Part shown: positions 1 through 64,000 of the stretch, piece after piece
Position numbering within the stretch: position 1 is the stretch's first letter
Layout: each line of letters opens with the position of its first letter
Assembly: GCA_964605185.1 (NCBI GenBank)
Contig: CAZSBF010000005.1
Span: forward strand, 3,625 to 67,624
Source: an uncultured Planctomycetaceae bacterium
Lineage (GTDB): Bacteria > Planctomycetota > Phycisphaerae > UBA1845 > UTPLA1
Direction of reading: 5' to 3'
Length of the DNA stretch: 64,000 bases
The notes under the pieces: generated by a model
What the model was told of the DNA's origin: nothing
Seen by the model: the letters and a program-made list of their open reading frames with translations, nothing else
The model's database searches: none
Made by a program: the position numbers and the translations under genes

Positions 1-104
1 AAGATCGGCTCAAAGAACGACGCCCAACGCCGCCCGTGTAGCACGTGGGACGCTCCCGCCACCATAAACGCAAACGCTGTCGCGACTTCCAACGGATTTG
101 ACAT
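1..104 (-). CDS. hypothetical protein, N-terminal fragment (gene runs off the window start)
   Basis: Minus-strand ATG at 104-102 with AAGGAG (complement of 112-117) 7 nt upstream. Reads MSNPLEVATAFAFMVAGASHVLHGRRW..., which is hydrophobic. Only about 34 codons are visible. Confidence 0.4.
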   Translation of the reverse strand, partial: MSNPLEVATAFAFMVAGASHVLHGRRWASFFEPI

Positions 105-290
105 GAGTGGTCTCCTTTAGAGAAGTAGCCTAGTATATACAAGGTAGCATAGGGTACATTATGTATCGCGTCAAGTCAGCCAGGCCCACGCCACTTCGGC
201 CACACACTGAAACAGGTAAAACGACTGATGCGCCGTAGAATGTAGCCGATCAGCAACGTGCCGCTCAGGCCAGCGAGAGAGGAGATTCTG

Positions 291-950
291 ATGACCGCCT
301 CCCAGCAAGCCCTCGACGTCGTGAAAGCGGGAAACGTCGCCGAATTCCGCGCCCTCCTTGCCGCCGACCCTGCCCTCGCCGATGCAACCATTGACGGCGG
401 CATGTCGCTGCTTCTGCTCGCCGGTTTTTTTGGTCATGCGGAGATTATTGACGTGATGCTCGCAACCGGCCGGAAGCTCACCATCTATGAAGCCGCCGCG
501 CTCGGTAAGGGCGCGGAGTTGACTGCGTTTCTCGACGCCGACCCCGCCGCGATCAACACCTTTTCGTCCTACGGATTCACGCCGCTCCACCATGCGGCCT
601 ACATGGCCGACGCATCGACCGTCCATCTACTTCTTGATCGCGGCGCCGATGTCAACGCCGTTTCTCGTGATCACATGCAGCTCACGCCATTGCATCAGGC
701 CGCGGTCAAGGGCAAGCGCGATATGGTGGCGTTGCTCCTCGATCACGGCGCCAACCCCACGCCGCCACACCCGCAGGGCTATACCCCGCTCCACGCCGCG
801 GCCGGCGGCGGCGATCTCGTTTCGGTTCGCCGATTGCTGACAATGGGTGCGGATCCGACGCAGACGTTTCAGGGCAAGACCGCGGCGGACATCGCGATGG
901 AAAAGGGTCACAAAGACGCCGCGGCGGCGATTCGGGCGGAGATGGTGTGA
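291..950 (+). CDS. ankyrin repeat protein
   Basis: Repeated ankyrin consensus blocks: GFTPLHHAAYMADASTVHLLLDRGADVN, LTPLHQAAVKGKRDMVALLLDHGANP, YTPLHAAAGGGDLVSVRRLLTMGADP. ATG 291 is preceded by GAGAGGAG. An in-frame GTG at 258 is the alternative start. Confidence 0.85.
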   Translation: MTASQQALDVVKAGNVAEFRALLAADPALADATIDGGMSLLLLAGFFGHAEIIDVMLATGRKLTIYEAAALGKGAELTAFLDADPAAINTFSSYGFTPLHHAAYMADASTVHLLLDRGADVNAVSRDHMQLTPLHQAAVKGKRDMVALLLDHGANPTPPHPQGYTPLHAAAGGGDLVSVRRLLTMGADPTQTFQGKTAADIAMEKGHKDAAAAIRAEMV

Positions 951-981
951 ACGGCCTCTTGTAGTCTTTGGGCCGGCATCA

Positions 982-1221
982 TTACCAAAAGTACCAGTGG
1001 TCTCTCAGCCAATCCCAGAAGGATTCGCCATAGGCCGCTGAGCAAAACGCGAACACGATTACTGCACCGATTATTAGCGCAGCGGCGGGTGCCACCGTTA
1101 ACGGCAAAACCCAACTAACAAGCGTCATCCCAAAGAAAGCGCCGATGATCGCACCAAAGACTGCCCTCACCCCATAACCGGCCCAATCGATCTGCTTGCC
1201 ATCTGAGGAGTTCTTGCTCAT
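982..1221 (-). CDS. small membrane protein (79 aa, two hydrophobic helices)
   Basis: Internal ATG of ORF 982..1395. MSKNSSDGKQIDWAGYGVRAVFGAIIGAFFGMTLVSWVLPLTVAPAAALIIGAVIVFAF... The upstream part of the long ORF overlaps the kynU 3' end and looks non-coding. Confidence 0.5.
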   Translation of the reverse strand: MSKNSSDGKQIDWAGYGVRAVFGAIIGAFFGMTLVSWVLPLTVAPAAALIIGAVIVFAFCSAAYGESFWDWLRDHWYFW

Positions 1222-1366
1222 TGCATGCCCTACTGATGCCGTCGTGCCGCTCGGATCAACATGAACAACACAACCAAGATGCCGGCCGCAATTACGATGG
1301 CGAGCGTTGTTGGCACCCGGACAATTGACGCTGCCGCCAAAGTATTCATCGCCCAGTCCTCGCGTT

Positions 1367-2668
1367 CTATCGATGTCGCGCCAGCACCTGCGCAAATCGC
1401 CAGACGTCGTGGTACGTGTTGTACAGCGGCACCGGGGCCACGCGGATCACGTTCGGTTCGCGGAAGTCCCCTTTTACACCGGCCTCTTCCAGTTCTTTGA
1501 ACAGCCCGCGCGGGTTCTCGTTTACGAGGATCGATAGCTGGCAGCCGCGTTCGGCGGGGCGCTTCGGCGTGATGACCTGATAGCGGTTGGACGGCATCTG
1601 ATCGATCAGGAATTGCAGATAACCGGTGAGCAGTTCCGACTTGACCCGCAGACGATCCATGCCCGCCTCGTCGAACACATCCAGCGATGCCCGCAACGGG
1701 GCGAGCGACAGGATCGGCGGGTTGCTGACTTGCCAGCTATCCACGGACGGGACAGGTTTGAACTCCGGCTCCAGGTGCATGCGAAATCGGGTGGCCGGGT
1801 CGTTGCCCCACCAGCCGGAGAGGCGAGGCACGTCGAGATCGGGGTTCGCCGCGTGCTTCTCATGCACGAAACAGCCCGCCACCGCGCCGGGACCGGCGTT
1901 CATGTATTTGTAGTGGCACCACACGGCGAAATCGACGCCCCACTCGTGCAGGGCCAGCGGCACGTTTCCGATTGCATGCGCAAGGTCCAGGCCAAGCGTG
2001 CAGCCCTCGCGCTTGGCTGCCGCCGCAACGCGACGCATGTCCAACACCTGCCCGGTGAAGAAGTTGACGCCGGCCAGAAGCACGAGTGCGAACTGATCGC
2101 CATGGTCCTCAAGGATGGACTCGATGTCGCCGAGTCGAACGGTCTCCTCGCCCTCGCGCGGGCCGACGATCACAAGCGCATCGTTCGGTTCAAAGCGGTG
2201 GCAGCGAATCTGGCTCTTGATCGCGTAAGTGTCCGATGGAAATGCCGGCGCCTCCATGAGGATTTTGTATCGCTGCTTCGTGGGGCGGTAGAAGCTGACC
2301 ATGAGCAGGTGCAGGTTCACGGTCAGGCTGTTCATCACCACGACTTCGTTTGGCTGTGCCCCGACGACGCGGCCAAGTTTGTCGCGGAAGACTTCGTGAT
2401 ACGAATACCACGGGGTGCGGCCGGCAAAGTGACCATCCACGCCGAGCCGTGCCCAGTCGTCGAGTTCCTGTTGGACATATGCGACGGCCCCTTTGGGCAT
2501 CAGGCCGAGCGAATTGCCACAGAGATAGATGTGCGGCTTTCCATTTGCATCCGTCGGAATGTGGAATCGGTCGCGAAAGGTGCGCAGCGGGTCATCGGAG
2601 TCCATCGTGAGTGCAAAGGGCTCGTTCGGGGAATAGGCGATCGAAGGTGAGGGGGGCGAAATGTTCAT
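1367..2668 (-). CDS. kynU: kynureninase
   Basis: 433 aa. Family-typical blocks: YLCGNSLGLMPK, FALVLLAGVNFFTGQ, the PLP-lysine context WCHYKYMNAGPG, and the C-terminal IRVAPVPLYNTYHDV. Confidence 0.9.
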   Translation of the reverse strand: MNISPPSPSIAYSPNEPFALTMDSDDPLRTFRDRFHIPTDANGKPHIYLCGNSLGLMPKGAVAYVQQELDDWARLGVDGHFAGRTPWYSYHEVFRDKLGRVVGAQPNEVVVMNSLTVNLHLLMVSFYRPTKQRYKILMEAPAFPSDTYAIKSQIRCHRFEPNDALVIVGPREGEETVRLGDIESILEDHGDQFALVLLAGVNFFTGQVLDMRRVAAAAKREGCTLGLDLAHAIGNVPLALHEWGVDFAVWCHYKYMNAGPGAVAGCFVHEKHAANPDLDVPRLSGWWGNDPATRFRMHLEPEFKPVPSVDSWQVSNPPILSLAPLRASLDVFDEAGMDRLRVKSELLTGYLQFLIDQMPSNRYQVITPKRPAERGCQLSILVNENPRGLFKELEEAGVKGDFREPNVIRVAPVPLYNTYHDVWRFAQVLARHR

Positions 2669-3096
2669 AGATGCTTGTCCGACGCCAAATCAGTTGCGAT
2701 GGCGGAAGGGCATAGTCTATTTCCAACCCGCCGGCCGTCAAAACCGGGTGACAATTGCCGGGGCGATTCGAATGCGGCCGTGTTTGTCCGATAAAGCATT
2801 GCACGAGGTACGGCAGAGCGGCAATTTGCTGCGATAACGGTCACGTGTTGCACTCTTATCGGGATTAATCGAGAAAAACAATACGTCGGAATAGGAAATT
2901 AGCTTGCATAATCCGCGCCGGCGCGGTTTGATTTCCCGCCAGACAAGTGCCATCTCTTCGCCGATGCATGGCACTGGAGTTTTCGTAACGGCCCGCGATT
3001 CCGCGGTGCTTCTGTACCCCAAACGAATAACACGACATGACCTATTGAGGATCGGTTCGCGCGACGCGCGGTCCACGTTTCCCACGAGGTGTAATC

Positions 3097-4059
3097 TTGA
3101 AAACTGCACTTACCATCCTTTCATTCTCAGTTGCCGCTGTCCTATTGGCGACGAACACTCGCGCTGACACGCCGCGGGATTCAGCGAATAAACCGGTGAT
3201 TACCAACGCCGAGTTCGATCGTCCGATGTCGCTCGATGAAACCAAGACCGAGTCGGCCAGCGAGACCAAATCGGCGAGCAGCGGAATCTGGATTTTCCCC
3301 GATCAGGCGCCTCTCGATGGAAAAATCGCGACTGATCGTCCGGCGTTCTCTGACACGGCATCACTCGTCCCCCGAGGCCGGTTCCAGATCGAAAGCGGCT
3401 ACACGTTCACCTATGACCGTGAAGATGATCGCCGCGTGATCGACCATACCATGCCCGCCGTCGCCCTTCGCACCGGCATCACCGACTGGCTCGAATTTCG
3501 CACCCAGTGGTTCGGCTATTCTTATTCCGAAGTGCTTGACGAAGTCCGCACGCGGGCCGGTCGCCGCGTGAACCACACCGACCATGACGAAGGTTGTTCC
3601 GATCTGAACCTCGGTTTCAAGGTGCCGCTTATCAAGCAGAAAGAGTGGCGGCCCAACGTCTCGTTGATTGCGTCGTTGTATGTCCCGACCGGCTCGGACA
3701 GCAAGAGCGCGAACAACGTCGTCCCCGAACTCAAGTTGCCCTGGAATTATGCGTTGACCGACAAGTTCACGATCTACGGCTCGATCCTCGGCCGCGTTGC
3801 CGACGGGGACAACGGGCAATTCTTCCAGACCGCCGCGACCGCCGCAGCAGCCTACCAGGTGTGCAGCAAGGCCAAGCTCTACGCCGAATACTTCGGCATC
3901 TTCCCGGGCAATCGCTCGGAGGATTGCATGCATATGGTCAGCGTCGGCCCGATTTTCAGTATCACGGACAACATCTCAATGGACCTGCGAGCGACCGTCG
4001 GCCTAAACGAACAGGCCCCGGACTTCCAGGCCAGCGTTGGTTTTGGTATTCGTTTCTAA
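3097..4059 (+). CDS. outer-membrane beta-barrel protein (MetA-pathway/transporter-like family)
   Basis: TTG start with GAGGTG 6 nt upstream. Signal peptide KTALTILSFSVAAVLLATNTRA. TDRPAFSDTASLVPRGRFQIESGY block, alternating beta-strand pattern, C-terminal GFGIRF. Confidence 0.7.
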   Translation: MKTALTILSFSVAAVLLATNTRADTPRDSANKPVITNAEFDRPMSLDETKTESASETKSASSGIWIFPDQAPLDGKIATDRPAFSDTASLVPRGRFQIESGYTFTYDREDDRRVIDHTMPAVALRTGITDWLEFRTQWFGYSYSEVLDEVRTRAGRRVNHTDHDEGCSDLNLGFKVPLIKQKEWRPNVSLIASLYVPTGSDSKSANNVVPELKLPWNYALTDKFTIYGSILGRVADGDNGQFFQTAATAAAAYQVCSKAKLYAEYFGIFPGNRSEDCMHMVSVGPIFSITDNISMDLRATVGLNEQAPDFQASVGFGIRF

Positions 4060-4087
4060 GAACCCTCTGCATCAAGGAGAGATATTC

Positions 4088-4210
4088 ATGCTGATTGGCG
4101 ACATTCTTTATTCCGTGTTTACGGCGCTTATTAACACCCTCGTGACGACGCCGTTCTTCTCGTTCCTCAACAATCTGTTCGGCATTCCGTTCCGACTCGC
4201 CGGCGTCTAA
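4088..4210 (+). CDS. putative small hydrophobic peptide (40 aa)
   Basis: ATG 7 nt after AAGGAGA, immediately downstream of the OMP gene. MLIGDILYSVFTALINTLVTTPFFSFLNNLFGIPFRLAGV. Below the length cutoff of the ORF track. No homology evidence. Confidence 0.3.
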   Translation: MLIGDILYSVFTALINTLVTTPFFSFLNNLFGIPFRLAGV

Positions 4211-4375
4211 GCGCCCCGGTCGTCGAGCGTTATCCGTCTGGAACTTGAACAAGCCGTGACGCGGTCGTAATCGGCCGTGCCCCGGCTTTTCTTGCGCGCT
4301 GGTTTCAACCGGCAGGCACGTCGCGTACATTGTCACGCCACCAGCCCGCCTTCGCGGCTGCCGAGGTCATCCTAG

Positions 4376-5680
4376 ATGCGAGCAAAGCTGCACCATGTCA
4401 TTCTCGCCGCGATGATCGCGGGCGCGGCCGCGGGTCTTATTGCCAATGAGATGGCCCCTCGTACGGCAACGGGCGCGGCGAACGTGACGCTCGCGTGGAT
4501 CGTGACGTACATTGCCGAGCCCCTCGGACAGATCTTCCTTCGGCTGATCTACATGATCGCGCTGCCGCTGGTGTTTTGCGCCTTGGCGCTGGGCGTCGCA
4601 GGGATGGGCGATGTTCGCAAGCTCGGCCGCATCGGGCTGCGAACGCTCTTGCTCACGGTCATCCTCTCCGGCTTCTCCGTCTTTCTCGGCGTCATGCTTA
4701 CCAAGACGATTCGCCCGGGAGCCGCACTCCCGCCGGACAAGCGCGCCGCGCTCATGGATCGTTTCACCGCACAAGCCGGCACCACACTGGCCAATGCCGG
4801 CAAGGCCAAGACCATTCGCGACGCACTACTCGACATCATTCCGAAGAACCCGCTGCAGGAAATGGTCGGCGCCATGGATGGCAGTTCCCCCGGCGGCGGA
4901 ATGCTCGCCGTGATGTTCTTTGCCGTGATGGTCGGCATCGCCATCACCATCGTTCCGGACAAAACCCGGCCGCTTGTTGCCCTTTTGGAGAGCATGTACG
5001 AAGTCGTCATGACCATCATTAACATGGCCATGCGACTTGCACCGGTTGGCGTCGCGGCGCTGGTTTTCTCGCTCACGTCGCTTATGGGGTTCGACATCGT
5101 TCGAACGCTCGGCTGGTTCGTCGTGTGTGCCTTGGGCGGGTTTATTATTCAAATGGCGCTTGTGTATTCCGGCGTCGTCGCCTTGTTTGGCGGCATGACG
5201 CCACGGCGTTTCTATTCTGGAATCAGCGAGGCGATGGTCACCGGCTTTGCGACGTCGTCCTCCAGTGCGACACTTCCCACGGCCCTTCGGGTCACACAGG
5301 AGAACCTCGGAGTGCGGCGCGACATCGCCGGATTCGTGTTGACCGTCGGCTCCACGGCCAATCAAAATGGAACGGCGTTGTATGAAGGCGTCGTCGTGCT
5401 CTTTCTTGCCCAGGTGTTTGGCGTAGAACTGACGCTTGTCCAGCAAGTGATGGTGGTTCTCATGGCCGTTCTTGCAGGGATCGGCACGGCCGGCATCCCC
5501 GGCGGTTCGCTCCCGATGATCGTTTTGGTGTTGCAATCGGTCGGCGTGCCGGGCGAAGGCATCTGCATCATCCTCGGCGTTGATCGTTTGCTGGACATGT
5601 GCCGCACCGTTGTCAATGTCACCGGAGACATTGCCATCGCCGTTTGCGTCAACCGCAGCGAACTGCGCTCCATGCGATGA
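4376..5680 (+). CDS. dicarboxylate/amino acid:cation symporter (DAACS / GltP family)
   Basis: 434 aa polytopic membrane protein with the SSSATLP motif, NQNGTALYEG, GIPGGSLPMI and the VDRLLDMCRTVVNVTGD block typical of the family. Confidence 0.9.
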   Translation: MRAKLHHVILAAMIAGAAAGLIANEMAPRTATGAANVTLAWIVTYIAEPLGQIFLRLIYMIALPLVFCALALGVAGMGDVRKLGRIGLRTLLLTVILSGFSVFLGVMLTKTIRPGAALPPDKRAALMDRFTAQAGTTLANAGKAKTIRDALLDIIPKNPLQEMVGAMDGSSPGGGMLAVMFFAVMVGIAITIVPDKTRPLVALLESMYEVVMTIINMAMRLAPVGVAALVFSLTSLMGFDIVRTLGWFVVCALGGFIIQMALVYSGVVALFGGMTPRRFYSGISEAMVTGFATSSSSATLPTALRVTQENLGVRRDIAGFVLTVGSTANQNGTALYEGVVVLFLAQVFGVELTLVQQVMVVLMAVLAGIGTAGIPGGSLPMIVLVLQSVGVPGEGICIILGVDRLLDMCRTVVNVTGDIAIAVCVNRSELRSMR

Positions 5681-5751
5681 TGGTCGGGCCGCATCGCGTT
5701 TTATTTTTCCTGTGAATTCATTACAATGCAGTGCGGAAGGGAATCCACACC

Positions 5752-7521
5752 ATGCTCACACTCGTCCACGTCACCCACGAAGCGGTCCACAAAATGGGCG
5801 GCATCGGCTCGGTTCTCGAAGGGCTCATCACCGCCCATGACTACACCGAGCAGATCGACCGCACCATTCTTCTCTGCCCGCTATTCACACGTGAAGGCCC
5901 GGTCGACGCTCGATTGGGCCCCGAGGGCGAAGTGCTTTATTCGTCCGTGGACGGCCGCGTCAATCACCCGCTGGCCGAGTCGTTCCGACAAATTCAGAGT
6001 CGCTTCCACGTGGACATCGTGTATGGTCGCCGCATCCTTCGCGAGCCATACACCGGCACGATTCAGCGACCTGAAGTCATCCTGATCGACGTCACGCGGG
6101 CGGCCCTGGAGCCGATCAACGAGCTGAAGTTCAAACTCTTCGATGCATTCGGGCTCGCCTCGACGCGCTATGAAACAAGCTGGGATTACGAGCAATACGT
6201 CCGCCTTGCCGAGCCGGGGTTGGCGTGCCTGCGTGCGCTGGGCGCTGCGCAGCGCGGCACATTCATCGTTGCCCACGAATTCATGGGCCTCCCCACGGCG
6301 CTCGCGGCCAAGCTGCATCCGGAACTCAACCTTCGAACCATTTTTCACGCCCATGAAGTCGCGCCGATCCGGCGAATCGTGGAAGACCACCCCGGCCACG
6401 ACACAATGTTTTACAACGTCCTGCGCAAGGCGGCGAAGCAGGGCCTTCCCATCGACAAAATATTTGGCGATCAATTCGGCTACTTCCGGCATGCACTGGT
6501 GGTTGCCGCCCGCCACCTGGATATGACCTTCGCTGTCGGCGACGAGGTCGTTCGCGAAATGCGCTTCCTCGGGCCCGATATGGCCCGCGCGGACATTCGC
6601 CTTACGTACAACGGAATCCCGGCGTACGAAACGACCTATGCCGAAGCGGCGACGAGCAAGGCCCGCATTCAAGATTATCTGCAAACACTCCTCGGCGACC
6701 GGCCGGATTACATTTTCACCCATGTCACTCGCCTGGTTCCAAGCAAGGGTCTTTGGCGCGACATCGGCGTCATGAAGTACCTCGACGAAGAACTTCGCAA
6801 GATAGGCAAATCCGCGGTCTTGATTGTCCTGTCGACGGAAATCGGCGGCCCGCGTGCCCGTGCCGACATCCTGAACATGGAACGCGAGTGGGATTGGCCC
6901 GTCGGCCACCGTGAGGGAATGCCCGATCTCACGCACGGCGAAGCAGTCTTCTACGCAGGCATTCAAGCGCACAACGCCCGCGCCCGCAATGCGAAGATCC
7001 TCTTCATCAATCAATTCGGTTTCGATCGCGAAACGTGCGGCGACCGGATGCCCGCCAATATGCAATTCTGGGATATCCGCCAGGGCAGCGACGTCGAGTT
7101 CGGCCAGTCGGTTTACGAGCCGTTCGGTATCGCCCAGCTGGAGGCGCTTTCTTTCGGAGCCTTGTGCGTCATGAGTTCCGTCTGTGGGTGCGCTGGCTTC
7201 GTGGAAAAGGTCGCCGGCCCGGATGGCACGCCCAACGTGATCATTGCGGACTACACAAATTACAAAGCATCACCCGATACCATCGACGGTTACAAAGCGA
7301 TTACCCGGGCTGAGCGAGAAGCCTTTGACGATTCGGTTGCCCGATCGGTCGCCGCCGAGGTCATGAAGCGATTGCCCCGTACACCCCAGGAAAAAGCGGC
7401 CATGATTCGACGCGGATTCGATCTGGCACAGAAGATGAGCTGGGATGTGATTGCCAGCGACTACGTCCTACCGGCGGTGCGCGAGCTGACGGCCGCGCAC
7501 AAGATTTTCGGCGCAGCCTGA
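5752..7521 (+). CDS. glycogen/starch-synthase-like glycosyltransferase
   Basis: N-terminal HEAVHKMGGIGSVLEGL resembles the E-x-x-x-K-x-GG-I/L motif of GT3/GT5 glucan synthases. C-terminal YEPFGIAQLEALSFG (E-x7-E GT-B motif). ATG 5752 has GGAAGGG upstream. GTG 5731 is the alternative start. Confidence 0.65.
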   Translation: MLTLVHVTHEAVHKMGGIGSVLEGLITAHDYTEQIDRTILLCPLFTREGPVDARLGPEGEVLYSSVDGRVNHPLAESFRQIQSRFHVDIVYGRRILREPYTGTIQRPEVILIDVTRAALEPINELKFKLFDAFGLASTRYETSWDYEQYVRLAEPGLACLRALGAAQRGTFIVAHEFMGLPTALAAKLHPELNLRTIFHAHEVAPIRRIVEDHPGHDTMFYNVLRKAAKQGLPIDKIFGDQFGYFRHALVVAARHLDMTFAVGDEVVREMRFLGPDMARADIRLTYNGIPAYETTYAEAATSKARIQDYLQTLLGDRPDYIFTHVTRLVPSKGLWRDIGVMKYLDEELRKIGKSAVLIVLSTEIGGPRARADILNMEREWDWPVGHREGMPDLTHGEAVFYAGIQAHNARARNAKILFINQFGFDRETCGDRMPANMQFWDIRQGSDVEFGQSVYEPFGIAQLEALSFGALCVMSSVCGCAGFVEKVAGPDGTPNVIIADYTNYKASPDTIDGYKAITRAEREAFDDSVARSVAAEVMKRLPRTPQEKAAMIRRGFDLAQKMSWDVIASDYVLPAVRELTAAHKIFGAA

Positions 7522-7536
7522 TCCGGCAAGGCGTTC

Positions 7537-7857
7537 TCAGTCCGCCGGTTCCATGGTGACGGTCAGCGACCGTGACTGGAATTGATCGACGTACAGTTCG
7601 GCTCGCTCCCGGTGGGTGATGAGCAGAAGGGCACAACCGGTCGAGTCCGCCTCCTGCGTTCGGGCAAAGGCATCCTGCAGATTCATTCCGCACAGCATCA
7701 TGACGGTTTCGACCACATATTCGACCTCGTTTTGGTCGTCGTTGTGCAGTATGACTTTGAATTGGGGAAGAAGCCGGGGCTTGGCGACCTCCGGCAGCGT
7801 TGCAGTCGTAGTACTTTGGGCCGGTTCGGCGGCGGCGGACTTGCTGGACTTACCCAT
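7537..7857 (-). CDS. clpS: ATP-dependent Clp protease adaptor ClpS
   Basis: PQFKVILHNDDQNEVEYVVETVMMLCGMNLQDAFARTQEADSTGCALLLITHRERAELYVDQF matches the ClpS core. There is a low-complexity N-terminal extension of about 30 aa. No clpA is adjacent. Confidence 0.9.
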   Translation of the reverse strand: MGKSSKSAAAEPAQSTTTATLPEVAKPRLLPQFKVILHNDDQNEVEYVVETVMMLCGMNLQDAFARTQEADSTGCALLLITHRERAELYVDQFQSRSLTVTMEPAD

Positions 7858-7996
7858 GGTGGAAACACCTCACTCCTTGCATCGGAAATTCGTTAATAGA
7901 AGTATAGCCCCGCACCCGCCCGGGGCAAGCAAACCGCCCTTCGAGTGCCGCCGCGCCGGGTATAATCCCGCGGCGTAACCTCGCACGGAGGCCCTG

Positions 7997-8914
7997 ATGC
8001 CGGAGATGGACCAGCCACCAGCCCTCGCTGCCGATTCTGAGCGACTGCTCGAACCGGAATTTCTGCGTCGGCTGGAGCAGTTGGAGATTGTCTCCCGGCG
8101 TATTCACGCGGCCCGACAGAAAGGCGAACGCCGATCCAAGCGAAAGGGAGAATCCTCCGAGTTCGCCGATTATCGCAACTATGTCGTCGGGGATGACATC
8201 CGTCACATCGATTGGAACGTGTACGCCCGACTGGAGCGGCTGTTTCTCAAGCTCTTTCTCGAAGAAGAAGAGTTGCATGTGTCGGTTCTGTTCGACGTGT
8301 CAGCATCCATGGCCGATGGATCCCCGAGCAAAGCGATCTACGCGAAACGCGTGGCGGCGTCCTTGGCCTACATCGGCCTTTGCAATCACGACCGCGTGAA
8401 CCTCTATGCCTATTCCGATCGGCTTGTCGGTCGAATGGCGGGCCTTCGCGGTCGACGCACGACGGCCCAGGCAATGTCATTCATCGATGACATCCCCATC
8501 GACGGCGGCAGTCGCTTCTCCGACGCGGCCAAGCAGTTCGCCCTCCGCCACACGCAAAAGGGCGTTGTCATGGTCGTCTCAGACTTCTTGGACAAGGGAG
8601 GGTACGCCGACGGCCTTCGCTATTTGCTGGGCCGCAACATGGATATCTATGTCCTGCAAGTGCTATCGCCTCAGGAGGTCGCACCGGAGTTGACGGGTGA
8701 CCTGAAGCTCGTCGATTGCGAAGACGAGGATGTGGCCGAGGTGACGATCAGCCGGGCGTTGATGGAAAAATATAAGTCGAACCTGCAGAGTTACTGCGAC
8801 GGCCTGCGAGCCTACTGCCATCAACGAGGCATTTCTTATTTATACACACTTACGGATCAGCCCTTTGAGAATCTGATCCTCACCTACCTGCGGCAACGAG
8901 GGTTGGTGCGATGA
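7997..8914 (+). CDS. DUF58 domain protein (vWA-like, MoxR-system associated family)
   Basis: SEFADYRNYVVGDDIRHIDWNVYARLERLFLKLFLEEEE followed by LFDVSASM (MIDAS-like). GGAGG precedes the ATG. The stop overlaps the next start (ATGA). Confidence 0.85.
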   Translation: MPEMDQPPALAADSERLLEPEFLRRLEQLEIVSRRIHAARQKGERRSKRKGESSEFADYRNYVVGDDIRHIDWNVYARLERLFLKLFLEEEELHVSVLFDVSASMADGSPSKAIYAKRVAASLAYIGLCNHDRVNLYAYSDRLVGRMAGLRGRRTTAQAMSFIDDIPIDGGSRFSDAAKQFALRHTQKGVVMVVSDFLDKGGYADGLRYLLGRNMDIYVLQVLSPQEVAPELTGDLKLVDCEDEDVAEVTISRALMEKYKSNLQSYCDGLRAYCHQRGISYLYTLTDQPFENLILTYLRQRGLVR

Positions 8915-11001
8915 AATTCCTTTCATTGCAGACGGCCCTTTGGGCAACGGCCATTGCGATCCCGTTGCTGCTCCTTTTGTATTTTCTCAAACTCCGGCGC
9001 ATCGAAAGGACCATCTCCTCCACACTTCTCTGGAAGAAGGCTGTGCAGGACTTGCAGGTCAATTCGCCATTCCAGCGACTGCGAAAGAACCTTCTCCTGT
9101 TCCTGCAGTTGCTTGTGCTCGCCGCCGTGCTCTTCGGCCTTGCAAATCCCATTGCGAACATGAATCGCGTGCCCGGCCGCCGGGTCGTCCTGCTCGTCGA
9201 TCACTCCGGCTCCATGAACGCGATTGAAGCGGACGGCAAGCCGCGCCTCGATCACGCCAAACGGGCCGCCGTTGGCTTCGTGGATGAAATGCCGGCGGAT
9301 TCGAGGGCCATGGTTATTAGTTTTGCCGACCGTGCCTCGGTGGTGTGCAGTTTCACCGATGACAAACGACGCCTTCGCGAGCTGATCCGCGCTATCCCGA
9401 CGACTGACAGTCCGAGCCGCATTGGCGAAGCGATGCAACTCGCCGCGGCCCAGGGCTTGCAGGGCGAAAAGGACGCAGCGGGAGCCGACGCCGCTCAAAC
9501 CCCACAGGCGTCGCCGATCGAAGTCCAATTGTTCAGCGATGGCCGTATTGCCGATATCGGCGGCGGCGCGGAATCAGCGGCGACCGAAGCGCCGGCGGCC
9601 GATCCCGTGCCACGCGCCGACCCCCGCACAGCACAAGCTGAACTCGATCTCCGGGCCATCGATCGCGTGCAGTACTTTCGCATAGGCGAATCCGTCGACA
9701 ACGTGGGCATCGTTGCATTTGACGTGCGCCGCGACTTTGAACGTCCGGGGTTCCTTTCCTTTTTCGTCGAGGTAGAGAATTTCGGGCCGGCGGCGGTGAC
9801 ATCCGACGTGACGCTTTCGCTTGATGGGAAGCTGCTGCCCGGCTCGGGGGCGGTGCAGGAGGTGACGCTCGGCCCCGCAATAAGTGCGAAGGGCGAAGCG
9901 ATTACCAGTCGGCCGGCATCGAGCGACACGCCATCGAGCCGAACAATCCTCTTTGAGTTCGAGCACGATGCCGAAGGCGTGGTCACCATCCGGTGGGAGC
10001 GGCCGGATGCCCTGGCAATCGACAATTCCGTAAGTGCTCCGATCGAGCCGCCTCGGCCAATTCGCGTGCTAATCGTCTCAAACCGGCCGATTGTGGACTT
10101 CTGGGTTCGCCGTCCCATGGCAGATTTCGGCGTGCGCAGTGTGGAGTCAATTTCGACAAAGCAATATGAAGCCGCGCCGGAGTCCAAGCTCAGTGTCGAC
10201 GGGCGCAGCGCGTATGACGTCGTAATCCTCGATAACTACGACACGGATCGCCTGCCGCCGGGCAACTATGTCTTTTTCAATGGTCTGCCAAAGATCGAGG
10301 GGGTTTCACGCGGCGACGAGGTCGTCGGCAAACCTCTGGTATACGGCCGCGAGCTGCATCCGCTTCTTCGCGCGGTGAGTTACGAATCCATCTACGTCGG
10401 TCGTTGGCGCCGCCTGAAGTTGCCCGCGTATGCGATGCCGCTGATCGAAGGTGAGGATTCCACGGTGGCGGCGCTGCTCGCCGACCCGGGCCATCGTTAT
10501 GTCATCCTTGCGTTCGACCTGCTGGAGAGTGATTTCAGTTTTCGACCGTCGTTTCCCATGTTCCTTCAGAACATCGTTGGGTACCTCGCCGGTGGCGGCG
10601 TCTCCGAGACAGGGCGAATGGCAAGGCCCGGCGAGACGGTGACGATTCCCGTTCCCGGTGCCGCGGAGAAGTTAACCGTGCGCCGTCCCGACGGAACCGA
10701 TCAGGCGCTGGACACGGGCGGCCGCATGACCATGCAATTTGCATCGACGCGCGACGTCGGCGTCTTTCGAGCCACGTTTGACGACGCGAAGAAGTCCGGC
10801 GAGGCCTTCACCGTGAATCTGCTCGATGCCACCGAGTCGCGTATTGAACCGAAGAAGGAAGTCGCGATGGCGGGGCAGCGGGCCGAATCGGTGGAAGATG
10901 CGCGTAAGGTGCCACAATCGCTCTGGCCTTATGCGGTGGCCGCCGCTCTAGCATTCGTCATATTGGAGTGGTGGGTGTACAACCGTCGCGTGATGGTCTG
11001 A
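8911..11001 (+). CDS. BatA-like N-terminal TM domain + von Willebrand factor A domain protein
   Basis: N-terminus LWATAIAIPLLLLLYFLKLRRIERTISSTLLW (aerotolerance BatA N-terminal type). vWA MIDAS VVLLVDHSGSM. C-terminal TM helix WPYAVAAALAFVILEWWVY. Confidence 0.8.
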   Translation: MKFLSLQTALWATAIAIPLLLLLYFLKLRRIERTISSTLLWKKAVQDLQVNSPFQRLRKNLLLFLQLLVLAAVLFGLANPIANMNRVPGRRVVLLVDHSGSMNAIEADGKPRLDHAKRAAVGFVDEMPADSRAMVISFADRASVVCSFTDDKRRLRELIRAIPTTDSPSRIGEAMQLAAAQGLQGEKDAAGADAAQTPQASPIEVQLFSDGRIADIGGGAESAATEAPAADPVPRADPRTAQAELDLRAIDRVQYFRIGESVDNVGIVAFDVRRDFERPGFLSFFVEVENFGPAAVTSDVTLSLDGKLLPGSGAVQEVTLGPAISAKGEAITSRPASSDTPSSRTILFEFEHDAEGVVTIRWERPDALAIDNSVSAPIEPPRPIRVLIVSNRPIVDFWVRRPMADFGVRSVESISTKQYEAAPESKLSVDGRSAYDVVILDNYDTDRLPPGNYVFFNGLPKIEGVSRGDEVVGKPLVYGRELHPLLRAVSYESIYVGRWRRLKLPAYAMPLIEGEDSTVAALLADPGHRYVILAFDLLESDFSFRPSFPMFLQNIVGYLAGGGVSETGRMARPGETVTIPVPGAAEKLTVRRPDGTDQALDTGGRMTMQFASTRDVGVFRATFDDAKKSGEAFTVNLLDATESRIEPKKEVAMAGQRAESVEDARKVPQSLWPYAVAAALAFVILEWWVYNRRVMV

Positions 11002-11091
11002 CAGTCGGCGCGTGATGCCGGCAGGTCCGCAACGATTCATCTAGAGCAGCCGATGCAATGCTCGCCGAGGCGAGGTGGGAGTCATATCACT

Positions 11092-12366
11092 ATGTCACGA
11101 CGTTTGATGGTCGTTGGGTGCGGTCTAGTCGGTTCAATCATGGGTTGCGTCTCCGGGTGTGCTCAATCGGCCTGGCCGCAGTGGGGCGGGCCGAACCGCA
11201 ATTTCACCGTGGCCTCCGGTCGTTTGGCCGAAACATGGCCCGAAGGCGGTCCGAAGCGTTTGTGGAGCCGGGCCCTGGGCGATGGCTACTCCACCATCGT
11301 GTCTGACGGTACCACGCTCTACACGATGTACCGCAAGGACAAGGACGACCCGAACGAACACGTGATCGCCCTCGATGCCGCAACCGGCGCGACCCGCTGG
11401 GAACATTCCTACCCAGCGCCCTACTTGTGCATCGATCCGAATGATGAAGACAAGAAGCAAACGCCGCAATTCGGCGCCGGCCCGAACGGCACGCCCGTGC
11501 TTGTCAGCGGCCGACTGTATTCCATCGGCTTCACCGGCATGATGTGCTGCCTCGATGCCGCCACTGGAAAGCAGATCTGGTCCCACGATCTGTTCAAGGA
11601 GTATGGCGCGACGATGCTTGTCTGCGGATATGCAGCGAGCCCGATCGCTTATCACGACACGATCATCGCGCTGGTCGGCGGCAAGGGACACGGTGTAATG
11701 GCATTCGACCAATCTACGGGAAAAGTGGTTTGGCAGAGCGGCGACATGGATTGCAGTTATTCCTCGCCGGTGTTGACGACAGTCGATGGGGAAGATCACC
11801 TCGTCGCGTACATGTCGGGCGAAGTGGTCGGCTTGTCGCCGAAATCCGGCGAAATCCACTGGAGCATTACACACCGCAATCCGGTGAACTCGAATTGCAT
11901 TTGCACGCCAATCGCCTGCCCGAATCATCAGATCTACTTCGTCAACGGCGGCGACTCGGCCGGTGGAAAAATGGTTCGCCTAGCCAGGAAGGGGGGCAAG
12001 ATCCAGCCCGATGAAATCTGGGCCAACAAGAAACTCGCCGGTGGCTTGACGGATGCCGTGCGAATCGGTGATCACTTTTACGGGGGCAACGGTCGCGGCT
12101 TCTTCGTTGGCTTCAACGCAAAGACCGGACAGATCGCATGGCAGGAACGCGGCTACCCCAGTGCCCGCGCCATTGCCGCCGATGGAAAACTGATTCTTCT
12201 GGACGAGGAGGGTCGTTTGTCGCTGGTCACGGCGACACCGGGCGGGTTGGTTCAGCACGGAAAGGCGACGTTGCTGACGAAAGAAGCCTGGTCGGCGCCC
12301 ACCCTTATTGGGACAAAGCTCTACTTGCGTGATCGCAAAACGATTATGGGCGTGGACTTAGGATAA
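11092..12366 (+). CDS. PQQ-like beta-propeller repeat lipoprotein
   Basis: Lipobox VSGC after a hydrophobic leader. WPQWGGPNRNF start and repeated G-x-v-W beta-propeller blades (ATGATRWE, ATGKQIWS, STGKVVWQ, KSGEIHWS, KTGQIAWQ). Confidence 0.8.
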   Translation: MSRRLMVVGCGLVGSIMGCVSGCAQSAWPQWGGPNRNFTVASGRLAETWPEGGPKRLWSRALGDGYSTIVSDGTTLYTMYRKDKDDPNEHVIALDAATGATRWEHSYPAPYLCIDPNDEDKKQTPQFGAGPNGTPVLVSGRLYSIGFTGMMCCLDAATGKQIWSHDLFKEYGATMLVCGYAASPIAYHDTIIALVGGKGHGVMAFDQSTGKVVWQSGDMDCSYSSPVLTTVDGEDHLVAYMSGEVVGLSPKSGEIHWSITHRNPVNSNCICTPIACPNHQIYFVNGGDSAGGKMVRLARKGGKIQPDEIWANKKLAGGLTDAVRIGDHFYGGNGRGFFVGFNAKTGQIAWQERGYPSARAIAADGKLILLDEEGRLSLVTATPGGLVQHGKATLLTKEAWSAPTLIGTKLYLRDRKTIMGVDLG

Positions 12367-12479
12367 TCCGCGACAACCGGCGATTGCCGTTCCAACGCCT
12401 TGCCCGAATTGGGGTTTCCCCTGAAGATACCCTCAAACCAATAAGTCCTCGCGCATGCGAGAAATAGAGGGTAATTCTT

Positions 12480-12611
12480 ATGTTTGGACTTCTCGGTGGA
12501 TTCAGCCTGAGCGATCTGATCTTTCCGCTCCTCGTCGGCGTGTTTTACTTCGTCAACGACATCATTCGGATGCTCTTTCCGGCCATCTTCAATCCAACCG
12601 GAATGATGTAA
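12480..12611 (+). CDS. putative small hydrophobic peptide (43 aa)
   Basis: ATG after AGAGGG. MFGLLGGFSLSDLIFPLLVGVFYFVNDIIRMLFPAIFNPTGMM. Weak resemblance to the 4088..4210 peptide. No other support. Confidence 0.25.
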   Translation: MFGLLGGFSLSDLIFPLLVGVFYFVNDIIRMLFPAIFNPTGMM

Positions 12612-12842
12612 CCGGAGCACATGCGGCGACCTCATTACCAAAATGACGGGTCGATGGTCATTCGTGCGCGGACGACTATCGCGAACCACCAAAATGGCAG
12701 AAGCCAAACGCTTCCGGTACAGTCGTCGCAACGTTTCGGTGCAGCATTAGTGATTGGCCAATACAGCAACACAATTCTCCTGCACCGTCATGTGCGGATT
12801 TCTTGAGCACGCATTTTCACCACCACTTTCATTGAGGGTGCG

Positions 12843-13826
12843 ATGACAAAGGACATTTTCGTTTTCGTCGAACAGCGCAGCGGCGCCGTCCTTTCTGCGG
12901 GGCTTCAGGCCCTGTCCGCGGCGACGCAACTCGCCGCCAAGACCGGTGGCAAGGTAGTGGCCGGAATCATCGGTCATGATCTCGGCAGCGTGGCTGCCAA
13001 GATCGACAACACCGGCGCAGCGGCGGTCCATGTCTGTGATGCGGAGCCGCTCAAGAACTACAACGCGTTGAAATACACCCGCGCGCTGGTGGGGATGATT
13101 CAAAAGGCCGATCCGCAGATCGTGCTGTTGGCGGCTTCCTTCATGGGACGCGACCTGGCCCCGCGCGTGGCCATGCGGCTCGATGCGGGCCTGGCCACCG
13201 ATTGCACGGAAGTGGATATCGAAGGTGGCGCGCTCATTGCACGACGCCCAATTTACAACGGTAAGGCCTACAGCCGCGTGCATTTCAACGGCGGTCGTGT
13301 GCAAATGGCGTCGGTCCGGCCGAACACCTTTCCACTCCCCAGCGGCGGCGGCGCGGCCGAGCACGTTGCTTTTGCATATGCAGCCGATGCCGCGGACGAC
13401 CGGCAAATCACCAAAGAAATTGCCCGTACTGGCGGGGAAGAAAAAGACGTCACCGAGGCCTCCATTGTGGTTAGCGGTGGTCGCAGCCTCAAGAGCGAGG
13501 CGAATTTCAAGATACTCTATGACCTCGCTCATGCTCTCGATGGCGCGGTGGGTGCCAGCCGGGCGGCCTGCGACGCGGGTTATCAGCCGCACAGCCGGCA
13601 GGTCGGCCTCACAGGCAAGACGGTGACGCCGCAGTTGTACGTGGCGTGCGGTATCAGCGGCGCAATCCAGCATCTCGCGGGCATGCGCGGCAGCCGGCGC
13701 ATCGTCGCTGTGAATACAGACGCCGAAGCGCCGATCTTCAAGGTCGCGGACATCGGCGTGGTCGGGGATCTCTTCACGTTCGTGCCACTTCTGACGGAGG
13801 AAGTGAAGAAAGTTAAGGGGCACTAG
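12843..13826 (+). CDS. etfA: electron transfer flavoprotein subunit alpha
   Basis: 327 aa. [51 protein letters not shown] and [11 protein letters not shown] are canonical EtfA FAD-domain blocks. Confidence 0.9.
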
Positions 13827-13849
13827 GCCGCGTTAAGATTGAGATTGGA

Positions 13850-14293
13850 ATGGCAACGCTAAATCGAAGCATCTTGCAAAGTTTGGCATTGAGTCGTCTA
13901 GAGGACGCAAAGGCCTTGCTCGATAGGGGTCGATTCTCCGCTGCGTATTATCTTGCGGGATATTCAGTCGAATGTGGAATCAAGGCGTGCTTTGCGAAAC
14001 AAGTACGGGCCCATGATTTTCCAGAAAAAGGTAAGGCAGATAAGGTCTTTATTCATGATCTTGTTGAACTGGTAAAACTGGCCGGGCTGGATTCTCATCA
14101 CAAGGAGGATTGTGATCGCGATCCAGATTTTAAATCCCGCTGGAGCGTGGTGCAGAAATGGAAGGAGCATGATAGATACGACCCCCTTTGGTTGGATGAC
14201 CCAACCGCGATGAAAACCAAAGCCACGGCCATGATCCGTGCGATTGAAGATACGGATCACGGAGTCCTACAATGGTTGAAAAGATACTGGTAG
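13850..14293 (+). CDS. HEPN-like domain protein (147 aa)
   Basis: All-helical. AAYYLAGYSVECGIKA (HEPN helix-2-like), HDL--L-K--G, EHDRYD (RY motif of classical HEPN), and R130-x6-H137 (RAIEDTDH) near the C-terminus. Visibly lower GC than its neighbours. Confidence 0.6.
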   Translation: MATLNRSILQSLALSRLEDAKALLDRGRFSAAYYLAGYSVECGIKACFAKQVRAHDFPEKGKADKVFIHDLVELVKLAGLDSHHKEDCDRDPDFKSRWSVVQKWKEHDRYDPLWLDDPTAMKTKATAMIRAIEDTDHGVLQWLKRYW

Positions 14294-14712
14294 ACAGAGA
14301 AATTGCGGCAGGTGAGTCCCTCTTGAAGGAACTGGACAAGAGGAAAGTCGCTGTGACGGCGGCCTTCTGGTTCTATGAGCCGGAGTACGAGCGATGGCGT
14401 CTCGTTATTGCCATGCCGCTGTGTGACAAGGAAGGCCCTATCGTAGCATACGACCTTCTTCAAAAGGCATTGGACAAGCTGCCCAAAGATAGGCGTTTGG
14501 AATTGACCGACATCAACGCTGAAAACACCAAAAACACTGTCGTACAGGCCCTTTGCAAGATGATCCAAATTGCGCCCGGCAGCGGCAACCTGCGAGTAAG
14601 CCGCAGCTCTGTGAACGGAATCTTCATCGACGATGCAGTTGTCTATCGTACATCCATTGCGATCAAAGAACACAGAGTGTCTGCGACGAAAGCAAAGTCG
14701 CGCAAAAAGTAG
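14272..14712 (+). CDS. hypothetical protein, partner of the HEPN-like gene (146 aa)
   Basis: ATG with GGAG 9 nt upstream. Overlaps the HEPN-like gene by 22 nt and stops 3 nt before the next gene. No recognisable nucleotidyltransferase (GS-x-D-x-D) or HTH motif. Basic C-terminal tail KAKSRKK. Confidence 0.6.
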   Translation: MVEKILVDREIAAGESLLKELDKRKVAVTAAFWFYEPEYERWRLVIAMPLCDKEGPIVAYDLLQKALDKLPKDRRLELTDINAENTKNTVVQALCKMIQIAPGSGNLRVSRSSVNGIFIDDAVVYRTSIAIKEHRVSATKAKSRKK

Positions 14713-14715
14713 TTT

Positions 14716-16740
14716 ATGAACCCAATCGCAATGACACTCCTGCTCCTGGCCGCCTGGGGCTACTTCGGCATGCAAATGCTGCGCCGGTATCGCCTCATGA
14801 CGGTTGGACCGGGTGAAAACCGGCTCGACAACATCGGCGAACGAATCAAGCGAACATGGCAATATGCATTCGTGCAAAAGCGCATGCCGCGCTACTACTG
14901 GGCCGGCATCGCCCACAAAGTCATCTTCGCCGGCTTCATGGTGCTGTTGTTCCGGACGCTGCTGCTATTTGGCCGCGGGTACTCGGAGGATTTTGATTTC
15001 TGGGGCATCCTTTCCATCGACGGATTCATCGGTGGCGCGTATTCCTTTGTGAAGGATGTCTTCGCCATTCTCGTCATCCTCGGCGTGGCAGTGTTCTTTT
15101 ACTACCGCCTCGTCAAGAAACTTCCCCGAATGACGCTCTCCGGTGAAGGGTTGCTCATCCTCGGCATCATCATGACCATGATGCTCAGTGATATTCTCCA
15201 CGACGCGGCAGAGCAGGTCTTACAGGGCCGAAGCTGGACGTGGGCCGAACCTGCCGGATCGCTGGTTGCGCTTTCGTTGGCACGCGCGAGCGAAGGCACA
15301 CTCGAAGTACTTTCACGCCTCGGTTTCTGGACGCACGTAAGCCTCGTCTTGCTGTTCCTGAATCTCCTGCCCAGCAGCAAGCACTTCCACGTCATTACCG
15401 CGATTCCGAATGTCTTCACCCAGAGCCTTTTTCCCCGTGGTCGACTCCCCAACGTCGCCGACATCGAGGGCAAGATCGAGCGCGAGGAGACGCTGGGGCT
15501 GAAGTCCATCGAGCAGCTCACGTGGAAGGGCGTGCTCGATCTCTACACCTGCACCGAGTGCGGCCGCTGCACCGACAATTGCCCCGCCGCGAATACGGGC
15601 AAGCTGCTCTCGCCGAAGCAACTGACGCTCGACCTCCGCGATTACCTTTACAAGAAGGAAACGGCATTGGTCGCTGCAAGAGCCGGTGGCTCGAATGGGG
15701 ATGGGCTGGCCGAGCTGGTGCCCCATGTCATCAAGCCCGAAGTCCTCTGGGCATGCACCACCTGCGGAGCCTGCGAGACCGAGTGCCCCGTGTTCATCAC
15801 CTATGTCGACAAGATCGTCGACATGCGCCGCAACCTCGTGATGGAAAAGTCCGAGTTTCCCGCCGAGCTGCAAAACGCCTTCCGCGGCATGGAATCCAGC
15901 GGCAATCCGTGGAGTTTCCCTGCGAGCGATCGCGCCGCATGGACCGAAGGGCTCGATGTGCCGCGCATGGCCGAAAAACCCGACGCCGCCGTGCTCTTCT
16001 GGGTGGGGTGTTCAGCGTCCTTCGACGATCGGGCGCGAAAGATCGCCCGCGCCACAGCCAGCCTGCTCAAAGCTGCCGATGTCGATTTCGCCATCCTCGC
16101 GGAAGAGGAGCAATGTACGGGCGACCCGGCGCGCCGAGCGGGCAACGAGTTCCTTTTCCAAATGCTTGCCCAGATGAACGCCGAAACGCTGAACCGCTAT
16201 CAGCCCAAGACCATCGTTACGACGTGCCCGCATTGTTTCAACACGCTGCTCAACGAATATCCCGACTTCGGCGCCAAGTTCAAGGTCGTGCATCACTCCG
16301 AGTTCCTGTCGAACCTCGTCCGAGAGGGCAAGCTCAAACCATCCAACCGCATCGATGCCAAAGTCGCCTTCCACGATTCGTGCTACCTCGGCCGGTACAA
16401 CGAGATCTACGAGCCGCCGCGGGAAACGCTTCGCAAGATCCCCGGCCTCACCGTTCTTGAGCCTCGCGAAACACGAGATCGCGGCATGTGCTGCGGAGCC
16501 GGCGGCGCCCAGATGTTCAAGGAAGAAGAACACGCTCGCGAAGGCGTGACGGGCGAACGCGTCAATGAAAAGCGTACCGACCAGTTGCTCGCCACGAAAC
16601 CGGACATGGTCGCGTCGAGTTGCCCGTTCTGCCAGCGCATGTTGATCGACGGGTTGGCCGGTCGGAGTCGCGAGGATGTGCAGCAGTACGATATTGCCGA
16701 GTTGCTGTGGAAATCAGTCGAAACTCCGTCAACCAAATGA
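14716..16740 (+). CDS. membrane-anchored Fe-S oxidoreductase (NarI/HdrE-like TM domain + 2x[4Fe-4S] + two CCG domains; HdrD/GlpC-like, ETF-linked type)
   Basis: About 230-aa polytopic N-terminus. CTECGRCTDNCP and CTTCGACETECP ferredoxin motifs. Cys-rich CCG-type repeats (WVGCSASFD, CPHCFNTL, FHDSCYLGRY, MCCGAGG, SSCPFCQ). Confidence 0.85.
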   Translation: MNPIAMTLLLLAAWGYFGMQMLRRYRLMTVGPGENRLDNIGERIKRTWQYAFVQKRMPRYYWAGIAHKVIFAGFMVLLFRTLLLFGRGYSEDFDFWGILSIDGFIGGAYSFVKDVFAILVILGVAVFFYYRLVKKLPRMTLSGEGLLILGIIMTMMLSDILHDAAEQVLQGRSWTWAEPAGSLVALSLARASEGTLEVLSRLGFWTHVSLVLLFLNLLPSSKHFHVITAIPNVFTQSLFPRGRLPNVADIEGKIEREETLGLKSIEQLTWKGVLDLYTCTECGRCTDNCPAANTGKLLSPKQLTLDLRDYLYKKETALVAARAGGSNGDGLAELVPHVIKPEVLWACTTCGACETECPVFITYVDKIVDMRRNLVMEKSEFPAELQNAFRGMESSGNPWSFPASDRAAWTEGLDVPRMAEKPDAAVLFWVGCSASFDDRARKIARATASLLKAADVDFAILAEEEQCTGDPARRAGNEFLFQMLAQMNAETLNRYQPKTIVTTCPHCFNTLLNEYPDFGAKFKVVHHSEFLSNLVREGKLKPSNRIDAKVAFHDSCYLGRYNEIYEPPRETLRKIPGLTVLEPRETRDRGMCCGAGGAQMFKEEEHAREGVTGERVNEKRTDQLLATKPDMVASSCPFCQRMLIDGLAGRSREDVQQYDIAELLWKSVETPSTK

Positions 16741-16752
16741 AAGCGGTGCATC

Positions 16753-17214
16753 ATGAGTAAGGCGTACGACGAAATGCTGACCCGGCTGCCGCTGTTCATG
16801 GGATTTACGTCGCATGGAACACAAGCCGTTATCGATCAGGGAGAGATTCGCGAATGCCAAGTCGGCGATGTGCTGTTCAAGGAAGGTGATCCGGCAACGG
16901 TCGTGCTATTGGTACTCACGGGGCGATTACAGGTCTTCGTCGAGCGGGGCGGCAGCGACCTCGTACTAATGGATGCTTCGATGGGGCAGATCGTGGGTGA
17001 GTTGGCTGTTCTTTGCGGGATCAATCGATCCGCATCAGTACGAGCCGCGGAAAAATCCGTCGTATTGCAATGGTCTGCGTACCAGTTTCACCGGCTACTG
17101 TTGTCCAATGTGCTCCTATCGCAACGCGTATTTCGCGATGCACTGCGAACGCTGATCGATAAGGAGCGATCACTGATTGAATCGCTCGTCGGCACAGCCG
17201 GCGCGGGAATCTGA
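16753..17214 (+). CDS. cyclic nucleotide-binding domain protein (stand-alone, 153 aa)
   Basis: LPLFMGF...FKEGDPATVVLLVLTGRLQVF...GELAVLCGINRSASVRAAEKSVVL matches the cNMP-binding beta-roll with the phosphate-binding cassette GE-x-A...R-S-A. It starts 13 nt after the Fe-S oxidoreductase gene. Confidence 0.8.
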   Translation: MSKAYDEMLTRLPLFMGFTSHGTQAVIDQGEIRECQVGDVLFKEGDPATVVLLVLTGRLQVFVERGGSDLVLMDASMGQIVGELAVLCGINRSASVRAAEKSVVLQWSAYQFHRLLLSNVLLSQRVFRDALRTLIDKERSLIESLVGTAGAGI

Positions 17215-17300
17215 GCCGCCCTGCACGCCAATCGACGCGTGTTGATCCCCATTCGGTCATTGCACTATCATGGCTGCATCAACCATGAGGAGCGGCGCCC

Positions 17301-17516
17301 ATGCCCGGAAAATCAGACGACAACTTCAAGAAGCACTTCGAACGACAGCGCGACAAGAAAGACCGCGATCGCAAGGGCCTGCCGGGCGAAGATGAGGCCC
17401 CGTTGCCGCCTCCCGTGGAGCCGATCAAGAAGGGCAGCGACGAGCCCGGCCGAAACGACCTGTGCCCCTGCGGCAGCGGCAAGAAGTTCAAGCAGTGCTG
17501 CCTCCTGAAAAAGTAG
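17301..17516 (+). CDS. small SEC-C motif (zinc-binding) protein, 71 aa
   Basis: Highly charged N-terminus, then [18 protein letters not shown]. This is nearly identical to the SecA C-terminal tail in this window ([18 protein letters not shown]). Confidence 0.7.
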
Positions 17517-17573
17517 CCATCGGCCGCCTCGTCGCCGGCCATGTCCCGATCGGAGCGTTGATCCGTCGTCATC

Positions 17574-18905
17574 ATGCCGCCGCTCCTGCTTGATCTCATC
17601 TATCTCCCCGTCCTGTTGGGCTTCGTCCCCATTCTGTTATTCCAGCGGTTCGTCAAAGGAAAGAAGCGCGGCGGCTGGGCTCAGCGGTTTGGCTCGATCC
17701 CGTTTCAGCCGTCCGGCAGGTCCGTCATCTGGGTCCACGCCGTCTCGCTCGGCGAAGTCAACGCCACGCGATCCCTCGTCGCCGAAATCGAAAAACGCCT
17801 GCCCGATCATGATGTTGTCATTTCCACCACCACCGACACCGGGTACGTCGCCGCTTGTCAGCATTACAGCGCGAGCCGGGTCTTTCGTTATCCGTTGGAT
17901 TTCTCGTTCGTGGTCCGTCGGGTACTCGACCGGGTGCGACCCACTGCCATTGTGCTTATGGAATTGGAGGTCTGGCCGAACTTCATCGAGATCGCGGCGG
18001 CGCGCGGCATACCCATCGGTATCGCCAACGGCCGCGTGACCGAGGAAAAATCCATGCGTCGGTTTCGCACGCCGATCATCCGCGGCCTCGCGCGGCGAAT
18101 GTTCTCGCGGATGGCGTGGGTCGGCGCGCAGGACGAGGCCTACGCCGCCCGGTTCCGCGAACTGGGCGTCCCTGCCGATCGGGTACACGTGGCTGGAAAT
18201 CTCAAGTATGACACGGCAAGCGTGAGTGACTCCGCGCCCGGTGCAGCGGAATTGGCTGCGGCCATGGGAATCCGCTCCGACGCGCCGCTCATCGTCGCCG
18301 GCTCCACCGGGCCGGGCGAAGAAGAACTGGTGCTCGCGGCATATCGGGAAATCTTGAACCTCCACGCGACCGCGCAGCTCGCGATCATCCCACGAAAGCC
18401 CGAGCGATTCGACGACGTGGCACGGATGATCGAGTCCAGCGGATTCACCTGCATTCGTCGCAGTCAGTCTGATCAGAGCCGCGACCCCAATCCGAGCCGC
18501 GACCGTAAGGGAGCGGGTTCCGTGACAACGCCGGGCTCCATTGTCTTCCTTGGCGACACCATGGGCGAACTCCGAAGGTTCTATTCCCTCGCGTCCGCTG
18601 TGTTTGTGGGGCGAAGTCTCGTACCCATGGGCGGCTCCGATGTGATGGAGGTCGCCGGGCTGGGCCGGGCGATGTGCTTCGGACCGTACATGGAGAACTT
18701 CGCCGACGCGGCGGAGAAACTGCTTACTGCCGGCGCCGCCATGCAAGTGAACAATGCGGAGGATTTAGCCGCCGCGCTCTGTGAGCTGATCGCAAATCAG
18801 CAGCGTCGGAATCACATGGGGCGCGCAGCGCAGGAAGTGGTCCGCCAAAACGCAGGAGCGACGGCGCGAACCGTGGACCTGCTCGCGAATGCGATGCGCA
18901 GGTGA
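17574..18905 (+). CDS. waaA: 3-deoxy-D-manno-octulosonic acid (Kdo) transferase
   Basis: 443 aa. N-terminal TM helix, WVHAVSLGEVNATRSLV signature, later GGS-vEpaglG-type block (MGGSDVMEVAGLGRAMCFGP). Confidence 0.85.
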   Translation: MPPLLLDLIYLPVLLGFVPILLFQRFVKGKKRGGWAQRFGSIPFQPSGRSVIWVHAVSLGEVNATRSLVAEIEKRLPDHDVVISTTTDTGYVAACQHYSASRVFRYPLDFSFVVRRVLDRVRPTAIVLMELEVWPNFIEIAAARGIPIGIANGRVTEEKSMRRFRTPIIRGLARRMFSRMAWVGAQDEAYAARFRELGVPADRVHVAGNLKYDTASVSDSAPGAAELAAAMGIRSDAPLIVAGSTGPGEEELVLAAYREILNLHATAQLAIIPRKPERFDDVARMIESSGFTCIRRSQSDQSRDPNPSRDRKGAGSVTTPGSIVFLGDTMGELRRFYSLASAVFVGRSLVPMGGSDVMEVAGLGRAMCFGPYMENFADAAEKLLTAGAAMQVNNAEDLAAALCELIANQQRRNHMGRAAQEVVRQNAGATARTVDLLANAMRR

Positions 18906-18909
18906 AGTC

Positions 18910-19749
18910 TTAAGCCGCTGGGTGCCAGCCAGCATCGACCCACAGTGAACCGCTCACCGCACTGTTCCGCAGCATGAAGCAAATCGCGTCGGCCACTTCA
19001 TCGGGGCGGAGCAATCGGCGAAGCTGCGTCTGCGGCAGGATGTGGTTCTTCACCATGTCCGTGCCCAGGGCCTGCACCATCGGCGTGTCGGTGTAGCCGG
19101 GGTGGATGATGCTGCACCGCATGCCATAGAAAATGGCCTCGGTCGCCAGCGTGGCCTGTGCGCCCTCAAGCCCCTTCTTGGCGGTCGCATACGAAATCTG
19201 CCCGCGATTGCCGGCCGATGAGACCGATCCGATGAACACGATCGCGCCCTGCGTTCGCTCGGCGGGTTCCCAGCGCCCCAGTCCGCGACGCGCCCGATCC
19301 TCGGCAACGGTCGCCACGGCTTCCATCGCCCACATGATCGGGGCGATAAGGTTAATCGCGAAAACATCTTCCAGGTCTTTGCGCGAGTAGACCTCGGCAC
19401 GACCTGTGTCCTTATTGACCTTCACAGAAAGGCGATCGCGCGTGATGCCCGCGGCCGGCACGCAAATCTGCACAGCACCGAAGCGCATCTTCAAATCGCG
19501 ATAGACCTCCTGCCGAAAGCCATCGCTGGTCACGTCGCCGGTGTACGGGAACATGATCTCCCGACCGGCGGCGCGGTTCATATTGGCACAAAGATCGGCA
19601 ATCCCCGCGCTTCGGTCCACGGCGCCGATCGCGTGGATGCCCTGTCGAATCATCGCTTCGCACGTCGCTCGACCGATGCCGCTGGCGGCTCCGGTGATGA
19701 CGGCGGTTTTTCCGGTGAAATCCATGACGAACCCCACTTTCTCTTTCAC
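18910..19749 (-). CDS. SDR family oxidoreductase, probable acetoacetyl-CoA reductase (PhaB-like)
   Basis: TGAASGIGRAT Rossmann motif. YATAKKG (Y-x3-K) catalytic motif. Lies directly downstream of phaC in the same orientation. The start could also be ATG 19725 (MDFTGK). Confidence 0.8.
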   Translation of the reverse strand: MKEKVGFVMDFTGKTAVITGAASGIGRATCEAMIRQGIHAIGAVDRSAGIADLCANMNRAAGREIMFPYTGDVTSDGFRQEVYRDLKMRFGAVQICVPAAGITRDRLSVKVNKDTGRAEVYSRKDLEDVFAINLIAPIMWAMEAVATVAEDRARRGLGRWEPAERTQGAIVFIGSVSSAGNRGQISYATAKKGLEGAQATLATEAIFYGMRCSIIHPGYTDTPMVQALGTDMVKNHILPQTQLRRLLRPDEVADAICFMLRNSAVSGSLWVDAGWHPAA

Positions 19750-19788
19750 ACCCGGCGCTCGGCCGTGGCGCGGTTCCCTGGGGAATGA

Positions 19789-20898
19789 TCAGTCCTCGAT
19801 CGAGTCGGATCGCTTGGCCAACCATTCACAGACTTTGGGCCACAGTTCCTTCTGGGCCTTCGTGCCGACCGACAGGCCGATGTGGCCCGCCGGGAAGTTA
19901 ATCGCCTGGCGATCCTTCGAACCGACGAGGTCATTAAACGGCGCGCTCTGTCCACAGGGGACAAGATGGTCGCCGCTGGCCATAAGGTTAAGAATCGGGC
20001 AGGTGATGTTTTCGAGCTTGATGAGTTTGTTGCCGAGGCGGACCTTGCCCTGCACGAGCAGGTTCTTCTGGAAGCAGTCCTTCACGAACTGGCGGAAAGT
20101 CTCGCCGGCGATCGGAATGTTGTCGTTGACCCACGTCTCCATGGCGAAGAAGTCCTCGAGGAACTTCTCATCCGTCATCTTGTCGTAGAAGCCTATGTAT
20201 TTTTCCATCAGATTTGAGACGGGCTTGAGCAGGGCGAACGAGCCTTGCAACCACTGCGGCGGGGCATTGCCGAAGGTGTCAACGACCTTATCGACGTCGA
20301 ACCACTTCTCGTCGCTCCACGTGCAGAGCAGGCTGCTGCGATCCGACCAATCGATCGGAGCGGCCATGAGGATGAAGTTCTTGATCAGCTCGGGGTGCAG
20401 GCTGGTGTACATGGCGCTCATGGTGCCGCCCATGCAATAGCCCAGCAGCGAGACCTGATCCTCGCCGGTGTAATCGCGCACGTGATTGACCACGTTGTGC
20501 ATGTAGCGCTCGACATAGTGGCTTAGCGTCAGGTGACGGTCCGTGTCCGTCGGCACACCCCAGTCGATCATGAATACATCAAAGCCGGCCTTGAGGAACT
20601 GCTGCACAACGCTCTTATGCGGGAGCAGATCGAGGATATACGGCCGATTGACGAGGGCGAAGACCATGATCAGCGGCGTGCGATGGGCCTTGGGCACGTC
20701 GGACTGATAGTGAAGTACCTTGAGCTTGTCCTCCTGGTAGGACACGTCGCGCGGCGTCGCGCCGACGCGGACCTTGGAGGCAATTTCCATGACCTTCGGC
20801 ATGGCGGCCATGCGCTCGCGAAAACCTTCAAAGTCAGGAATGAAGGCCTGCTGCGGCACTTGGAAAGCGGCGAATGGGTTTTGCGGAAAAGTGCTCAT
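19789..20898 (-). CDS. phaC: poly(R)-hydroxyalkanoate synthase, class III/IV-type PhaC subunit
   Basis: 369 aa (short-class PhaC size). Lipase-box-like GYCMGG with the catalytic Cys. alpha/beta-hydrolase blocks IMVFALVNRPYILDL and DHLVP. Confidence 0.9.
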   Translation of the reverse strand: MSTFPQNPFAAFQVPQQAFIPDFEGFRERMAAMPKVMEIASKVRVGATPRDVSYQEDKLKVLHYQSDVPKAHRTPLIMVFALVNRPYILDLLPHKSVVQQFLKAGFDVFMIDWGVPTDTDRHLTLSHYVERYMHNVVNHVRDYTGEDQVSLLGYCMGGTMSAMYTSLHPELIKNFILMAAPIDWSDRSSLLCTWSDEKWFDVDKVVDTFGNAPPQWLQGSFALLKPVSNLMEKYIGFYDKMTDEKFLEDFFAMETWVNDNIPIAGETFRQFVKDCFQKNLLVQGKVRLGNKLIKLENITCPILNLMASGDHLVPCGQSAPFNDLVGSKDRQAINFPAGHIGLSVGTKAQKELWPKVCEWLAKRSDSIED

Positions 20899-20913
20899 GC
20901 GATCCTTTACTGA

Positions 20914-21441
20914 TTATTTCCTGCGCTTGGCGGGTTTGCCGCGACCGGACGGGCGCGTTGCCCGGCTCGCCCCGGCATCGCGCTTCGCCCGTCGCGGACC
21001 TTCCACCGCTGCGGCGCCTTGATTGACTCGTCGTTCCAGCGCGTCGAGCCTGTCGAGGACGCGCTCTTCAATTTTGAGAAGGGTGCCGGCCAGATCATCA
21101 ATATCGGCACGGGCCGGCGCCTGCATGCCCTTCTGGGCCTGGCCGAGGAACTGGTCGAGCTGCTGCTTGAAGGCCAGCGACTTGTCCATGGTCTGCTTCA
21201 TCATGGTCAGGAACTGCTCGGATCGCATGTAATCCTCGCAATACTTCGCCATGGCGTCGAAGAAGACGCGCTGCATCTGCTTGATCATTTCGTTGGAGGC
21301 AGCCGGTGAGGGCGTCGCCATGCGTGCGGCCTCAGCTGGGGCGCCCATGCGGCCGAAGAAATCCGTCCAGAACTGGGAGAACGGGTCGGTGTTGGTTGCG
21401 CCGTTGTTGTTCGACACGATGCCGGGCTCCTTACGCCACAT
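20914..21441 (-). CDS. PhaE/PhaR-like PHA synthase accessory subunit (175 aa)
   Basis: Lies 15 nt upstream of phaC in the same strand. C-terminal coiled block ARADIDDLAGTLLKIEERVLDRLDALERRV resembles the conserved PhaE / class IV PhaR C-terminal motif. Basic tail. Confidence 0.55.
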   Translation of the reverse strand: MWRKEPGIVSNNNGATNTDPFSQFWTDFFGRMGAPAEAARMATPSPAASNEMIKQMQRVFFDAMAKYCEDYMRSEQFLTMMKQTMDKSLAFKQQLDQFLGQAQKGMQAPARADIDDLAGTLLKIEERVLDRLDALERRVNQGAAAVEGPRRAKRDAGASRATRPSGRGKPAKRRK

Positions 21442-21450
21442 GGGCGCAAA

Positions 21451-21496
21451 ACATAAGAAAGGCCACGAGAGCGGTTTGTGGGCCGCTCCCGTGGCC
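21451..21496 (-). terminator. rho-independent terminator downstream of the phasin gene
   Basis: 14-bp stem with one mismatch (GGCCACGAGAGCGG / CCGCTCCCGTGGCC), 8-nt loop. On the minus strand it is followed by TTTCTTATGTTTTG. Confidence 0.6.
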
Positions 21497-21603
21497 TGGG
21501 GGGTGGATCAACGGGATAAACGATCGTGGCGTCTCATGTTGACCGCCGCTTTCTGATTGTTCTGGCTCGAATCACGCCGCACGACGCGACGCGGATCCGG
21601 GTA

Positions 21604-22077
21604 TTACTTGACGGCCTTCTTCTCGGTGAGGGTCATCGCCTTGCTGAAGAAGTTCGACCAGTTCTCGATGGTCTGGGCGTTCGTTCGCGAGGCGGTCTCG
21701 ATGTTGCTTCGCATGGCTTCAAACGCGCCCTGCCAGAGATCGCGAGCCTGGGTAAAGGCATCGTTCTTGCTGTTGCCGTTCTCGGTGACCGCGAAGGACT
21801 TGCGGATCACTTCGAGGCCGGTCTTGCAGCCTTCGTCGAAGAAGCGCTGAGTCTGCTCGGTGTTCTTGCGAACGAGATTGATGGAATCGGTGGCGAGGGT
21901 CTCGACCCGATTCTTGACATCGCCAAAGTTCTCGCCGCGACCGAACATCTCGGTCATGGTCTTGAAGGCGTCATTCTGAAACTTCATGCCGGTGTCAAAG
22001 GCGGTCTTGAAGTTGTCATTGGCCTGCTTGAAGAATTCGGTGGTTTCTGCCTTGTTGTGTTCGACGGTCTGGTTCAT
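21604..22077 (-). CDS. phasin-family PHA granule protein
   Basis: 157 aa, all-helical and Cys-poor, with repeated F/N/T-rich amphipathic segments (FFKQANDNFKTAFDTGMKFQNDAFKTM). Lies between phaR and the phaE-like gene. Has its own terminator hairpin. Confidence 0.65.
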   Translation of the reverse strand: MNQTVEHNKAETTEFFKQANDNFKTAFDTGMKFQNDAFKTMTEMFGRGENFGDVKNRVETLATDSINLVRKNTEQTQRFFDEGCKTGLEVIRKSFAVTENGNSKNDAFTQARDLWQGAFEAMRSNIETASRTNAQTIENWSNFFSKAMTLTEKKAVK

Positions 22078-22166
22078 GGCGGTTGCCCTTTCGAAAAAAA
22101 ACGTTGTGTCGCACCCCGTTACGTCCTGTTAAACTATATCGGCAGAATGGGCAGTGTGCAAGAACT

Positions 22167-22184
22167 TTTTGTGCGTTTGCACAA
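22167..22184. promoter_or_regulatory. candidate PhaR operator in the divergent phasin-phaR intergenic region
   Basis: Palindrome TTGTGC-GTTT-GCACAA (22169-22184) overlaps TTTTGTGCGT (22167-22176). The same 10-mer recurs at 22265-22274, just upstream of the phaR start. Confidence 0.4.
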
Positions 22185-22264
22185 GAAATTTTGTAAGCCA
22201 TAAGTCTATGCATCACAGCATGTTACAAAGATTGACGGATCGGCGTTTGGCAAAAGCGCTACGA

Positions 22265-22274
22265 TTTTGTGCGT
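22265..22274. promoter_or_regulatory. second copy of the TTTTGTGCGT motif upstream of phaR
   Basis: Exact 10-nt direct repeat of 22167-22176, 33 nt before the phaR ATG. Confidence 0.3.
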
Positions 22275-22306
22275 CGGCATCCGGCCGGCGGGGAGCCTGA
22301 ACAACC

Positions 22307-22915
22307 ATGGCGACGACCGGCGAGCAGCCCGAAATCCTCGAAATCAAGAAATACCCCAACCGACGGTTCTACGACGTGACCCGCAGCCGCCACGCCACCC
22401 TCAACGACCTGCACGAGCTGGTCCAGGCCGGCCGCCAGATTCGCGTCATCGACAGCAAGACCGGCCACGACATCACCAACATCGTGCTGACGCAGATCAT
22501 CTTGGAGCACGACCCGCCCAAGCTGGACCTCTTCCCCGCCAGCCTGCTGCATCAGGCCATCCAGGCGAACGAGCAGATGGTCCGCAAATTCGTGGACACC
22601 TACTTCGCGCAGGCCGTCGATGCGTTCAGTCACTCGCGCAAGCAATTCGAGGAGTTCCTAAAGAAGTCGGGCTTCAGCGCGCTGGCCCCGACGGCGCCAT
22701 TTGACTGGGTGCGCATGCTTTTCCCCGGCATGAACGGAAGCGCCGTCGGCCCGATCCCGGGCATGGGTAGCATGATGCCTCCGCCTCCGCCGCCCCCGGC
22801 AACAAACGACGACGGCGTCGACGCGCTGCGCGAGCAGGTTGCACGACTCAGCGCGGAACTGGAGGCGCTGCGAGAATCACCGCGGGCGGCGAAGAAAGCG
22901 CGGCAGAAGAAATAG
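22307..22915 (+). CDS. phaR: polyhydroxyalkanoate synthesis repressor PhaR
   Basis: IKKYPNRRFYDVTRSRHATLNDLHELVQAGRQIRVIDSKTGHDITNIVLTQIILEHD is the canonical PHB/PHA accumulation regulator DNA-binding domain. Confidence 0.9.
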   Translation: MATTGEQPEILEIKKYPNRRFYDVTRSRHATLNDLHELVQAGRQIRVIDSKTGHDITNIVLTQIILEHDPPKLDLFPASLLHQAIQANEQMVRKFVDTYFAQAVDAFSHSRKQFEEFLKKSGFSALAPTAPFDWVRMLFPGMNGSAVGPIPGMGSMMPPPPPPPATNDDGVDALREQVARLSAELEALRESPRAAKKARQKK

Positions 22916-22924
22916 AGACTGCGA

Positions 22925-23569
22925 ATGGACTCCAGACGCGTACGCGAGTCCGAGCTATCCGGATCGCGCGACATTGCCATAAAGTGCTTTGTGCTTGGAC
23001 TGTTCCTATCGCCAATAGCGGCTGTCATTATTGCCATTCTCGTGTGGTTCGCTGATCAATACGGCATTGACGACGGGAAGTACATCGTCCTGTTCTCTAT
23101 TTGCACGTACTGCGTTATCTACTTTGGCGTCCCTTGGAGCTTATTAAAGGAGTATCACTTTCATTTGCGTACACGAAGACTCGCGCTACTCGCGGCGTTT
23201 GCATATACCATCGGCTTTCATGGGTGCCCAGCTGGCGGCACGCTTATTACTCACGATAAATATGCATTGTTCTTGGACAGCCTGCTCCTGTTGATGCGAA
23301 TTGCTGTTAGTCTCGTTGTTTACACGGCAGTTACATGGGGCTTCGCAATCTTCGTGTGCAATCGCTTCGCCAAGAGGTGTCCTGTGCTGATCAGTTACTG
23401 GCCTCCTAAATGCAAATGCTGCGGGTACGACTTGATTGGCAACCAGTCGCAGACATGTCCCGAATGCGGTGAAGTTTTCTCCTACGATGAGTTCGGTATG
23501 ACCGAAACCGAGTTTCGTGATCTACAAAAACTCACAAGACCTGTCACTCCCGACATCACCAATCGTTGA
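22925..23569 (+). CDS. polytopic membrane protein with C-terminal CxxC-GYDL-CPECG zinc ribbon
   Basis: 4-5 hydrophobic helices, then CKCCGYDLIGNQSQTCPECGEVF. Visibly lower GC. Starts 9 nt after the phaR stop. Confidence 0.6.
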   Translation: MDSRRVRESELSGSRDIAIKCFVLGLFLSPIAAVIIAILVWFADQYGIDDGKYIVLFSICTYCVIYFGVPWSLLKEYHFHLRTRRLALLAAFAYTIGFHGCPAGGTLITHDKYALFLDSLLLLMRIAVSLVVYTAVTWGFAIFVCNRFAKRCPVLISYWPPKCKCCGYDLIGNQSQTCPECGEVFSYDEFGMTETEFRDLQKLTRPVTPDITNR

Positions 23570-23678
23570 CGGAGGTGGTGCCGCGAGCCGAATTCTCACT
23601 CGCAGAATCACACACGAGGACCACCGCACGGCCCGCGGGCTTGCGCTGGCGGCTCGGATTTTCGCAATCGCACATGGC

Positions 23679-26600
23679 CTACTGCGCCACACCCTTCCCG
23701 TGACACTGCTTGTATTTCTTTCCACTGCCGCATGGGCACGGATCGTTTCGACCCACCTTCGGCTGGTCGCGGCGGATCGTCTCAATCTTTTGCTCCGCGC
23801 CCTGCGCCTGCATCGCCGCGCTGCGATCCTTATCGACCTGTCCGGAGAAGCCAAGATTCGTGCTCTCGGCATGTCGCGCTGCGCCGATGTTGTACCGGCT
23901 GCGCTGCTCCGCATCGTCGGCCAACCTCGCCTTGAAGATGATCCCGGTCAGCTTGTCCTGAATGCCGCCCATCATCTCCTGGAACATCTGGAAGCCTTCG
24001 CGCTTGTAGGCGATCTTCGGATCTTGATCGCCGCCGAAGTGGCGCAGGCCGATGGCATCCTTCAGCATGTCGATGGCGTGCATGTGTTCCTTCCACGCCT
24101 GATCGTAGAGTTGCAACAGAACGTAGCGCTCCAGCATGGTGAGTTCGCGGCGAATCAATTCCCGCCCGAAACCGAGCAGTGCTTCGCGCCGATCCGCGGC
24201 CTGTTCATACGCAGCGTCGTTAAACGCCGGGCCGAATCGCTGCCGCGCCCATTCCGCCGCGTCGCCGCCCGACTTGAGCGCCGCGTCGACCTCTGATTCC
24301 AGTCGCCCGTTCGACGCGAATTCGCGGCCGATGGCGATTAGCTCATCAGCGACCTCATGAATCGGCCGTCCGGCAATCTTCTCCGGCGTCCAACCGAGGT
24401 TGAATTTGAAGTTGACCCATTGCACGAGGTGCTCGGCGGCCGCCGTCGGGTCGACGTCTTCGCGCAGCACCGTGCGTTCCATGATCCACTCGATGGGGTA
24501 GCGGGCCTCGCGCTCTTTGTACGCGCGTTGAACGGCATTCCGCAGATGGGCGAGCGCATCGCGTTCCGGCAGTCGTCGAAACTCCTCGGGATTCAGTTCG
24601 ACGCCAAACTTCTGATGTGCCCACGCAATGACCGCATTCTTGCCGAAGTCAGGGTCCATGAACCGCTCGATCGGCGAAAGGTCCTCGTTGTCGATCTTCT
24701 TCTCGGCGGCCTCATTGAGAATTTGCGAGATTTCGTCTGGCCCCATCTTTTGCAGTTGATTCTGGGTGATGGTCGCGCCGAATCGCGTCTCTGCCCATCG
24801 CGCCAAACCGCGAAGATCCCACTGCTTCGGGTCCATGTCCGGGTCGAGATATTCGCCGACCGTCATGGTGATTTGGTTGTGTGCCTCTTCGCGAGCCTCG
24901 TTGCGAATGTAATTCTCCGCCGCCGGCAGGCTGTGCATGTCGATGTTCTTGGGGTCGACGTTCACCTCCAGCGTGTTGCGAACCCACTCGGCCGCGCACT
25001 GCGCCGAATAATCCGACGCGAGAAACTTCTCGCCCGCCGCGTCGATCGTCGCATCGATCATGGTGTTAATACGCTCGATGAGCGGGCCTGCCCGGCCGGG
25101 CTGCCCTGCTTCGAGGAGTTGTTGCCGTTGACCGTAGAACACCTGCCGCTGGTGATCCATGACCTCGTCATATTCGAGAAGGTGCTTGCGGATGGAGAAG
25201 TTCCGCTCTTCCACCTTCTTCTGCGCACGCTCGATACCTTTGTTGATGCTCTTGGCTTCGATGGCCATGCCTTCCTCGAAGCCCATGCGCTCCAGCATCT
25301 TCAGCGTCCACTCGCCCATGAACATCTTCATCAGGTCGTCGCCGAGCGAGAGGAAAAACCGGCTCGAACCGGGGTCGCCCTGGCGTCCCGATCGCCCGCG
25401 AAGCTGGTTGTCGATTCGGCGCGACTCATGCCGCTCGGTGCCGATGATGTGCAAACCACAGGGCACAGTGTGCGGGCAGACCCTTCGACCCAATTCCGGG
25501 AATCGCGGATCGACCTTCGGCTTCCAGCAATGCGCGCAATTCGTCTTCGGGTCGTAATCCGGGCAGTTAATGCAGCACTTCGTACCGATCACGCCCTTTT
25601 CGTGCCACGCAAACTTCCGCCCATCGCTTCCCTCAGGCGGGCCGAGATCGCCGACACACTTCTCATACACCACGCCCAGTTGCAGCTTGATATCCGTGCC
25701 GCGCCCGGCCATGTTGGTCGCAATGGTCACGTTGCCGCGCAAATCGGTGTTCTTGCCCTTGCCCTCCTCGTGCCGCTCGCCGGCCTTTTTCACGATGTCC
25801 GCTTCGCGGGCATGTTGCTTGGCGTTGAGCACCTCATGCTGAATGCCGTACTTCCGCGTGAGCAGGTTGGAGAGCTTCTCGGAGTTCTCGATCGACACCG
25901 TACCGACCAGCACCGGCCGACCGCGCGCCAAATCGCCCATCGCGTCGTCATAGGCCTCCGGCATCAGATCGCCGTTTCCATCACCGCCCTTGAACTCGGC
26001 CAACGCCCGTTCGATCAACTCCGTGGAGCGCCCCAGCTTCGCCATGATGGGCTTGAGGTTCTTCAGCACCGGCTCCAATACGAATGCATCGCTGGTGCGG
26101 CCTTTCGTGTGGATGTCGTGGATTTCTTCAACAATGGCGTTGTACTTGTCGTCCACCGTCTTGTAGATGCGGTCGTGAAAATCCTGCCGATTAACCGGCC
26201 GGTTCGTCGGCACTGAGACGACGTCCAGCTTGTAAATCTTCATGAACTCGTCGGCCTCGGTCATGGCCGTTCCGGTCATGCCGGCGATGCGTTCATAGAG
26301 CTTGAAGAAGTTCTGCAGCGTGATCGTGGCCAGCGTCTGCGACTCCTCCTTGACCTTCACACGCTCCTTCGCCTCGACCGCCTGGTGCAGACCATCCGAC
26401 CACTGCCGGCCGTGCATGAGTCGGCCGGTGAACGAGTCGACGATGATGATTTCGCCATCCTTGACGACATATTCCACGTCTTTTTCGTAGGTGACGTGGG
26501 CCTTCACACTATTCTCGATCAGGTGCGGCCACTCCATATTCGCCCCGACGAAGAGCGAGCCGACGCCGAGTTGCTCCTGCGCAACGGTGATGCCTTCATG

Positions 26601-27692
26601 CGTCACATGAACGCTCTTGCCCTCGCGCCGCGTGACGTAATATTGAACGTGCCCGATGGCGGCCGCTTCATCCTCGGTGAGCCATTCCGGGTCGGATTTG
26701 AACTTGCGAACCGCGTCGTCAAACTTCTGATTCTCCGTGAACTCCTTCGGCGGATTGTCGCCCCACTCGCGGATGCGCCGGGCCGTGTCGTTGTTGGCAC
26801 TGGTCTGCTTGCTGATCAGAACGCGCGCCACGGCGTCGGCCGTGCGATAGCGGTTCACGTCGTCGTCGGCCGGTCCGCTGATGATGAGCGGCGTGCGAGC
26901 CTCGTCGATGAGGATGGAATCCACTTCGTCGATCAGGGCGAAGTGCAATTTGCCCTGCACCTGCTCCTCGACGGCGATCTTCATGTTGTCGCGGAGATAG
27001 TCGAAGCCGAATTCGTTGTTCGTGCCGTAGGTGATATTGCTGGCGTAAGCTTTGGCGCGGATGCCTTCGCGACCGCCGGGGTCGACCTGCCCTTGGATGT
27101 AGCCGACTGTCAGGCCCACCAGCTCGAAAATCGGCTTGGCGAAATCCGCGTCGCGCTGCACAAGATAGTCGTTCACCGTAACGATGTGCACCTTCTTGCC
27201 TTGTACGCATTTCATGAACGCAGGAAGGTGGCAGACGATGGTCTTGCCTTCGCCCGTCTTCATTTCAGCAATCTTGCCTTCGAAGAGCACCATGCCGCCG
27301 ACGAGCTGGCAGTCGAAATGGCGGTGGTTCTGTGCCCGGCGCGAGGCTTCGCGAATCACCGCGAACGCCTCGGGCAGCACGTCGTCCACCGGGTGCCCCT
27401 GTTCGAGGCGCTTGCGAAGCGACTCTGTGCGATCCTGCAGGTCGCGACTCAGATCGACGCGAATTTTTTGCAGCGCCTCTGCCCGATCAGTCGCCGCGAA
27501 TCCACCGTCGCCTTCTTTGACGGGCGGCACCGAGGCCGACGCCTCCGCGAATCGCTTGTCAAAATCACCGCGCAGCTCCGGCTCAAAGGAGTTGATGCGG
27601 TCCACCTGTCTGAAATAACGCTTGATAAGGCGGTCATTCCGCGAGCCGAAGACCTTGCGGAACGCTGTGCCGACGAAACCGAGAATTGGCAT
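23679..27692 (-). CDS. secA: preprotein translocase ATPase SecA (unusually long, 1337 aa)
   Basis: Walker A [68 protein letters not shown], C-terminal SEC-C zinc motif [13 protein letters not shown]. Confidence 0.97.
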   Translation of the reverse strand: [1337 protein letters not shown]

Positions 27693-27704
27693 GGGACACC
27701 GGGA

Positions 27705-27740
27705 AAAAGTCGAAACGTTGAAAAGTCGAAAAGTCGAAAC
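27705..27740 (-). repeat. triplicated AAGTCGAAA (minus strand TTTCGACTT) motif in the secA leader
   Basis: AAAAGTCGAAAC (27705-27716), AAAAGTCGAA (27721-27730) and AAGTCGAAAC (27731-27740), located 13-48 nt upstream of the secA ATG at 27692. No SD sequence is visible. Confidence 0.6.
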
Positions 27741-27801
27741 GCCGAATCGTCAAATTGAAATTGCAATGCGCGAAAAGAGTGCGCGACGTGGCGCTTGAAA
27801 A

Positions 27802-28170
27802 CTACGGGCCGTGGAGGCCGCCGATGTGGTGGGAGATGGATTGCTTGCGGGCCTGCTCCGGGCAGTCTACTCGAATCGTCCGCACGCGGATCGGCATGAG
27901 CTGCCGATTACGGGCCAACGATCGAAGACCCTGCTTCTGCATCCACGCAATCAGCAGCACGGCAGCGCCGGTGATCACCAGCAAGCCACCGGAATCGAAC
28001 ATCGGAGTCGACACCGCGGCGACGAGTCTCGTCGCGGCCGGTGCATGTCGATCCGCGGGTGCCCCCAGCACGGTGTGCGCCCCCAGAACGGCCGAAACGG
28101 CCAGCGTCAACCCGGAGAGCGTAATCGCCCGGGCCGCGGCATCTCGTCGAGTGGTGCGGGGTGCATCCAT
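27802..28170 (-). CDS. hypothetical small membrane protein
   Basis: Internal ATG of ORF 27802..28245. MDAPRTTRRDAAARAITLSGLTLAVSAVLGA (RR-containing signal-like N-terminus) and a second hydrophobic helix LLVITGAAVLLIAWM. Weak coding evidence. Confidence 0.35.
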   Translation of the reverse strand: MDAPRTTRRDAAARAITLSGLTLAVSAVLGAHTVLGAPADRHAPAATRLVAAVSTPMFDSGGLLVITGAAVLLIAWMQKQGLRSLARNRQLMPIRVRTIRVDCPEQARKQSISHHIGGLHGP

Positions 28171-28256
28171 GAGTTCACTGAGTGTATCTCGGCAGTTTGC
28201 GATTATCAACCCGGGACGGGTGCATACTTGAATCGCCTGTGCCACAATGCCCCGGC

Positions 28257-29054
28257 ATGTTCAACGGCCAGACCATCCTCATTACCGGAGCATCCAGCGG
28301 CATCGGCGAAGCGCTCGCTCGGCGATTCGCTCGCGACGGAGCGCACCTCGCCCTCGCCGCCCGCCGCGTCGATCGGCTTGAAGCCCTTGCAAAAGAGCTT
28401 GTCGGAAAAGCCGCAGGCACCACGGTCATCCGCGCCGACTTGCTGGATGCCGAAGCGATTCCGCGAATCATCGACGACGCCCGCCGCGCCACCGGCCGCA
28501 TCGACGTTTTGGTCAACAACGCCGGCGTTGGCGAGTACGGCGAGTTCGCATCGCAGGATGTCGCCGCGCTGGAGCGCATGATGCAGCTCAACATGACCGC
28601 GATGATTCGCCTGACGCATGCCATCCTGCCCGACATGATCGCGAGGCGATGCGGCCGTGTGCTGAACATCGCCAGCACGGCGGCCTTTCAACCGACACCG
28701 TACATGGCGGTGTACGGGGCGACCAAGGCCTTCGTAAAGAACTGGTCGCTGTCGCTTTGGCGCGAGTTGGAGTTGAGCGGCGTAGGCGTGACCTGCGTCT
28801 GCCCCGGACCCGTGCAAACTGAATTCTTCGACCGTGGTGGCTATCAGGAACGCCGCGGCGATTTCACCCGCCTCGCCTGCAGCGTCGAATGGATGGCGGA
28901 GAAGGCGTATCGCGCCGTCGCACGCGGCAAAGTCTTATCGACACCGGGGTTCGTGAATTGGCTGGGGGCGTGGCTCACACGTTTTGGCGACGCGAAGTTG
29001 GTCACCCGCGTATCCGCAAAAATCCTCGGCCCGCGCCCACCACAGCAGCGTTGA
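28257..29054 (+). CDS. SDR family oxidoreductase
   Basis: ILITGASSGIGEALA Rossmann motif, NNAG, YGATKAF (Y-x3-K). 265 aa. Confidence 0.85.
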   Translation: MFNGQTILITGASSGIGEALARRFARDGAHLALAARRVDRLEALAKELVGKAAGTTVIRADLLDAEAIPRIIDDARRATGRIDVLVNNAGVGEYGEFASQDVAALERMMQLNMTAMIRLTHAILPDMIARRCGRVLNIASTAAFQPTPYMAVYGATKAFVKNWSLSLWRELELSGVGVTCVCPGPVQTEFFDRGGYQERRGDFTRLACSVEWMAEKAYRAVARGKVLSTPGFVNWLGAWLTRFGDAKLVTRVSAKILGPRPPQQR

Positions 29055-29082
29055 GACCAGACAATCAATCATGGGTGCCGGG

Positions 29083-29670
29083 TTAGTCGAAGTACGCGAT
29101 TGATCGGGTACATCCACGAAGACAAAAAAACACAAGCAACAGTAGGCCCATTCCAAATTGAACTGAACTCCAGAATGTCTTGGTTATACCGTTACGGCGA
29201 AGCCTTACCGCGTATTTCCATGCGAAATAAGGAATTGCGATGACCGCCAGGAGTGCCGGGATGTCTTGGACAATTAATAAATAGGTATTATTTCCTCCAT
29301 TGGTACATGAGCCACGATCGACGCCGGGAAGGCTCAGGTAGATTTCTCGTATGGAGCAGGAAACAAATCCTAGGCCCACGAGCGTAATAGCAAACCACCC
29401 CAAGAACCGAAGTGAGATTCGGGTCTCTTTGCCGTAGATTTCGTCGCGAAGTTCATGTTCTCGGGCGCTATCGACATACTGCCTTTGAAGTTCGGCGGGG
29501 TCGAATACGTTTCCGCACTCTGGGCACGTAAAGTCAACAAGCCCGCGCAAGTCATAATGGCACTGTGGGCACCTGAGCCATTTCGCCCCCTTTTCGATGT
29601 AGGTGTGTAAATCGGGCATCCCGTAACCGACAGTACGTACATCCGAAAGTGCCATGTTGGCCGTTAGCAC
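29083..29670 (-). CDS. membrane protein with N-terminal CxxC-x-YDL-CPECG zinc ribbon
   Basis: CPQCHYDLRGLVDFTCPECGNVF followed by 3-4 TM helices. Visibly lower GC. Lies 22 nt downstream of pruA on the same strand. Confidence 0.6.
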   Translation of the reverse strand: MLTANMALSDVRTVGYGMPDLHTYIEKGAKWLRCPQCHYDLRGLVDFTCPECGNVFDPAELQRQYVDSAREHELRDEIYGKETRISLRFLGWFAITLVGLGFVSCSIREIYLSLPGVDRGSCTNGGNNTYLLIVQDIPALLAVIAIPYFAWKYAVRLRRNGITKTFWSSVQFGMGLLLLVFFCLRGCTRSIAYFD

Positions 29671-29692
29671 GCAAGCTAATCCTCGGCCCGCG

Positions 29693-31243
29693 TTAGAGCC
29701 GCTCGGTCACGGCCTTCCCCTGCATGAAGAGCTGCAAATAATCCCGCCCGCCGGCCTTGCTATCAGTACCGGACATGTTGAACCCACCGAAGGGTTGAAC
29801 GTCGACCAGCGCCCCCGTGCACTTGCGGTTCAGGTACAGATTGCCGACGTGCAACTCGTGCCTCGCCCGCTCCAGTTCAGCGCGGTCATTGGAGAATAAC
29901 GCACCTGTCAGGCCATACTCCGTGCCGTTGGCGATAGAAAGCAGCTCTTCAAATCCACGGCCTTTGATGACGGCGAGCACCGGCCCGAAGATTTCTTCCT
30001 GCGAAAGCCGCGCCGACGGCGCGATGCCGGTGAAGATAGTCGGTTGGATGTAGAACCCACCGCTCGGCGGCTCCGCGTCGCCCAGCACCATCGTGCCTTC
30101 CTTCTTGCCGATCTCGATGTACTCATTGATCTTGGTGAAAGCGGATTTATCAACCACGGCTCCCATGAAGTAATTCTCCGGCCCGGTCGGGTTGCCGATG
30201 GTCAGCTTGCGCGATCGCTCGACGACCTTCTGCACCAGCACATCGTGCACCTTCTCATCGACGATCAGACGACTGCACGCCGAGCACTTCTGTCCCTGGA
30301 AGCCGAAGGCCGACCACGTGACCGCATCGGCCGCCGCGTCGAGATCAGCGCTGGGTGTCACGACGATGCAGTCCTTGCCGCCCATTTCGAGAATCGTGCG
30401 CTTGAGCCAGATCTGCCCAGGATGCACCTTCGCCGCGCGCTCAAAGATGCGCAGGCCCACTTCGCGCGAGCCGGTGAACGAGATGAACCGTGTCTTGGGG
30501 TGATCAACGAGCAAATCGCCCACCGCGCCGCCCGAGCCGGGCACGAAATTGAGCACGCCCGGCGGCAGCATCACTTCTTCCATCACTTCGACAAACTTCG
30601 CCGCGATGATCGGCGATGCGCTGGCCGGCTTGAGCACGACTGTGTTCCCCGTCACGATCGATGCCGTCGTAATGCCCGCCATGATCGCAAACGGAAAGTT
30701 CCACGGCGGGATGCACACGCCGACGCCGAGTGACATGTAACGCAGTTCGTTCTCTTCGCCGGGGAATGGCGTGACTGGCTGCGAACCGCCGAGTCGCATC
30801 ATCTCGCGGGCGTAAAACTCGAGAAAATCCACGCACTCGGCCGCATCGGCGTAGGCCTCGATCCACGACTTCGAGACTTCGTACACCATCCACGCCGAGA
30901 ATTCATAAATGCGTTTGCGAATAATCGCCGCTGCCCGAAGCAGATATCGCGCCCGCACGTCCGGCGGCGTGTGCGACCAGCTTTTGAACGCGGAATCAGC
31001 CGCCGCAATCGCCGCCATCGCCTCTTCCGCGCCGGCCTTGGAGACCGAGCCCACGATCTGCTCAGTCCGTGCCGGATTGATCGACTCAATCTTCGCCGAC
31101 GTCTCCACCTTCTTGCCGCCGATCCGCAGCGGGTAGCTCCGGCCAAGCTGCGACTCGACGAGTTTCAGCGCCTCCAGCATCTTGGCCCGCGGCTCGGGCT
31201 GGTTGAAATCGGGATACGGCTCCGGATGATACGGGATCAGCAT
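29693..31243 (-). CDS. pruA: L-glutamate gamma-semialdehyde (1-pyrroline-5-carboxylate) dehydrogenase
   Basis: 516 aa from ATG 31243 (MLIPYHPEPYPDF). Aldehyde dehydrogenase motifs FTGSREVG, EMGGKD, and the catalytic Cys in FGFQGQKCSACSR. The N-terminal 46 codons of the long ORF run through an intergenic REP hairpin and are rejected. Confidence 0.9.
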   Translation of the reverse strand: MLIPYHPEPYPDFNQPEPRAKMLEALKLVESQLGRSYPLRIGGKKVETSAKIESINPARTEQIVGSVSKAGAEEAMAAIAAADSAFKSWSHTPPDVRARYLLRAAAIIRKRIYEFSAWMVYEVSKSWIEAYADAAECVDFLEFYAREMMRLGGSQPVTPFPGEENELRYMSLGVGVCIPPWNFPFAIMAGITTASIVTGNTVVLKPASASPIIAAKFVEVMEEVMLPPGVLNFVPGSGGAVGDLLVDHPKTRFISFTGSREVGLRIFERAAKVHPGQIWLKRTILEMGGKDCIVVTPSADLDAAADAVTWSAFGFQGQKCSACSRLIVDEKVHDVLVQKVVERSRKLTIGNPTGPENYFMGAVVDKSAFTKINEYIEIGKKEGTMVLGDAEPPSGGFYIQPTIFTGIAPSARLSQEEIFGPVLAVIKGRGFEELLSIANGTEYGLTGALFSNDRAELERARHELHVGNLYLNRKCTGALVDVQPFGGFNMSGTDSKAGGRDYLQLFMQGKAVTERL

Positions 31244-31348
31244 GGCGATCTCTCCATCGCAGTAATGATGTATGCAATCAGTGGTGCATATTGTAGTGGA
31301 CGCGGCACAATTCGGCGCGGTAGGGGGGCGCTGCAGGCGCGATGGATA

Positions 31349-31374
31349 AAGTGGAGCGGGCGTCCCTGCCCGCG
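31349..31374 (+). repeat. REP-like GC hairpin element, copy 1
   Basis: AAGTGGAGCGGGCGTCCCTGCCCGCG. Stem GCGGGC/GCCCGC, loop GTCCCT. Confidence 0.8.
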
Positions 31375-31397
31375 TTCTCACGCAAGAACGCGCAAAC

Positions 31398-31423
31398 GAG
31401 TGGGGCGGGCGTCCCTGCCCGCC
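31398..31423 (+). repeat. REP-like GC hairpin element, copy 2
   Basis: GAGTGGGGCGGGCGTCCCTGCCCGCC. 7-bp stem GGCGGGC/GCCCGCC, loop GTCCCT. Confidence 0.8.
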
Positions 31424-31462
31424 GCTGCAGTCAGTCCCGCACCATGTACCGCGTGCGAGTTG

Positions 31463-34400
31463 CTACGGTTTCAACCGGGGCTTCACCTGCGTCAGCGGCC
31501 GACCATTGGCATCCTCAATGTGAACGCCGAATCCTCCGTCGCCGCCGCCCTGATGAACCTTTACCAGCAGCGTATTTGTACCCTTCTTGAGCTTGACCGC
31601 GACATGGTCGGATTTCGCGCTGTACGGCCGGCCGATGTTGAGAAAGTAGATTTCCTCGCCATTGAGCCACATCTTCACTCCGTCGTCGGTGCCGAAGGCG
31701 AACGTGGCGTCCATGTCCTCCGGCGAATCGATGTAGGTGAAACCATAGACGATGGTGTCATTCACGCGTTTGCTGAAGACCTCATCAAAGTCGACGAAAA
31801 ACTCGCCGGTCAGATCGTCACCCGGCTTCACCGTGCGGATGTATTTCTTCCACGTGACGCGCTCGCCATCCTTGCCGGGGTGCAACGCCTCGAACTCGAC
31901 CCTTTCCTCGGGAAGGAATGGCTGATCGAGCGGATTGTCGGCGCGACATTCCAGCGGACCCACGATCCACCACGCATTGATTGACGGCATCAGAATCTTC
32001 TCGAACTCAAATGTCATCGGCTCGGCCTTCGACTCCCTCGGGCTCACCGTCAACGTCGCCGACACCATCGCCGTGTGCACAGTCCCATCGCCGACCAGCT
32101 TGGCCGTCATGCTCAGCGGTTTGCCCGCGGCGAGCGATCCCTCGGCCTTGGCTGCCGCGCCGAACAACCGCCACCCCGGCGCGGCCTTCAACGTCAGCGT
32201 GGCATTGAATGCCGTGGGGTCAAAGAGAATCGTCGGCTCCGCGATGGCCGCGACATCAAACACCCCGGCTGTATTCGGATCGGAGACGACGTTCAATCGG
32301 TAGAAAAGCCCAAGCAACCGCGCGAACAGTCGCTTCTGTTCCGCATCGCTGAGCTTCGCCCCTGACAATTCCTCCACATAGCCCGCCCAGTGCGCAAACT
32401 GGTTTTCAATGATCGAGTAATCCGTCGGATCGGATAAGTACGCCGTCGAAATCGCCTGCACGGCGTCGCGCGTGCGAGTGAGCGACGGTGCCGCAGCCGC
32501 GACATGCTTCAACAGAGCGAATTTCCCCGTAGCACCCTCCCGATTCATCTCAAACGCGGCTTTCGCTGCGTCACGATGTGTCAACATGATTTCGACTTGT
32601 GACGTCGTGTCGACCTCAGCAAGCCGAACCGTCGTCGGCGCGCCGGGATGGATGTACACCAGTTCAGAATCAAGGGGGCTGGGCTTTTCACTCTTCTTCG
32701 TCGTGACGGTTGCTGCCACCGATTCTGCCTTAGGGTCGTGATGGAATCGAAAGTCGTACTTGCGTTTGCGAGGTTCAACACGTTCGCTCGACGCCGGCCC
32801 AATCCGAGCCGTGTGACGGCCTTCCTGTTTCGTATGCGCAATCTCCGTCCATATCCCGCCCGTTGTGGTGTAGTCGTTGCTTACACCATCGTCCTCATAC
32901 AGCCGATACGAACCATCCGCCTCGCCGAACACATTCACCACCAGTTCGTTCGGCGAGGTCGATGCACCGTTGCGATAATCCTGCGTAACGACAATGCCGC
33001 CATCTCTCACGAAAATCGGAATCTCGTCGAGCGGCACCGTCAGCGGAATCGTCTTCGGCCCTTCATACATGCGCCCCGTGGGCCAATACACCCATTTCCC
33101 CGGCGGCAACCACACCTCCACCATGGCGCATTGGCTCATCGGATCCGCCGCCTCTGCCACCGGCGCGACCAGCATCTGATCGCCAAACAAATACTCACTG
33201 CCGGCCTTGTACGCCTCGTCCAACTCCGGCCACTCGTAATACAACGGTCGACAAAGAGGAATTCCCGTGTCGTAGCACTGTCGCGCGGCGGTGTAGATGT
33301 ACGGGATCAACTCATAGCGAAGTTGATACGCCTTGCGGCCGGCCTCGAAGAACTCCGTCGGAAATTGCCAAATGCGCCGCTCGGCCTCGGGGTTCTTCGT
33401 TGTGTGTGTGCGCAGAATCGGCGACAGCGCGCCCCATTGCAACCAACGCACATACATCTCCGGATCAACCTTGCCCGGCTGATGCCCACCGATGTCATGG
33501 CTCCAATACGCATAACCGACGTTGCCCGCCGTCGCGGTGAACGGCGGCTGAAACGCCAGCGACGGCCAATTGCAAAACGTGTCGCCCGAAAAGCCGATTT
33601 GGTAGCGGTGATTTCCGAGGCCGCCCCAACGCGAAAAGATGATCGGCCGCTCGCCGGTCTCCTTGGTACGGCGCTCCATCTCGGTCCAGTGCAGATAGTT
33701 CAGCCAGAAAAGCGGATCGAGGCCCTCGATCTTTGTCTTCTGCCCCTGCTGCCAATCCATCCACCAGAAATCGATGCCGGCCTTCTCCATCGGGTGATGC
33801 AAGAGCTTGAAATAGGCGTCGACAAACGTTCGATCCGTGCAGTCGAACGGCACGCGATCCGTCTTTTTCGGATCGAGCCCCATCGCCTTGCACACCTCGG
33901 GGAATTGCTTCTCCTGTTTGCCCACTCCCTCGGCCGGGTGAAGATTGAGCGTGACCTTCAGACCTTCAGCGTGCGCCCATTTGAGAAAGCCGTTAGGGTC
34001 GGGAAAGTACTTCGGATTCCACGTGTAGCCGGTCCAGCCATCGAGATGCCAGTCCATGTCGACGACCAGCACATCAAGCGGCACATCATGCTCGCGGAAC
34101 TCCTTCACGAGTTGGCGAAGTTCGGCATCGCTATAGGCCCAGTAGCGCGACCACCACGCCCCGAAGGCAAATCGCGGCGGCATCGGAATGCGCCCCGCAA
34201 CCTTGATGAAATCAGCGAGTGCCCCCTTGTAGTCGTGACCGTATGCGAAGAAATACCAGTCCTGCGAATCCTTTTTCTCTCGCGGCGTTGCCCACGGCCA
34301 ATCACTCAACGAGGCCCGCGCGCCGGCAAGGGCATTGTCTGGTGAAGCTGCGAACAGCAATCGCTTCGAATCATCCACGCAGGTCCAACCGTTGCGGGAA

Positions 34401-34873
34401 AGCAACCCTTCCTCCAACGGGCATGACCCTGAAATGCCGTCCAGCGTTCGGGTTGTCCCCCCGAGATTGGATGGATTCGCGAACGGCGGCGCACATTCGA
34501 GGTCGGCCTGCCCGTCCACGGATTTCACTTGCACAGTGAGGTTGCTCTTGTCGAATTTGCCACCCGGCCGATAGCGAATGGATAGTTTCTCAGTGGTGAT
34601 CGTGAGGATTCCCTGCCGGTCGGCCTTTTCAAATTTCGGCACGGGGAGTCGACGATTGATGAAAGCGAACGACGCCCGATCCTCGAACTTCCCGCCGTCG
34701 GAATACTCCATCCGCACCAGCCCCGGTGTCAGGATGGTGAACCGCGCATTGCCTGAGACAACAATGGCGGCAGGATCGGCGATAGGGTTAGGCGGATCAT
34801 CGGCATAGGCAAATGACGAAAACATGGCGAAAAAGGTGGCACAGCATGTCGCAACAAGGATGTGTGATTTCAT
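31463..34873 (-). CDS. glycoside hydrolase family 31 protein with long C-terminal extension (1136 aa, secreted)
   Basis: Signal peptide MKSHILVATCCATFFAMFSSFAYA. GH31 blocks DVLVVDMDW, IDFWWMDWQQG, FSRWGGLGNHRYQIGFSGD, YWSHDIGGH. About 450 extra C-terminal residues end in a beta-sandwich-like module. Confidence 0.85.
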   Translation of the reverse strand: MKSHILVATCCATFFAMFSSFAYADDPPNPIADPAAIVVSGNARFTILTPGLVRMEYSDGGKFEDRASFAFINRRLPVPKFEKADRQGILTITTEKLSIRYRPGGKFDKSNLTVQVKSVDGQADLECAPPFANPSNLGGTTRTLDGISGSCPLEEGLLSRNGWTCVDDSKRLLFAASPDNALAGARASLSDWPWATPREKKDSQDWYFFAYGHDYKGALADFIKVAGRIPMPPRFAFGAWWSRYWAYSDAELRQLVKEFREHDVPLDVLVVDMDWHLDGWTGYTWNPKYFPDPNGFLKWAHAEGLKVTLNLHPAEGVGKQEKQFPEVCKAMGLDPKKTDRVPFDCTDRTFVDAYFKLLHHPMEKAGIDFWWMDWQQGQKTKIEGLDPLFWLNYLHWTEMERRTKETGERPIIFSRWGGLGNHRYQIGFSGDTFCNWPSLAFQPPFTATAGNVGYAYWSHDIGGHQPGKVDPEMYVRWLQWGALSPILRTHTTKNPEAERRIWQFPTEFFEAGRKAYQLRYELIPYIYTAARQCYDTGIPLCRPLYYEWPELDEAYKAGSEYLFGDQMLVAPVAEAADPMSQCAMVEVWLPPGKWVYWPTGRMYEGPKTIPLTVPLDEIPIFVRDGGIVVTQDYRNGASTSPNELVVNVFGEADGSYRLYEDDGVSNDYTTTGGIWTEIAHTKQEGRHTARIGPASSERVEPRKRKYDFRFHHDPKAESVAATVTTKKSEKPSPLDSELVYIHPGAPTTVRLAEVDTTSQVEIMLTHRDAAKAAFEMNREGATGKFALLKHVAAAAPSLTRTRDAVQAISTAYLSDPTDYSIIENQFAHWAGYVEELSGAKLSDAEQKRLFARLLGLFYRLNVVSDPNTAGVFDVAAIAEPTILFDPTAFNATLTLKAAPGWRLFGAAAKAEGSLAAGKPLSMTAKLVGDGTVHTAMVSATLTVSPRESKAEPMTFEFEKILMPSINAWWIVGPLECRADNPLDQPFLPEERVEFEALHPGKDGERVTWKKYIRTVKPGDDLTGEFFVDFDEVFSKRVNDTIVYGFTYIDSPEDMDATFAFGTDDGVKMWLNGEEIYFLNIGRPYSAKSDHVAVKLKKGTNTLLVKVHQGGGDGGFGVHIEDANGRPLTQVKPRLKP

Positions 34874-35298
34874 TGGGGGACTCGCAGTAGGCAGTTGAAT
34901 CCGGCCTGTTCAAAGTGTCGGTCTGCGGTGAACGCGTCACGAATGCCGGCGCTGGCCATGACCTCAAAGCTGATGCAATCGACGAGCCCCCATGTTTTGT
35001 CGTGGTACCGGGCGAGGCGAGACAGTCCGGCAAGAAACAGTTGGCGATCTACAAAGATGGCGGTCGTCATCGGATCTTCAACGATGTCCCTGATGAACTC
35101 ACTCCAAGAATCGCGTAAAGAGCTGCGAGAGATGCAGTTTCCAAGTTCGGCGAGAACGAGGTCTGTGGTCATCATGCGTCGCCGGAGTCGGCCAAATGAA
35201 CGAAACGGCTGGACGGCCTCAATATGAGAAGACTCACGGTGATTCAAGAATGCCAGAAGCCCCCCGGTATCAAGGAATACCGGCTCATTCGCCATCAT
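34870..35298 (-). CDS. vapC: PIN-domain toxin (VapC family)
   Basis: VFLDTGGLLAF (first acidic residue), TTDLVLAELGN, DCISFEVM and FTADRHFEQAGF are typical PIN acidic-quartet blocks. Overlaps the upstream antitoxin gene by 14 nt. Confidence 0.8.
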   Translation of the reverse strand: MMANEPVFLDTGGLLAFLNHRESSHIEAVQPFRSFGRLRRRMMTTDLVLAELGNCISRSSLRDSWSEFIRDIVEDPMTTAIFVDRQLFLAGLSRLARYHDKTWGLVDCISFEVMASAGIRDAFTADRHFEQAGFNCLLRVPQ

Positions 35299-35527
35299 TC
35301 ACCTTAGGGAGGCCATAGAGATAGTGATCGTGGTTCAGTGCTAGATCAGGAATACCGGTATCGACGGCATATCGCTCGACGTCAAATATCTTTCGGTCCG
35401 TTGGGCATTCTTCAGCGTCTTGAGAAGACAACTGCCGGGCATAGACTTCGACCGAGATTCCCTCGGGAGGTTTCTCGTCGCCCACGAAGACCACCACACC
35501 ATTCTGAACTGTTCCTCGATATGTCAT
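35285..35527 (-). CDS. putative VapB-type antitoxin (80 aa)
   Basis: MTYRGTVQNGVVVFVGDEKPPEGISVEVY beta-rich N-terminus, as in PIN-associated antitoxins. Position and overlap are typical of a type II TA operon. Confidence 0.6.
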   Translation of the reverse strand: MTYRGTVQNGVVVFVGDEKPPEGISVEVYARQLSSQDAEECPTDRKIFDVERYAVDTGIPDLALNHDHYLYGLPKVNDGE

Positions 35528-35574
35528 AAGTCACCCGCCCAATTATACCACGTCTCCACGCAGAATCAGGGACC

Positions 35575-36108
35575 TCATGCATCCTCGCGCCCGACGACCT
35601 GATAATCCTCGCGTTCGCCGCGGCCACGTAGCGGATAATCTTTCCGAAGCGGGTTGGCCTCGAATGTATCCCACGTCAGAATGCGTCGCAGATCCGGGTG
35701 CCCCTCGAAAGAGACACCGAACATGTCGAAGACCTCGCGCTCCATCCACTCCGCGCCCTTCCAGATCGACGTGACCGACGGCACCGTTGGCTTCGGGTCG
35801 TTCACAAAGCACTTGATCCAGATGCGATGATTGTGCGTCAACGACAGCAGCGAATAGATCACCCCGAACCGATCGGCCGCCTTTGGGAAATTCAAATAGT
35901 CGATGCAGGTCAGGTCGATCAGTTGCTCGAACTTCATCCGCGCATCGTCGCGAAGAAATGTCATCACATCGATTAGCCGATTCGCCGCGACGCGAATGAA
36001 ATACTGATCGCTCGGCTTCGCGCCGCCTTCCAGCAGTGGCTTCGCATCGAACGTGTCACTGGGAAAACGCGACCGCAACGCCGCGACAATCTCGTCATGG
36101 CTCGCCAT
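35575..36108 (-). CDS. nuoC: NADH-quinone oxidoreductase subunit C (30 kDa)
   Basis: LIDLTCIDYL, IYSLLS, WKGAEWMEREVFDMFGVSFEGHPDLRRIL and YPLRKDY-type blocks. Confidence 0.9.
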   Translation of the reverse strand: MASHDEIVAALRSRFPSDTFDAKPLLEGGAKPSDQYFIRVAANRLIDVMTFLRDDARMKFEQLIDLTCIDYLNFPKAADRFGVIYSLLSLTHNHRIWIKCFVNDPKPTVPSVTSIWKGAEWMEREVFDMFGVSFEGHPDLRRILTWDTFEANPLRKDYPLRGRGEREDYQVVGREDA

Positions 36109-36110
36109 CG

Positions 36111-36704
36111 CTATCGACCTCCCGCTGTTTCAGGCACACCCAACGGCACCGTCGGCTGCGCCACCATTCGCAATCCCTTGCCGCGCTGCGTACTCGGTAT
36201 CACGCCGTCCTTCTCCACAATCCGCTGGATCGCCATGACGCCCTCGATCAGCGTCTCCGGACGCGGCGGGCACCCCGGCACATACACATCCACCGGCAGG
36301 AACTGATCGACCCCTTGCACCACGGCATAGGTGTCAAAAACACCACCCGTCGATGCACAGGCCCCCATGGAGATCACCCACTTCGGCTCTGTCATCTGCA
36401 GATAGATGCGCTGAAGCACCGGCATGTTCTTAATCGCCACGCGCCCGGCACATATTAGTAAGTCGCACTGCCGCGGCGAAAACCGCATGACCTCCGCCCC
36501 GAACCGCGCGATGTCATACCGGCTGGCCCCCGTTGCCATCAGCTCGATGCCGCAGCAAGCCGTCGCAAACGGCATCGGCCACAAGCTGTTTTTCCGCGCC
36601 CAATTAATCCCATGCTCGCGGATCAGGCTCACCACTTGGTCAAGCCGCGTCGTCAGGACGTCGTCGCCACCCATCGTGTGCGGATTGGTTTGGTACTTTT
36701 CCAT
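36111..36704 (-). CDS. nuoB: NADH-quinone oxidoreductase subunit B
   Basis: [41 protein letters not shown] and VPGCPPRPE carry the four N2-cluster cysteines. Confidence 0.95.
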
Positions 36705-36786
36705 GAACGACCTGCGCCTCGGTGAAGTACTCGTATGCGAGAGATATCTTAGCGCACACAGGGAGGCCCGTCGAGAAGATGTCGCA

Positions 36787-37425
36787 TCAGACCCCCGACC
36801 CCACCTGAAACGACAATTGCTCCAACTGCACCGCCAGATCCACCGACGAAATCGCCACCTTCGCGTCCACGTCGATACTCACCGGCGCGAAATTGAGCAA
36901 TCCCCGAATCCCCGACTGCACCAGCGTATCCACGAGCGGCTGAGCCGCCTCGCCAGGCACTGCGAGGATCGCCAGCCGAATGTCCTTTTCCTTCACGGTT
37001 GCCGGTATCTCGTCCACCGACTGAATCCGAATCTCCGGTTGCGTGGGGATCGGCCTTCCCACCTTCGACGAGTCCGCGTCAAACACCGCAACGAGCTTGA
37101 ATCCCTTTTTCGCGAATCCTCGATAGGCCGAAAGGGCCATGCCCAGATTTCCCGCCCCGACAAGCAGCACGTTCCACGTTCGATCGGTCCCGAGGATGTG
37201 CCGAATCTTGGTGATCAACTCACCAACGTCATACCCGATGCCCCGCTGGCCGAACTGGCCGAAATAAGCGAGGTCTTTGCGAATCTGTGTCGCCGTGAAC
37301 TTCAGAGCGGCCGCCAGTTTCCGGGATGCCACCGTGCGATTATCCGCCCGCCAGAGATTCTCCAGTTCGCGCAGGTAAAGGCTCAGGCGGCGTACGGTCG
37401 GTTCGGGGATGTTGCCTGTTTTCAT
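36787..37425 (-). CDS. rex: redox-sensing transcriptional repressor Rex
   Basis: [17 protein letters not shown] winged-helix block, GQRGIGYDV, and the Rossmann [13 protein letters not shown]. Start chosen at MKTGN (37425). The longer ORF runs to 37470. Confidence 0.9.
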
Positions 37426-37739
37426 CGCTCTATCCCGTCGCGCCTGCCCCAAAGATTCCATCGCCCGCAAACGACGTACCCAACCGTTCGATAATACCTT
37501 GCTCTCCGCAGCCTCTCAATGCTGAATGGGCATGACTTTGCTCCCAAGTCCTTGCCATTCCAGATTTTCCGCCGCCCGGACTTGACACTCCGAGCCGTCG
37601 GCGGATACGTTTGACAACTGGAAACCAACCGAATCGGCGTCTCCCGCCAGCCTGCGGCCGACGATGCCGCTGTTCGCCGCTCATGCGACACTCCCGGGGG
37701 AACGTGACGAGCGGCCTGAAAAGCCTTAGAACGATTGTT

Positions 37740-38768
37740 ATGAACAAGACGTGGCAGCGACTGCCGAGTGTCCTCATCGTCATCATGCTGGCAATCCCGG
37801 CCGCCTCTCGCGCCCAGGATTCCGTCACCGAAACACTTCGCAAAGCCACGCTCACCCCCCAGGATCGCGGCACCCTCGAAGCCGAAGTCAGCCAGCGCGT
37901 AAAGCGAACCTTCGGCGGTTCCACGCCGGTCAACCTGAATGAAGCACGCGACCGCCTCGCCAAACCCGCAAAAGAGAAAGACGTCTCCAAAGAAGGGCTA
38001 AACGTCTACAGCGAAATCGTCGCGGCGGAATTGGAAGGCCCCGCGGCGTCTGAAGACCTCAACACGTCTCTCACCGCCGTGCTCATTCTCGAAGACCTCG
38101 AAAGTGCTCCGACGGTCGGCGCACTGATCGCAGCGACAAAAAACAAACACCCGGCCGTTCGGTACGCGGCAACCCGTGGAATCGCCAATTTGCGATCCAA
38201 GATCAAAGACGACGAGTCCACCTGCCGAAAAGCCCTTGCCGCATTGGGCGAAGCAGGCGCGAAGGAAAAGGATGAACACGTCCGTCGCCGAATCTACCAG
38301 GCATTGAACGTCAAAGAGGCAGCGGCCGATTTCAAACACATGGAGCCCGTCGCCGCCGCACTGAACGCCGTGATGTCGGCCCGAATCACCGAACTTGCCG
38401 GGGGCAGTCACGACGAATACCGCGACGAAGAAGCGGTTGCCGCCGCGGCAGGATGTTACGCAGGCTGTTCTGCCCGACAGCAAGCCGCCCTCGTGGGCAA
38501 TCTCTACAGCCTTCTGGGTCACACCGTTGACCACTATTTCGACGCTGGAACCGCGCCGGAGGCCCTGCCGACCATCGCGCGGCTTGCCCAACGATACGAA
38601 AAAGGCCTCACCGATATGATGAAGGCTGCGAAGGTTTCCGCACCGTCCAAACAAGTCAGCGACCTGCTTAGGGCAGGGGCCGATCGCCAGAAGGCCGAAA
38701 AGGATGCCCGCGCCGCCCTCGACGATCTTCACAAGACCCTTCGTGGTGAACCATGGCGCCTGCCCTAG
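37740..38768 (+). CDS. secreted alpha-helical (HEAT-like) protein, unknown function
   Basis: Signal peptide MNKTWQRLPSVLIVIMLAIPAASRAQ. All-helical with HEAT-like segments (HPAVRYAATRGIANL, DEHVRRRIYQAL). Confidence 0.6.
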   Translation: MNKTWQRLPSVLIVIMLAIPAASRAQDSVTETLRKATLTPQDRGTLEAEVSQRVKRTFGGSTPVNLNEARDRLAKPAKEKDVSKEGLNVYSEIVAAELEGPAASEDLNTSLTAVLILEDLESAPTVGALIAATKNKHPAVRYAATRGIANLRSKIKDDESTCRKALAALGEAGAKEKDEHVRRRIYQALNVKEAAADFKHMEPVAAALNAVMSARITELAGGSHDEYRDEEAVAAAAGCYAGCSARQQAALVGNLYSLLGHTVDHYFDAGTAPEALPTIARLAQRYEKGLTDMMKAAKVSAPSKQVSDLLRAGADRQKAEKDARAALDDLHKTLRGEPWRLP

Positions 38769-38991
38769 TTCGCCCGCGAAATCCGCTGAAAACTCAGAAT
38801 TTTGTCACCGCTACCCAAACTCCTCTGGGTCGGTTCCCGGCGTTAGCGATCAGGCAGATTTACGTTATCTTACCTAGACTGGCGAGCCGCCCGACACGGA
38901 CGCCGGAGCGCCGTCCTCGCATGTTCCTTCTACGGAACCGGCGCAAGTGCGAGCGAAATCCATTGCCAATGCTCGGTCGAACGAGAACGAG

Positions 38992-40812
38992 ATGATCCAA
39001 CTCCACCGCCCTGTCTGCGTGCGCCCACGATGGACGGACGTCCTATGCGTTATTCTCTTCGCCGCCTGCGCGGGTCGACTCTTCGCTGCCGATCCGATCA
39101 AATACATTCCTCCTGACGCCTGTGCGGTCGTAATCTTTCCAAATATTGAAAAGACACTTGAGCATTTCACGGACTTCGCCAAGCGCATCAATCCGGACTC
39201 CGAAGGGATGGACATGGAGGATTTCGAAGACGCACTCGGCCTTGAGTGCGGAATCCTCGACCCTGAGAAGCCCGTCGTCGTGATCTTCCCGCGCCCCATG
39301 TTCGATATTCAGTCCGCCATTATTGCCTTCGTCCCGCGCGACGAGGACACGATTGAGGAATTGCGTGGCGGTCGAGAGGGCATCGCCGTTCCGTTCGATG
39401 GCTTGGAAGGGGAGGGCTTTGCCGTTGCCCGCGATGGCTGCTGCTTTGCTGCCCACACCCGGAAGGCCCTCCGCGTCATCAAGGCCGTCGAAAAAAAATC
39501 CGCCTTCATGGATTCGCTTGATGACCGCCAGCGACAGATGCTCAAGGATGGCGAGATCCTCGTTCACATCCCGCTCGCTCGCTGGCGCGACGAGAAAATC
39601 GCCCCGGCGTTCTCCCTCCTCACTGGCCTCCTTCGCCTCAGCATCGGCTCGACCGAAATGCCCACCGACGCCGAGACCACCTCGGCCATCATGGATTATT
39701 TCATCGAAGCCGCTCGTAGCCTGCTCGATGAAATGCAATCAGTTTCAGTGGCCGTGTTTTTGAACGGGGGCGAAGCGCGTCTCGTCCACCATCAACGGTT
39801 TGACCCAGCCGGCAAAGCCGCCGGATATTTCCGTCAGGCCGCCTATTCCGAAGGCAATCACTTCGCGGTGATCCCCGATCAACCGTTCCTCTTCGCCATG
39901 GCCTGTTGCCAGAAAAATCAGACCGGCGAATCGCTCAGCACCCGCATCTTTCGCGGCCTGTGCAACGTGCCCGCCATTGCCGCCAAGATTGACGAACCAA
40001 TTCGAAAGAAGCTCCTTGAAACGCTCAAGGCTGCCGACGCCGATACGCAAGGTTCCTTCACGGTCCTCGGTCTCAATCCCGAGAAGGGTTGCCCCATGAC
40101 CATGTTCGGTGGTTATGCCATGGCCAACCCCGAAAAAGGCATCGAGCACTTCAAATACATCCACGAAAACGCCGGGCCCGCCCTCGCCGCCGTCATGCCC
40201 GGCGCGGGCGCACCGGGAACCTTCAAATCCGTCAATCGCGGCGGAGTCAAATGCCAGGAGATCATGCTCAAGGATGAACCGCTCCGCAGCGAGTTCCGCG
40301 AACAACTGGAATTCGTCTACGGCAAGAATGCAGCATTCCAATTGGCCACCTTTGACAAGACCTACGTCACCTACAGCATGGCCGAAGCGCCGGCCGGCAT
40401 CGGCGACTTCCAAAAGGCCCGTCAGACCGGCCGTACCCTTGACAAGAACCCACAGGTTCGCCGTATCCGCTCGATGCTCCCGGCCAAGGCCCATACCGTA
40501 GTCATTGCAAATCTTGGCGCATTGCTTTCCTTTTCAATGAGCGTCACGCCGATGCCGTCCCACGCATTGCAGCAGGCACACACCTCAACCAGCCCGCTTG
40601 TCCCGGGTTCCATGTGCGACGGCCCCATGGTCGGCTGGTCCCTCGACTACTTCCCCAATGCCTGCACTGGCACCTTCGCAGTCGAAGCCGCCGACGTTGC
40701 AAAACTCATCAAACTCGCCAAATCAATGCCCAAACAGCAATCAGAAACGCGGGTGCGGGTCGTCACGCCTCCCAAAAAACCAAAAATGCCCGCGCCCCCC
40801 GGCGACGAATGA
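38992..40812 (+). CDS. secreted/lipoprotein of unknown function (606 aa), paralogue of the next gene
   Basis: Leader with LFAAC / LFA-AD. Mature N-terminus IKYIPPDACAVVIF aligns with LQLVPDDTWGFVVA of 40904..42805. Pro/Lys tail PPKKPKMPAPPGDE. Confidence 0.6.
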   Translation: MIQLHRPVCVRPRWTDVLCVILFAACAGRLFAADPIKYIPPDACAVVIFPNIEKTLEHFTDFAKRINPDSEGMDMEDFEDALGLECGILDPEKPVVVIFPRPMFDIQSAIIAFVPRDEDTIEELRGGREGIAVPFDGLEGEGFAVARDGCCFAAHTRKALRVIKAVEKKSAFMDSLDDRQRQMLKDGEILVHIPLARWRDEKIAPAFSLLTGLLRLSIGSTEMPTDAETTSAIMDYFIEAARSLLDEMQSVSVAVFLNGGEARLVHHQRFDPAGKAAGYFRQAAYSEGNHFAVIPDQPFLFAMACCQKNQTGESLSTRIFRGLCNVPAIAAKIDEPIRKKLLETLKAADADTQGSFTVLGLNPEKGCPMTMFGGYAMANPEKGIEHFKYIHENAGPALAAVMPGAGAPGTFKSVNRGGVKCQEIMLKDEPLRSEFREQLEFVYGKNAAFQLATFDKTYVTYSMAEAPAGIGDFQKARQTGRTLDKNPQVRRIRSMLPAKAHTVVIANLGALLSFSMSVTPMPSHALQQAHTSTSPLVPGSMCDGPMVGWSLDYFPNACTGTFAVEAADVAKLIKLAKSMPKQQSETRVRVVTPPKKPKMPAPPGDE

Positions 40813-40903
40813 CTGAAAAAGACGCGACCGGGTTTGATGGTTACAATCCCGAGTTCCGGTCGCCCGTCGGCCGAATCGATTAATCAGACAAACAGGAGAT
40901 AAC

Positions 40904-42805
40904 ATGTTCTCAACCCGGAAGAAACAATCGTACATTCTCGCTGCTGCAATGCTGGCCGCGATTCCGCTCCAGATCGCCCGAGCCGGCGACCTCAAGGAAA
41001 CCCTCCAGCTCGTCCCCGACGACACCTGGGGTTTCGTCGTCGCAAAGTCCCTCAGCAATGTCGACGCCAAGGCCGGCCAGTTGAAGGAGATGTTCAATCT
41101 CCCGTTTGAAGGCGCCCTCAGCGACATGGCCCTCGGCATGTTGCAGTTGGGCGATTCGATCGACAAAAACAGCCCCGTCTGCGCCATCATGCTCGACCCG
41201 AACAAGTATGGCGGTCAGGAGAAATCGACGGCCATTCTCGTTCCCACCAAGGACCCGAAGGCACTGCTTGAAAAGCTGTCCGCCGAGGAAGCCACTGACG
41301 GCATCAGCAAGTGCACCGTCATGGGCGAGCCCGCCTTTGCCGCTGTGAAGGGCAAGACCGTCATCCTCAGCCCCAGCGAAGAATGCGCCGTCAAGATTCT
41401 CAAAACCAAGAAGTCGGTCGGTGACAGCATCGTCGATTCGCGCATGGGCGTGATGAGCAATTCCGATGTCTATATCAGCATCTCGCTCCGCTCCATCCTC
41501 GCCGCCTACAAAGAAATGATCATGCCGGTGATGCAGATGATGGCCGGCTCATCCGGTATCGGTGCGGCAGACATCGAAAAGTATTTCAAGGTGGCCGACG
41601 AGATTCACGCTTTTGAAATCTCGGTCACTTTGGAGAAGTCGGGGTTTTCACTGATTTTCATGGCCGTTCCGCATGAAGGCAGCGATCTCCAAGGCCTGTT
41701 CGCCGACCAGAAGAACTCCAGTGAATCCGTCCTTTCGCTCCTGCCGAAGGAGAAGTTCATGTTCGCCTTCGGGGGTACGGCGTCGCAAAGCGAACACTCG
41801 GGAAAATTCGAAAGCGAGCATCCGATTTCCCCCTCGCTCAAGGCCATGACCCAGGGAGCAGAACTGGATCAGGACGCCCTGAACACGCTCGATGCGGAAG
41901 TCGTCAAGTTGCAGAAATCCATTAAGCGTTACGCCCTGAGTGCCAGCGCACTTCCAAAGGGCGATTCCATGATCGGCACGGCCCTGGTGGCTGAAGTCGC
42001 TGATTCCAAGGAATTCATTAGCGGTGTGCGCAAGTTCTACAAAGCCTTCGTATCGGTCTCAGAGGACGAGGACTTCGGCGCGATCAAGAAGTGCATCGTT
42101 CACGCTGCCGACGCCGAGACGGTCGCCGGCAAGAAGCTGGACACCATAAAGGTGGACTTCGCCTCGATGCCCGATTCCGATCCCGATGACATAAAGAAGT
42201 TGGAAAAGGTCATCGGCAAGGAATTCATCATTCGTTTCGGCGCGGTGGATGACAAGCACGTCGCAGTCTCATTCGGTGGCGGCACCAAGCGCTACGAGAC
42301 GATCTGCAACGCTGTGAAATCGGGCGAAAAGCTCGGCTCGGATGCCGGTATTGCTGACGCTTCGGCTCATTTGCCCAGCCCGCGCTCCGGCGAAATGTTT
42401 GCTGCCGTGGACACGATCATGACCGTCGTCAGCGAGGTCGCCAAGGCCGCCGGCGAGGAGCCGTTCCCCTTCGAAATCCCTTCGATCAACGCCCCAATTG
42501 CCGGATCCATCGCGGTTCAGGATAAGATTTTTCGGATAGACATGATGGTCCCCATGAAGCTCATCAAGGCCGTCAAGGAAGCCTACGACAAGAGCGCGGC
42601 CGCCTCCGCCGATGAGGATTTCGACGAAGACGACGCCGACGCAGCCAAGGACAAGCCCGCCAAGGCTAAGGGCAAGGCTGCCAAGGACAAGGAAGACTCC
42701 GCCGACTCTGACGACGAAGAGGAAGCCCCCAAGGCTAAGGCCGACTCGAAGGCCAAGCCCAAGAAGCCGGAAAAGAAGAGCGACGACGAAGAGTCCGATG
42801 AGTAA
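40904..42805 (+). CDS. secreted protein of unknown function (633 aa) with acidic/Lys-rich C-terminal tail
   Basis: AGGAG RBS. Signal peptide ILAAAMLAAIPLQIARA. About 75-aa low-complexity tail (DEDFDEDDADAAKDKPAKAKGKAAKDKEDSADSDDEEEAPKAKADSKAKPKKPEKKSDDEESDE). A strong terminator follows. Confidence 0.7.
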   Translation: MFSTRKKQSYILAAAMLAAIPLQIARAGDLKETLQLVPDDTWGFVVAKSLSNVDAKAGQLKEMFNLPFEGALSDMALGMLQLGDSIDKNSPVCAIMLDPNKYGGQEKSTAILVPTKDPKALLEKLSAEEATDGISKCTVMGEPAFAAVKGKTVILSPSEECAVKILKTKKSVGDSIVDSRMGVMSNSDVYISISLRSILAAYKEMIMPVMQMMAGSSGIGAADIEKYFKVADEIHAFEISVTLEKSGFSLIFMAVPHEGSDLQGLFADQKNSSESVLSLLPKEKFMFAFGGTASQSEHSGKFESEHPISPSLKAMTQGAELDQDALNTLDAEVVKLQKSIKRYALSASALPKGDSMIGTALVAEVADSKEFISGVRKFYKAFVSVSEDEDFGAIKKCIVHAADAETVAGKKLDTIKVDFASMPDSDPDDIKKLEKVIGKEFIIRFGAVDDKHVAVSFGGGTKRYETICNAVKSGEKLGSDAGIADASAHLPSPRSGEMFAAVDTIMTVVSEVAKAAGEEPFPFEIPSINAPIAGSIAVQDKIFRIDMMVPMKLIKAVKEAYDKSAAASADEDFDEDDADAAKDKPAKAKGKAAKDKEDSADSDDEEEAPKAKADSKAKPKKPEKKSDDEESDE

Positions 42806-42840
42806 TTCTCCGACTCCACGACGATTGACTTTCTGAATCT

Positions 42841-42873
42841 CGGCCCGCGGACTATAGTTCGCGGGCCGTTTTT
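42841..42873 (+). terminator. rho-independent terminator
   Basis: Perfect 9-bp stem CGGCCCGCG / CGCGGGCCG, 10-nt loop, then TTTTT, 36 nt after the stop at 42805. Confidence 0.7.
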
Positions 42874-42902
42874 GTTGGCACAACTCGACCGGGAAGACTC
42901 GC

Positions 42903-43487
42903 GTGGCAAAGCTATACACCAAGACCGGCGACGACGGAACCACCAGCCTCTTCGACGGTTCGCGCGTCGCCAAGGATCACATTCGCGTCACGGCTTACGG
43001 CGAAGTGGATGAACTGAGCGCGACGCTCGGCCTCGCCGCGTCGGCCCTCGGCACGCTCCCCACGCGTCCGGAATGGACCATCCTGCGGGAGCGAATCGCA
43101 ACCATTCAGAGCGAATTGTTCACCCTCGGCGCCGACCTCGCCACGCCGCCCACCGCCAACGAGGCAAAACAAAAACGCGTGCCGCACATCGGCCCCACCG
43201 AAATCGCCCGCCTCGAATCATGGATCGACGACGCAGTCGCCCCCGTCACACCTCTCACGACCTTCGTCCTCCCCGGCGGCAGTCTCGCGGCCTCGCACTT
43301 TCACATGGCCCGTACCGTGTGCCGCCGAGCCGAGCGGGCTGTCATCTCCCTGTCGCACGAAGCGGCGATCAATCCAAACATCGTCATCCATCTCAATCGC
43401 GTAAGCGACCTGTGCTTCGCGTGGGCCAGATTTGCAAATCATGTGGAAGGCGTGGTCGATGTGCCGTGGGTGAATCCGGCGATATAA
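42903..43487 (+). CDS. pduO: ATP:cob(I)alamin adenosyltransferase (PduO type)
   Basis: GTG start. KLYTKTGDDGTTSLFDGSRVAKDHIRVTAYGEVDELSATLG is the canonical PduO-type N-terminus. FVLPGGS block. Confidence 0.9.
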   Translation: MAKLYTKTGDDGTTSLFDGSRVAKDHIRVTAYGEVDELSATLGLAASALGTLPTRPEWTILRERIATIQSELFTLGADLATPPTANEAKQKRVPHIGPTEIARLESWIDDAVAPVTPLTTFVLPGGSLAASHFHMARTVCRRAERAVISLSHEAAINPNIVIHLNRVSDLCFAWARFANHVEGVVDVPWVNPAI

Positions 43488-43490
43488 GCG

Positions 43491-45233
43491 CTACCGCCCC
43501 TTTGCCTTCGCCCACGAATCCTTCAGCGACACCGCCCGATTGAAAACCAACGCCCCCGCCTTCGATTCCGGATCAACGCAGAAATACCCATGCCGCTCGA
43601 ACTGCACCCGGTCCGGCGTCAGCGTCCCATGCGCATCCCGCCGCGCCTCGCACGCCGCCAGCGACGGCTCCAACTTGCAACACTTCAATGTCACCAGCGA
43701 TTCAGGGTTCAGGTTGGTCAGGTAACTCACGCCCTCCGGTACATCTTCGGGCTCGGTCGTCTTGAACAAATGGTCATACAGCCGAACCTCGGCATCGACG
43801 GCGTGCGCCGCACTGACCCAATGAATCGTCCCCTTCACCTTGCGCCCATCCGGCGAATCCCCGCCGCGCGTGGCCGGGTCATACGTGCAATGTACTTCCG
43901 TTACCTCACCGGTCGCCGGGTCCTTCACGCAGCCCGTGCATTTCACAAAAAACGCATACCGCAGCCGCACCTCGTTGCCGGGGAACAACCGGAAATATCC
44001 CTTCGGCGGCGTCTCCGCGAAATCCTCGCGCTCGATGTACAGGACCTTCGAGAACGCCACCTTCCGCGTGCCCGCCGCCGCGTCCTCGGGGTTATTCACG
44101 GCGTCCAGTTCCTCCGCCGCGCCGTCGGGGAAGTTCTCAATCACCAGTTTCAGCGGCCGCAACACCGCCAATCGCCGCGGCGCGATCTTGTTCAGATGAT
44201 CGCGCAGCGCATTCTCGAGCCGCACAACCTCGATGATGCCGTTGAATCGAGCCACGCCGATGTCAGCGCAAAACGCCCGAACCGACTCCGGCGTGTAGCC
44301 GCGCCGGCGCAGACCGCTCACCGTCGGCATCCGCGGATCGTCCCACCCGCGCACATGCCCGTCCTTTACCAGCTCCAGCAGCTTCCGCTTGCTCATCAGC
44401 GAGTGCGTCAGCGCCAGCCGCGCGAATTCGATCTGCTGCGGATGGTGGATCGGCGTCGCCTCGCCCTCGTTGATCGCATCGATGAACCAGTCATACAGCG
44501 GCCGATGGTTCTCAAATTCCAGCGTGCAGATGCTGTGCGTGATTCCCTCGATGCTGTCCTCCAGCCCGTGGGCCCAGTCGTACATCGGGTAGATGCACCA
44601 CGCCCCGCCCGTCCGATGATGCTCGGCATGCAAAATGCGATACATCACCGGATCGCGCAGGTTCACATTCGGGCTGGCCATGTCGATCTTGGCCTTCAGC
44701 ACACGAGAGCCATCGGGGAACTCGCCCTTGCGCATGCGATCAAACAGATCAAGATTCTCCGCAACGCCGCGATCGCGAAAGGGACTGTTCGTCCCCGGTC
44801 GCGTAAGCGAACCGCGGTGCTTGCTCGTCTCCTCCGGCGTCAGATCGCAGACATACGCCTTGCCCTTCTTAATGAGCAGGCAAGCCCAGTCATACATCTG
44901 TTTGAAATAATCCGACGCAAAAAGGAGCCGATCCTCCCAGTCACCGCCGAGCCAGCGCACATCCTCGACAATGCTGTCGACGTATTCCTGCTCTTCCTTG
45001 CACGGGTTCGTGTCGTCGAAGCGCAGGTTGAACTTCCCGCCGTAGTGCTTCGCCAGCCCGAAGTTCAGGCAGATGCTCTTGGCGTGCCCGATGTGCAGAT
45101 AGCCGTTCGGCTCGGGCGGAAACCGCGTATGCACCTTCGGCCGTCCATCGGGCCACGTGCCCCATTTGCGCGCAGCGTTGTCGGCCTCGATGATCTCGTG
45201 GATGAAGTGCGTGGGGGTCGGCGATTCAGTCAT
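43491..45233 (-). CDS. glnS: glutamine--tRNA ligase
   Basis: [24 protein letters not shown] (HIGH), LRFDDTNP and LMSKRKL (KMSKS-like). Start at MTESPTP (45233). Confidence 0.95.
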
Positions 45234-45392
45234 AGTTTGATTGTCCAAGTCTAGGCAAGGGATTATTTGTGAAATCGACGGATCGGGCAATCTGATCGTC
45301 CTGACTCCGGATAATGCGTGAGAGTGCATTTGCAGGCAGTCATGCGACCTGCCGCTGCAAAGGCCTGGTTGATGCTCTGCCTCGTTCCTCGG

Positions 45393-46157
45393 TCATTGGG
45401 GCGGCAGATTCTGACAACGCGATGTCAAACGGGCGATTTCGAGCCGAACGAACTTCTCAACGTCGGAGGCTTGCCAGTCGTCGATATGCAAGAATATCTG
45501 ATTTTCGAATGCAGCGGCTTCACTTGATCCAGTCTTTGGCGGAGGCGACTCTTGAAGACGCCTATATATAAAACGCCAATACTCAAGTGCTTTTTGGGGG
45601 TTGTCTTTTGATAATATGATTACAGGGTTTCTTTTTTCGGGGACGGACTCACAATAACCCCAGTGGCAATACGTTTGTTCAAGACCACCCCAGTTCCTCG
45701 GATAGTGCCCAGAGATGAGAGGGAATACCGAAACACGATCCTCGGGTGCCACAAACGGAATTGGGACACAAATCACTGGTGTGTACCACATGGTCATAAG
45801 AGGGTTATGGAGCATCCCAGCGACGTAATAGGCCCAAACGAATTCATTCGGCCATAGCCAAACCGTGGCACACGTGAACTCTGTCGGAATCCGCGATCGG
45901 CCATTCATGATCAATGCGACGCTTGTAGATGATGTGGATTCAGATCGCGGAGTTGCCCTTTGCGAGCGGTTGACAAGCATGAATCCGCCGGCACGAATCA
46001 ACCTGTTCTCTTGATCTCGAAACTTAAGCTCGTCACCGCTTCCGACGCATCGCGCCGAAAACGCCGCCAACGGCACGGGCACCACGCAACCCGCACTACA
46101 TGTAAGGAAGACCGCACACGCGGCTGAAACTACTGGTAAACAAATCGCGTGCTTCAT
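45393..46157 (-). CDS. hypothetical lipoprotein (254 aa)
   Basis: Leader MKHAICLPVVSAACAVFLTCSAGC (lipobox-like). Trp/Tyr-rich body. Visibly lower GC than the flanking glnS and gltX. No recognisable family. Confidence 0.55.
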   Translation of the reverse strand: MKHAICLPVVSAACAVFLTCSAGCVVPVPLAAFSARCVGSGDELKFRDQENRLIRAGGFMLVNRSQRATPRSESTSSTSVALIMNGRSRIPTEFTCATVWLWPNEFVWAYYVAGMLHNPLMTMWYTPVICVPIPFVAPEDRVSVFPLISGHYPRNWGGLEQTYCHWGYCESVPEKRNPVIILSKDNPQKALEYWRFIYRRLQESPPPKTGSSEAAAFENQIFLHIDDWQASDVEKFVRLEIARLTSRCQNLPPQ

Positions 46158-46179
46158 GTCTCGGACCCAAATGAAGCGA

Positions 46180-47826
46180 TTAGGTTCGCTGCGTAAGACA
46201 CCGCCGAATCCGATTTAGCGCGCCGGCCTTGCCCAGCAATTCCAACGACTCCGCGATCGCCGGGCTGACCGCGCGCCCGGCGATGGCCACGCGAAGCGGT
46301 TGAGCCACATCGCCCATCGACACCGCGGCCGACTCCGCGAGCCCCTTGATCGCGGCGTCAATCGACGCAACCGTCCACGATTCGATCGGCTCCAGAACGG
46401 GCAGCAGCCGCTCCAACATGGCGTATCCCTGGCCGTCCTTCTTCTGCAGGACTTTCTTAACCGCATCCGGGTCGAACTCAATCGACTCATCCGGCGCGAA
46501 CAACGGCCCCGCCTTGCTCACAACATCCGCCAGCGTGCGCATCCCCTTGCAAAGCTCGATCGTGCGCGACAATCGCGCATCATCCACCGACTTCATCGGT
46601 GAATCGACCGCCTCCGCCCAATCCCGAAACGCCGCAAGCAGACGCTCCGGCTTGGCCTCGGCGCAGTACGTCGTGTTCACTGCGAGCAGCTTCTCCCGAT
46701 CAAACCGCCCGGCCGTCTTGTTAATACGGTCGAGGCTGAAGAATTCGATCATCTCCTGCCGCGGCAGCATCTCCCGATCGCCGCCCGGCGACCATCCAAT
46801 GAGCGCCACGAAATTCGTCAGCGCCTCCGGCAGATACCCCGACAGCTTGAAGTCATGTACGTCGATTTCCGGCATCACCACACCTGCCGATGCCGCCAGT
46901 CGCGTCACCTGTTCCATGTCCAGCTCGGTATCGGCCTTGTCCAGCCACGCCTCGGCCGCCTTGGTCGTCGCCTGGGCGATCCTCGCCACGTCGTCCGCCG
47001 TCCACGTCTTTGCCTTGATGAAATCTTTCGCCGCCTTGCGCACGACCTTGTGCTTGTCACGCTTGGACATCTTCGTCCCGTCGATGTTGAACACCAGCGG
47101 CAGATGCGCGAACTTCGGCGGCTCATACCCCAGCGCCCGCTGCATGAACACATGCTTCGGCGTGTTCATCAAATGCTCCTGCGCCCGCAGCACGTGCGTG
47201 ATCTGCATGTGATAATCGTCGACCACCACGGCAAAGTGATAGGTCGGCCAGCCGTTCGATTTGTAGATGACGAGATCCTCCATCTCGCCCGCGCCGAATG
47301 TCACGTCCCCAAGAATCTCATCGTGCACCGTAATCGGCTCATCCGGCACGCGAAAGCGCACCACCACTGATCGACCCTCGGCCCGCGCCCGATCCGCCTC
47401 CGCCTTCGTCGGCAGCGTCGCCGGTCGCGGATACCGAAACGTCCGCTTCTCGGCCTGCGCTGCCTTCCGCAGCACGTCCAACTCCTCCGGCGTGTCCCAC
47501 GCGTAGTACGCCTTGCCCTCGTCGAGCAGCTTGTTCACCGCTGCCTCGTACAAATCGCGTCGCTCGCTCTGGCGATAGGGTCCAAACGGCCCGCCCTGAT
47601 CCGGCCCCTCATCCGGCTCAATGCCCAGCCACGTCAGATCATCAAGCAACTTCCGCTCGGCCCCTTCGATGTTGCGCAGAATGTCCGTGTCTTCAATGCG
47701 AAGGATGAACCGCCCACCGTGCTTTCGGCAGAAAAGCCAGTTAAAGAGTGCCGTGCGCGCCCCGCCGACATGCAAATAGCCGGTGGGGGAGGGTGCAAAT
47801 CTCGCGCGAACCATGTCCGTGTTCAT
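46180..47826 (-). CDS. gltX: glutamate--tRNA ligase
   Basis: RFAPSPTGYLHVGGARTALFNW (HIGH-type) and TKMSKRD (KMSKS). Start at MNTDMVR (47826). The upstream extension runs into REP hairpins. Confidence 0.95.
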   Translation of the reverse strand: MNTDMVRARFAPSPTGYLHVGGARTALFNWLFCRKHGGRFILRIEDTDILRNIEGAERKLLDDLTWLGIEPDEGPDQGGPFGPYRQSERRDLYEAAVNKLLDEGKAYYAWDTPEELDVLRKAAQAEKRTFRYPRPATLPTKAEADRARAEGRSVVVRFRVPDEPITVHDEILGDVTFGAGEMEDLVIYKSNGWPTYHFAVVVDDYHMQITHVLRAQEHLMNTPKHVFMQRALGYEPPKFAHLPLVFNIDGTKMSKRDKHKVVRKAAKDFIKAKTWTADDVARIAQATTKAAEAWLDKADTELDMEQVTRLAASAGVVMPEIDVHDFKLSGYLPEALTNFVALIGWSPGGDREMLPRQEMIEFFSLDRINKTAGRFDREKLLAVNTTYCAEAKPERLLAAFRDWAEAVDSPMKSVDDARLSRTIELCKGMRTLADVVSKAGPLFAPDESIEFDPDAVKKVLQKKDGQGYAMLERLLPVLEPIESWTVASIDAAIKGLAESAAVSMGDVAQPLRVAIAGRAVSPAIAESLELLGKAGALNRIRRCLTQRT

Positions 47827-47872
47827 AGGTAATCGAGAAGTGTATCGCCGATGTGAATAGTCTGGTCGTCGC

Positions 47873-47899
47873 AAGGTGGGGCAGGCGTCCCTGCCTGCC
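47873..47899 (+). repeat. REP-like GC hairpin element, copy 3
   Basis: AAGGTGGGGCAGGCGTCCCTGCCTGCC. Stem GGCAGGC/GCCTGCC. Confidence 0.8.
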
Positions 47900-47906
47900 A
47901 CCGCAC

Positions 47907-47933
47907 AAGGTGGAGCAGGCGTTCCTGCCTGTC
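47907..47933 (+). repeat. REP-like GC hairpin element, copy 4 (slightly degenerate)
   Basis: AAGGTGGAGCAGGCGTTCCTGCCTGTC. Confidence 0.7.
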
Positions 47934-47943
47934 TATACCGCGC

Positions 47944-48396
47944 CTATTTCCGCCGAACCACCAGTTTTTCGGATCGAGCCTGTTTCCGTGCCAGCGACTC
48001 CGCGAGGTCCGCCAGGGTTGTCTTGTCCATCGAATCTTCGATCTGGCGACGGATCGGTGCCCAGAGGTCATGCTGCGGACACGCCTGATGCTCATTGCAC
48101 TCGTTCAGGCCCAGGATGCACCGGTGAACCCGGTCCTTGCCGTCGATGGCCTCAACGATCTGCCGCAGTGTGATTTCGCCCGGCAGCCCGCGCAAAGCGA
48201 ACCCGCCGCCGCGCCCCTTGGCCGAGATCAGCAAATCCGCCCGCACCAACTGCTGAAGCAGCTTGCCGACGAAATGCTCCGGCAGCTCATCCTTTTCCAC
48301 AATATCGCGCAACAGGCAAAACGCCCCGTTAGGAGCGCGTTGTGCCAATCGTGAAAGCGCACGGATGGCGTACTCGCAACCCGCCGAATAAATCAT
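47944..48396 (-). CDS. Rrf2 family transcriptional regulator (IscR/NsrR-like)
   Basis: CEYAIRALSRLA, wHTH block, GRGGGFAL, and three clustered Cys (CILGLNECNEHQAC) for an Fe-S cluster. Confidence 0.9.
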   Translation of the reverse strand: MIYSAGCEYAIRALSRLAQRAPNGAFCLLRDIVEKDELPEHFVGKLLQQLVRADLLISAKGRGGGFALRGLPGEITLRQIVEAIDGKDRVHRCILGLNECNEHQACPQHDLWAPIRRQIEDSMDKTTLADLAESLARKQARSEKLVVRRK

Positions 48397-48635
48397 GATG
48401 TCTCTCCCGAACTACGGAGTAATCTACCCGCTGATCTTCAGCCTGACAAGATTCAACGGAACCCGCATCCAGGGCGGTCCAAACGTTATTTTCATCGCCG
48501 CCATCGATTTGGCGCCGATCTGCTGCCGATGGCGTGAAAAACCCCCCAATCTTCCGAACACCAACGAACCGATACAATCAATGGACCGTAATACCCGGCA
48601 TGAGTCGATTAAACCTTCACGTTCCGGAGATCGCC

Positions 48636-49277
48636 ATGACTCGCCTGCTCACCGCCGTCACTTGCACTTGCATATTCCTTTTGGCCGCCTGTGCGAGACC
48701 TGTCGCTCCAGTTACACCACCCCAGGCATCGGCCACCCCTCAACTCGACTCGGCGGCCTACGAACCAAATGAAGCCCAGCCAACAAACACCAAGGCCGCG
48801 GCAGCAGGCGAAGCGCTCGCCACACTCGAGGCAATTCAAACCGAACTTGAACTCGATCGAGACGGGAAGAAAGCGCAGTATTCCGAAGTGAAGGACTTGC
48901 AGCCGGAACAAGTTCCGGTCAGCGATGATATGCTCTACAAACTCTCACGTGATTCGTCGCTTCTGGTGCTTGGAGGGAAGTGGCATCAGGCAAACGAGTA
49001 TTTGAGCGAGCTGAAGACCAGATACGGCAACGATCATCCCTCAATTGCCCGCGCCGCCAATGAAGTCTCGCGATTGGAGTCCGAATACAGAGCCGAAAAG
49101 TCCCGACAGACTCTAAAGCTGCAGACCGAGTGTATTGAGTCTCGAAAAAACGCTTTTCTGGAGGCGGAGGAATTGCTCCGCCGCGTGAAGGATCGCGTCC
49201 AATTGGCCAACAACGAACAAATGGAACTCGACCGCGAACGGTATCTGCAAGAACGGAAAAAACAATCGGGCGGCTGA
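48636..49277 (+). CDS. coiled-coil lipoprotein, unknown function
   Basis: MTRLLTAVTCTCIFLLAAC lipobox. The remainder is charged and helical. Confidence 0.6.
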   Translation: MTRLLTAVTCTCIFLLAACARPVAPVTPPQASATPQLDSAAYEPNEAQPTNTKAAAAGEALATLEAIQTELELDRDGKKAQYSEVKDLQPEQVPVSDDMLYKLSRDSSLLVLGGKWHQANEYLSELKTRYGNDHPSIARAANEVSRLESEYRAEKSRQTLKLQTECIESRKNAFLEAEELLRRVKDRVQLANNEQMELDRERYLQERKKQSGG

Positions 49278-49301
49278 TACACCGGGTGTGTTGACCGCAC
49301 C

Positions 49302-50426
49302 CTACAGCGTCCCGCGCTTCTTCTGCTCTTCCTCAATGCTCACAAACAGCGCCTTGAAGTTCCCCACGCCGAAGCCCCGGCTGCCGTGCCGCTCAATGAT
49401 CTCGAAGAACAGCGTCGGCCGATCCTCCAGCGGCTTCGTGAAGATCTGCAGCAAATACCCATCCTCATCGCGGTCCACGAGAATGCCCAGTTCCTTGATG
49501 ACCTTCAAATCCTCGTCGATCTTCCCCACTCGGTTCGGCAGCGCGTCGTAATACGTATCCGGCACGCGAAGGAACCCCACACCATTATCGCGTAGCGTCC
49601 GCACCGCGTTCACGATGTCCTTCGTCACCATGGCCACATGCTGCACGCCGGCTCCGCGATAGAAATCCAGATACTCCTCGATCTGGCTCTTGCGCTTCCC
49701 CTCGGCCGGCTCATTGATCGGAAACTTCACCTTCCCCGTGCCGTTCTGCATTACCTTCGACATCAGCGCCGAATACTCCGTGCTGATGTCCTTGTCTGAA
49801 AAGTGTTGCAACTGCTCAAAGCCCAGCACATCCCGATAGAACCCCACCCAGTGGTTCATCGCCCCCAACTCGACGTTCCCCACCATGTGGTCGATCGCCG
49901 CCAGCCCCGGCGTGCACTTGGCCGGAAAACTCACCGGTTCAAACCCGGGAGCAAAGACACCCTTGTAGCGCGTCCGATCGACAAAGGCGTGCAGCGTCTC
50001 GCCATAGGTCCGAATGGCCCCGCGCTTGAGCACGCCTGTCTTGTCCTCGATCGCACGCGCCGGTTCCACCACCGTCGCACCGCGATGCTTCGTCTCCGCG
50101 ATCGCGCTGTCCACATCCGGCACCCGAAACGCAATCACCTTCACACCGTCTCCGTGCAACGCGCAATGTCGCGCAATTTCATGATCCGGCGTAAGTGCCG
50201 TGCTCACGATAAATCGAATCTGCCCCTGTTCCAGCACATAACTCGCCACGTCGCGCGAGCCGGTCTCCAGCCCGCGATACCCGATGATGTTGAACCCAAA
50301 CACATGCCGGTAGTATTGCGCCGCCTGCAATGCGTTTCCCACGTAAAACTCCACATGGTCAATGCCATCAATCGGTAGGAAGTCTTTTACAACGGCCGTC
50401 GCCTGTGTCGCAGTGGCGGTACTCAT
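49302..50426 (-). CDS. hppD: 4-hydroxyphenylpyruvate dioxygenase
   Basis: 374 aa, two VOC modules. IDHVEFYV, GVQHVAM, YLLQIFTKP and FFEIIERHGSRGFGVGNFKALF are canonical HPPD C-terminal blocks. Confidence 0.9.
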   Translation of the reverse strand: MSTATATQATAVVKDFLPIDGIDHVEFYVGNALQAAQYYRHVFGFNIIGYRGLETGSRDVASYVLEQGQIRFIVSTALTPDHEIARHCALHGDGVKVIAFRVPDVDSAIAETKHRGATVVEPARAIEDKTGVLKRGAIRTYGETLHAFVDRTRYKGVFAPGFEPVSFPAKCTPGLAAIDHMVGNVELGAMNHWVGFYRDVLGFEQLQHFSDKDISTEYSALMSKVMQNGTGKVKFPINEPAEGKRKSQIEEYLDFYRGAGVQHVAMVTKDIVNAVRTLRDNGVGFLRVPDTYYDALPNRVGKIDEDLKVIKELGILVDRDEDGYLLQIFTKPLEDRPTLFFEIIERHGSRGFGVGNFKALFVSIEEEQKKRGTL

Positions 50427-50520
50427 GATTCACCTCAAAGGGTCCGGATGAAAGCGGACCGCATAGGGTGATTATAACGCGTTGCGCGAATGCAGCACGA
50501 TCCAGTTGAATTGGGCAAAC

Positions 50521-50853
50521 TTATTGCCGTTGCGGATCAGGAAAGTCCCGGTACAGCGCGGATCGAAAGTCCGTGACCATCGAATACACCTTCGCATGCG
50601 CCGTCTCAATCGCTCCCTGTCGCGGCGCGATCGTCTCAAACGCCGCCTCGAGCTGCGCCAAGTCCGTCGCCTCAATCATGATGTGAAACTCCCCCAACTC
50701 CGGCGGGCCGAATCCCAGTTTGCGCCGCGTCAGCCGAAACGCCGCGATCTTCCCCGCCGACTTCAGCGCCCCGAGGTATCCATCAAGATTGCGGACGAAT
50801 TCCAGGTCCTTGTGCGAGTCTTTCAGATTGCACCAGATGTGATAGAGATTCAT
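50521..50853 (-). CDS. conserved-looking small protein of unknown function (110 aa)
   Basis: MNLYHIWCNLKDSHKDLEFVRNLDGYLGALK... with an alpha+beta (ferredoxin-like) pattern. Its start overlaps the DinB stop (ATGA). Confidence 0.55.
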   Translation of the reverse strand: MNLYHIWCNLKDSHKDLEFVRNLDGYLGALKSAGKIAAFRLTRRKLGFGPPELGEFHIMIEATDLAQLEAAFETIAPRQGAIETAHAKVYSMVTDFRSALYRDFPDPQRQ

Positions 50854-51371
50854 AGGGTGATTGGCACTCCCAGTAATTCGCGTTTTTTCACGATGAACGC
50901 AACATGATGATGAATGTGATGGACATACAGTCGAACGATCTGCCCCAGCCTAACCTCACCGATCTCGGGATGCCGCGCGGCCCGTTCAAACGCCCCCGCG
51001 GGCAATTGGCGCAAGACCATCGTCAAAAGTTGCCGCGACCGGCGAATCACCTCGCACGCCTCCGTCGCCGACTGCCGCTCATAGAACAGCTTCTTCGAAA
51101 ACGCCGTCTCGTCATAACAATCCAGTAGTGGCCGCTCCTCGGCAATCATTCGTTTCATCCGATACGCCGCCACCAGGTCGGAATCCATCAGGTGAACGAC
51201 GATCTGCCGAATGCTCCACGTCCCCGCAATCGGCAGGGCGTCCAAGTGTTGATCGCTCAGCCCCGCAATGGCCCGGCCAGGGATGTCCCCGCCTGCCAGA
51301 AACGCATCAATCGCCTCTGCGTCGCTCAACGCCCGAATCGCCGCGGGAAGTGTCTCGTAGAAATGCGCCAT
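50850..51371 (-). CDS. DinB-family (four-helix bundle, putative metal-dependent) protein
   Basis: WSIRQIVVHLMDSDLV and LYVHHIHHHVAFI carry the DinB His-triad pattern. Start chosen at MAHFYET. Confidence 0.8.
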   Translation of the reverse strand: MAHFYETLPAAIRALSDAEAIDAFLAGGDIPGRAIAGLSDQHLDALPIAGTWSIRQIVVHLMDSDLVAAYRMKRMIAEERPLLDCYDETAFSKKLFYERQSATEACEVIRRSRQLLTMVLRQLPAGAFERAARHPEIGEVRLGQIVRLYVHHIHHHVAFIVKKRELLGVPITL

Positions 51372-51519
51372 GCAGTTTCCTCTGATTGGATCGGCTTCTT
51401 TTCCATCATACGCTGGCCGAATCACGCAGGTTCTGCCCGCATTTCACAGTCGCGCTATGGATGTGGTTGAGTCGGCCGCGAGTGCGTTCTACACTCGCCC
51501 TCGGTCACGGAGGATCCCA

Positions 51520-52359
51520 ATGCAGGTCTACCACGATCTTATTCGCAAAGTTATCAACGAGGGCGTCCACAAACCCTCTCGCACCGGCGTCGACACCATC
51601 AGCTACTTCTCAGCGCACTATCGCGTCGATCTCGCCGCCGGCTTTCCGCTCCTGACAACCAAAAAAATGCACTGGCCCTCCATCCTTCGCGAATTGCTCT
51701 GGTATCTCTCTGGCGAGAATCACATTCGCAACCTCCGCCAACACACCAAAATCTGGGACGCCTGGGCCGATGCCGACGGAAACCTCGAAACCGCCTATGG
51801 CCACTACTGGCGGCACTTCCCCAGCGCGACGCGCGGCGCTGATGGCGAGTGGCGCGTCCGCGAGGTTGACCAAATCCGCTTCGTCATCGAGGCGCTCAAA
51901 CGCGACCCCAACAGCCGCCGCCTCGTCGTCACCGCATGGGAACCCGGCAACGCGCTGACCAGCAAACTTCCGCCGTGCCACTATACCTTCGCCTTCCACG
52001 TCAGCGACGGCAAGCTCAACTGCCATCTTCACCAGCGCTCCGGCGACATCGCCCTCGGGATTCCCTTCAACATGGCCGCGTATGCCACGCTCACGCAAAT
52101 GATCGCACAGGAGGTCGGCCTCGGTCTTGGCATCTTCGCCCACTCCATCGTTGATGCCCATATTTACATTGCCAAACCCGAATCGTCGATGGCCGAGTAC
52201 GATCACCTTGCCGGACTGAAGGAACAACTGAAACGCGAACCGTACCCACTGCCGAGACTCGTGATCGCCCAAAAACCGTTTGACGAATTAACCTACGATG
52301 ACTTTGAAATCGTCGGTTATCAGTGCCACGACGGCATCAAGTTCAAGGTCGCCGTGTAG
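51520..52359 (+). CDS. thyA: thymidylate synthase
   Basis: GGAGGA RBS. MQVYHDLIRKVINEG, DRTGVDT-like SRTGVDTISYF, WDAWAD, LPPCHYTFAFHV (catalytic Cys), QRSGDIALGIPFN. Confidence 0.95.
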   Translation: MQVYHDLIRKVINEGVHKPSRTGVDTISYFSAHYRVDLAAGFPLLTTKKMHWPSILRELLWYLSGENHIRNLRQHTKIWDAWADADGNLETAYGHYWRHFPSATRGADGEWRVREVDQIRFVIEALKRDPNSRRLVVTAWEPGNALTSKLPPCHYTFAFHVSDGKLNCHLHQRSGDIALGIPFNMAAYATLTQMIAQEVGLGLGIFAHSIVDAHIYIAKPESSMAEYDHLAGLKEQLKREPYPLPRLVIAQKPFDELTYDDFEIVGYQCHDGIKFKVAV

Positions 52360-52379
52360 CAGGCCGCGCCACCACACCC

Positions 52380-52856
52380 ATGACCACTATCCTCATCGTT
52401 GCCATGACCCGCGACGGCCTGATCGGCAAGGACGGCCATCTTCCTTGGCACGAGCCCGACGACCTGAAGCACTTCAAACGCACCACCACCGGCCACGCCA
52501 TCATCATGGGGCGCCGCACGTGGGAATCGATCGGTCGCCCGCTTCCCGAACGGCGCAGCATCGTTGTCACTCGTACCAAGGGCTATGCCGCCATCGGCGC
52601 CGACGTTGTTGATTCGCTCGACGCCGCGTTGCAAATGTGCCGCTCTCGTAACGAGGACAAGGCCTTCATCATCGGCGGCGCGGAGTTGTATCGCGCAGCG
52701 CTCCCGGTCGTGGATGAGATGATGGTGACGTGGATTGAACGCACCAGCTTGGTCGGCGACACGTATTTTCCAACGTGGAATCCCGCCGATTGGAATTGCA
52801 CGGAAGAAACGCATCAACCGCCGCTGCGTTTTGCGACCTACCGGCGCAACAAATAG
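52380..52856 (+). CDS. folA: dihydrofolate reductase
   Basis: ILIVAMTRDGLIGKDGHLPWH, LKHFKRTTTGHAIIMGRRTWESIGRPLPERRSIV, FIIGGAELY. Confidence 0.9.
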   Translation: MTTILIVAMTRDGLIGKDGHLPWHEPDDLKHFKRTTTGHAIIMGRRTWESIGRPLPERRSIVVTRTKGYAAIGADVVDSLDAALQMCRSRNEDKAFIIGGAELYRAALPVVDEMMVTWIERTSLVGDTYFPTWNPADWNCTEETHQPPLRFATYRRNK

Positions 52857-52905
52857 GGCGGGCAATGGCGGCCCGCCCTATCGCATCGAACCTCACAACC
52901 CGCTG

Positions 52906-53958
52906 TCAATGAAATGCGGCGTCCGACGGTGCCCCGTCGAGACCGTCAAGAAATCCGTCGCCATCGGTATCAGGATTATGGTCATCCGGGTCGACACCCT
53001 GGATCAGCCCGTCACCGTCAAAGTCTACCAGTTCGCCGTCCGTCGCGACGCCGTAATCAGCATCGTTGTCGTAATCCGGGTCGGATCCATCCGGCACGCC
53101 GTTCTCGTTGGCATCCGGATCGTCGGGATAGTTGTCACCCGAGTTGTTCAGTCCATCGGTGTCCGAGTCCGTTTCGTCACCGTCGGGTACACCATTCGAA
53201 TTGCTGTCAGGGTTCGTTGGATCATTATCCAGGCCGTCCGGCGTGCCGTCATTGTCCGTGTCGATGTTGTTTTGATCCGGATCGTTACAGTCCGTCAGTC
53301 CGTCAAAGTCGGAGTCCCACTCCTGACCGTCGAGAATGCTGTTCTGGTTAAAGTCCGGATCCGTCGGATGTTCATCGAGCGCGTCAAACGTGCAATCACC
53401 GTCGGTGTCCGTCTGGAATCCATCCAGCACGCCGTCGTTGTTCGTATCTGAATTCGTGGGATCAGGGTCAACGCCATCCGGGATTCCATCGCCATCGGTA
53501 TCAGGATCAGTCGGTGCCGGATCATCGGCATCCATAATGCCGTCGCCGTCGGTGTCAGTTTCCTGTCCGTCAGGAACTCCATTTCCGTCCGCGTCCGAAT
53601 CCGTCGGGTTCTCATCGATAATGTCGGGGATTCCATCTCCATCCGCGTCCGACGAGAGTTGATCCAGATCGAGCCAGTTCGGAACTCCGTCGTTGTCGAG
53701 GTCTGAATCCAACCCGTCGATGACGCCGTCACCGTCCGCATCCGGATTGTCCGGGTTTCCATCAAAGGCGTCGGGAATGCCGTCGCCATCCGAATCCGGC
53801 ATCGAACGAAGCGTTGCCAGGCTGAGCGGCGGAACGGTGCCGTTGCCAAGCACTTCATTCAGAACGTCCTCAAGCGGCGTCTCGCATCCCGCACCGAACG
53901 CGAGAGCGGCGCACACCGCGAATCCGGTCATCATGACCTTGTACGAATGGCGATTCAT
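52906..53958 (-). CDS. thrombospondin type 3 repeat (Ca-binding Asp-repeat) lipoprotein
   Basis: Lipobox FGAGC. The mature protein is almost entirely tandem D-x-D-x-DG-x-P/D-x-x-D repeats (DSDGDGIPDAFD, DADGDGVIDGLD, DTDGDGIMDADD ...). All three frames of both strands stay open because of the repeat composition. Confidence 0.8.
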   Translation of the reverse strand: MNRHSYKVMMTGFAVCAALAFGAGCETPLEDVLNEVLGNGTVPPLSLATLRSMPDSDGDGIPDAFDGNPDNPDADGDGVIDGLDSDLDNDGVPNWLDLDQLSSDADGDGIPDIIDENPTDSDADGNGVPDGQETDTDGDGIMDADDPAPTDPDTDGDGIPDGVDPDPTNSDTNNDGVLDGFQTDTDGDCTFDALDEHPTDPDFNQNSILDGQEWDSDFDGLTDCNDPDQNNIDTDNDGTPDGLDNDPTNPDSNSNGVPDGDETDSDTDGLNNSGDNYPDDPDANENGVPDGSDPDYDNDADYGVATDGELVDFDGDGLIQGVDPDDHNPDTDGDGFLDGLDGAPSDAAFH

Positions 53959-54427
53959 GGGATTCCCCCAAAACACCTGCCCACACCCGGCTCCATGCCG
54001 AACCATGGGGAGACTACCGTTTGATATCCAATACCACCGGCCCATCCGCAATCAGATAACCAAATTGGCCACAGGGACTTGCGAACCACGGGTAGGTAAT
54101 GGCCTGTTCTCGGACGGCCCTAAAGCGGTCGATCGATTCTCGGCCGCGTTGACAGGGGGCCGCGTTCGCCGTAACCTTCCCCCGTCTTGCCTTCGGGCCA
54201 GACTCGCTCTAACCAGCGACGTTCGATCCAAAAGAGACAGGCCGAAGAAGCGAAAGCGACGGCGGTCAGAAGGCATCCCGCACGCGGTGGGGTGCTTTAG
54301 CCTCGGGACGAACCCCCTATGCAGCCGCGTCCAGTCCGACCCTGAGAGGTCGATCCACAGATTGCCCCGAATTCGGGACGATTTCGTGAGTGCAGCTGCC
54401 GTACAGAACAGGTAGGATCACCACCAT

Positions 54428-54498
54428 TACCCGGTAGTGTAATGGTAGCACAGCAGGTTTTGGTCCTGCTTGTCGAGGTTCGAATCCTCGCCGGGTAG
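54428..54498 (+). tRNA. tRNA-Gln (anticodon TTG)
   Basis: Hand-folded cloverleaf. Acceptor TACCCGG/CCGGGTA, D arm GTGT-AATGGTA-GCAC, anticodon arm GCAGG-TTTTGGT-CCTGC, T arm CGAGG-TTCGAAT-CCTCG, discriminator G. No encoded CCA. Confidence 0.9.
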
Positions 54499-54538
54499 TT
54501 CCCTAGTGTCGCATGTGCGACGTGCTCGCGGAGTGTTT

Positions 54539-55642
54539 GTGGCAGCGCCTCAGCCAACCTCAGCATCGGCCCCGCGCCGACTCGCGGCGATCATTCTCGC
54601 CGCCGGCAAATCCACGCGCATGAAGACCGAGTGGCCCAAGGTCATGCACGAGGTCTGCGGTCGCACCATGCTCGGCCACGTTCTGGAGGCCTGCCGCGGC
54701 GCCGACATCGACACCTTCCACATTGTCGTCGGTTTCGCCAAAGAAAAAATCATCGATGCATTCAGCGCCGAACCCGGCGTTCACTTCGTCGAACAACGCG
54801 AGCAAAAGGGCACTGGCCACGCCGTCATGATGTGCGCCGACGCCCTGAAGGGCTTTCATGGCGATGTCATCATCATCGCCGGCGATATGCCCATGATCCG
54901 CTCGCAGACCCTGCTCGACCTCATCGGTTCGCATCGCACCACGTGTTCCACCGCCTCCATCGCCACTACCGTCCTCGACGACGCCACCGGTTACGGCCGA
55001 ATCATCCGCGATGCCAAAGGGGATTTTGAGCGCATCGTCGAACACCGCGATTGCACCCCCGACCAACTGAAGATCAACGAAGTCAACCCCAGCTACTACT
55101 GCTTCGACGCCGCTTCGCTGCTCGCCGCCTTGCCCAAGCTCACGAATAAGAACGCCAAGGGCGAGTATTACATCACCGATGTCCTCGAAATCCTGCGTGG
55201 CGAAGGCAAGCCCGTCCGAGCCACGACGCGCGTCCCCGCCATCGACGCCACCGGAATCAACTCCCGCGCCGAGTTGGCAGACGTCAACCGCCTCATGCAG
55301 AAGCGAATCGCCGCCGAGTGGATGGATGCCGGCGTCACGATCCTCGATCCCGAAAGCACGTGGATCGACTGTCGCGCCAAGATCGGCGTCGAAACGGTAA
55401 TCCGCCCATTCAGCACCATCGAAGGCCATGCCCGCATCGGTGCCTCCTGCGTCATCGGCCCTTATGCCTACGTCACCGATGGCGCCGTCGTCGCTGATGG
55501 GACGCACGTCGGCCCCGGCGTGTTGTCTGCACTGGATTCAACGGGAGCCGAGCGCCGCACCGTCGTCGGTGCTGGCAAGAAACAGGTGAACGTGGTTCGC
55601 CGTCCTCCCTCAGAGGCCGGCGTGGGATCGAGGGTGTCCTGA
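54539..55642 (+). CDS. glmU: GlmU-like N-acetylglucosamine-1-phosphate uridyltransferase with shortened left-handed beta-helix domain
   Basis: LAAIILAAGKSTRMKTEWPKVMHEVCGRTML, QREQKGTGHAV, IIAGDMPMI, YYITDV, then only about 100 aa of hexapeptide-repeat region. Start uncertain: GTG 54539 has GGAG 6 nt upstream, and GTG 54506/54515/54533 are alternatives. The ATG at 54470 lies inside tRNA-Gln. Confidence 0.75.
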   Translation: MAAPQPTSASAPRRLAAIILAAGKSTRMKTEWPKVMHEVCGRTMLGHVLEACRGADIDTFHIVVGFAKEKIIDAFSAEPGVHFVEQREQKGTGHAVMMCADALKGFHGDVIIIAGDMPMIRSQTLLDLIGSHRTTCSTASIATTVLDDATGYGRIIRDAKGDFERIVEHRDCTPDQLKINEVNPSYYCFDAASLLAALPKLTNKNAKGEYYITDVLEILRGEGKPVRATTRVPAIDATGINSRAELADVNRLMQKRIAAEWMDAGVTILDPESTWIDCRAKIGVETVIRPFSTIEGHARIGASCVIGPYAYVTDGAVVADGTHVGPGVLSALDSTGAERRTVVGAGKKQVNVVRRPPSEAGVGSRVS

Positions 55643-56601
55643 TGGCCATGGTTCCCGATGAAGTCAAAGTCTTCGGCGGTCGCGGTAATCCCGACTTGTC
55701 CGATGCGATCTGCAACTATCTCGAAATCCGCCCCGGCCGCGTCCACGCCGAAACATTTCCTGACGGCGAACTCTTCGTGAAGCTCCACGACGATGTGCGC
55801 GGCAAGGATGTCTTCATCGTTCAATCGACCTGCCGCCCGGTCAACGACAATCTCATGGAACTGCTGATTTTCATGGATTGCCTCCGCCGCGCCTCGGCCC
55901 GTCGCATCACGGCGGTGCTGCCGTACTACGGCTACGCCCGGCAGGATCGCAAGGAAGAAGGCCGCGTCCCTATCACCGCGAAGCTCGTCAGCAATATCAT
56001 CCGCGAGGCCGGTGCCGATCGCGTCCTGACCATGGACCTCCACGCCTCGCAGATTCAGGGCTTCTTTGATATCCCCGTCGATCACCTGACGGCCGAGCCC
56101 GTGCTGTTCAAGCACATGAAAGACATCGACTTTAAGAACGTCGTCTTCGTCAGTCCCGACGTCGGCAACGTCAAACGAACCCGCGTCTTCGCTGAAAAGG
56201 CCGGCTGCGATCTCGCCATCATCGACAAACGCCGAACCAGCGGCACCACCACCGTGATGTACCACATCATCGGTGATGTCGAGGGTAAGGATGTCATCAT
56301 GATCGATGACATGATTGCCACCGCCGGCACCGTATGCGAAGCCGCCAAGATCGTTCGTGAGCGAGGCGCCCGAAGCGTCCGCGCCGCGGCGACCCATGCC
56401 GTCTTTGCCGGCGCCGCCATCGATCGACTCGAAAAGGCCCCGCTGACCGAAATCGTCGTTACTGACACGATTCCGGTGTCGCCCGAGGCGAAAAAGCGAT
56501 TGTCGAATCTGGTCGTCGTCAGTGTCTCCGACATTCTGGGCGAAGCCATCGCCCGTATCCATAAACATCAATCCGTGAGTAGTCTGTTCAATCATTCGTA
56601 G
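55642..56601 (+). CDS. prs: ribose-phosphate pyrophosphokinase
   Basis: VFGGRGNPDLSDAIC, GELFVKLHDDVRGKDVFIVQS, YYGYARQDRK, DLHASQIQGFFDIPVD, IIDDMIATAGT. The start overlaps the glmU stop (TGATG). Confidence 0.95.
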   Translation: MAMVPDEVKVFGGRGNPDLSDAICNYLEIRPGRVHAETFPDGELFVKLHDDVRGKDVFIVQSTCRPVNDNLMELLIFMDCLRRASARRITAVLPYYGYARQDRKEEGRVPITAKLVSNIIREAGADRVLTMDLHASQIQGFFDIPVDHLTAEPVLFKHMKDIDFKNVVFVSPDVGNVKRTRVFAEKAGCDLAIIDKRRTSGTTTVMYHIIGDVEGKDVIMIDDMIATAGTVCEAAKIVRERGARSVRAAATHAVFAGAAIDRLEKAPLTEIVVTDTIPVSPEAKKRLSNLVVVSVSDILGEAIARIHKHQSVSSLFNHS

Positions 56602-56616
56602 TGAGGTACGTCAGTC

Positions 56617-57273
56617 ATGAACATCCCGACAATCAAAGCCGATACTCGTAAAGCAGCCGGCTCCCGTGCCGCGGCCCGATTGCGCCGCGACGGAAAACTC
56701 CCCGGCATCATGTACGGCCATAAGGAAAATCCCCTGCCCATCGTGCTGGATCGACATGCCGTTGAATTGCACGTCGAGCACGGTGCCCACCTGTTCAACA
56801 TCGACATGGGCGGCAAGACGCAGCCCTGCCTGATCAAGGACGCCCAATACGATCACCTCGGCGCTGCCCTGGTCCACGTCGATCTGGCTCGCGTCGATCT
56901 GAACGAACGCGTGAAAATCCACGTGCCCATCGAATACCGCGGCACGCCAAAGGGCATCGCCGAAGGCGGCGTGCTTCGACAGGAAATGTCCGACCTGCAC
57001 ATCGAGTGCCTTGTCGCCAACATTCCCGACAAGGTGCGCATCGATGTCAGCCACCTGAGTTTGAATTCGGTGCTCTACACGAAGGATCTGAAACTCGACC
57101 CCGACATCATCGCCATCAACGACCCCGATTCCGTCGTCGCCACCTGCCGACCGCCGCTTGCCGAAGTCGAAGGAGCGATCACGGCCCCAGTCGAAGGTGC
57201 CGCCGAGCCCGAAGTCATTGCCAAGGGCAAGATCGAAGTCGAAGGCGAAGAAGGCGCCGCCGAGAAGAAGTAA
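56617..57273 (+). CDS. rplY: 50S ribosomal protein L25 / general stress protein Ctc
   Basis: RKAAGSRAAARLRRDGKLPGIMYG, LIKDAQYDHLGAALVHVDLARVD, and a C-terminal acidic extension. Conserved position between prs and pth. Confidence 0.9.
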   Translation: MNIPTIKADTRKAAGSRAAARLRRDGKLPGIMYGHKENPLPIVLDRHAVELHVEHGAHLFNIDMGGKTQPCLIKDAQYDHLGAALVHVDLARVDLNERVKIHVPIEYRGTPKGIAEGGVLRQEMSDLHIECLVANIPDKVRIDVSHLSLNSVLYTKDLKLDPDIIAINDPDSVVATCRPPLAEVEGAITAPVEGAAEPEVIAKGKIEVEGEEGAAEKK

Positions 57274-57333
57274 CCCATGGGTTCCGCGCCGCCGCATGAT
57301 TGTGTGGCGAAACCCAGAAAGATTGTTAGGTAA

Positions 57334-57360
57334 GAGTGGTGCGGGCCTCCGTGCCCGCAG
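57334..57360 (+). repeat. REP-like GC hairpin element, copy 5 (divergent loop)
   Basis: GAGTGGTGCGGGCCTCCGTGCCCGCAG. Stem TGCGGGC/GCCCGCA. Lies between ctc and pth. Confidence 0.6.
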
Positions 57361-57391
57361 GCTTGAAATAAATGAGGTGCAGTAAGCACGA

Positions 57392-57961
57392 ATGAAACTC
57401 ATCGTCGGTCTCGGCAACCCCGGTGCGCAATACGTGCACACGCGGCATAACGTGGGTTTCCGCGTGGCTGAGTTGCTCTGCGACCGATGGAAGCTCGGAA
57501 ACTGGAAGGAGAAGTTCAGCGGCCTCGTGGCCGACGGTCAGGCCTGCGGAGATCGAATCGTCCTGCTCCGGCCCATGACCTACATGAACGTGAGCGGCAA
57601 GAGCGTTTCTGCCGCGGCACAGTTCTTTCAGTGCCCGATGTCGGATCTGTTGATCGTGTCCGACGATGTGGATCTGCCGCTGGGCAAGCTGCGAATGCGG
57701 GCCACCGGCACCGCCGGCGGTCAGCGAGGCCTCGACGATGTCCTGGCCATGCTGGCAACGCTCGACGTGCCGCGACTGCGAGTCGGCGTGGGTCGACCGA
57801 CGCGAGGCAGCGTCGCGGATTATGTGCTGTCGCCGTTCGCCGCGAGCGAGCGCGACGAGGTTGAAGAGGAAATCACGCGGGCGGCCGATGCCGTCGAAGT
57901 GTGGGTGACCAAGGGCATCCACGCCGCGATGAACGATACGAATCGAGACTCGAAGGACTGA
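57392..57961 (+). CDS. pth: peptidyl-tRNA hydrolase
   Basis: [58 protein letters not shown]. Confidence 0.95.
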
Positions 57962-57980
57962 GTGAAAAACGTGACGGTTT

Positions 57981-57998
57981 CGCCGGCCGAGTCCGGCG
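57981..57998 (+). promoter_or_regulatory. hairpin in the rpsF leader
   Basis: CGCCGG-CCGAGT-CCGGCG, 20 nt upstream of the rpsF GTG. Its position is compatible with an S6:S18 autoregulatory leader, but the motif was not verified. Confidence 0.25.
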
Positions 57999-58017
57999 CG
58001 TGTAAGGAGAGTTTGCT

Positions 58018-58476
58018 GTGAAGCGATACGAGGCAATGTTCTTGATGGATGCCAACATGGCGTCCGATTGGCCGTCCGCCGAGGCGGAGGTGAAGCGAAT
58101 CCTGGATCGTGCCGGCGCCAACGTGCTCGGCCTGAAGAATTGGGATGAGCGCAAGCTCGCCTATTCGATCCACCAACACAAGCGCGGCCTCTATGCCCTC
58201 GCATTCTTCGACGCCCCGGCCGAGAAGATCGCCGGCCTCGAGCGCGACGTGCAGCTCAGCGAAAAGGCCGTCCGCGTTCTCGTCCTCCGCCGCGAGAAGC
58301 TCACGCCGGAGACAATCGAAAAGGCCCTGACGGCTCCGCCGCCGCCCAAGACCAGCTTCCGCTCCGACGAGTGGAGCAGCAACCGCGGACGACCCGATGG
58401 TCGGCCCGGAGACGGCCCCCCGATGGCCGCGGCCGCCGTGGAAGAGGCCCCGGATATCGACGTGCTGGAAGTCTAA
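58018..58476 (+). CDS. rpsF: 30S ribosomal protein S6
   Basis: GTG start after AAGGAGA. KRYEAMFLMD, WDERKLAYSIHQHKRGLYALAFFDA. C-terminal low-complexity extension. Confidence 0.9.
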   Translation: MKRYEAMFLMDANMASDWPSAEAEVKRILDRAGANVLGLKNWDERKLAYSIHQHKRGLYALAFFDAPAEKIAGLERDVQLSEKAVRVLVLRREKLTPETIEKALTAPPPPKTSFRSDEWSSNRGRPDGRPGDGPPMAAAAVEEAPDIDVLEV

Positions 58477-58517
58477 ATGTCTGACGCCGCGTGGATGCGC
58501 GGGGGAAGGATCGACTC

Positions 58518-59021
58518 ATGGCCAACTTCAACAAAGTCCTGCTCGCAGGCAACCTCACGCGCGACCCGCAGCTCTCGCATCTGCCGAGCAACACGGCCGT
58601 CGCCGAGATGGGCATGGCCGTCAATCGCAAGTGGCGTTCGCAGACCGGCGAGATGAAGGAGGAAGTCACCTTCGTCGACCTTCGTGCCTATGGCAAGCAG
58701 GCCGAGACGCTGAACCAATACATGACCAAAGGCAAGCCCATCCTGATCGAGGGCCGCCTCAAGTACGACCAGTGGGAAACCAAGGAAGGCCAGAAACGCA
58801 GCAAGCTCTACGTCATCGTCGAGAACTTCCAGTTTCTCGGTGGTCCCAGTGGTGCCGGCGGCGCCGGCGGCGCGGGTGCAAATCGTGGCGGCGATCGCTA
58901 CGAGCGTACCGAACGCCCTGCACCGTCCGCACGAAACACCGGCGGCGGCAGCGCAGCCCCGATGGACGAAATGCCGCCCATCGACGAAACCGTTCCCGCC
59001 GGCGATGACATCCCGTTCTAA
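58518..59021 (+). CDS. ssb: single-stranded DNA-binding protein
   Basis: MANFNKVLLAGNLTRDPQL OB-fold start, Gly-rich linker, and the canonical acidic tip DDIPF. Confidence 0.95.
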   Translation: MANFNKVLLAGNLTRDPQLSHLPSNTAVAEMGMAVNRKWRSQTGEMKEEVTFVDLRAYGKQAETLNQYMTKGKPILIEGRLKYDQWETKEGQKRSKLYVIVENFQFLGGPSGAGGAGGAGANRGGDRYERTERPAPSARNTGGGSAAPMDEMPPIDETVPAGDDIPF

Positions 59022-59054
59022 GAAATCGAAAGAATTTAAGAAGAGGATCGATAT

Positions 59055-59333
59055 ATGGCATTCATGAAGAAACCGTTCGGTAAGAAGAAAAACGACAAGG
59101 CCGCCGAGAAGAAGAAGCGCATGAAGGCCCGCGAGGTCACCAAGTGCCGCTTCTGCCGCGAGAAGGCCGAAGAGATCGACTACAAGGACCTTGGCTCCTT
59201 GCAGCGCCTGGTCACCAGCCAGGGCAAGCACCTGTCGCGAAAGCGCAGCGGTAACTGTGCCCGCCACCAGCGCATGTCATGCGTGGCCCTCAAACACGCC
59301 CGATTCATCGGGCTGATGTCCTTTGCCGGCTAG
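59055..59333 (+). CDS. rpsR: 30S ribosomal protein S18
   Basis: CRFCREKAEEIDYKDLGSLQRLVTSQGKHLSRKRSGNCARHQR...KHARFIGLM. Confidence 0.95.
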   Translation: MAFMKKPFGKKKNDKAAEKKKRMKAREVTKCRFCREKAEEIDYKDLGSLQRLVTSQGKHLSRKRSGNCARHQRMSCVALKHARFIGLMSFAG

Positions 59334-59347
59334 AGGAGACGACCATT

Positions 59348-59896
59348 ATGAAACTGCTCTTACGAAAAGACATTCCCAAGCTCGGCCTCTGCGGCGACGT
59401 CGTCGACGTCTCCACCGGCTATGCTCGAAATTACCTCCTGCCTCACCACCTGGCGTTGGAGCCGACCAAGTCCAACCTCAAGGCCATTGAGAAGGACAAG
59501 ATCGTCGCCGCTCAGGAACGCGAGCGAGTCCGCGGCGTCTGGCGCCAGACGGCCGCACGCCTGGCCGGTGCCGAAGTCACCATCGCCGCCGCCTGCACGC
59601 CCGACGGCCACCTCTATGGCTCGGTCGGTCCGCGCGAGATTTCACATGCCCTGATGGAAGAGGGACACTCGGTCCACGCCGATCAGGTTAAGATGTCGCA
59701 TAATCTCAAGGAAGTCGGCTCCACCGAAGTGCCCATCGTCCTCGCGGATGACATCCGGGCAACCGTCAAGGTGTGGGTCGTCGCAGAGAAGCGCGCCGGC
59801 GAGTTCGAACCGGAACCGGCGAAGGAAGGTGGCACGGATGTCCCAGGCAGCAATCCAAACGCCCAACCGTCCGACGCCGTCAGCACGGCCAACTGA
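59348..59896 (+). CDS. rplI: 50S ribosomal protein L9
   Basis: AGAGGAG RBS. MKLLLRKDIPKLGLCGDVVDVSTGYARNYLLPHHLA. C-terminal extension of about 30 aa. Confidence 0.95.
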   Translation: MKLLLRKDIPKLGLCGDVVDVSTGYARNYLLPHHLALEPTKSNLKAIEKDKIVAAQERERVRGVWRQTAARLAGAEVTIAAACTPDGHLYGSVGPREISHALMEEGHSVHADQVKMSHNLKEVGSTEVPIVLADDIRATVKVWVVAEKRAGEFEPEPAKEGGTDVPGSNPNAQPSDAVSTAN

Positions 59897-61370
59897 TCCC
59901 ATCGCATCCGGCCGGCTCCCTCCGCAGGATTTGGAAGCGGAGGCGAGCCTGCTCGGCGCGATGCTCCTCGAACGCGATTCCATCGGCCAAGTCGTCCAAC
60001 TCATCCCCCGGGATGAGTCCGCGCGCTTCTATCGCCCTGACCATCGCCTCTTGTACGAAGTCCTCGTCGACCTCTACGCCGAGAACAAGCCCATCGACAT
60101 CATCGTGCTGGAGGATGAACTCCGCCGCCGCGGTCTCCTCGACGAAGTCGGCGGCCGCCAGTATCTGATCGACCTCTCCGAATCCGTTCCGTCCTCCGCC
60201 AACAGCGAACACTACGCCCGCATCGTCCGCGACAAGTCGATGCTCCGCGATCTCATTCAATGCACCAGCGAGATCATGCAGTCGGCCTACAACCAGGCTG
60301 AGCCGGCCGCGCAGGTCCTCGACGATGCCGAAAAGGCCCTCTTTGACGTGACGGAACAGCGCGTCAGCAACCAGGCCGTCTCGCTGCGCGACTTTCTCGA
60401 CGAGACCTTCAAGCAAATCGAATCCTTCGAGGAAGGCACGCTCTCCGGCGTCCCCACCGGTTTCACCGAACTCGACTCCCTGCTCGGCGGCATGCAGTAT
60501 GGCGACTTCATCGTCATCGCCGCCCGGCCCAGCATGGGCAAGACGGCGCTGGCCCTCTCCATGCTCGAAGCCGTCGGCATCTCCGAGCAAATGCCCGCCG
60601 CCTTCTTCTCCATGGAAATGAGCAAGCTGCAGATCGCCCAGCGCATGCTGTGTTCGCGTGCCCAGGTCGATATGCACAAGATGCGCCACGCCCGGCTCTC
60701 TGACGAGGAGATCACCAAGCTGCAGCTCGCCTGCGGCAACATGCGCACCTGCCCCGTCTTCGTCGACGATACGCCCGGCATGAGCGTCATGGAGCTTCGC
60801 GCCAAGTCGCGCCGCCTGAAGATGCGCCACGACATCAAGGTCATCTTCGTGGACTACCTGCAGCTCATGTTCGACCGCACCGCCGCCAAAGACAGCCGCC
60901 AGAACGAAATTGCCAGCATCAGCCGCGGCCTCAAGGCCCTCGCCCGCGAGTTGAACATTCCTGTCGTCGCCATGGCCCAGCTCAATCGACAGGTCGAAGG
61001 CCGCGAAGGCAACCGCCCGCGCATGAGCGACCTCCGCGAGTCGGGTGCCATCGAGCAGGATGCCGACGTCGTCATGCTGCTCCACCGCGAGGAGTACTAC
61101 CTCAGCAAGAAGCGCGCCACCAGCCCCGCCGCCGCCGAGCAATTCGAAAAATCGAAAGGCAAGGCCGAGATCATCGTCGCCAAACAGCGCAACGGTCCCA
61201 CCGGCGACATCGAGATCCACTTCAACCCGCACTTCACCCGCTTCGACAACGCCGCCCCCGGCTACATCACCGACGACGCCGGCTACGGAAACCGCGGCTA
61301 CGCCGAAGACCCCGGCATCGCCTTCAACCCCTCCGGGCCGGGCCTCGCCGACGAAGCCGCACCGTTTTAG
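59838..61370 (+). CDS. dnaB: replicative DNA helicase DnaB
   Basis: LPPQDLEAEASLLGAMLL N-terminal motif, Walker A ARPSMGKTALAL, FVDYLQLM, SRGLKALARELNIPVVAMAQLNR, IVAKQRNGPTG. The first in-frame ATG with an RBS (GAAGGAAGG) is 59838, which gives a 59-nt overlap with rplI. Confidence 0.95.
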   Translation: MSQAAIQTPNRPTPSARPTDPIASGRLPPQDLEAEASLLGAMLLERDSIGQVVQLIPRDESARFYRPDHRLLYEVLVDLYAENKPIDIIVLEDELRRRGLLDEVGGRQYLIDLSESVPSSANSEHYARIVRDKSMLRDLIQCTSEIMQSAYNQAEPAAQVLDDAEKALFDVTEQRVSNQAVSLRDFLDETFKQIESFEEGTLSGVPTGFTELDSLLGGMQYGDFIVIAARPSMGKTALALSMLEAVGISEQMPAAFFSMEMSKLQIAQRMLCSRAQVDMHKMRHARLSDEEITKLQLACGNMRTCPVFVDDTPGMSVMELRAKSRRLKMRHDIKVIFVDYLQLMFDRTAAKDSRQNEIASISRGLKALARELNIPVVAMAQLNRQVEGREGNRPRMSDLRESGAIEQDADVVMLLHREEYYLSKKRATSPAAAEQFEKSKGKAEIIVAKQRNGPTGDIEIHFNPHFTRFDNAAPGYITDDAGYGNRGYAEDPGIAFNPSGPGLADEAAPF

Positions 61371-61432
61371 CCATGAACCAGAGCGGCTTGCGTTGGCTCG
61401 TTGGCCGCATAGAATGAAGGGTTCAGGTTCAG

Positions 61433-61507
61433 CGGGGCGTAGCTCAGCCTGGTCAGAGCGCTTGGTTCGGGACCAAGAGGTCGGAAGTTCGAATCTTCTC
61501 GCCCCGA
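61433..61507 (+). tRNA. tRNA-Pro (anticodon CGG)
   Basis: CGGGGCG-TA-GCTC-AGCCTGGTCA-GAGC-G-CTTGG-TTCGGGA-CCAAG-AGGTC-GGAAG-TTCGAAT-CTTCT-CGCCCCG-A. A T-rich tract follows. Confidence 0.92.
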
Positions 61508-61613
61508 TTTTTCCTTTCCGTTTTTCACTCCTTTCACGTTTGCAGCACAATTCACCGCCCTCCTATAATGCCGCCACGCGTCGGACATCACTGACCCGTT
61601 GGAGCATCGCTGC

Positions 61614-62468
61614 ATGGATTCGCACGCTTCCGCTCATTCCCACCACGACACCATCACCTTCCGCATCGCCCGGCAGGACGGACCCGGCAAGGGCCGCTAC
61701 TGGCAGAGCTTCGTCGTGCCCCATGTCCCCGGCATGAACGTCATCTCCGCCCTGCAGGCCATCGCCGCCAATCCGCATCCCCTCGGCGAAGAATCTTCCG
61801 TCGAGCCGGTCGCCTGGGATTGCAACTGCCTCGAGGAAGTCTGCGGTGCCTGCACCATGGTCATCAACGGCCGCGTCCGTCAGGCCTGCTCCGCCATCGT
61901 CGATAATCTCGACCGCACCGAGGCCGGCGAGATCGAACTCGAACCAATGAGCAAGTTTCCCGTCGTCCGCGATCTCTTCGTCGATCGCTCGCGGATGTTC
62001 CGCGGCCTTCAGCGCGTCAAAGCATGGATCCCTGTGGACGGTTACCACCACGCCGGCGCAGGGCCCGTCCAAAGCCCCGGCGAACAGGATGAGGCCTACC
62101 CCCTTTCGCAATGCATGACCTGCGGCTGCTGCATGGAGGCCTGCCCGCAATACTCCAAGGTCGAAGTCCCGCGCGAGTCCGGCGAGAGCGATGCCCAATA
62201 CGTCGATCGCCGCAACGCCGCCTTCGATGAACAGTTCATCGGCCCGGCCGTCATCTCGCAGGCCGTCCTCTTCAACGCGCACCCCACCGGCAAGATGACC
62301 AAGGGCGAGCGCCTCGACGCCCTCATGGAGGCCGGCGGCATCACCGACTGTGGCAATGCACAGAACTGCGTCAAGGTCTGCCCGAAGGACATCCCGCTCA
62401 CGCGCTCCATCGCCAAGGCCGGCCGCGACACGACGCTCCACGCGATCAAGAGCTGGCTGCTCAAGTAG
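61614..62468 (+). CDS. sdhB: succinate dehydrogenase/fumarate reductase iron-sulfur subunit
   Basis: [2Fe-2S] region CNCLEEVCGACTMVINGRVRQAC, then CMTCGCCMEACPQ and CGNAQNCVKVCPKDIPL cluster motifs. ATG 61614 has GGAG upstream. TTG 61599 is the alternative start. No sdhA/C/D is adjacent. Confidence 0.85.
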   Translation: MDSHASAHSHHDTITFRIARQDGPGKGRYWQSFVVPHVPGMNVISALQAIAANPHPLGEESSVEPVAWDCNCLEEVCGACTMVINGRVRQACSAIVDNLDRTEAGEIELEPMSKFPVVRDLFVDRSRMFRGLQRVKAWIPVDGYHHAGAGPVQSPGEQDEAYPLSQCMTCGCCMEACPQYSKVEVPRESGESDAQYVDRRNAAFDEQFIGPAVISQAVLFNAHPTGKMTKGERLDALMEAGGITDCGNAQNCVKVCPKDIPLTRSIAKAGRDTTLHAIKSWLLK

Positions 62469-62476
62469 CGCCAATT

Positions 62477-62502
62477 GAGTGGGGCGGGCGTCCCTGCCTG
62501 CC
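62477..62502 (+). repeat. REP-like GC hairpin element, copy 6
   Basis: GAGTGGGGCGGGCGTCCCTGCCTGCC, 9 nt after the sdhB stop. Confidence 0.8.
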
Positions 62503-62507
62503 ATTGA

Positions 62508-62903
62508 ATGATCGCACAACACAATCACCCTATGCCCGGATACCCCGACTCCCATCTGAACCCCGCCCCCGGCCGCAGGCCTTCGCCCCGGGTGCAGGCT
62601 GTCTTCGTCGCCATCCCCATCATCTTCGCCGCCGCATGGCTCATCTACTTCTGGTCCATCACCGGCGTGCACACCGTCGTCGAGAAATACCCGAACGGCC
62701 AGGTCCGCGCCGAAGGCTACGCTCGCCGATCCGGCGTCGAAAACTACAAGCGCCACGGCCACTGGGTCACCTACCACGAGAACGGCCAAAAGGAATCCGA
62801 AGGCTTCTACGAACGCGGCGAAAAGGTCGGCGAGTGGTCGTATTGGGATTCGACGGGAAAGGCGACGACGACCGCTCCGGCGGAGGATAGGCCAAAATCG
62901 TAG
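62508..62903 (+). CDS. MORN-variant repeat (YwqK-like) membrane-anchored protein
   Basis: N-terminal TM helix VFVAIPIIFAAAWLIYFW, then repeats G-x-x-x-G-x-W-x-x-Y (KRHGHWVTYHENGQKESEGFYERGEKVGEWSYWDSTGK). Confidence 0.7.
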   Translation: MIAQHNHPMPGYPDSHLNPAPGRRPSPRVQAVFVAIPIIFAAAWLIYFWSITGVHTVVEKYPNGQVRAEGYARRSGVENYKRHGHWVTYHENGQKESEGFYERGEKVGEWSYWDSTGKATTTAPAEDRPKS

Positions 62904-62925
62904 GGTGGGTTGTACTCAACCCACC
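62904..62925 (+). terminator. stem-loop immediately after the stop codon (possible terminator, no T-run)
   Basis: Perfect 9-bp stem GGTGGGTTG / CAACCCACC with loop TACT, beginning 1 nt after the stop at 62903. Confidence 0.4.
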
Positions 62926-62942
62926 GCTGAGCATTCGACACT

Positions 62943-63269
62943 ATGACTCAACCAAACGATCCACTCTCCTTTATTCAATCGCTCGCGGCCTCCGAGTCCG
63001 TTCGTGTCACTCAACATGCTCACCAGGAAATGCTCGAAGAGTTCATCCTGTTGGACGACTTGCTCTTCGCGATCTCAAACGGTCACGTCCTGGAAAACTA
63101 CCCGGACCATCGGCGAGGCCCTTGTAGTCTCGTCCACGGGGTGGATGCCGATAACCGCGATATTCATGTCGTATGCACGTCGAGTCTCCCAACGCTTATA
63201 ATCATTACGGCGTATTTGCCCAGACCTCCCAAATGGGTAACGCCAACTCAGCGGAGAGCACCCCTATGA
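62943..63269 (+). CDS. DUF4258-like putative toxin (108 aa)
   Basis: VRVTQHAHQEMLEEFILLDDLLFAISNGHVLENYPDHRRGPCSLVHG...IHVVC...IIITAYLP matches my recollection of the DUF4258 pattern (HA-x-x-x-M, YP-D, compact alpha/beta). ATGA overlap with the next gene. Confidence 0.7.
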   Translation: MTQPNDPLSFIQSLAASESVRVTQHAHQEMLEEFILLDDLLFAISNGHVLENYPDHRRGPCSLVHGVDADNRDIHVVCTSSLPTLIIITAYLPRPPKWVTPTQRRAPL

Positions 63270-63490
63270 AATGCTCGATTCTTGGCTGTCCCGGCGAATA
63301 TGAACCAACGCTCATCCATCACACCATCCGGCAGGATGGACAAGTAATCGTCATTGATCACGTCCCCGCACAGCAATGCGACGTCTGCGGTGACGTCGTT
63401 CTCGACCCCGCCACCATCCGCCGAATCGAAGCGTTGCTTGCCTCACAACCGCAACCGCACCAAACCGCCCCGGTCTTCGAATACGCCTAA
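63266..63490 (+). CDS. YgiT-type zinc-finger (MqsA N-terminal-like) putative antitoxin, 74 aa
   Basis: MKCSILGCPGEY...VIDHVPAQQCDVCGDVVLD. A C-x4-C ... C-x2-C zinc ribbon without an HTH domain. Translationally coupled to the preceding gene. Confidence 0.7.
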   Translation: MKCSILGCPGEYEPTLIHHTIRQDGQVIVIDHVPAQQCDVCGDVVLDPATIRRIEALLASQPQPHQTAPVFEYA

Positions 63491-63548
63491 TCGTCTCGTG
63501 CGCGTCGAAGAGTCGCCTGGGAGACATTCCCTTCTCGCACGCACCTTT

Positions 63549-63666
63549 CCGGGAATCCTTTCCCGCGCACTCCCTGACCCCATCGGGGTTAAGGAACCCA
63601 GCCCGGGGTTGGGCAAAGCCCTACCCCGGGAATCCATCTACCACCCAACTCAACCCCATCGGGGTT
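63549..63666 (+). repeat. imperfect 77-nt-period direct repeat flanking an 8-bp hairpin
   Basis: Unit A is 63549-63590 and unit B is 63626-63666. Both start CCGGGAATCC and end ACCCCATCGGGGTT. Between them lies CCCGGGGT-(13 nt)-ACCCCGGG (63602-63630). Confidence 0.6.
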
Positions 63667-64000
63667 GCGGAATGCTTCACCCGGCACATATTCCCCCGCC
63701 TCCCATCATTTCACAGGTCGTTTTCATTCCCCATCCGTATTTATTACAATCACCCACGAATCGGGCCGGACTCACCGGTCATGCGTCACGTCACCTTGAA
63801 AGGTGATCATGAAATGCGCGCCCTCGCAATCACCTGCCTTGGCCTGTTGCGTCTCTCGGCTCAAAACATTCATGTTCGTAACCCTTGTAGATGGGCACGA
63901 CGAGCTGTATACTAATTCTGCTGAGTTACACGGCTCAATCGTGCGATTCTTCACCCCGGCAGTGGTTCCAGCCACGTCAGGGCACTTGTAAAAAAGGTCG

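What the first reader, a model, noticed from the sequence alone, without database searches (positions are those of the whole stretch)
13827..14715. Low-GC HEPN-like gene plus an unrecognisable partner, wedged precisely into the etfA / Fe-S oxidoreductase operon
What the sequence shows:
- Two overlapping genes (13850..14293 and 14272..14712, 22-nt overlap) sit 23 nt after the etfA stop and end 3 nt before the start of the ETF-linked membrane Fe-S oxidoreductase.
- They are therefore embedded in an otherwise functionally coherent operon without disturbing it.
- By eye their GC content is in the high 40s percent, against roughly 60% or more for both neighbours.

The two proteins:
- The first protein is all-helical with HEPN-like features: AAYYLAGYSVECGIKA, EHDRYD, and an R-x6-H (R130..H137) close to the C-terminus.
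- The second protein (146 aa) has no minimal-nucleotidyltransferase signature (no G-S-x-D-x-D), no HTH and no family I can name.

Classical HEPN toxins pair with MNT antitoxins, and the MNT gene comes first. Here the order is reversed and the partner is different.

Inference: a horizontally acquired two-gene toxin-antitoxin or abortive-infection-type module with a non-canonical partner, possibly an undescribed HEPN system.
Basis: partly seen in the sequence, partly recalled or inferred. Interest (0 to 1): 0.7.

Follow-up and report, generated by a model that had tools for sequence, protein, structure and literature searches.

The report
HEPN-like gene pair inside ETF operon
Two overlapping small genes inserted between two electron-transfer genes are a copy of a very widespread, unnamed, mobile gene pair (a probable RNA-cutting HEPN protein plus a partner of unknown fold) that also sits in phages, plasmids and E. 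coli prophages and most likely acts as a toxin-antitoxin or anti-phage module.

Summary
Genes A (13850-14293) and B (14272-14712) overlap by 22 nt. They sit between etfA and the Fe-S/CCG oxidoreductase and form the lowest-GC 889-nt stretch of the window.

A is a HEPN-fold protein. The conserved residues are E41, K45, H69, W104 (all 133/133) and R109-Y110 (131/133). This is the "alternative histidine" pattern described for AbiV/AF0298-like HEPN domains.

B has no Pfam, NCBIfam, PADLOC or PDB match and is not an MNT. It belongs to a large unnamed family (3,796 clusters at 50% identity).

A and B co-occur in all of roughly 130 loci examined, across bacterial phyla and two archaeal MAGs, almost always with the same 22-nt overlap. 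No third gene is conserved. The pair is also on a plasmid, in 42 viral contigs, and in 190 of 5,426 E. coli genomes (a lambdoid prophage in the one inspected).

Among etfA relatives, 16 of 30 junctions are empty and others hold different cassettes, including a DUF4258 toxin-antitoxin pair. So this is an insert, but an old one: synonymous sites are saturated and both genes are under purifying selection.

The low GC is a property of the module (lower than flanks in 79 of 80 genomes), not a sign of recent transfer. Toxicity and defence are untested.

Verdict: new variant of a known kind.

The parts
12843..13826 (+). etfA (electron transfer flavoprotein alpha subunit), upstream flank of the insert
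   Evidence: Pfam ETF 6.4e-40 and ETF_alpha 1e-34. In 16 of 30 relatives this gene is followed within 8-112 nt by the Fe-S oxidoreductase.
13827..13849 (+). 23-nt spacer between the etfA stop and the gene A start. It ends in GAGATTGGA, a possible ribosome-binding site.
   Evidence: Sequence. The tail TAAGATTGAGATTGGA is identical in the 80%-identical relative L002. No promoter-like site lies here. The ribosome-binding role is inference.
13850..14293 (+). Gene A: 147-aa HEPN-fold protein of the AbiV/AF0298-like 'alternative histidine' type. It is the probable RNase effector.
   Evidence: - Pfam HEPN scores 22.0 bits, equal to the cutoff, over residues 13-53 only.
- PADLOC PDC-M28A 1.6e-9.
- phrog_5737 1.6e-31.
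- AlphaFold2 pLDDT 92.5, all-helical.
- The top nine Foldseek PDB hits are all HEPN-containing proteins, with probability 0.84-1.00, TM 0.43-0.61 and E 0.1-0.9.
13970..13984 (+). Codons of E41 to K45 in helix 2 of A (ECGIK)
   Evidence: E41 and K45 are invariant in 133 of 133 relatives. A conserved acidic residue in helix 2 lies next to the HEPN active site according to PMC3710099.
14054..14056 (+). Codon of H69 of A, the candidate alternative catalytic histidine
   Evidence: - Invariant in 133 of 133 relatives.
- It lies between helix 29-49 and helix 71-77 of the model.
- This is the position described for the alternative His of AbiV/AF0298-like HEPN domains.
14165..14179 (+). Codons E106-H-D-R109-Y110 of A, a remnant of the HEPN Rx4-6H motif with R kept and H lost
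   Evidence: E106 is present in 127 of 133 relatives, R109 in 131 of 133 and Y110 in 131 of 133. A His at +5 to +7 occurs in only 3 of 131.
14261..14264 (+). GGAG inside the G138-V139 codons of A, 7 nt before the ATG of B. It is the probable Shine-Dalgarno sequence for the coupled translation of B.
   Evidence: GGAGT or GGGGT precedes the B start in nearly all loci. G138 is present in 132 of 133 relatives and V139 in 120 of 133. The Shine-Dalgarno function is inference.
14272..14293 (+). 22-nt overlap of A and B
   Evidence: - An in-frame start codon for B (ATG in most; GTG or TTG in 13) lies 22 nt before the end of the A stop in 82 of 85 genome and metagenome loci. The exceptions are L048, L076 and L081.
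- The same is true in 43 of 44 viral, plasmid and phage loci.
- It is also seen in E. coli.
14272..14712 (+). Gene B: 146-aa partner of unknown family and fold, an alpha/beta protein. It is the probable protein regulator or antitoxin of A.
   Evidence: - No Pfam, NCBIfam or PADLOC hit, and 0 of 61 relatives hit PADLOC.
- phrog_5760 1.5e-9.
- AlphaFold2 pLDDT 84.3.
- No significant Foldseek match in the PDB or BFVD.
- The family has 3,796 clusters at 50% identity.
14656..14709 (+). Lineage-specific 18-residue Lys/Arg-rich C-terminal tail of B (IAIKEHRVSATKAKSRKK)
   Evidence: It is absent from the family consensus, which ends near YxYR. pLDDT is about 50. A similar K-rich tail occurs in L001.
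14716..16740 (+). Membrane Fe-S/CCG oxidoreductase, downstream flank of the insert
   Evidence: Pfam CCG 8.8e-34 and 4Fe-4S dicluster domains. It directly follows etfA in empty-site relatives.

Best explanation
**What it is**
Genes A and B are one copy of a widespread, self-contained, mobile two-gene conflict module of the toxin-antitoxin / abortive-infection kind.

**Protein A**
- A is a small HEPN-fold protein.
- Its likely active site uses the retained arginine of the HEPN motif (R109), an alternative invariant histidine (H69) and helix-2 residues E41 and K45.
- This arrangement was proposed for AbiV/AF0298-like HEPN RNases.
- A is inferred to be the RNA-cleaving effector.

**Protein B**
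- B is a non-enzymatic alpha/beta protein.
- It is made by translational coupling: its start lies 22 nt inside A, and its Shine-Dalgarno sequence is formed by A's conserved Gly-Val codons.
- B is inferred to bind A and keep it inactive, or to gate it, until a trigger releases the RNase and growth stops. The trigger could be loss of the module or phage infection.

**History in this genome**
- The module was inserted long ago between etfA and the Fe-S oxidoreductase.
- It is transcribed with that operon.
- It has since been kept by purifying selection.

**Shown versus inferred**
- Shown: fold class of A, conserved residues, strict pairing and overlap, mobility, insertion into a junction that is empty in relatives, and selection.
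- Inferred: RNase activity, A-B binding, the direction of regulation, and the phenotype.
For: **Fold and active-site pattern of A**
- Pfam HEPN hit at threshold.
- AlphaFold2 pLDDT 92.5.
- The top nine Foldseek PDB hits are all HEPN-containing proteins, including AF0298/2hsb.
- E41, K45 and H69 are invariant in 133 of 133 relatives, and R109 in 131 of 133. Rx4-6H occurs in 3 of 131.
- This matches the variant described in PMC3710099.

**Strict pairing**
- B follows A in 85 of 85 genome and metagenome loci.
- B follows A in 44 of 44 viral, plasmid and phage loci.
- The pair also occurs in L093, L094 and L096.
- The 22-nt overlap is almost always present.
- No third gene is conserved.

**Rates and residues fit an effector with a binder**
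- A is more conserved than B: mean column identity is 48% against 31%.
- B's near-invariant residues are hydrophobic or aromatic (L, G, W, Y), not catalytic-looking.

**Mobility**
- At least 580 species genomes across phyla, plus two archaeal MAGs.
- Plasmid pAJ4131, where the pair lies close downstream of BrnT/BrnA with one gene between.
- Klebsiella phage Kp4864-1 and 42 IMG/VR contigs.
- 190 of 5,426 E. coli genomes carry it. In the one inspected it lies in a lambdoid prophage between ren and the nin genes.

**It is an insert**
- 16 of 30 etfA relatives have etfA followed by the Fe-S gene within 8-112 nt.
- The same junction elsewhere holds a DUF4258 + YokU/MqsA-like pair, another HEPN pair, or DUF488.

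**Selection and relatedness**
- pN is 0.12 against pS 0.64-0.74 for both A and B.
- A is related to a defence-candidate protein, PDC-M28A.
Against: - No experiment or test of toxicity, neutralisation or phage defence exists for this family in the papers searched.
- The canonical HEPN catalytic motif is absent. Whether H69 and R109 are adjacent in space could not be checked, because no model coordinates were available.
- Foldseek E-values for A are weak (0.1-0.9) and the Pfam hit covers only the N-terminal 41 residues.
- Neither protein has a recognisable DNA-binding domain for autoregulation, which most type II antitoxins have.
- The flanks of 38 genome loci are mostly housekeeping genes, not defence islands.
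- A is mildly acidic (median pI 6.2) and B nearer neutral to basic (7.9). This is the opposite of the usual basic-toxin / acidic-antitoxin pattern.
- The module has been stably inherited in one operon for a long time. That is also compatible with a domesticated function.
Confidence: 0.55

Rival explanations
1. This is a sensor-effector abortive-infection system rather than an addiction module. B is not an inhibitor. It is the sensor or adaptor that recognises a phage component or an RNA and activates or targets the HEPN protein A. A alone is inert.
For: - The pair sits in the accessory-gene slot of lambdoid prophages, between replication/ren and nin. This is the kind of place where the solo HEPN defence protein HepS is encoded (PMC13043305).
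- Prophage HEPN defences such as HepS and Tha are activated by phage proteins.
- A is related to the defence candidate PDC-M28A.
- Foldseek's weak hit list for B is dominated by uS3, BolA and KH-type RNA-binding folds. The N-terminal half of B has alpha-beta-beta-alpha-alpha-beta order.
- Some B-family proteins carry their own C-terminal HEPN-like extension.
Against: - All fold matches for B are non-significant: E is at least 0.02 and query TM at most 0.37.
- Tight translational coupling with B downstream is what is expected if B must never be scarcer than A. That fits an inhibitor better than an activator.
- Most chromosomal copies are solitary among housekeeping genes.
Confidence: 0.2
2. The polarity is reversed. 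B is the toxin or effector, and the HEPN-like protein A is a catalytically dead antitoxin or regulator. This follows the usual type II order of antitoxin first, toxin second.
For: - A lacks canonical Rx4-6H.
- The first gene of most type II modules is the antitoxin (background knowledge).
- A is the more acidic protein and B the more basic one.
- HEPN domains without catalytic residues acting as binding or regulatory modules are known (PMC3710099).
Against: - A keeps an invariant polar set (E41, K45, H69, R109) typical of an active site.
- B's conserved positions are hydrophobic or aromatic, with no catalytic-looking set.
- B evolves faster than A, which is the usual behaviour of antitoxins.
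- B matches no known toxin fold.
Confidence: 0.1
3. This is a housekeeping or domesticated function. The pair is an accessory of the ETF / Fe-S oxidoreductase pathway, or a general RNA-processing factor, and not a conflict system.
For: - It is co-transcribed with and tightly packed into the ETF operon.
- It is retained there under purifying selection across lineages whose etfA proteins are only 57-88% identical.
- The ETF-linked copies form one small clade in neighbour-joining trees of both A and B.
Against: - 16 of 30 relatives lack it at this junction, and others have unrelated cassettes there.
- Among 80 other species genomes only L058 has ETF genes nearby.
- It occurs on a plasmid, in phages and in prophages.
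Confidence: 0.05

Closest known systems
AbiV / AF0298-like 'HEPN-T' domains with an alternative histidine (Anantharaman et al. 2013, PMC3710099)
   Same: - It has the HEPN fold.
- The arginine of the motif is kept and the motif histidine is lost.
[quoted passage not shown]
- A conserved acidic residue sits in helix 2 (E41).
- AF0298 (2hsb) is among the Foldseek hits.
- There are weak AbiV profile hits over residues 17-52.
   Different: - Scores are below the AbiV family cutoffs: PF18728 13.1 against 27.1 bits, and TIGR04498 15.7 against 27.
- Lactococcal AbiV (201 aa) does have 91-RNHKSKH-97, and its antitoxin is an RNA (abiV2, type III). Source: bioRxiv 10.1101/2024.05.05.592566.
- Here the partner is a protein, and no repeats or RNA family are present.
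HepT/MntA (HEPN-MNT) type VII toxin-antitoxin systems
   Same: It is a small HEPN protein encoded with one small partner in an overlapping two-gene operon. It is extremely widespread and mobile.
   Different: - The partner is not a minimal nucleotidyltransferase.
  - It has no GS...DxD motif.
  - It has a beta1-beta2 hairpin where the NTase fold has a helix.
  - Its best Foldseek hit is a chain of a HEPN-MNT complex entry (7ae2_B, presumably the MNT antitoxin), at only E 0.02 and TM 0.36.
- The gene order is reversed.
- A has no Rx4HxY motif with the AMPylated tyrosine context.
RnlA/RnlB and LsoA/LsoB (HEPN toxin first, small protein antitoxin second)
   Same: The order is HEPN effector gene first, then a protein partner of about 120-130 aa. 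Both are associated with phage conflict. This comparison rests on background knowledge and PMC8266594 as listed.
   Different: - RnlA is a three-domain protein of about 357 aa with a canonical HEPN motif.
- No RnlA or RnlB structure appears among the Foldseek or sequence hits for A or B.
PADLOC phage-defence candidate PDC-M28 (Payne et al., bioRxiv 10.1101/2024.01.29.577857)
   Same: A and its relatives hit the PDC-M28A model at 19-36 bits, covering most of the profile.
   Different: - PDC-M28 is a three-family cassette, FAM_01482>>FAM_02546>>FAM_01036.
- None of the 61 aligned B relatives, nor the plasmid and phage copies, hits any PADLOC model.
- No third gene is conserved here.
- PDC-M28 itself is only a candidate.
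HepS (Gifsy-1 prophage solo HEPN abortive-infection protein, PMC13043305)
   Same: It is a prophage-encoded HEPN protein in the accessory slot of a lambdoid prophage. It serves as a model for how such a protein can be held inactive and then triggered.
   Different: HepS works alone, has canonical R100-x4-H105, and is a tetramer. Our family always has partner B and lacks that motif.

Membership tests
HEPN superfamily | Four-helix up-down bundle HEPN fold | tested here: met
   - AlphaFold2 model has pLDDT 92.5 and is all-helical.
- Foldseek PDB ranks 1-9 are all HEPN-containing proteins (1wol, 1ufb, 4nqf, 1o3u, 2hsb, Csm6 5fsh, 3c18), with probability 0.84-1.00 and TM 0.43-0.61. E-values are only 0.1-0.9.
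- Pfam PF05168 scores 22.0 bits, equal to the gathering cutoff, over the N-terminal 41 residues only.
HEPN superfamily | Canonical Rx4-6H RNase motif before helix 4 | tested here: not met
R109 is conserved in 131 of 133 relatives, but a His at +5 to +7 is present in only 3 of 131. The window protein reads R109-YDPLWLDD.
AbiV/AF0298-like alternative-histidine HEPN group (PMC3710099) | Motif Arg kept, motif His absent, a second strongly conserved His N-terminal to the motif in the helix-2/helix-3 insert, and a conserved acidic residue in helix 2 | tested here: met
   - H69 is invariant in 133 of 133 relatives and lies between model helices 29-49 and 71-77.
- E41 is invariant in 133 of 133.
- R109 is present in 131 of 133.
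- The group definition was read.
- Spatial proximity of H69 and R109 could not be measured.
AbiV family proper (Pfam PF18728, NCBIfam TIGR04498) | Score above the curated family cutoff | tested here: not met
   PF18728 scores 13.1 bits against a cutoff of 27.1. TIGR04498 scores 15.7 against 27. Both cover residues 17-52 only.
Type III toxin-antitoxin (AbiV1/abiV2-like, RNA antitoxin) | Structured or repeated antitoxin RNA next to the toxin gene | tested here: not met
   No tandem repeats and no Rfam match at E up to 1 in 12300-15500. The adjacent conserved element is a protein-coding gene under purifying selection.
HepT/MntA (HEPN-MNT) type VII toxin-antitoxin | Partner is a minimal nucleotidyltransferase (hG[GS], [DE]x[DE]) encoded upstream of the HEPN gene | tested here: not met
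   - No NTase Pfam hit in 61 B relatives.
- No such motifs in the B alignment.
- The secondary-structure order differs.
- The best Foldseek hit is 7ae2_B, a chain of a HEPN-MNT complex entry, at E 0.02 and TM 0.36.
- B is downstream of A in every locus.
PADLOC PDC-M28 candidate system | Three-family cassette with all components detected | tested here: not met
   Only A matches (PDC-M28A at 1.6e-9). B and the neighbours do not match any model. The cassette composition comes from the paper's supplement.
Toxin-antitoxin module (generic, protein-protein) | Two small adjacent co-oriented genes, strictly co-inherited, with patchy mobile distribution | tested here: met
   - Co-occurrence in about 130 of 130 loci, with a conserved 22-nt overlap.
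- Found in phage, plasmid and prophage.
- Empty sites exist in relatives.
Toxin-antitoxin module (generic, protein-protein) | One product is growth-inhibitory and the other neutralises it by binding | not testable with these tools
   This needs expression experiments.
Anti-phage defence system | Enrichment next to known defence genes, or demonstrated protection | tested here: inconclusive
   - Of 150 flanking genes from 38 genome loci, very few hit PADLOC models. AbiU, mad2/mad3, MzaE, PDC-M72A, Ankyrin and E1-E2 models are each matched by one gene. Most Pfam hits are metabolic.
- The E. coli copy inspected sits in the lambdoid-prophage accessory slot.
- No protection data were found.

The most novel reading that the evidence does not exclude
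The B family (about 3,800 clusters at 50% identity, with no Pfam, NCBIfam or PADLOC model and no structural relative) is a new class of protein partner for HEPN nucleases. It may be an RNA-binding, KH/BolA-like module. Together with an alternative-histidine HEPN RNase it would form a previously undescribed toxin-antitoxin or anti-phage system. That system would be present from Planctomycetota to E. coli prophages and archaea, and would work by a control mechanism different from AMPylation (MntA), RNA antitoxins (abiV2) or RnlB-type inhibition.
Probability: 0.4. Interest if true: 0.7.

Novelty: new variant of a known kind. Interest (0 to 1): 0.58.

Why it matters
- HEPN RNases are central effectors of bacterial immunity and toxin-antitoxin systems. 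How each one is kept silent is the key mechanistic question.
- This pair defines a very large, phylogenetically broad HEPN module whose partner protein belongs to no described family or fold. It is missing from current defence and toxin-antitoxin catalogues.
- The pair also occurs in 190 complete E. coli genomes, in a lambdoid prophage in the one inspected. It is therefore directly testable in a standard model.
- The window adds an evolutionary point. A selfish-looking cassette can be lodged inside a core metabolic operon, riding its transcription, and be kept for a very long time.
- The same etfA/Fe-S junction has independently received other toxin-antitoxin-like cassettes.
- The persistent AT-richness of the module in every host is a caution against reading low GC as recent transfer.

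Tried and rejected
rejected, because the columns are not conserved.
- **B as a diverged MNT:** rejected. It has no motifs and a different strand/helix order. The Foldseek hit to a HEPN-MNT complex chain is only E 0.02 and TM 0.36.
- **B in curated libraries:** nothing in Pfam, NCBIfam, PADLOC, PDB sequences or BFVD. Only phrog_5760, of unknown function, matched.
- **A by PDB sequence profile:** no hits.
- **PDC-M28 identity:** rejected. PDC-M28 is a three-gene cassette and only A hits it.
- **RNA antitoxin or repeats:** none found.
- **Conserved third gene:** none found.
- **Defence-island context:** not seen.
- **Target-site duplications, flanking repeats, own promoter or terminator:** nothing above chance.
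- **Recent horizontal transfer as the cause of low GC:** rejected.
- **ETF accessory role:** rejected on distribution.
- **Organism of the window:**
  - Exact look-ups gave no name.
  - The nearest named carrier of the same etfA-A-B-Fe-S arrangement is an uncultured Phycisphaeraceae MAG (L058).
  - The taxon of the window is therefore only suggested.
- **C-terminal extensions of long B relatives as HEPN domains:**
  - Pfam found nothing.
  - hhalign against the A profile aligned only helices 1-2, with E 0.005 and probability 7.5%.
  - PDB sequence searches were negative.
  - This is kept as a lead only.
- **Literature:** no paper mentions PDC-M28, or the E. coli accessions WP_001038620 and WP_000520499.
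Full report
**1. Observation**

- Gene A is 13850-14293 (147 aa) and gene B is 14272-14712 (146 aa).
- They overlap by 22 nt.
- A starts 23 nt after the stop of the upstream gene.
- B ends 3 nt before the ATG of the downstream gene.

The upstream gene is EtfA. The downstream gene is a CCG/4Fe-4S membrane oxidoreductase.

Composition sets the insert apart.
- GC is 0.480 for A and 0.508 for B, against 0.624 and 0.596 for the flanks.
- GC3 is 0.486 and 0.619, against 0.735 and 0.761.
- The 889-nt insert is the lowest-GC window of that size in the whole 64 kb (0.08th percentile).

**2. Protein A**

Profile matches:
- Pfam HEPN matches exactly at its gathering score (22.0 bits) and only over residues 13-53.
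- AbiV profiles give sub-threshold hits over the same helices.
- PADLOC's candidate model PDC-M28A matches at 1.6e-9.
- PHROG 5737, of unknown function, matches at 1.6e-31.

Structure:
- An AlphaFold2 model built on 51 homologues is confident (pLDDT 92.5) and all-helical.
- Its first nine Foldseek hits in the PDB are all HEPN-containing proteins: ST0689, TT1696, 4nqf, TM0613, AF0298, Csm6 and an NTase-HEPN protein.
- Foldseek probabilities are high but E-values are modest, 0.1-0.9.
- I take the HEPN fold as supported.

Conserved residues in 133 family members:

| Residue | Conservation |
|---|---|
| E41, K45, H69, W104 | 133 of 133 |
| R109, Y110 | 131 of 133 |
| E106 | 127 of 133 |
| Canonical Rx4-6H | 3 of 131 |

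The HEPN survey by Anantharaman et al. describes exactly this pattern for AbiV and AF0298-like domains (PMC3710099). The motif Arg is kept and the motif His is lost. A second, strongly conserved His lies in the insert between helices 2 and 3, and a conserved acidic residue sits in helix 2. The authors proposed this as an alternative RNase active site.

In the model, H69 lies between helix 29-49 and helix 71-77. I could not measure distances because model coordinates are not exposed.

**3. Protein B**

- B has no Pfam, NCBIfam or PADLOC hit. The only match is PHROG 5760, of unknown function.
- None of 61 relatives hits PADLOC. Pfam gives one stray hit among the 61.
- A profile search of PDB sequences finds nothing credible.
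- The AlphaFold2 model (pLDDT 84.3) is alpha/beta, with the order H-E-E-H-H-E-H-E-E plus a low-confidence C-terminal helix.
- Foldseek finds nothing significant in the PDB or BFVD.
- The top PDB hit is a chain of a HEPN-MNT complex entry (7ae2_B, presumably the MNT antitoxin), at E 0.02 and TM 0.36.
- The beta1-beta2 hairpin, where NTases have a helix, and the absence of GS/DxD motifs argue against an MNT.
- Much of the weak hit list consists of uS3, BolA and KH-type proteins. The N-terminal half of B has the alpha-beta-beta-alpha-alpha-beta order of type II KH-like folds. This is a lead, not a result.
- The family's near-invariant positions are hydrophobic or aromatic (L6, G14, L21, W33, W42, L44, Y60, Y125). 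This looks structural rather than catalytic.
- A full HMMER scan finds 3,796 clusters at 50% identity at E up to 1e-3, and 2,544 at E up to 1e-10. Most members are about 130 aa.
- RefSeq calls the protein 'hypothetical protein'.

**4. The pair is one module**

They include Acidobacteriota, Planctomycetota, Cyanobacteria, Bacteroidota, Desulfobacterota, Gammaproteobacteria and two archaeal MAGs.
- In all 85 loci that carry A, a B homologue follows on the same strand.
- An in-frame start codon for B (ATG in most; GTG or TTG in 13) lies 22 nt before the end of A's stop in 82 of 85. The exceptions are L048, L076 and L081.
- The GGAG that precedes the B start is formed by A's conserved Gly138-Val139 codons. 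This implies translational coupling, which is an inference.
- The same arrangement holds on plasmid pAJ4131 of Acinetobacter johnsonii. There the pair lies close downstream of BrnT/BrnA, with one DUF6236 gene between.
- It also holds in Klebsiella phage Kp4864-1 and in all 42 IMG/VR contigs found.
- 190 of 5,426 complete E. coli genomes carry it. In the one inspected it sits in a lambdoid prophage between ren and the nin genes.
- No third gene is conserved.
- Flanking genes are mostly metabolic, and few match defence models.
- A is more conserved than B: mean column identity is 48% against 31%.

**5. The insertion site**

Using EtfA as a probe, I examined 30 metagenome loci that contain both etfA and the oxidoreductase.

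| State of the etfA / Fe-S junction | Loci |
|---|---|
| Empty, genes 8-112 nt apart | 16 loci, including relatives with 69-78% EtfA identity (L089, L092, L100) |
| A-B pair | L093, L094, L096 (plus the window, L001/L002 and L058) |
| DUF4258 toxin + YokU/MqsA-like zinc-ribbon protein | L120, L122, L133, L138 |
| Distant HEPN + unrelated partner of about 105 aa | L141/L142, L146 |
| DUF488 | L151, whose partial EtfA (C-terminal 177 residues) is 90% identical to the window's |
| Longer gap without a convincing ORF | L095, L127, L136 |

- The closest relatives by A and B identity also have the pair right after etfA: L001/L002 at about 80%, and L003-L005 at about 60%.
- An uncultured Phycisphaeraceae MAG (L058) has the same arrangement. 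Its EtfA is 57% identical to the window's.
- In neighbour-joining trees of A and of B, all ETF-linked copies fall in one small clade. There are no support values.
- Between the window and L001/L002, pN is 0.12 and pS is 0.64-0.74 for both genes. dS is saturated and similar to that of etfA and the Fe-S gene.

The pair is therefore an insert, not a universal ETF component. It is old, has co-diverged with its flanks, and is maintained by selection. No target duplications, flanking repeats, own promoter or terminator stand out, so it is probably transcribed with the operon.

**6. Low GC**

Across 80 genomes the A-B segment is AT-richer than its flanks in 79. The mean difference is -6.4 points, and the segment tracks host GC with r = 0.91. 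Low GC is thus a standing property of the module, not evidence of recent arrival here.

**7. Mechanism**

The best-supported reading is a mobile two-gene conflict module.
- A is an alternative-histidine HEPN RNase.
- B is a translationally coupled, non-enzymatic protein that binds and restrains or gates it.

What is shown: the fold class, the residue pattern, the strict pairing and overlap, mobility, empty sites, and selection.

What is inferred: RNase activity, A-B binding, the direction of control, and the phenotype.

Rival readings:
- B is a sensor or activator in an abortive-infection system. This fits the prophage slot and the precedent of the HEPN defences HepS and Tha.
- The polarity is reversed, with B as the toxin. 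The points in favour are the missing canonical motif, the usual gene order and the pI values.
- The pair has a domesticated housekeeping role.

**8. Comparison with known systems**

- It is not HepT/MntA: there is no NTase partner and the gene order is reversed.
- It is not AbiV proper: scores are below the cutoffs, and AbiV's antitoxin is an RNA. No RNA element or repeats occur here.
- It is not PDC-M28, which is a three-family cassette of which only the A-like member matches.
- It is not HepS, which is solo and has a canonical motif.
- HEPN-first order with a small protein partner recalls RnlAB/LsoAB, but neither appears in the structure or sequence searches.
- I found no paper on this pair.

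I rate it a new variant of a known kind. The HEPN-based two-gene module is familiar, but the partner family and the likely control mechanism are undescribed.

**9. Leads not closed**

- Some B-family proteins carry C-terminal extensions with HEPN-like helix 1-2 signatures and RRNAVIH or RDHVIH motifs (P0315, P0238).
- P0315 stands alone without an upstream A. This hints at a recurrent functional tie between the B domain and HEPN domains.
- Support is weak: Pfam is negative and hhalign probability is 7.5%.

Noticed in passing
L120:1750-2273, L122:6022-6548, L133:3942-4462, L138:6026-6546 (same etfA / Fe-S junction in relatives): In four relatives the junction holds a different overlapping pair. 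It consists of a DUF4258 protein (Pfam 1.5e-22) and a 74-aa YokU/MqsA-like zinc-ribbon protein. L138 has an extra DUF2283 ORF, and L122 has an additional Yip1/zinc-ribbon membrane protein. The junction looks like a recurrent landing site for small toxin-antitoxin-like cassettes.
   Followed up: partly
L141:1574-2410, L146:6031-6837 (same junction): A second, distant HEPN protein of 161-166 aa occupies the same junction.
- The L146 copy matches Pfam HEPN at 4e-5 over the full profile.
- The L141 copy has WRYGGGH, which is Rx4H.
- It is followed by an unrelated 104-108-aa protein with no family.
- This may be another uncharacterised HEPN pair.
   Followed up: partly
L151:938-1345: This relative's partial EtfA (C-terminal 177 residues) is 90% identical to the window's. 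It carries a DUF488 gene in the junction, in a gap of 925 nt, instead of A-B.
   Followed up: no
window 1-64000; compare L058:4211-5002, L123:4173-4964, L158:4141-4935: No etfB is detectable anywhere in the 64-kb window (tblastn with EtfB from relatives). More distant relatives have etfB directly upstream of etfA. L092, L093, L096 and L100 also lack an adjacent etfB.
   Followed up: partly
P0315 (locus L211:369-1289), P0238: Some B-family proteins of about 306-316 aa have a C-terminal extension with a HEPN-like helix 1-2 signature and RRNAVIH or RDHVIH (Rx4H).
- P0315 has no A gene upstream.
- P0238 still has an upstream gene overlapping by 22 nt.
- Pfam and PDB sequence searches on the extensions were negative.
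   Followed up: partly
L212:9001-9797 (E. coli EC21Z-014 chromosome, NZ_CP101274.1 1458658-1459454): 190 of 5,426 complete E. coli genomes carry the pair, annotated 'HEPN domain-containing protein' plus 'hypothetical protein'. In the one inspected it lies in a lambdoid prophage between ren and ybcN/ninE/rusA. This is an experimentally convenient copy.
   Followed up: partly
window 14656-14709: B in this lineage has an 18-residue Lys/Arg-rich tail that the family lacks. Its stop is 3 nt from the Fe-S gene's ATG. L001 shares this state, whereas L058, L093, L094 and L096 keep a spacer of about 50-60 nt.
   Followed up: no
window 12300-12840: A stretch of about 500 nt upstream of etfA has lower GC (0.51-0.53). 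It contains a minus-strand 136-aa ORF (12321..12731) and two terminator-like hairpins on the minus strand.
   Followed up: no
window 17301-17516: A small 71-aa ORF ends in a SEC-C-like [13 protein letters not shown] motif. It lies between a cNMP-binding-like gene and a KdtA-like gene.
   Followed up: no
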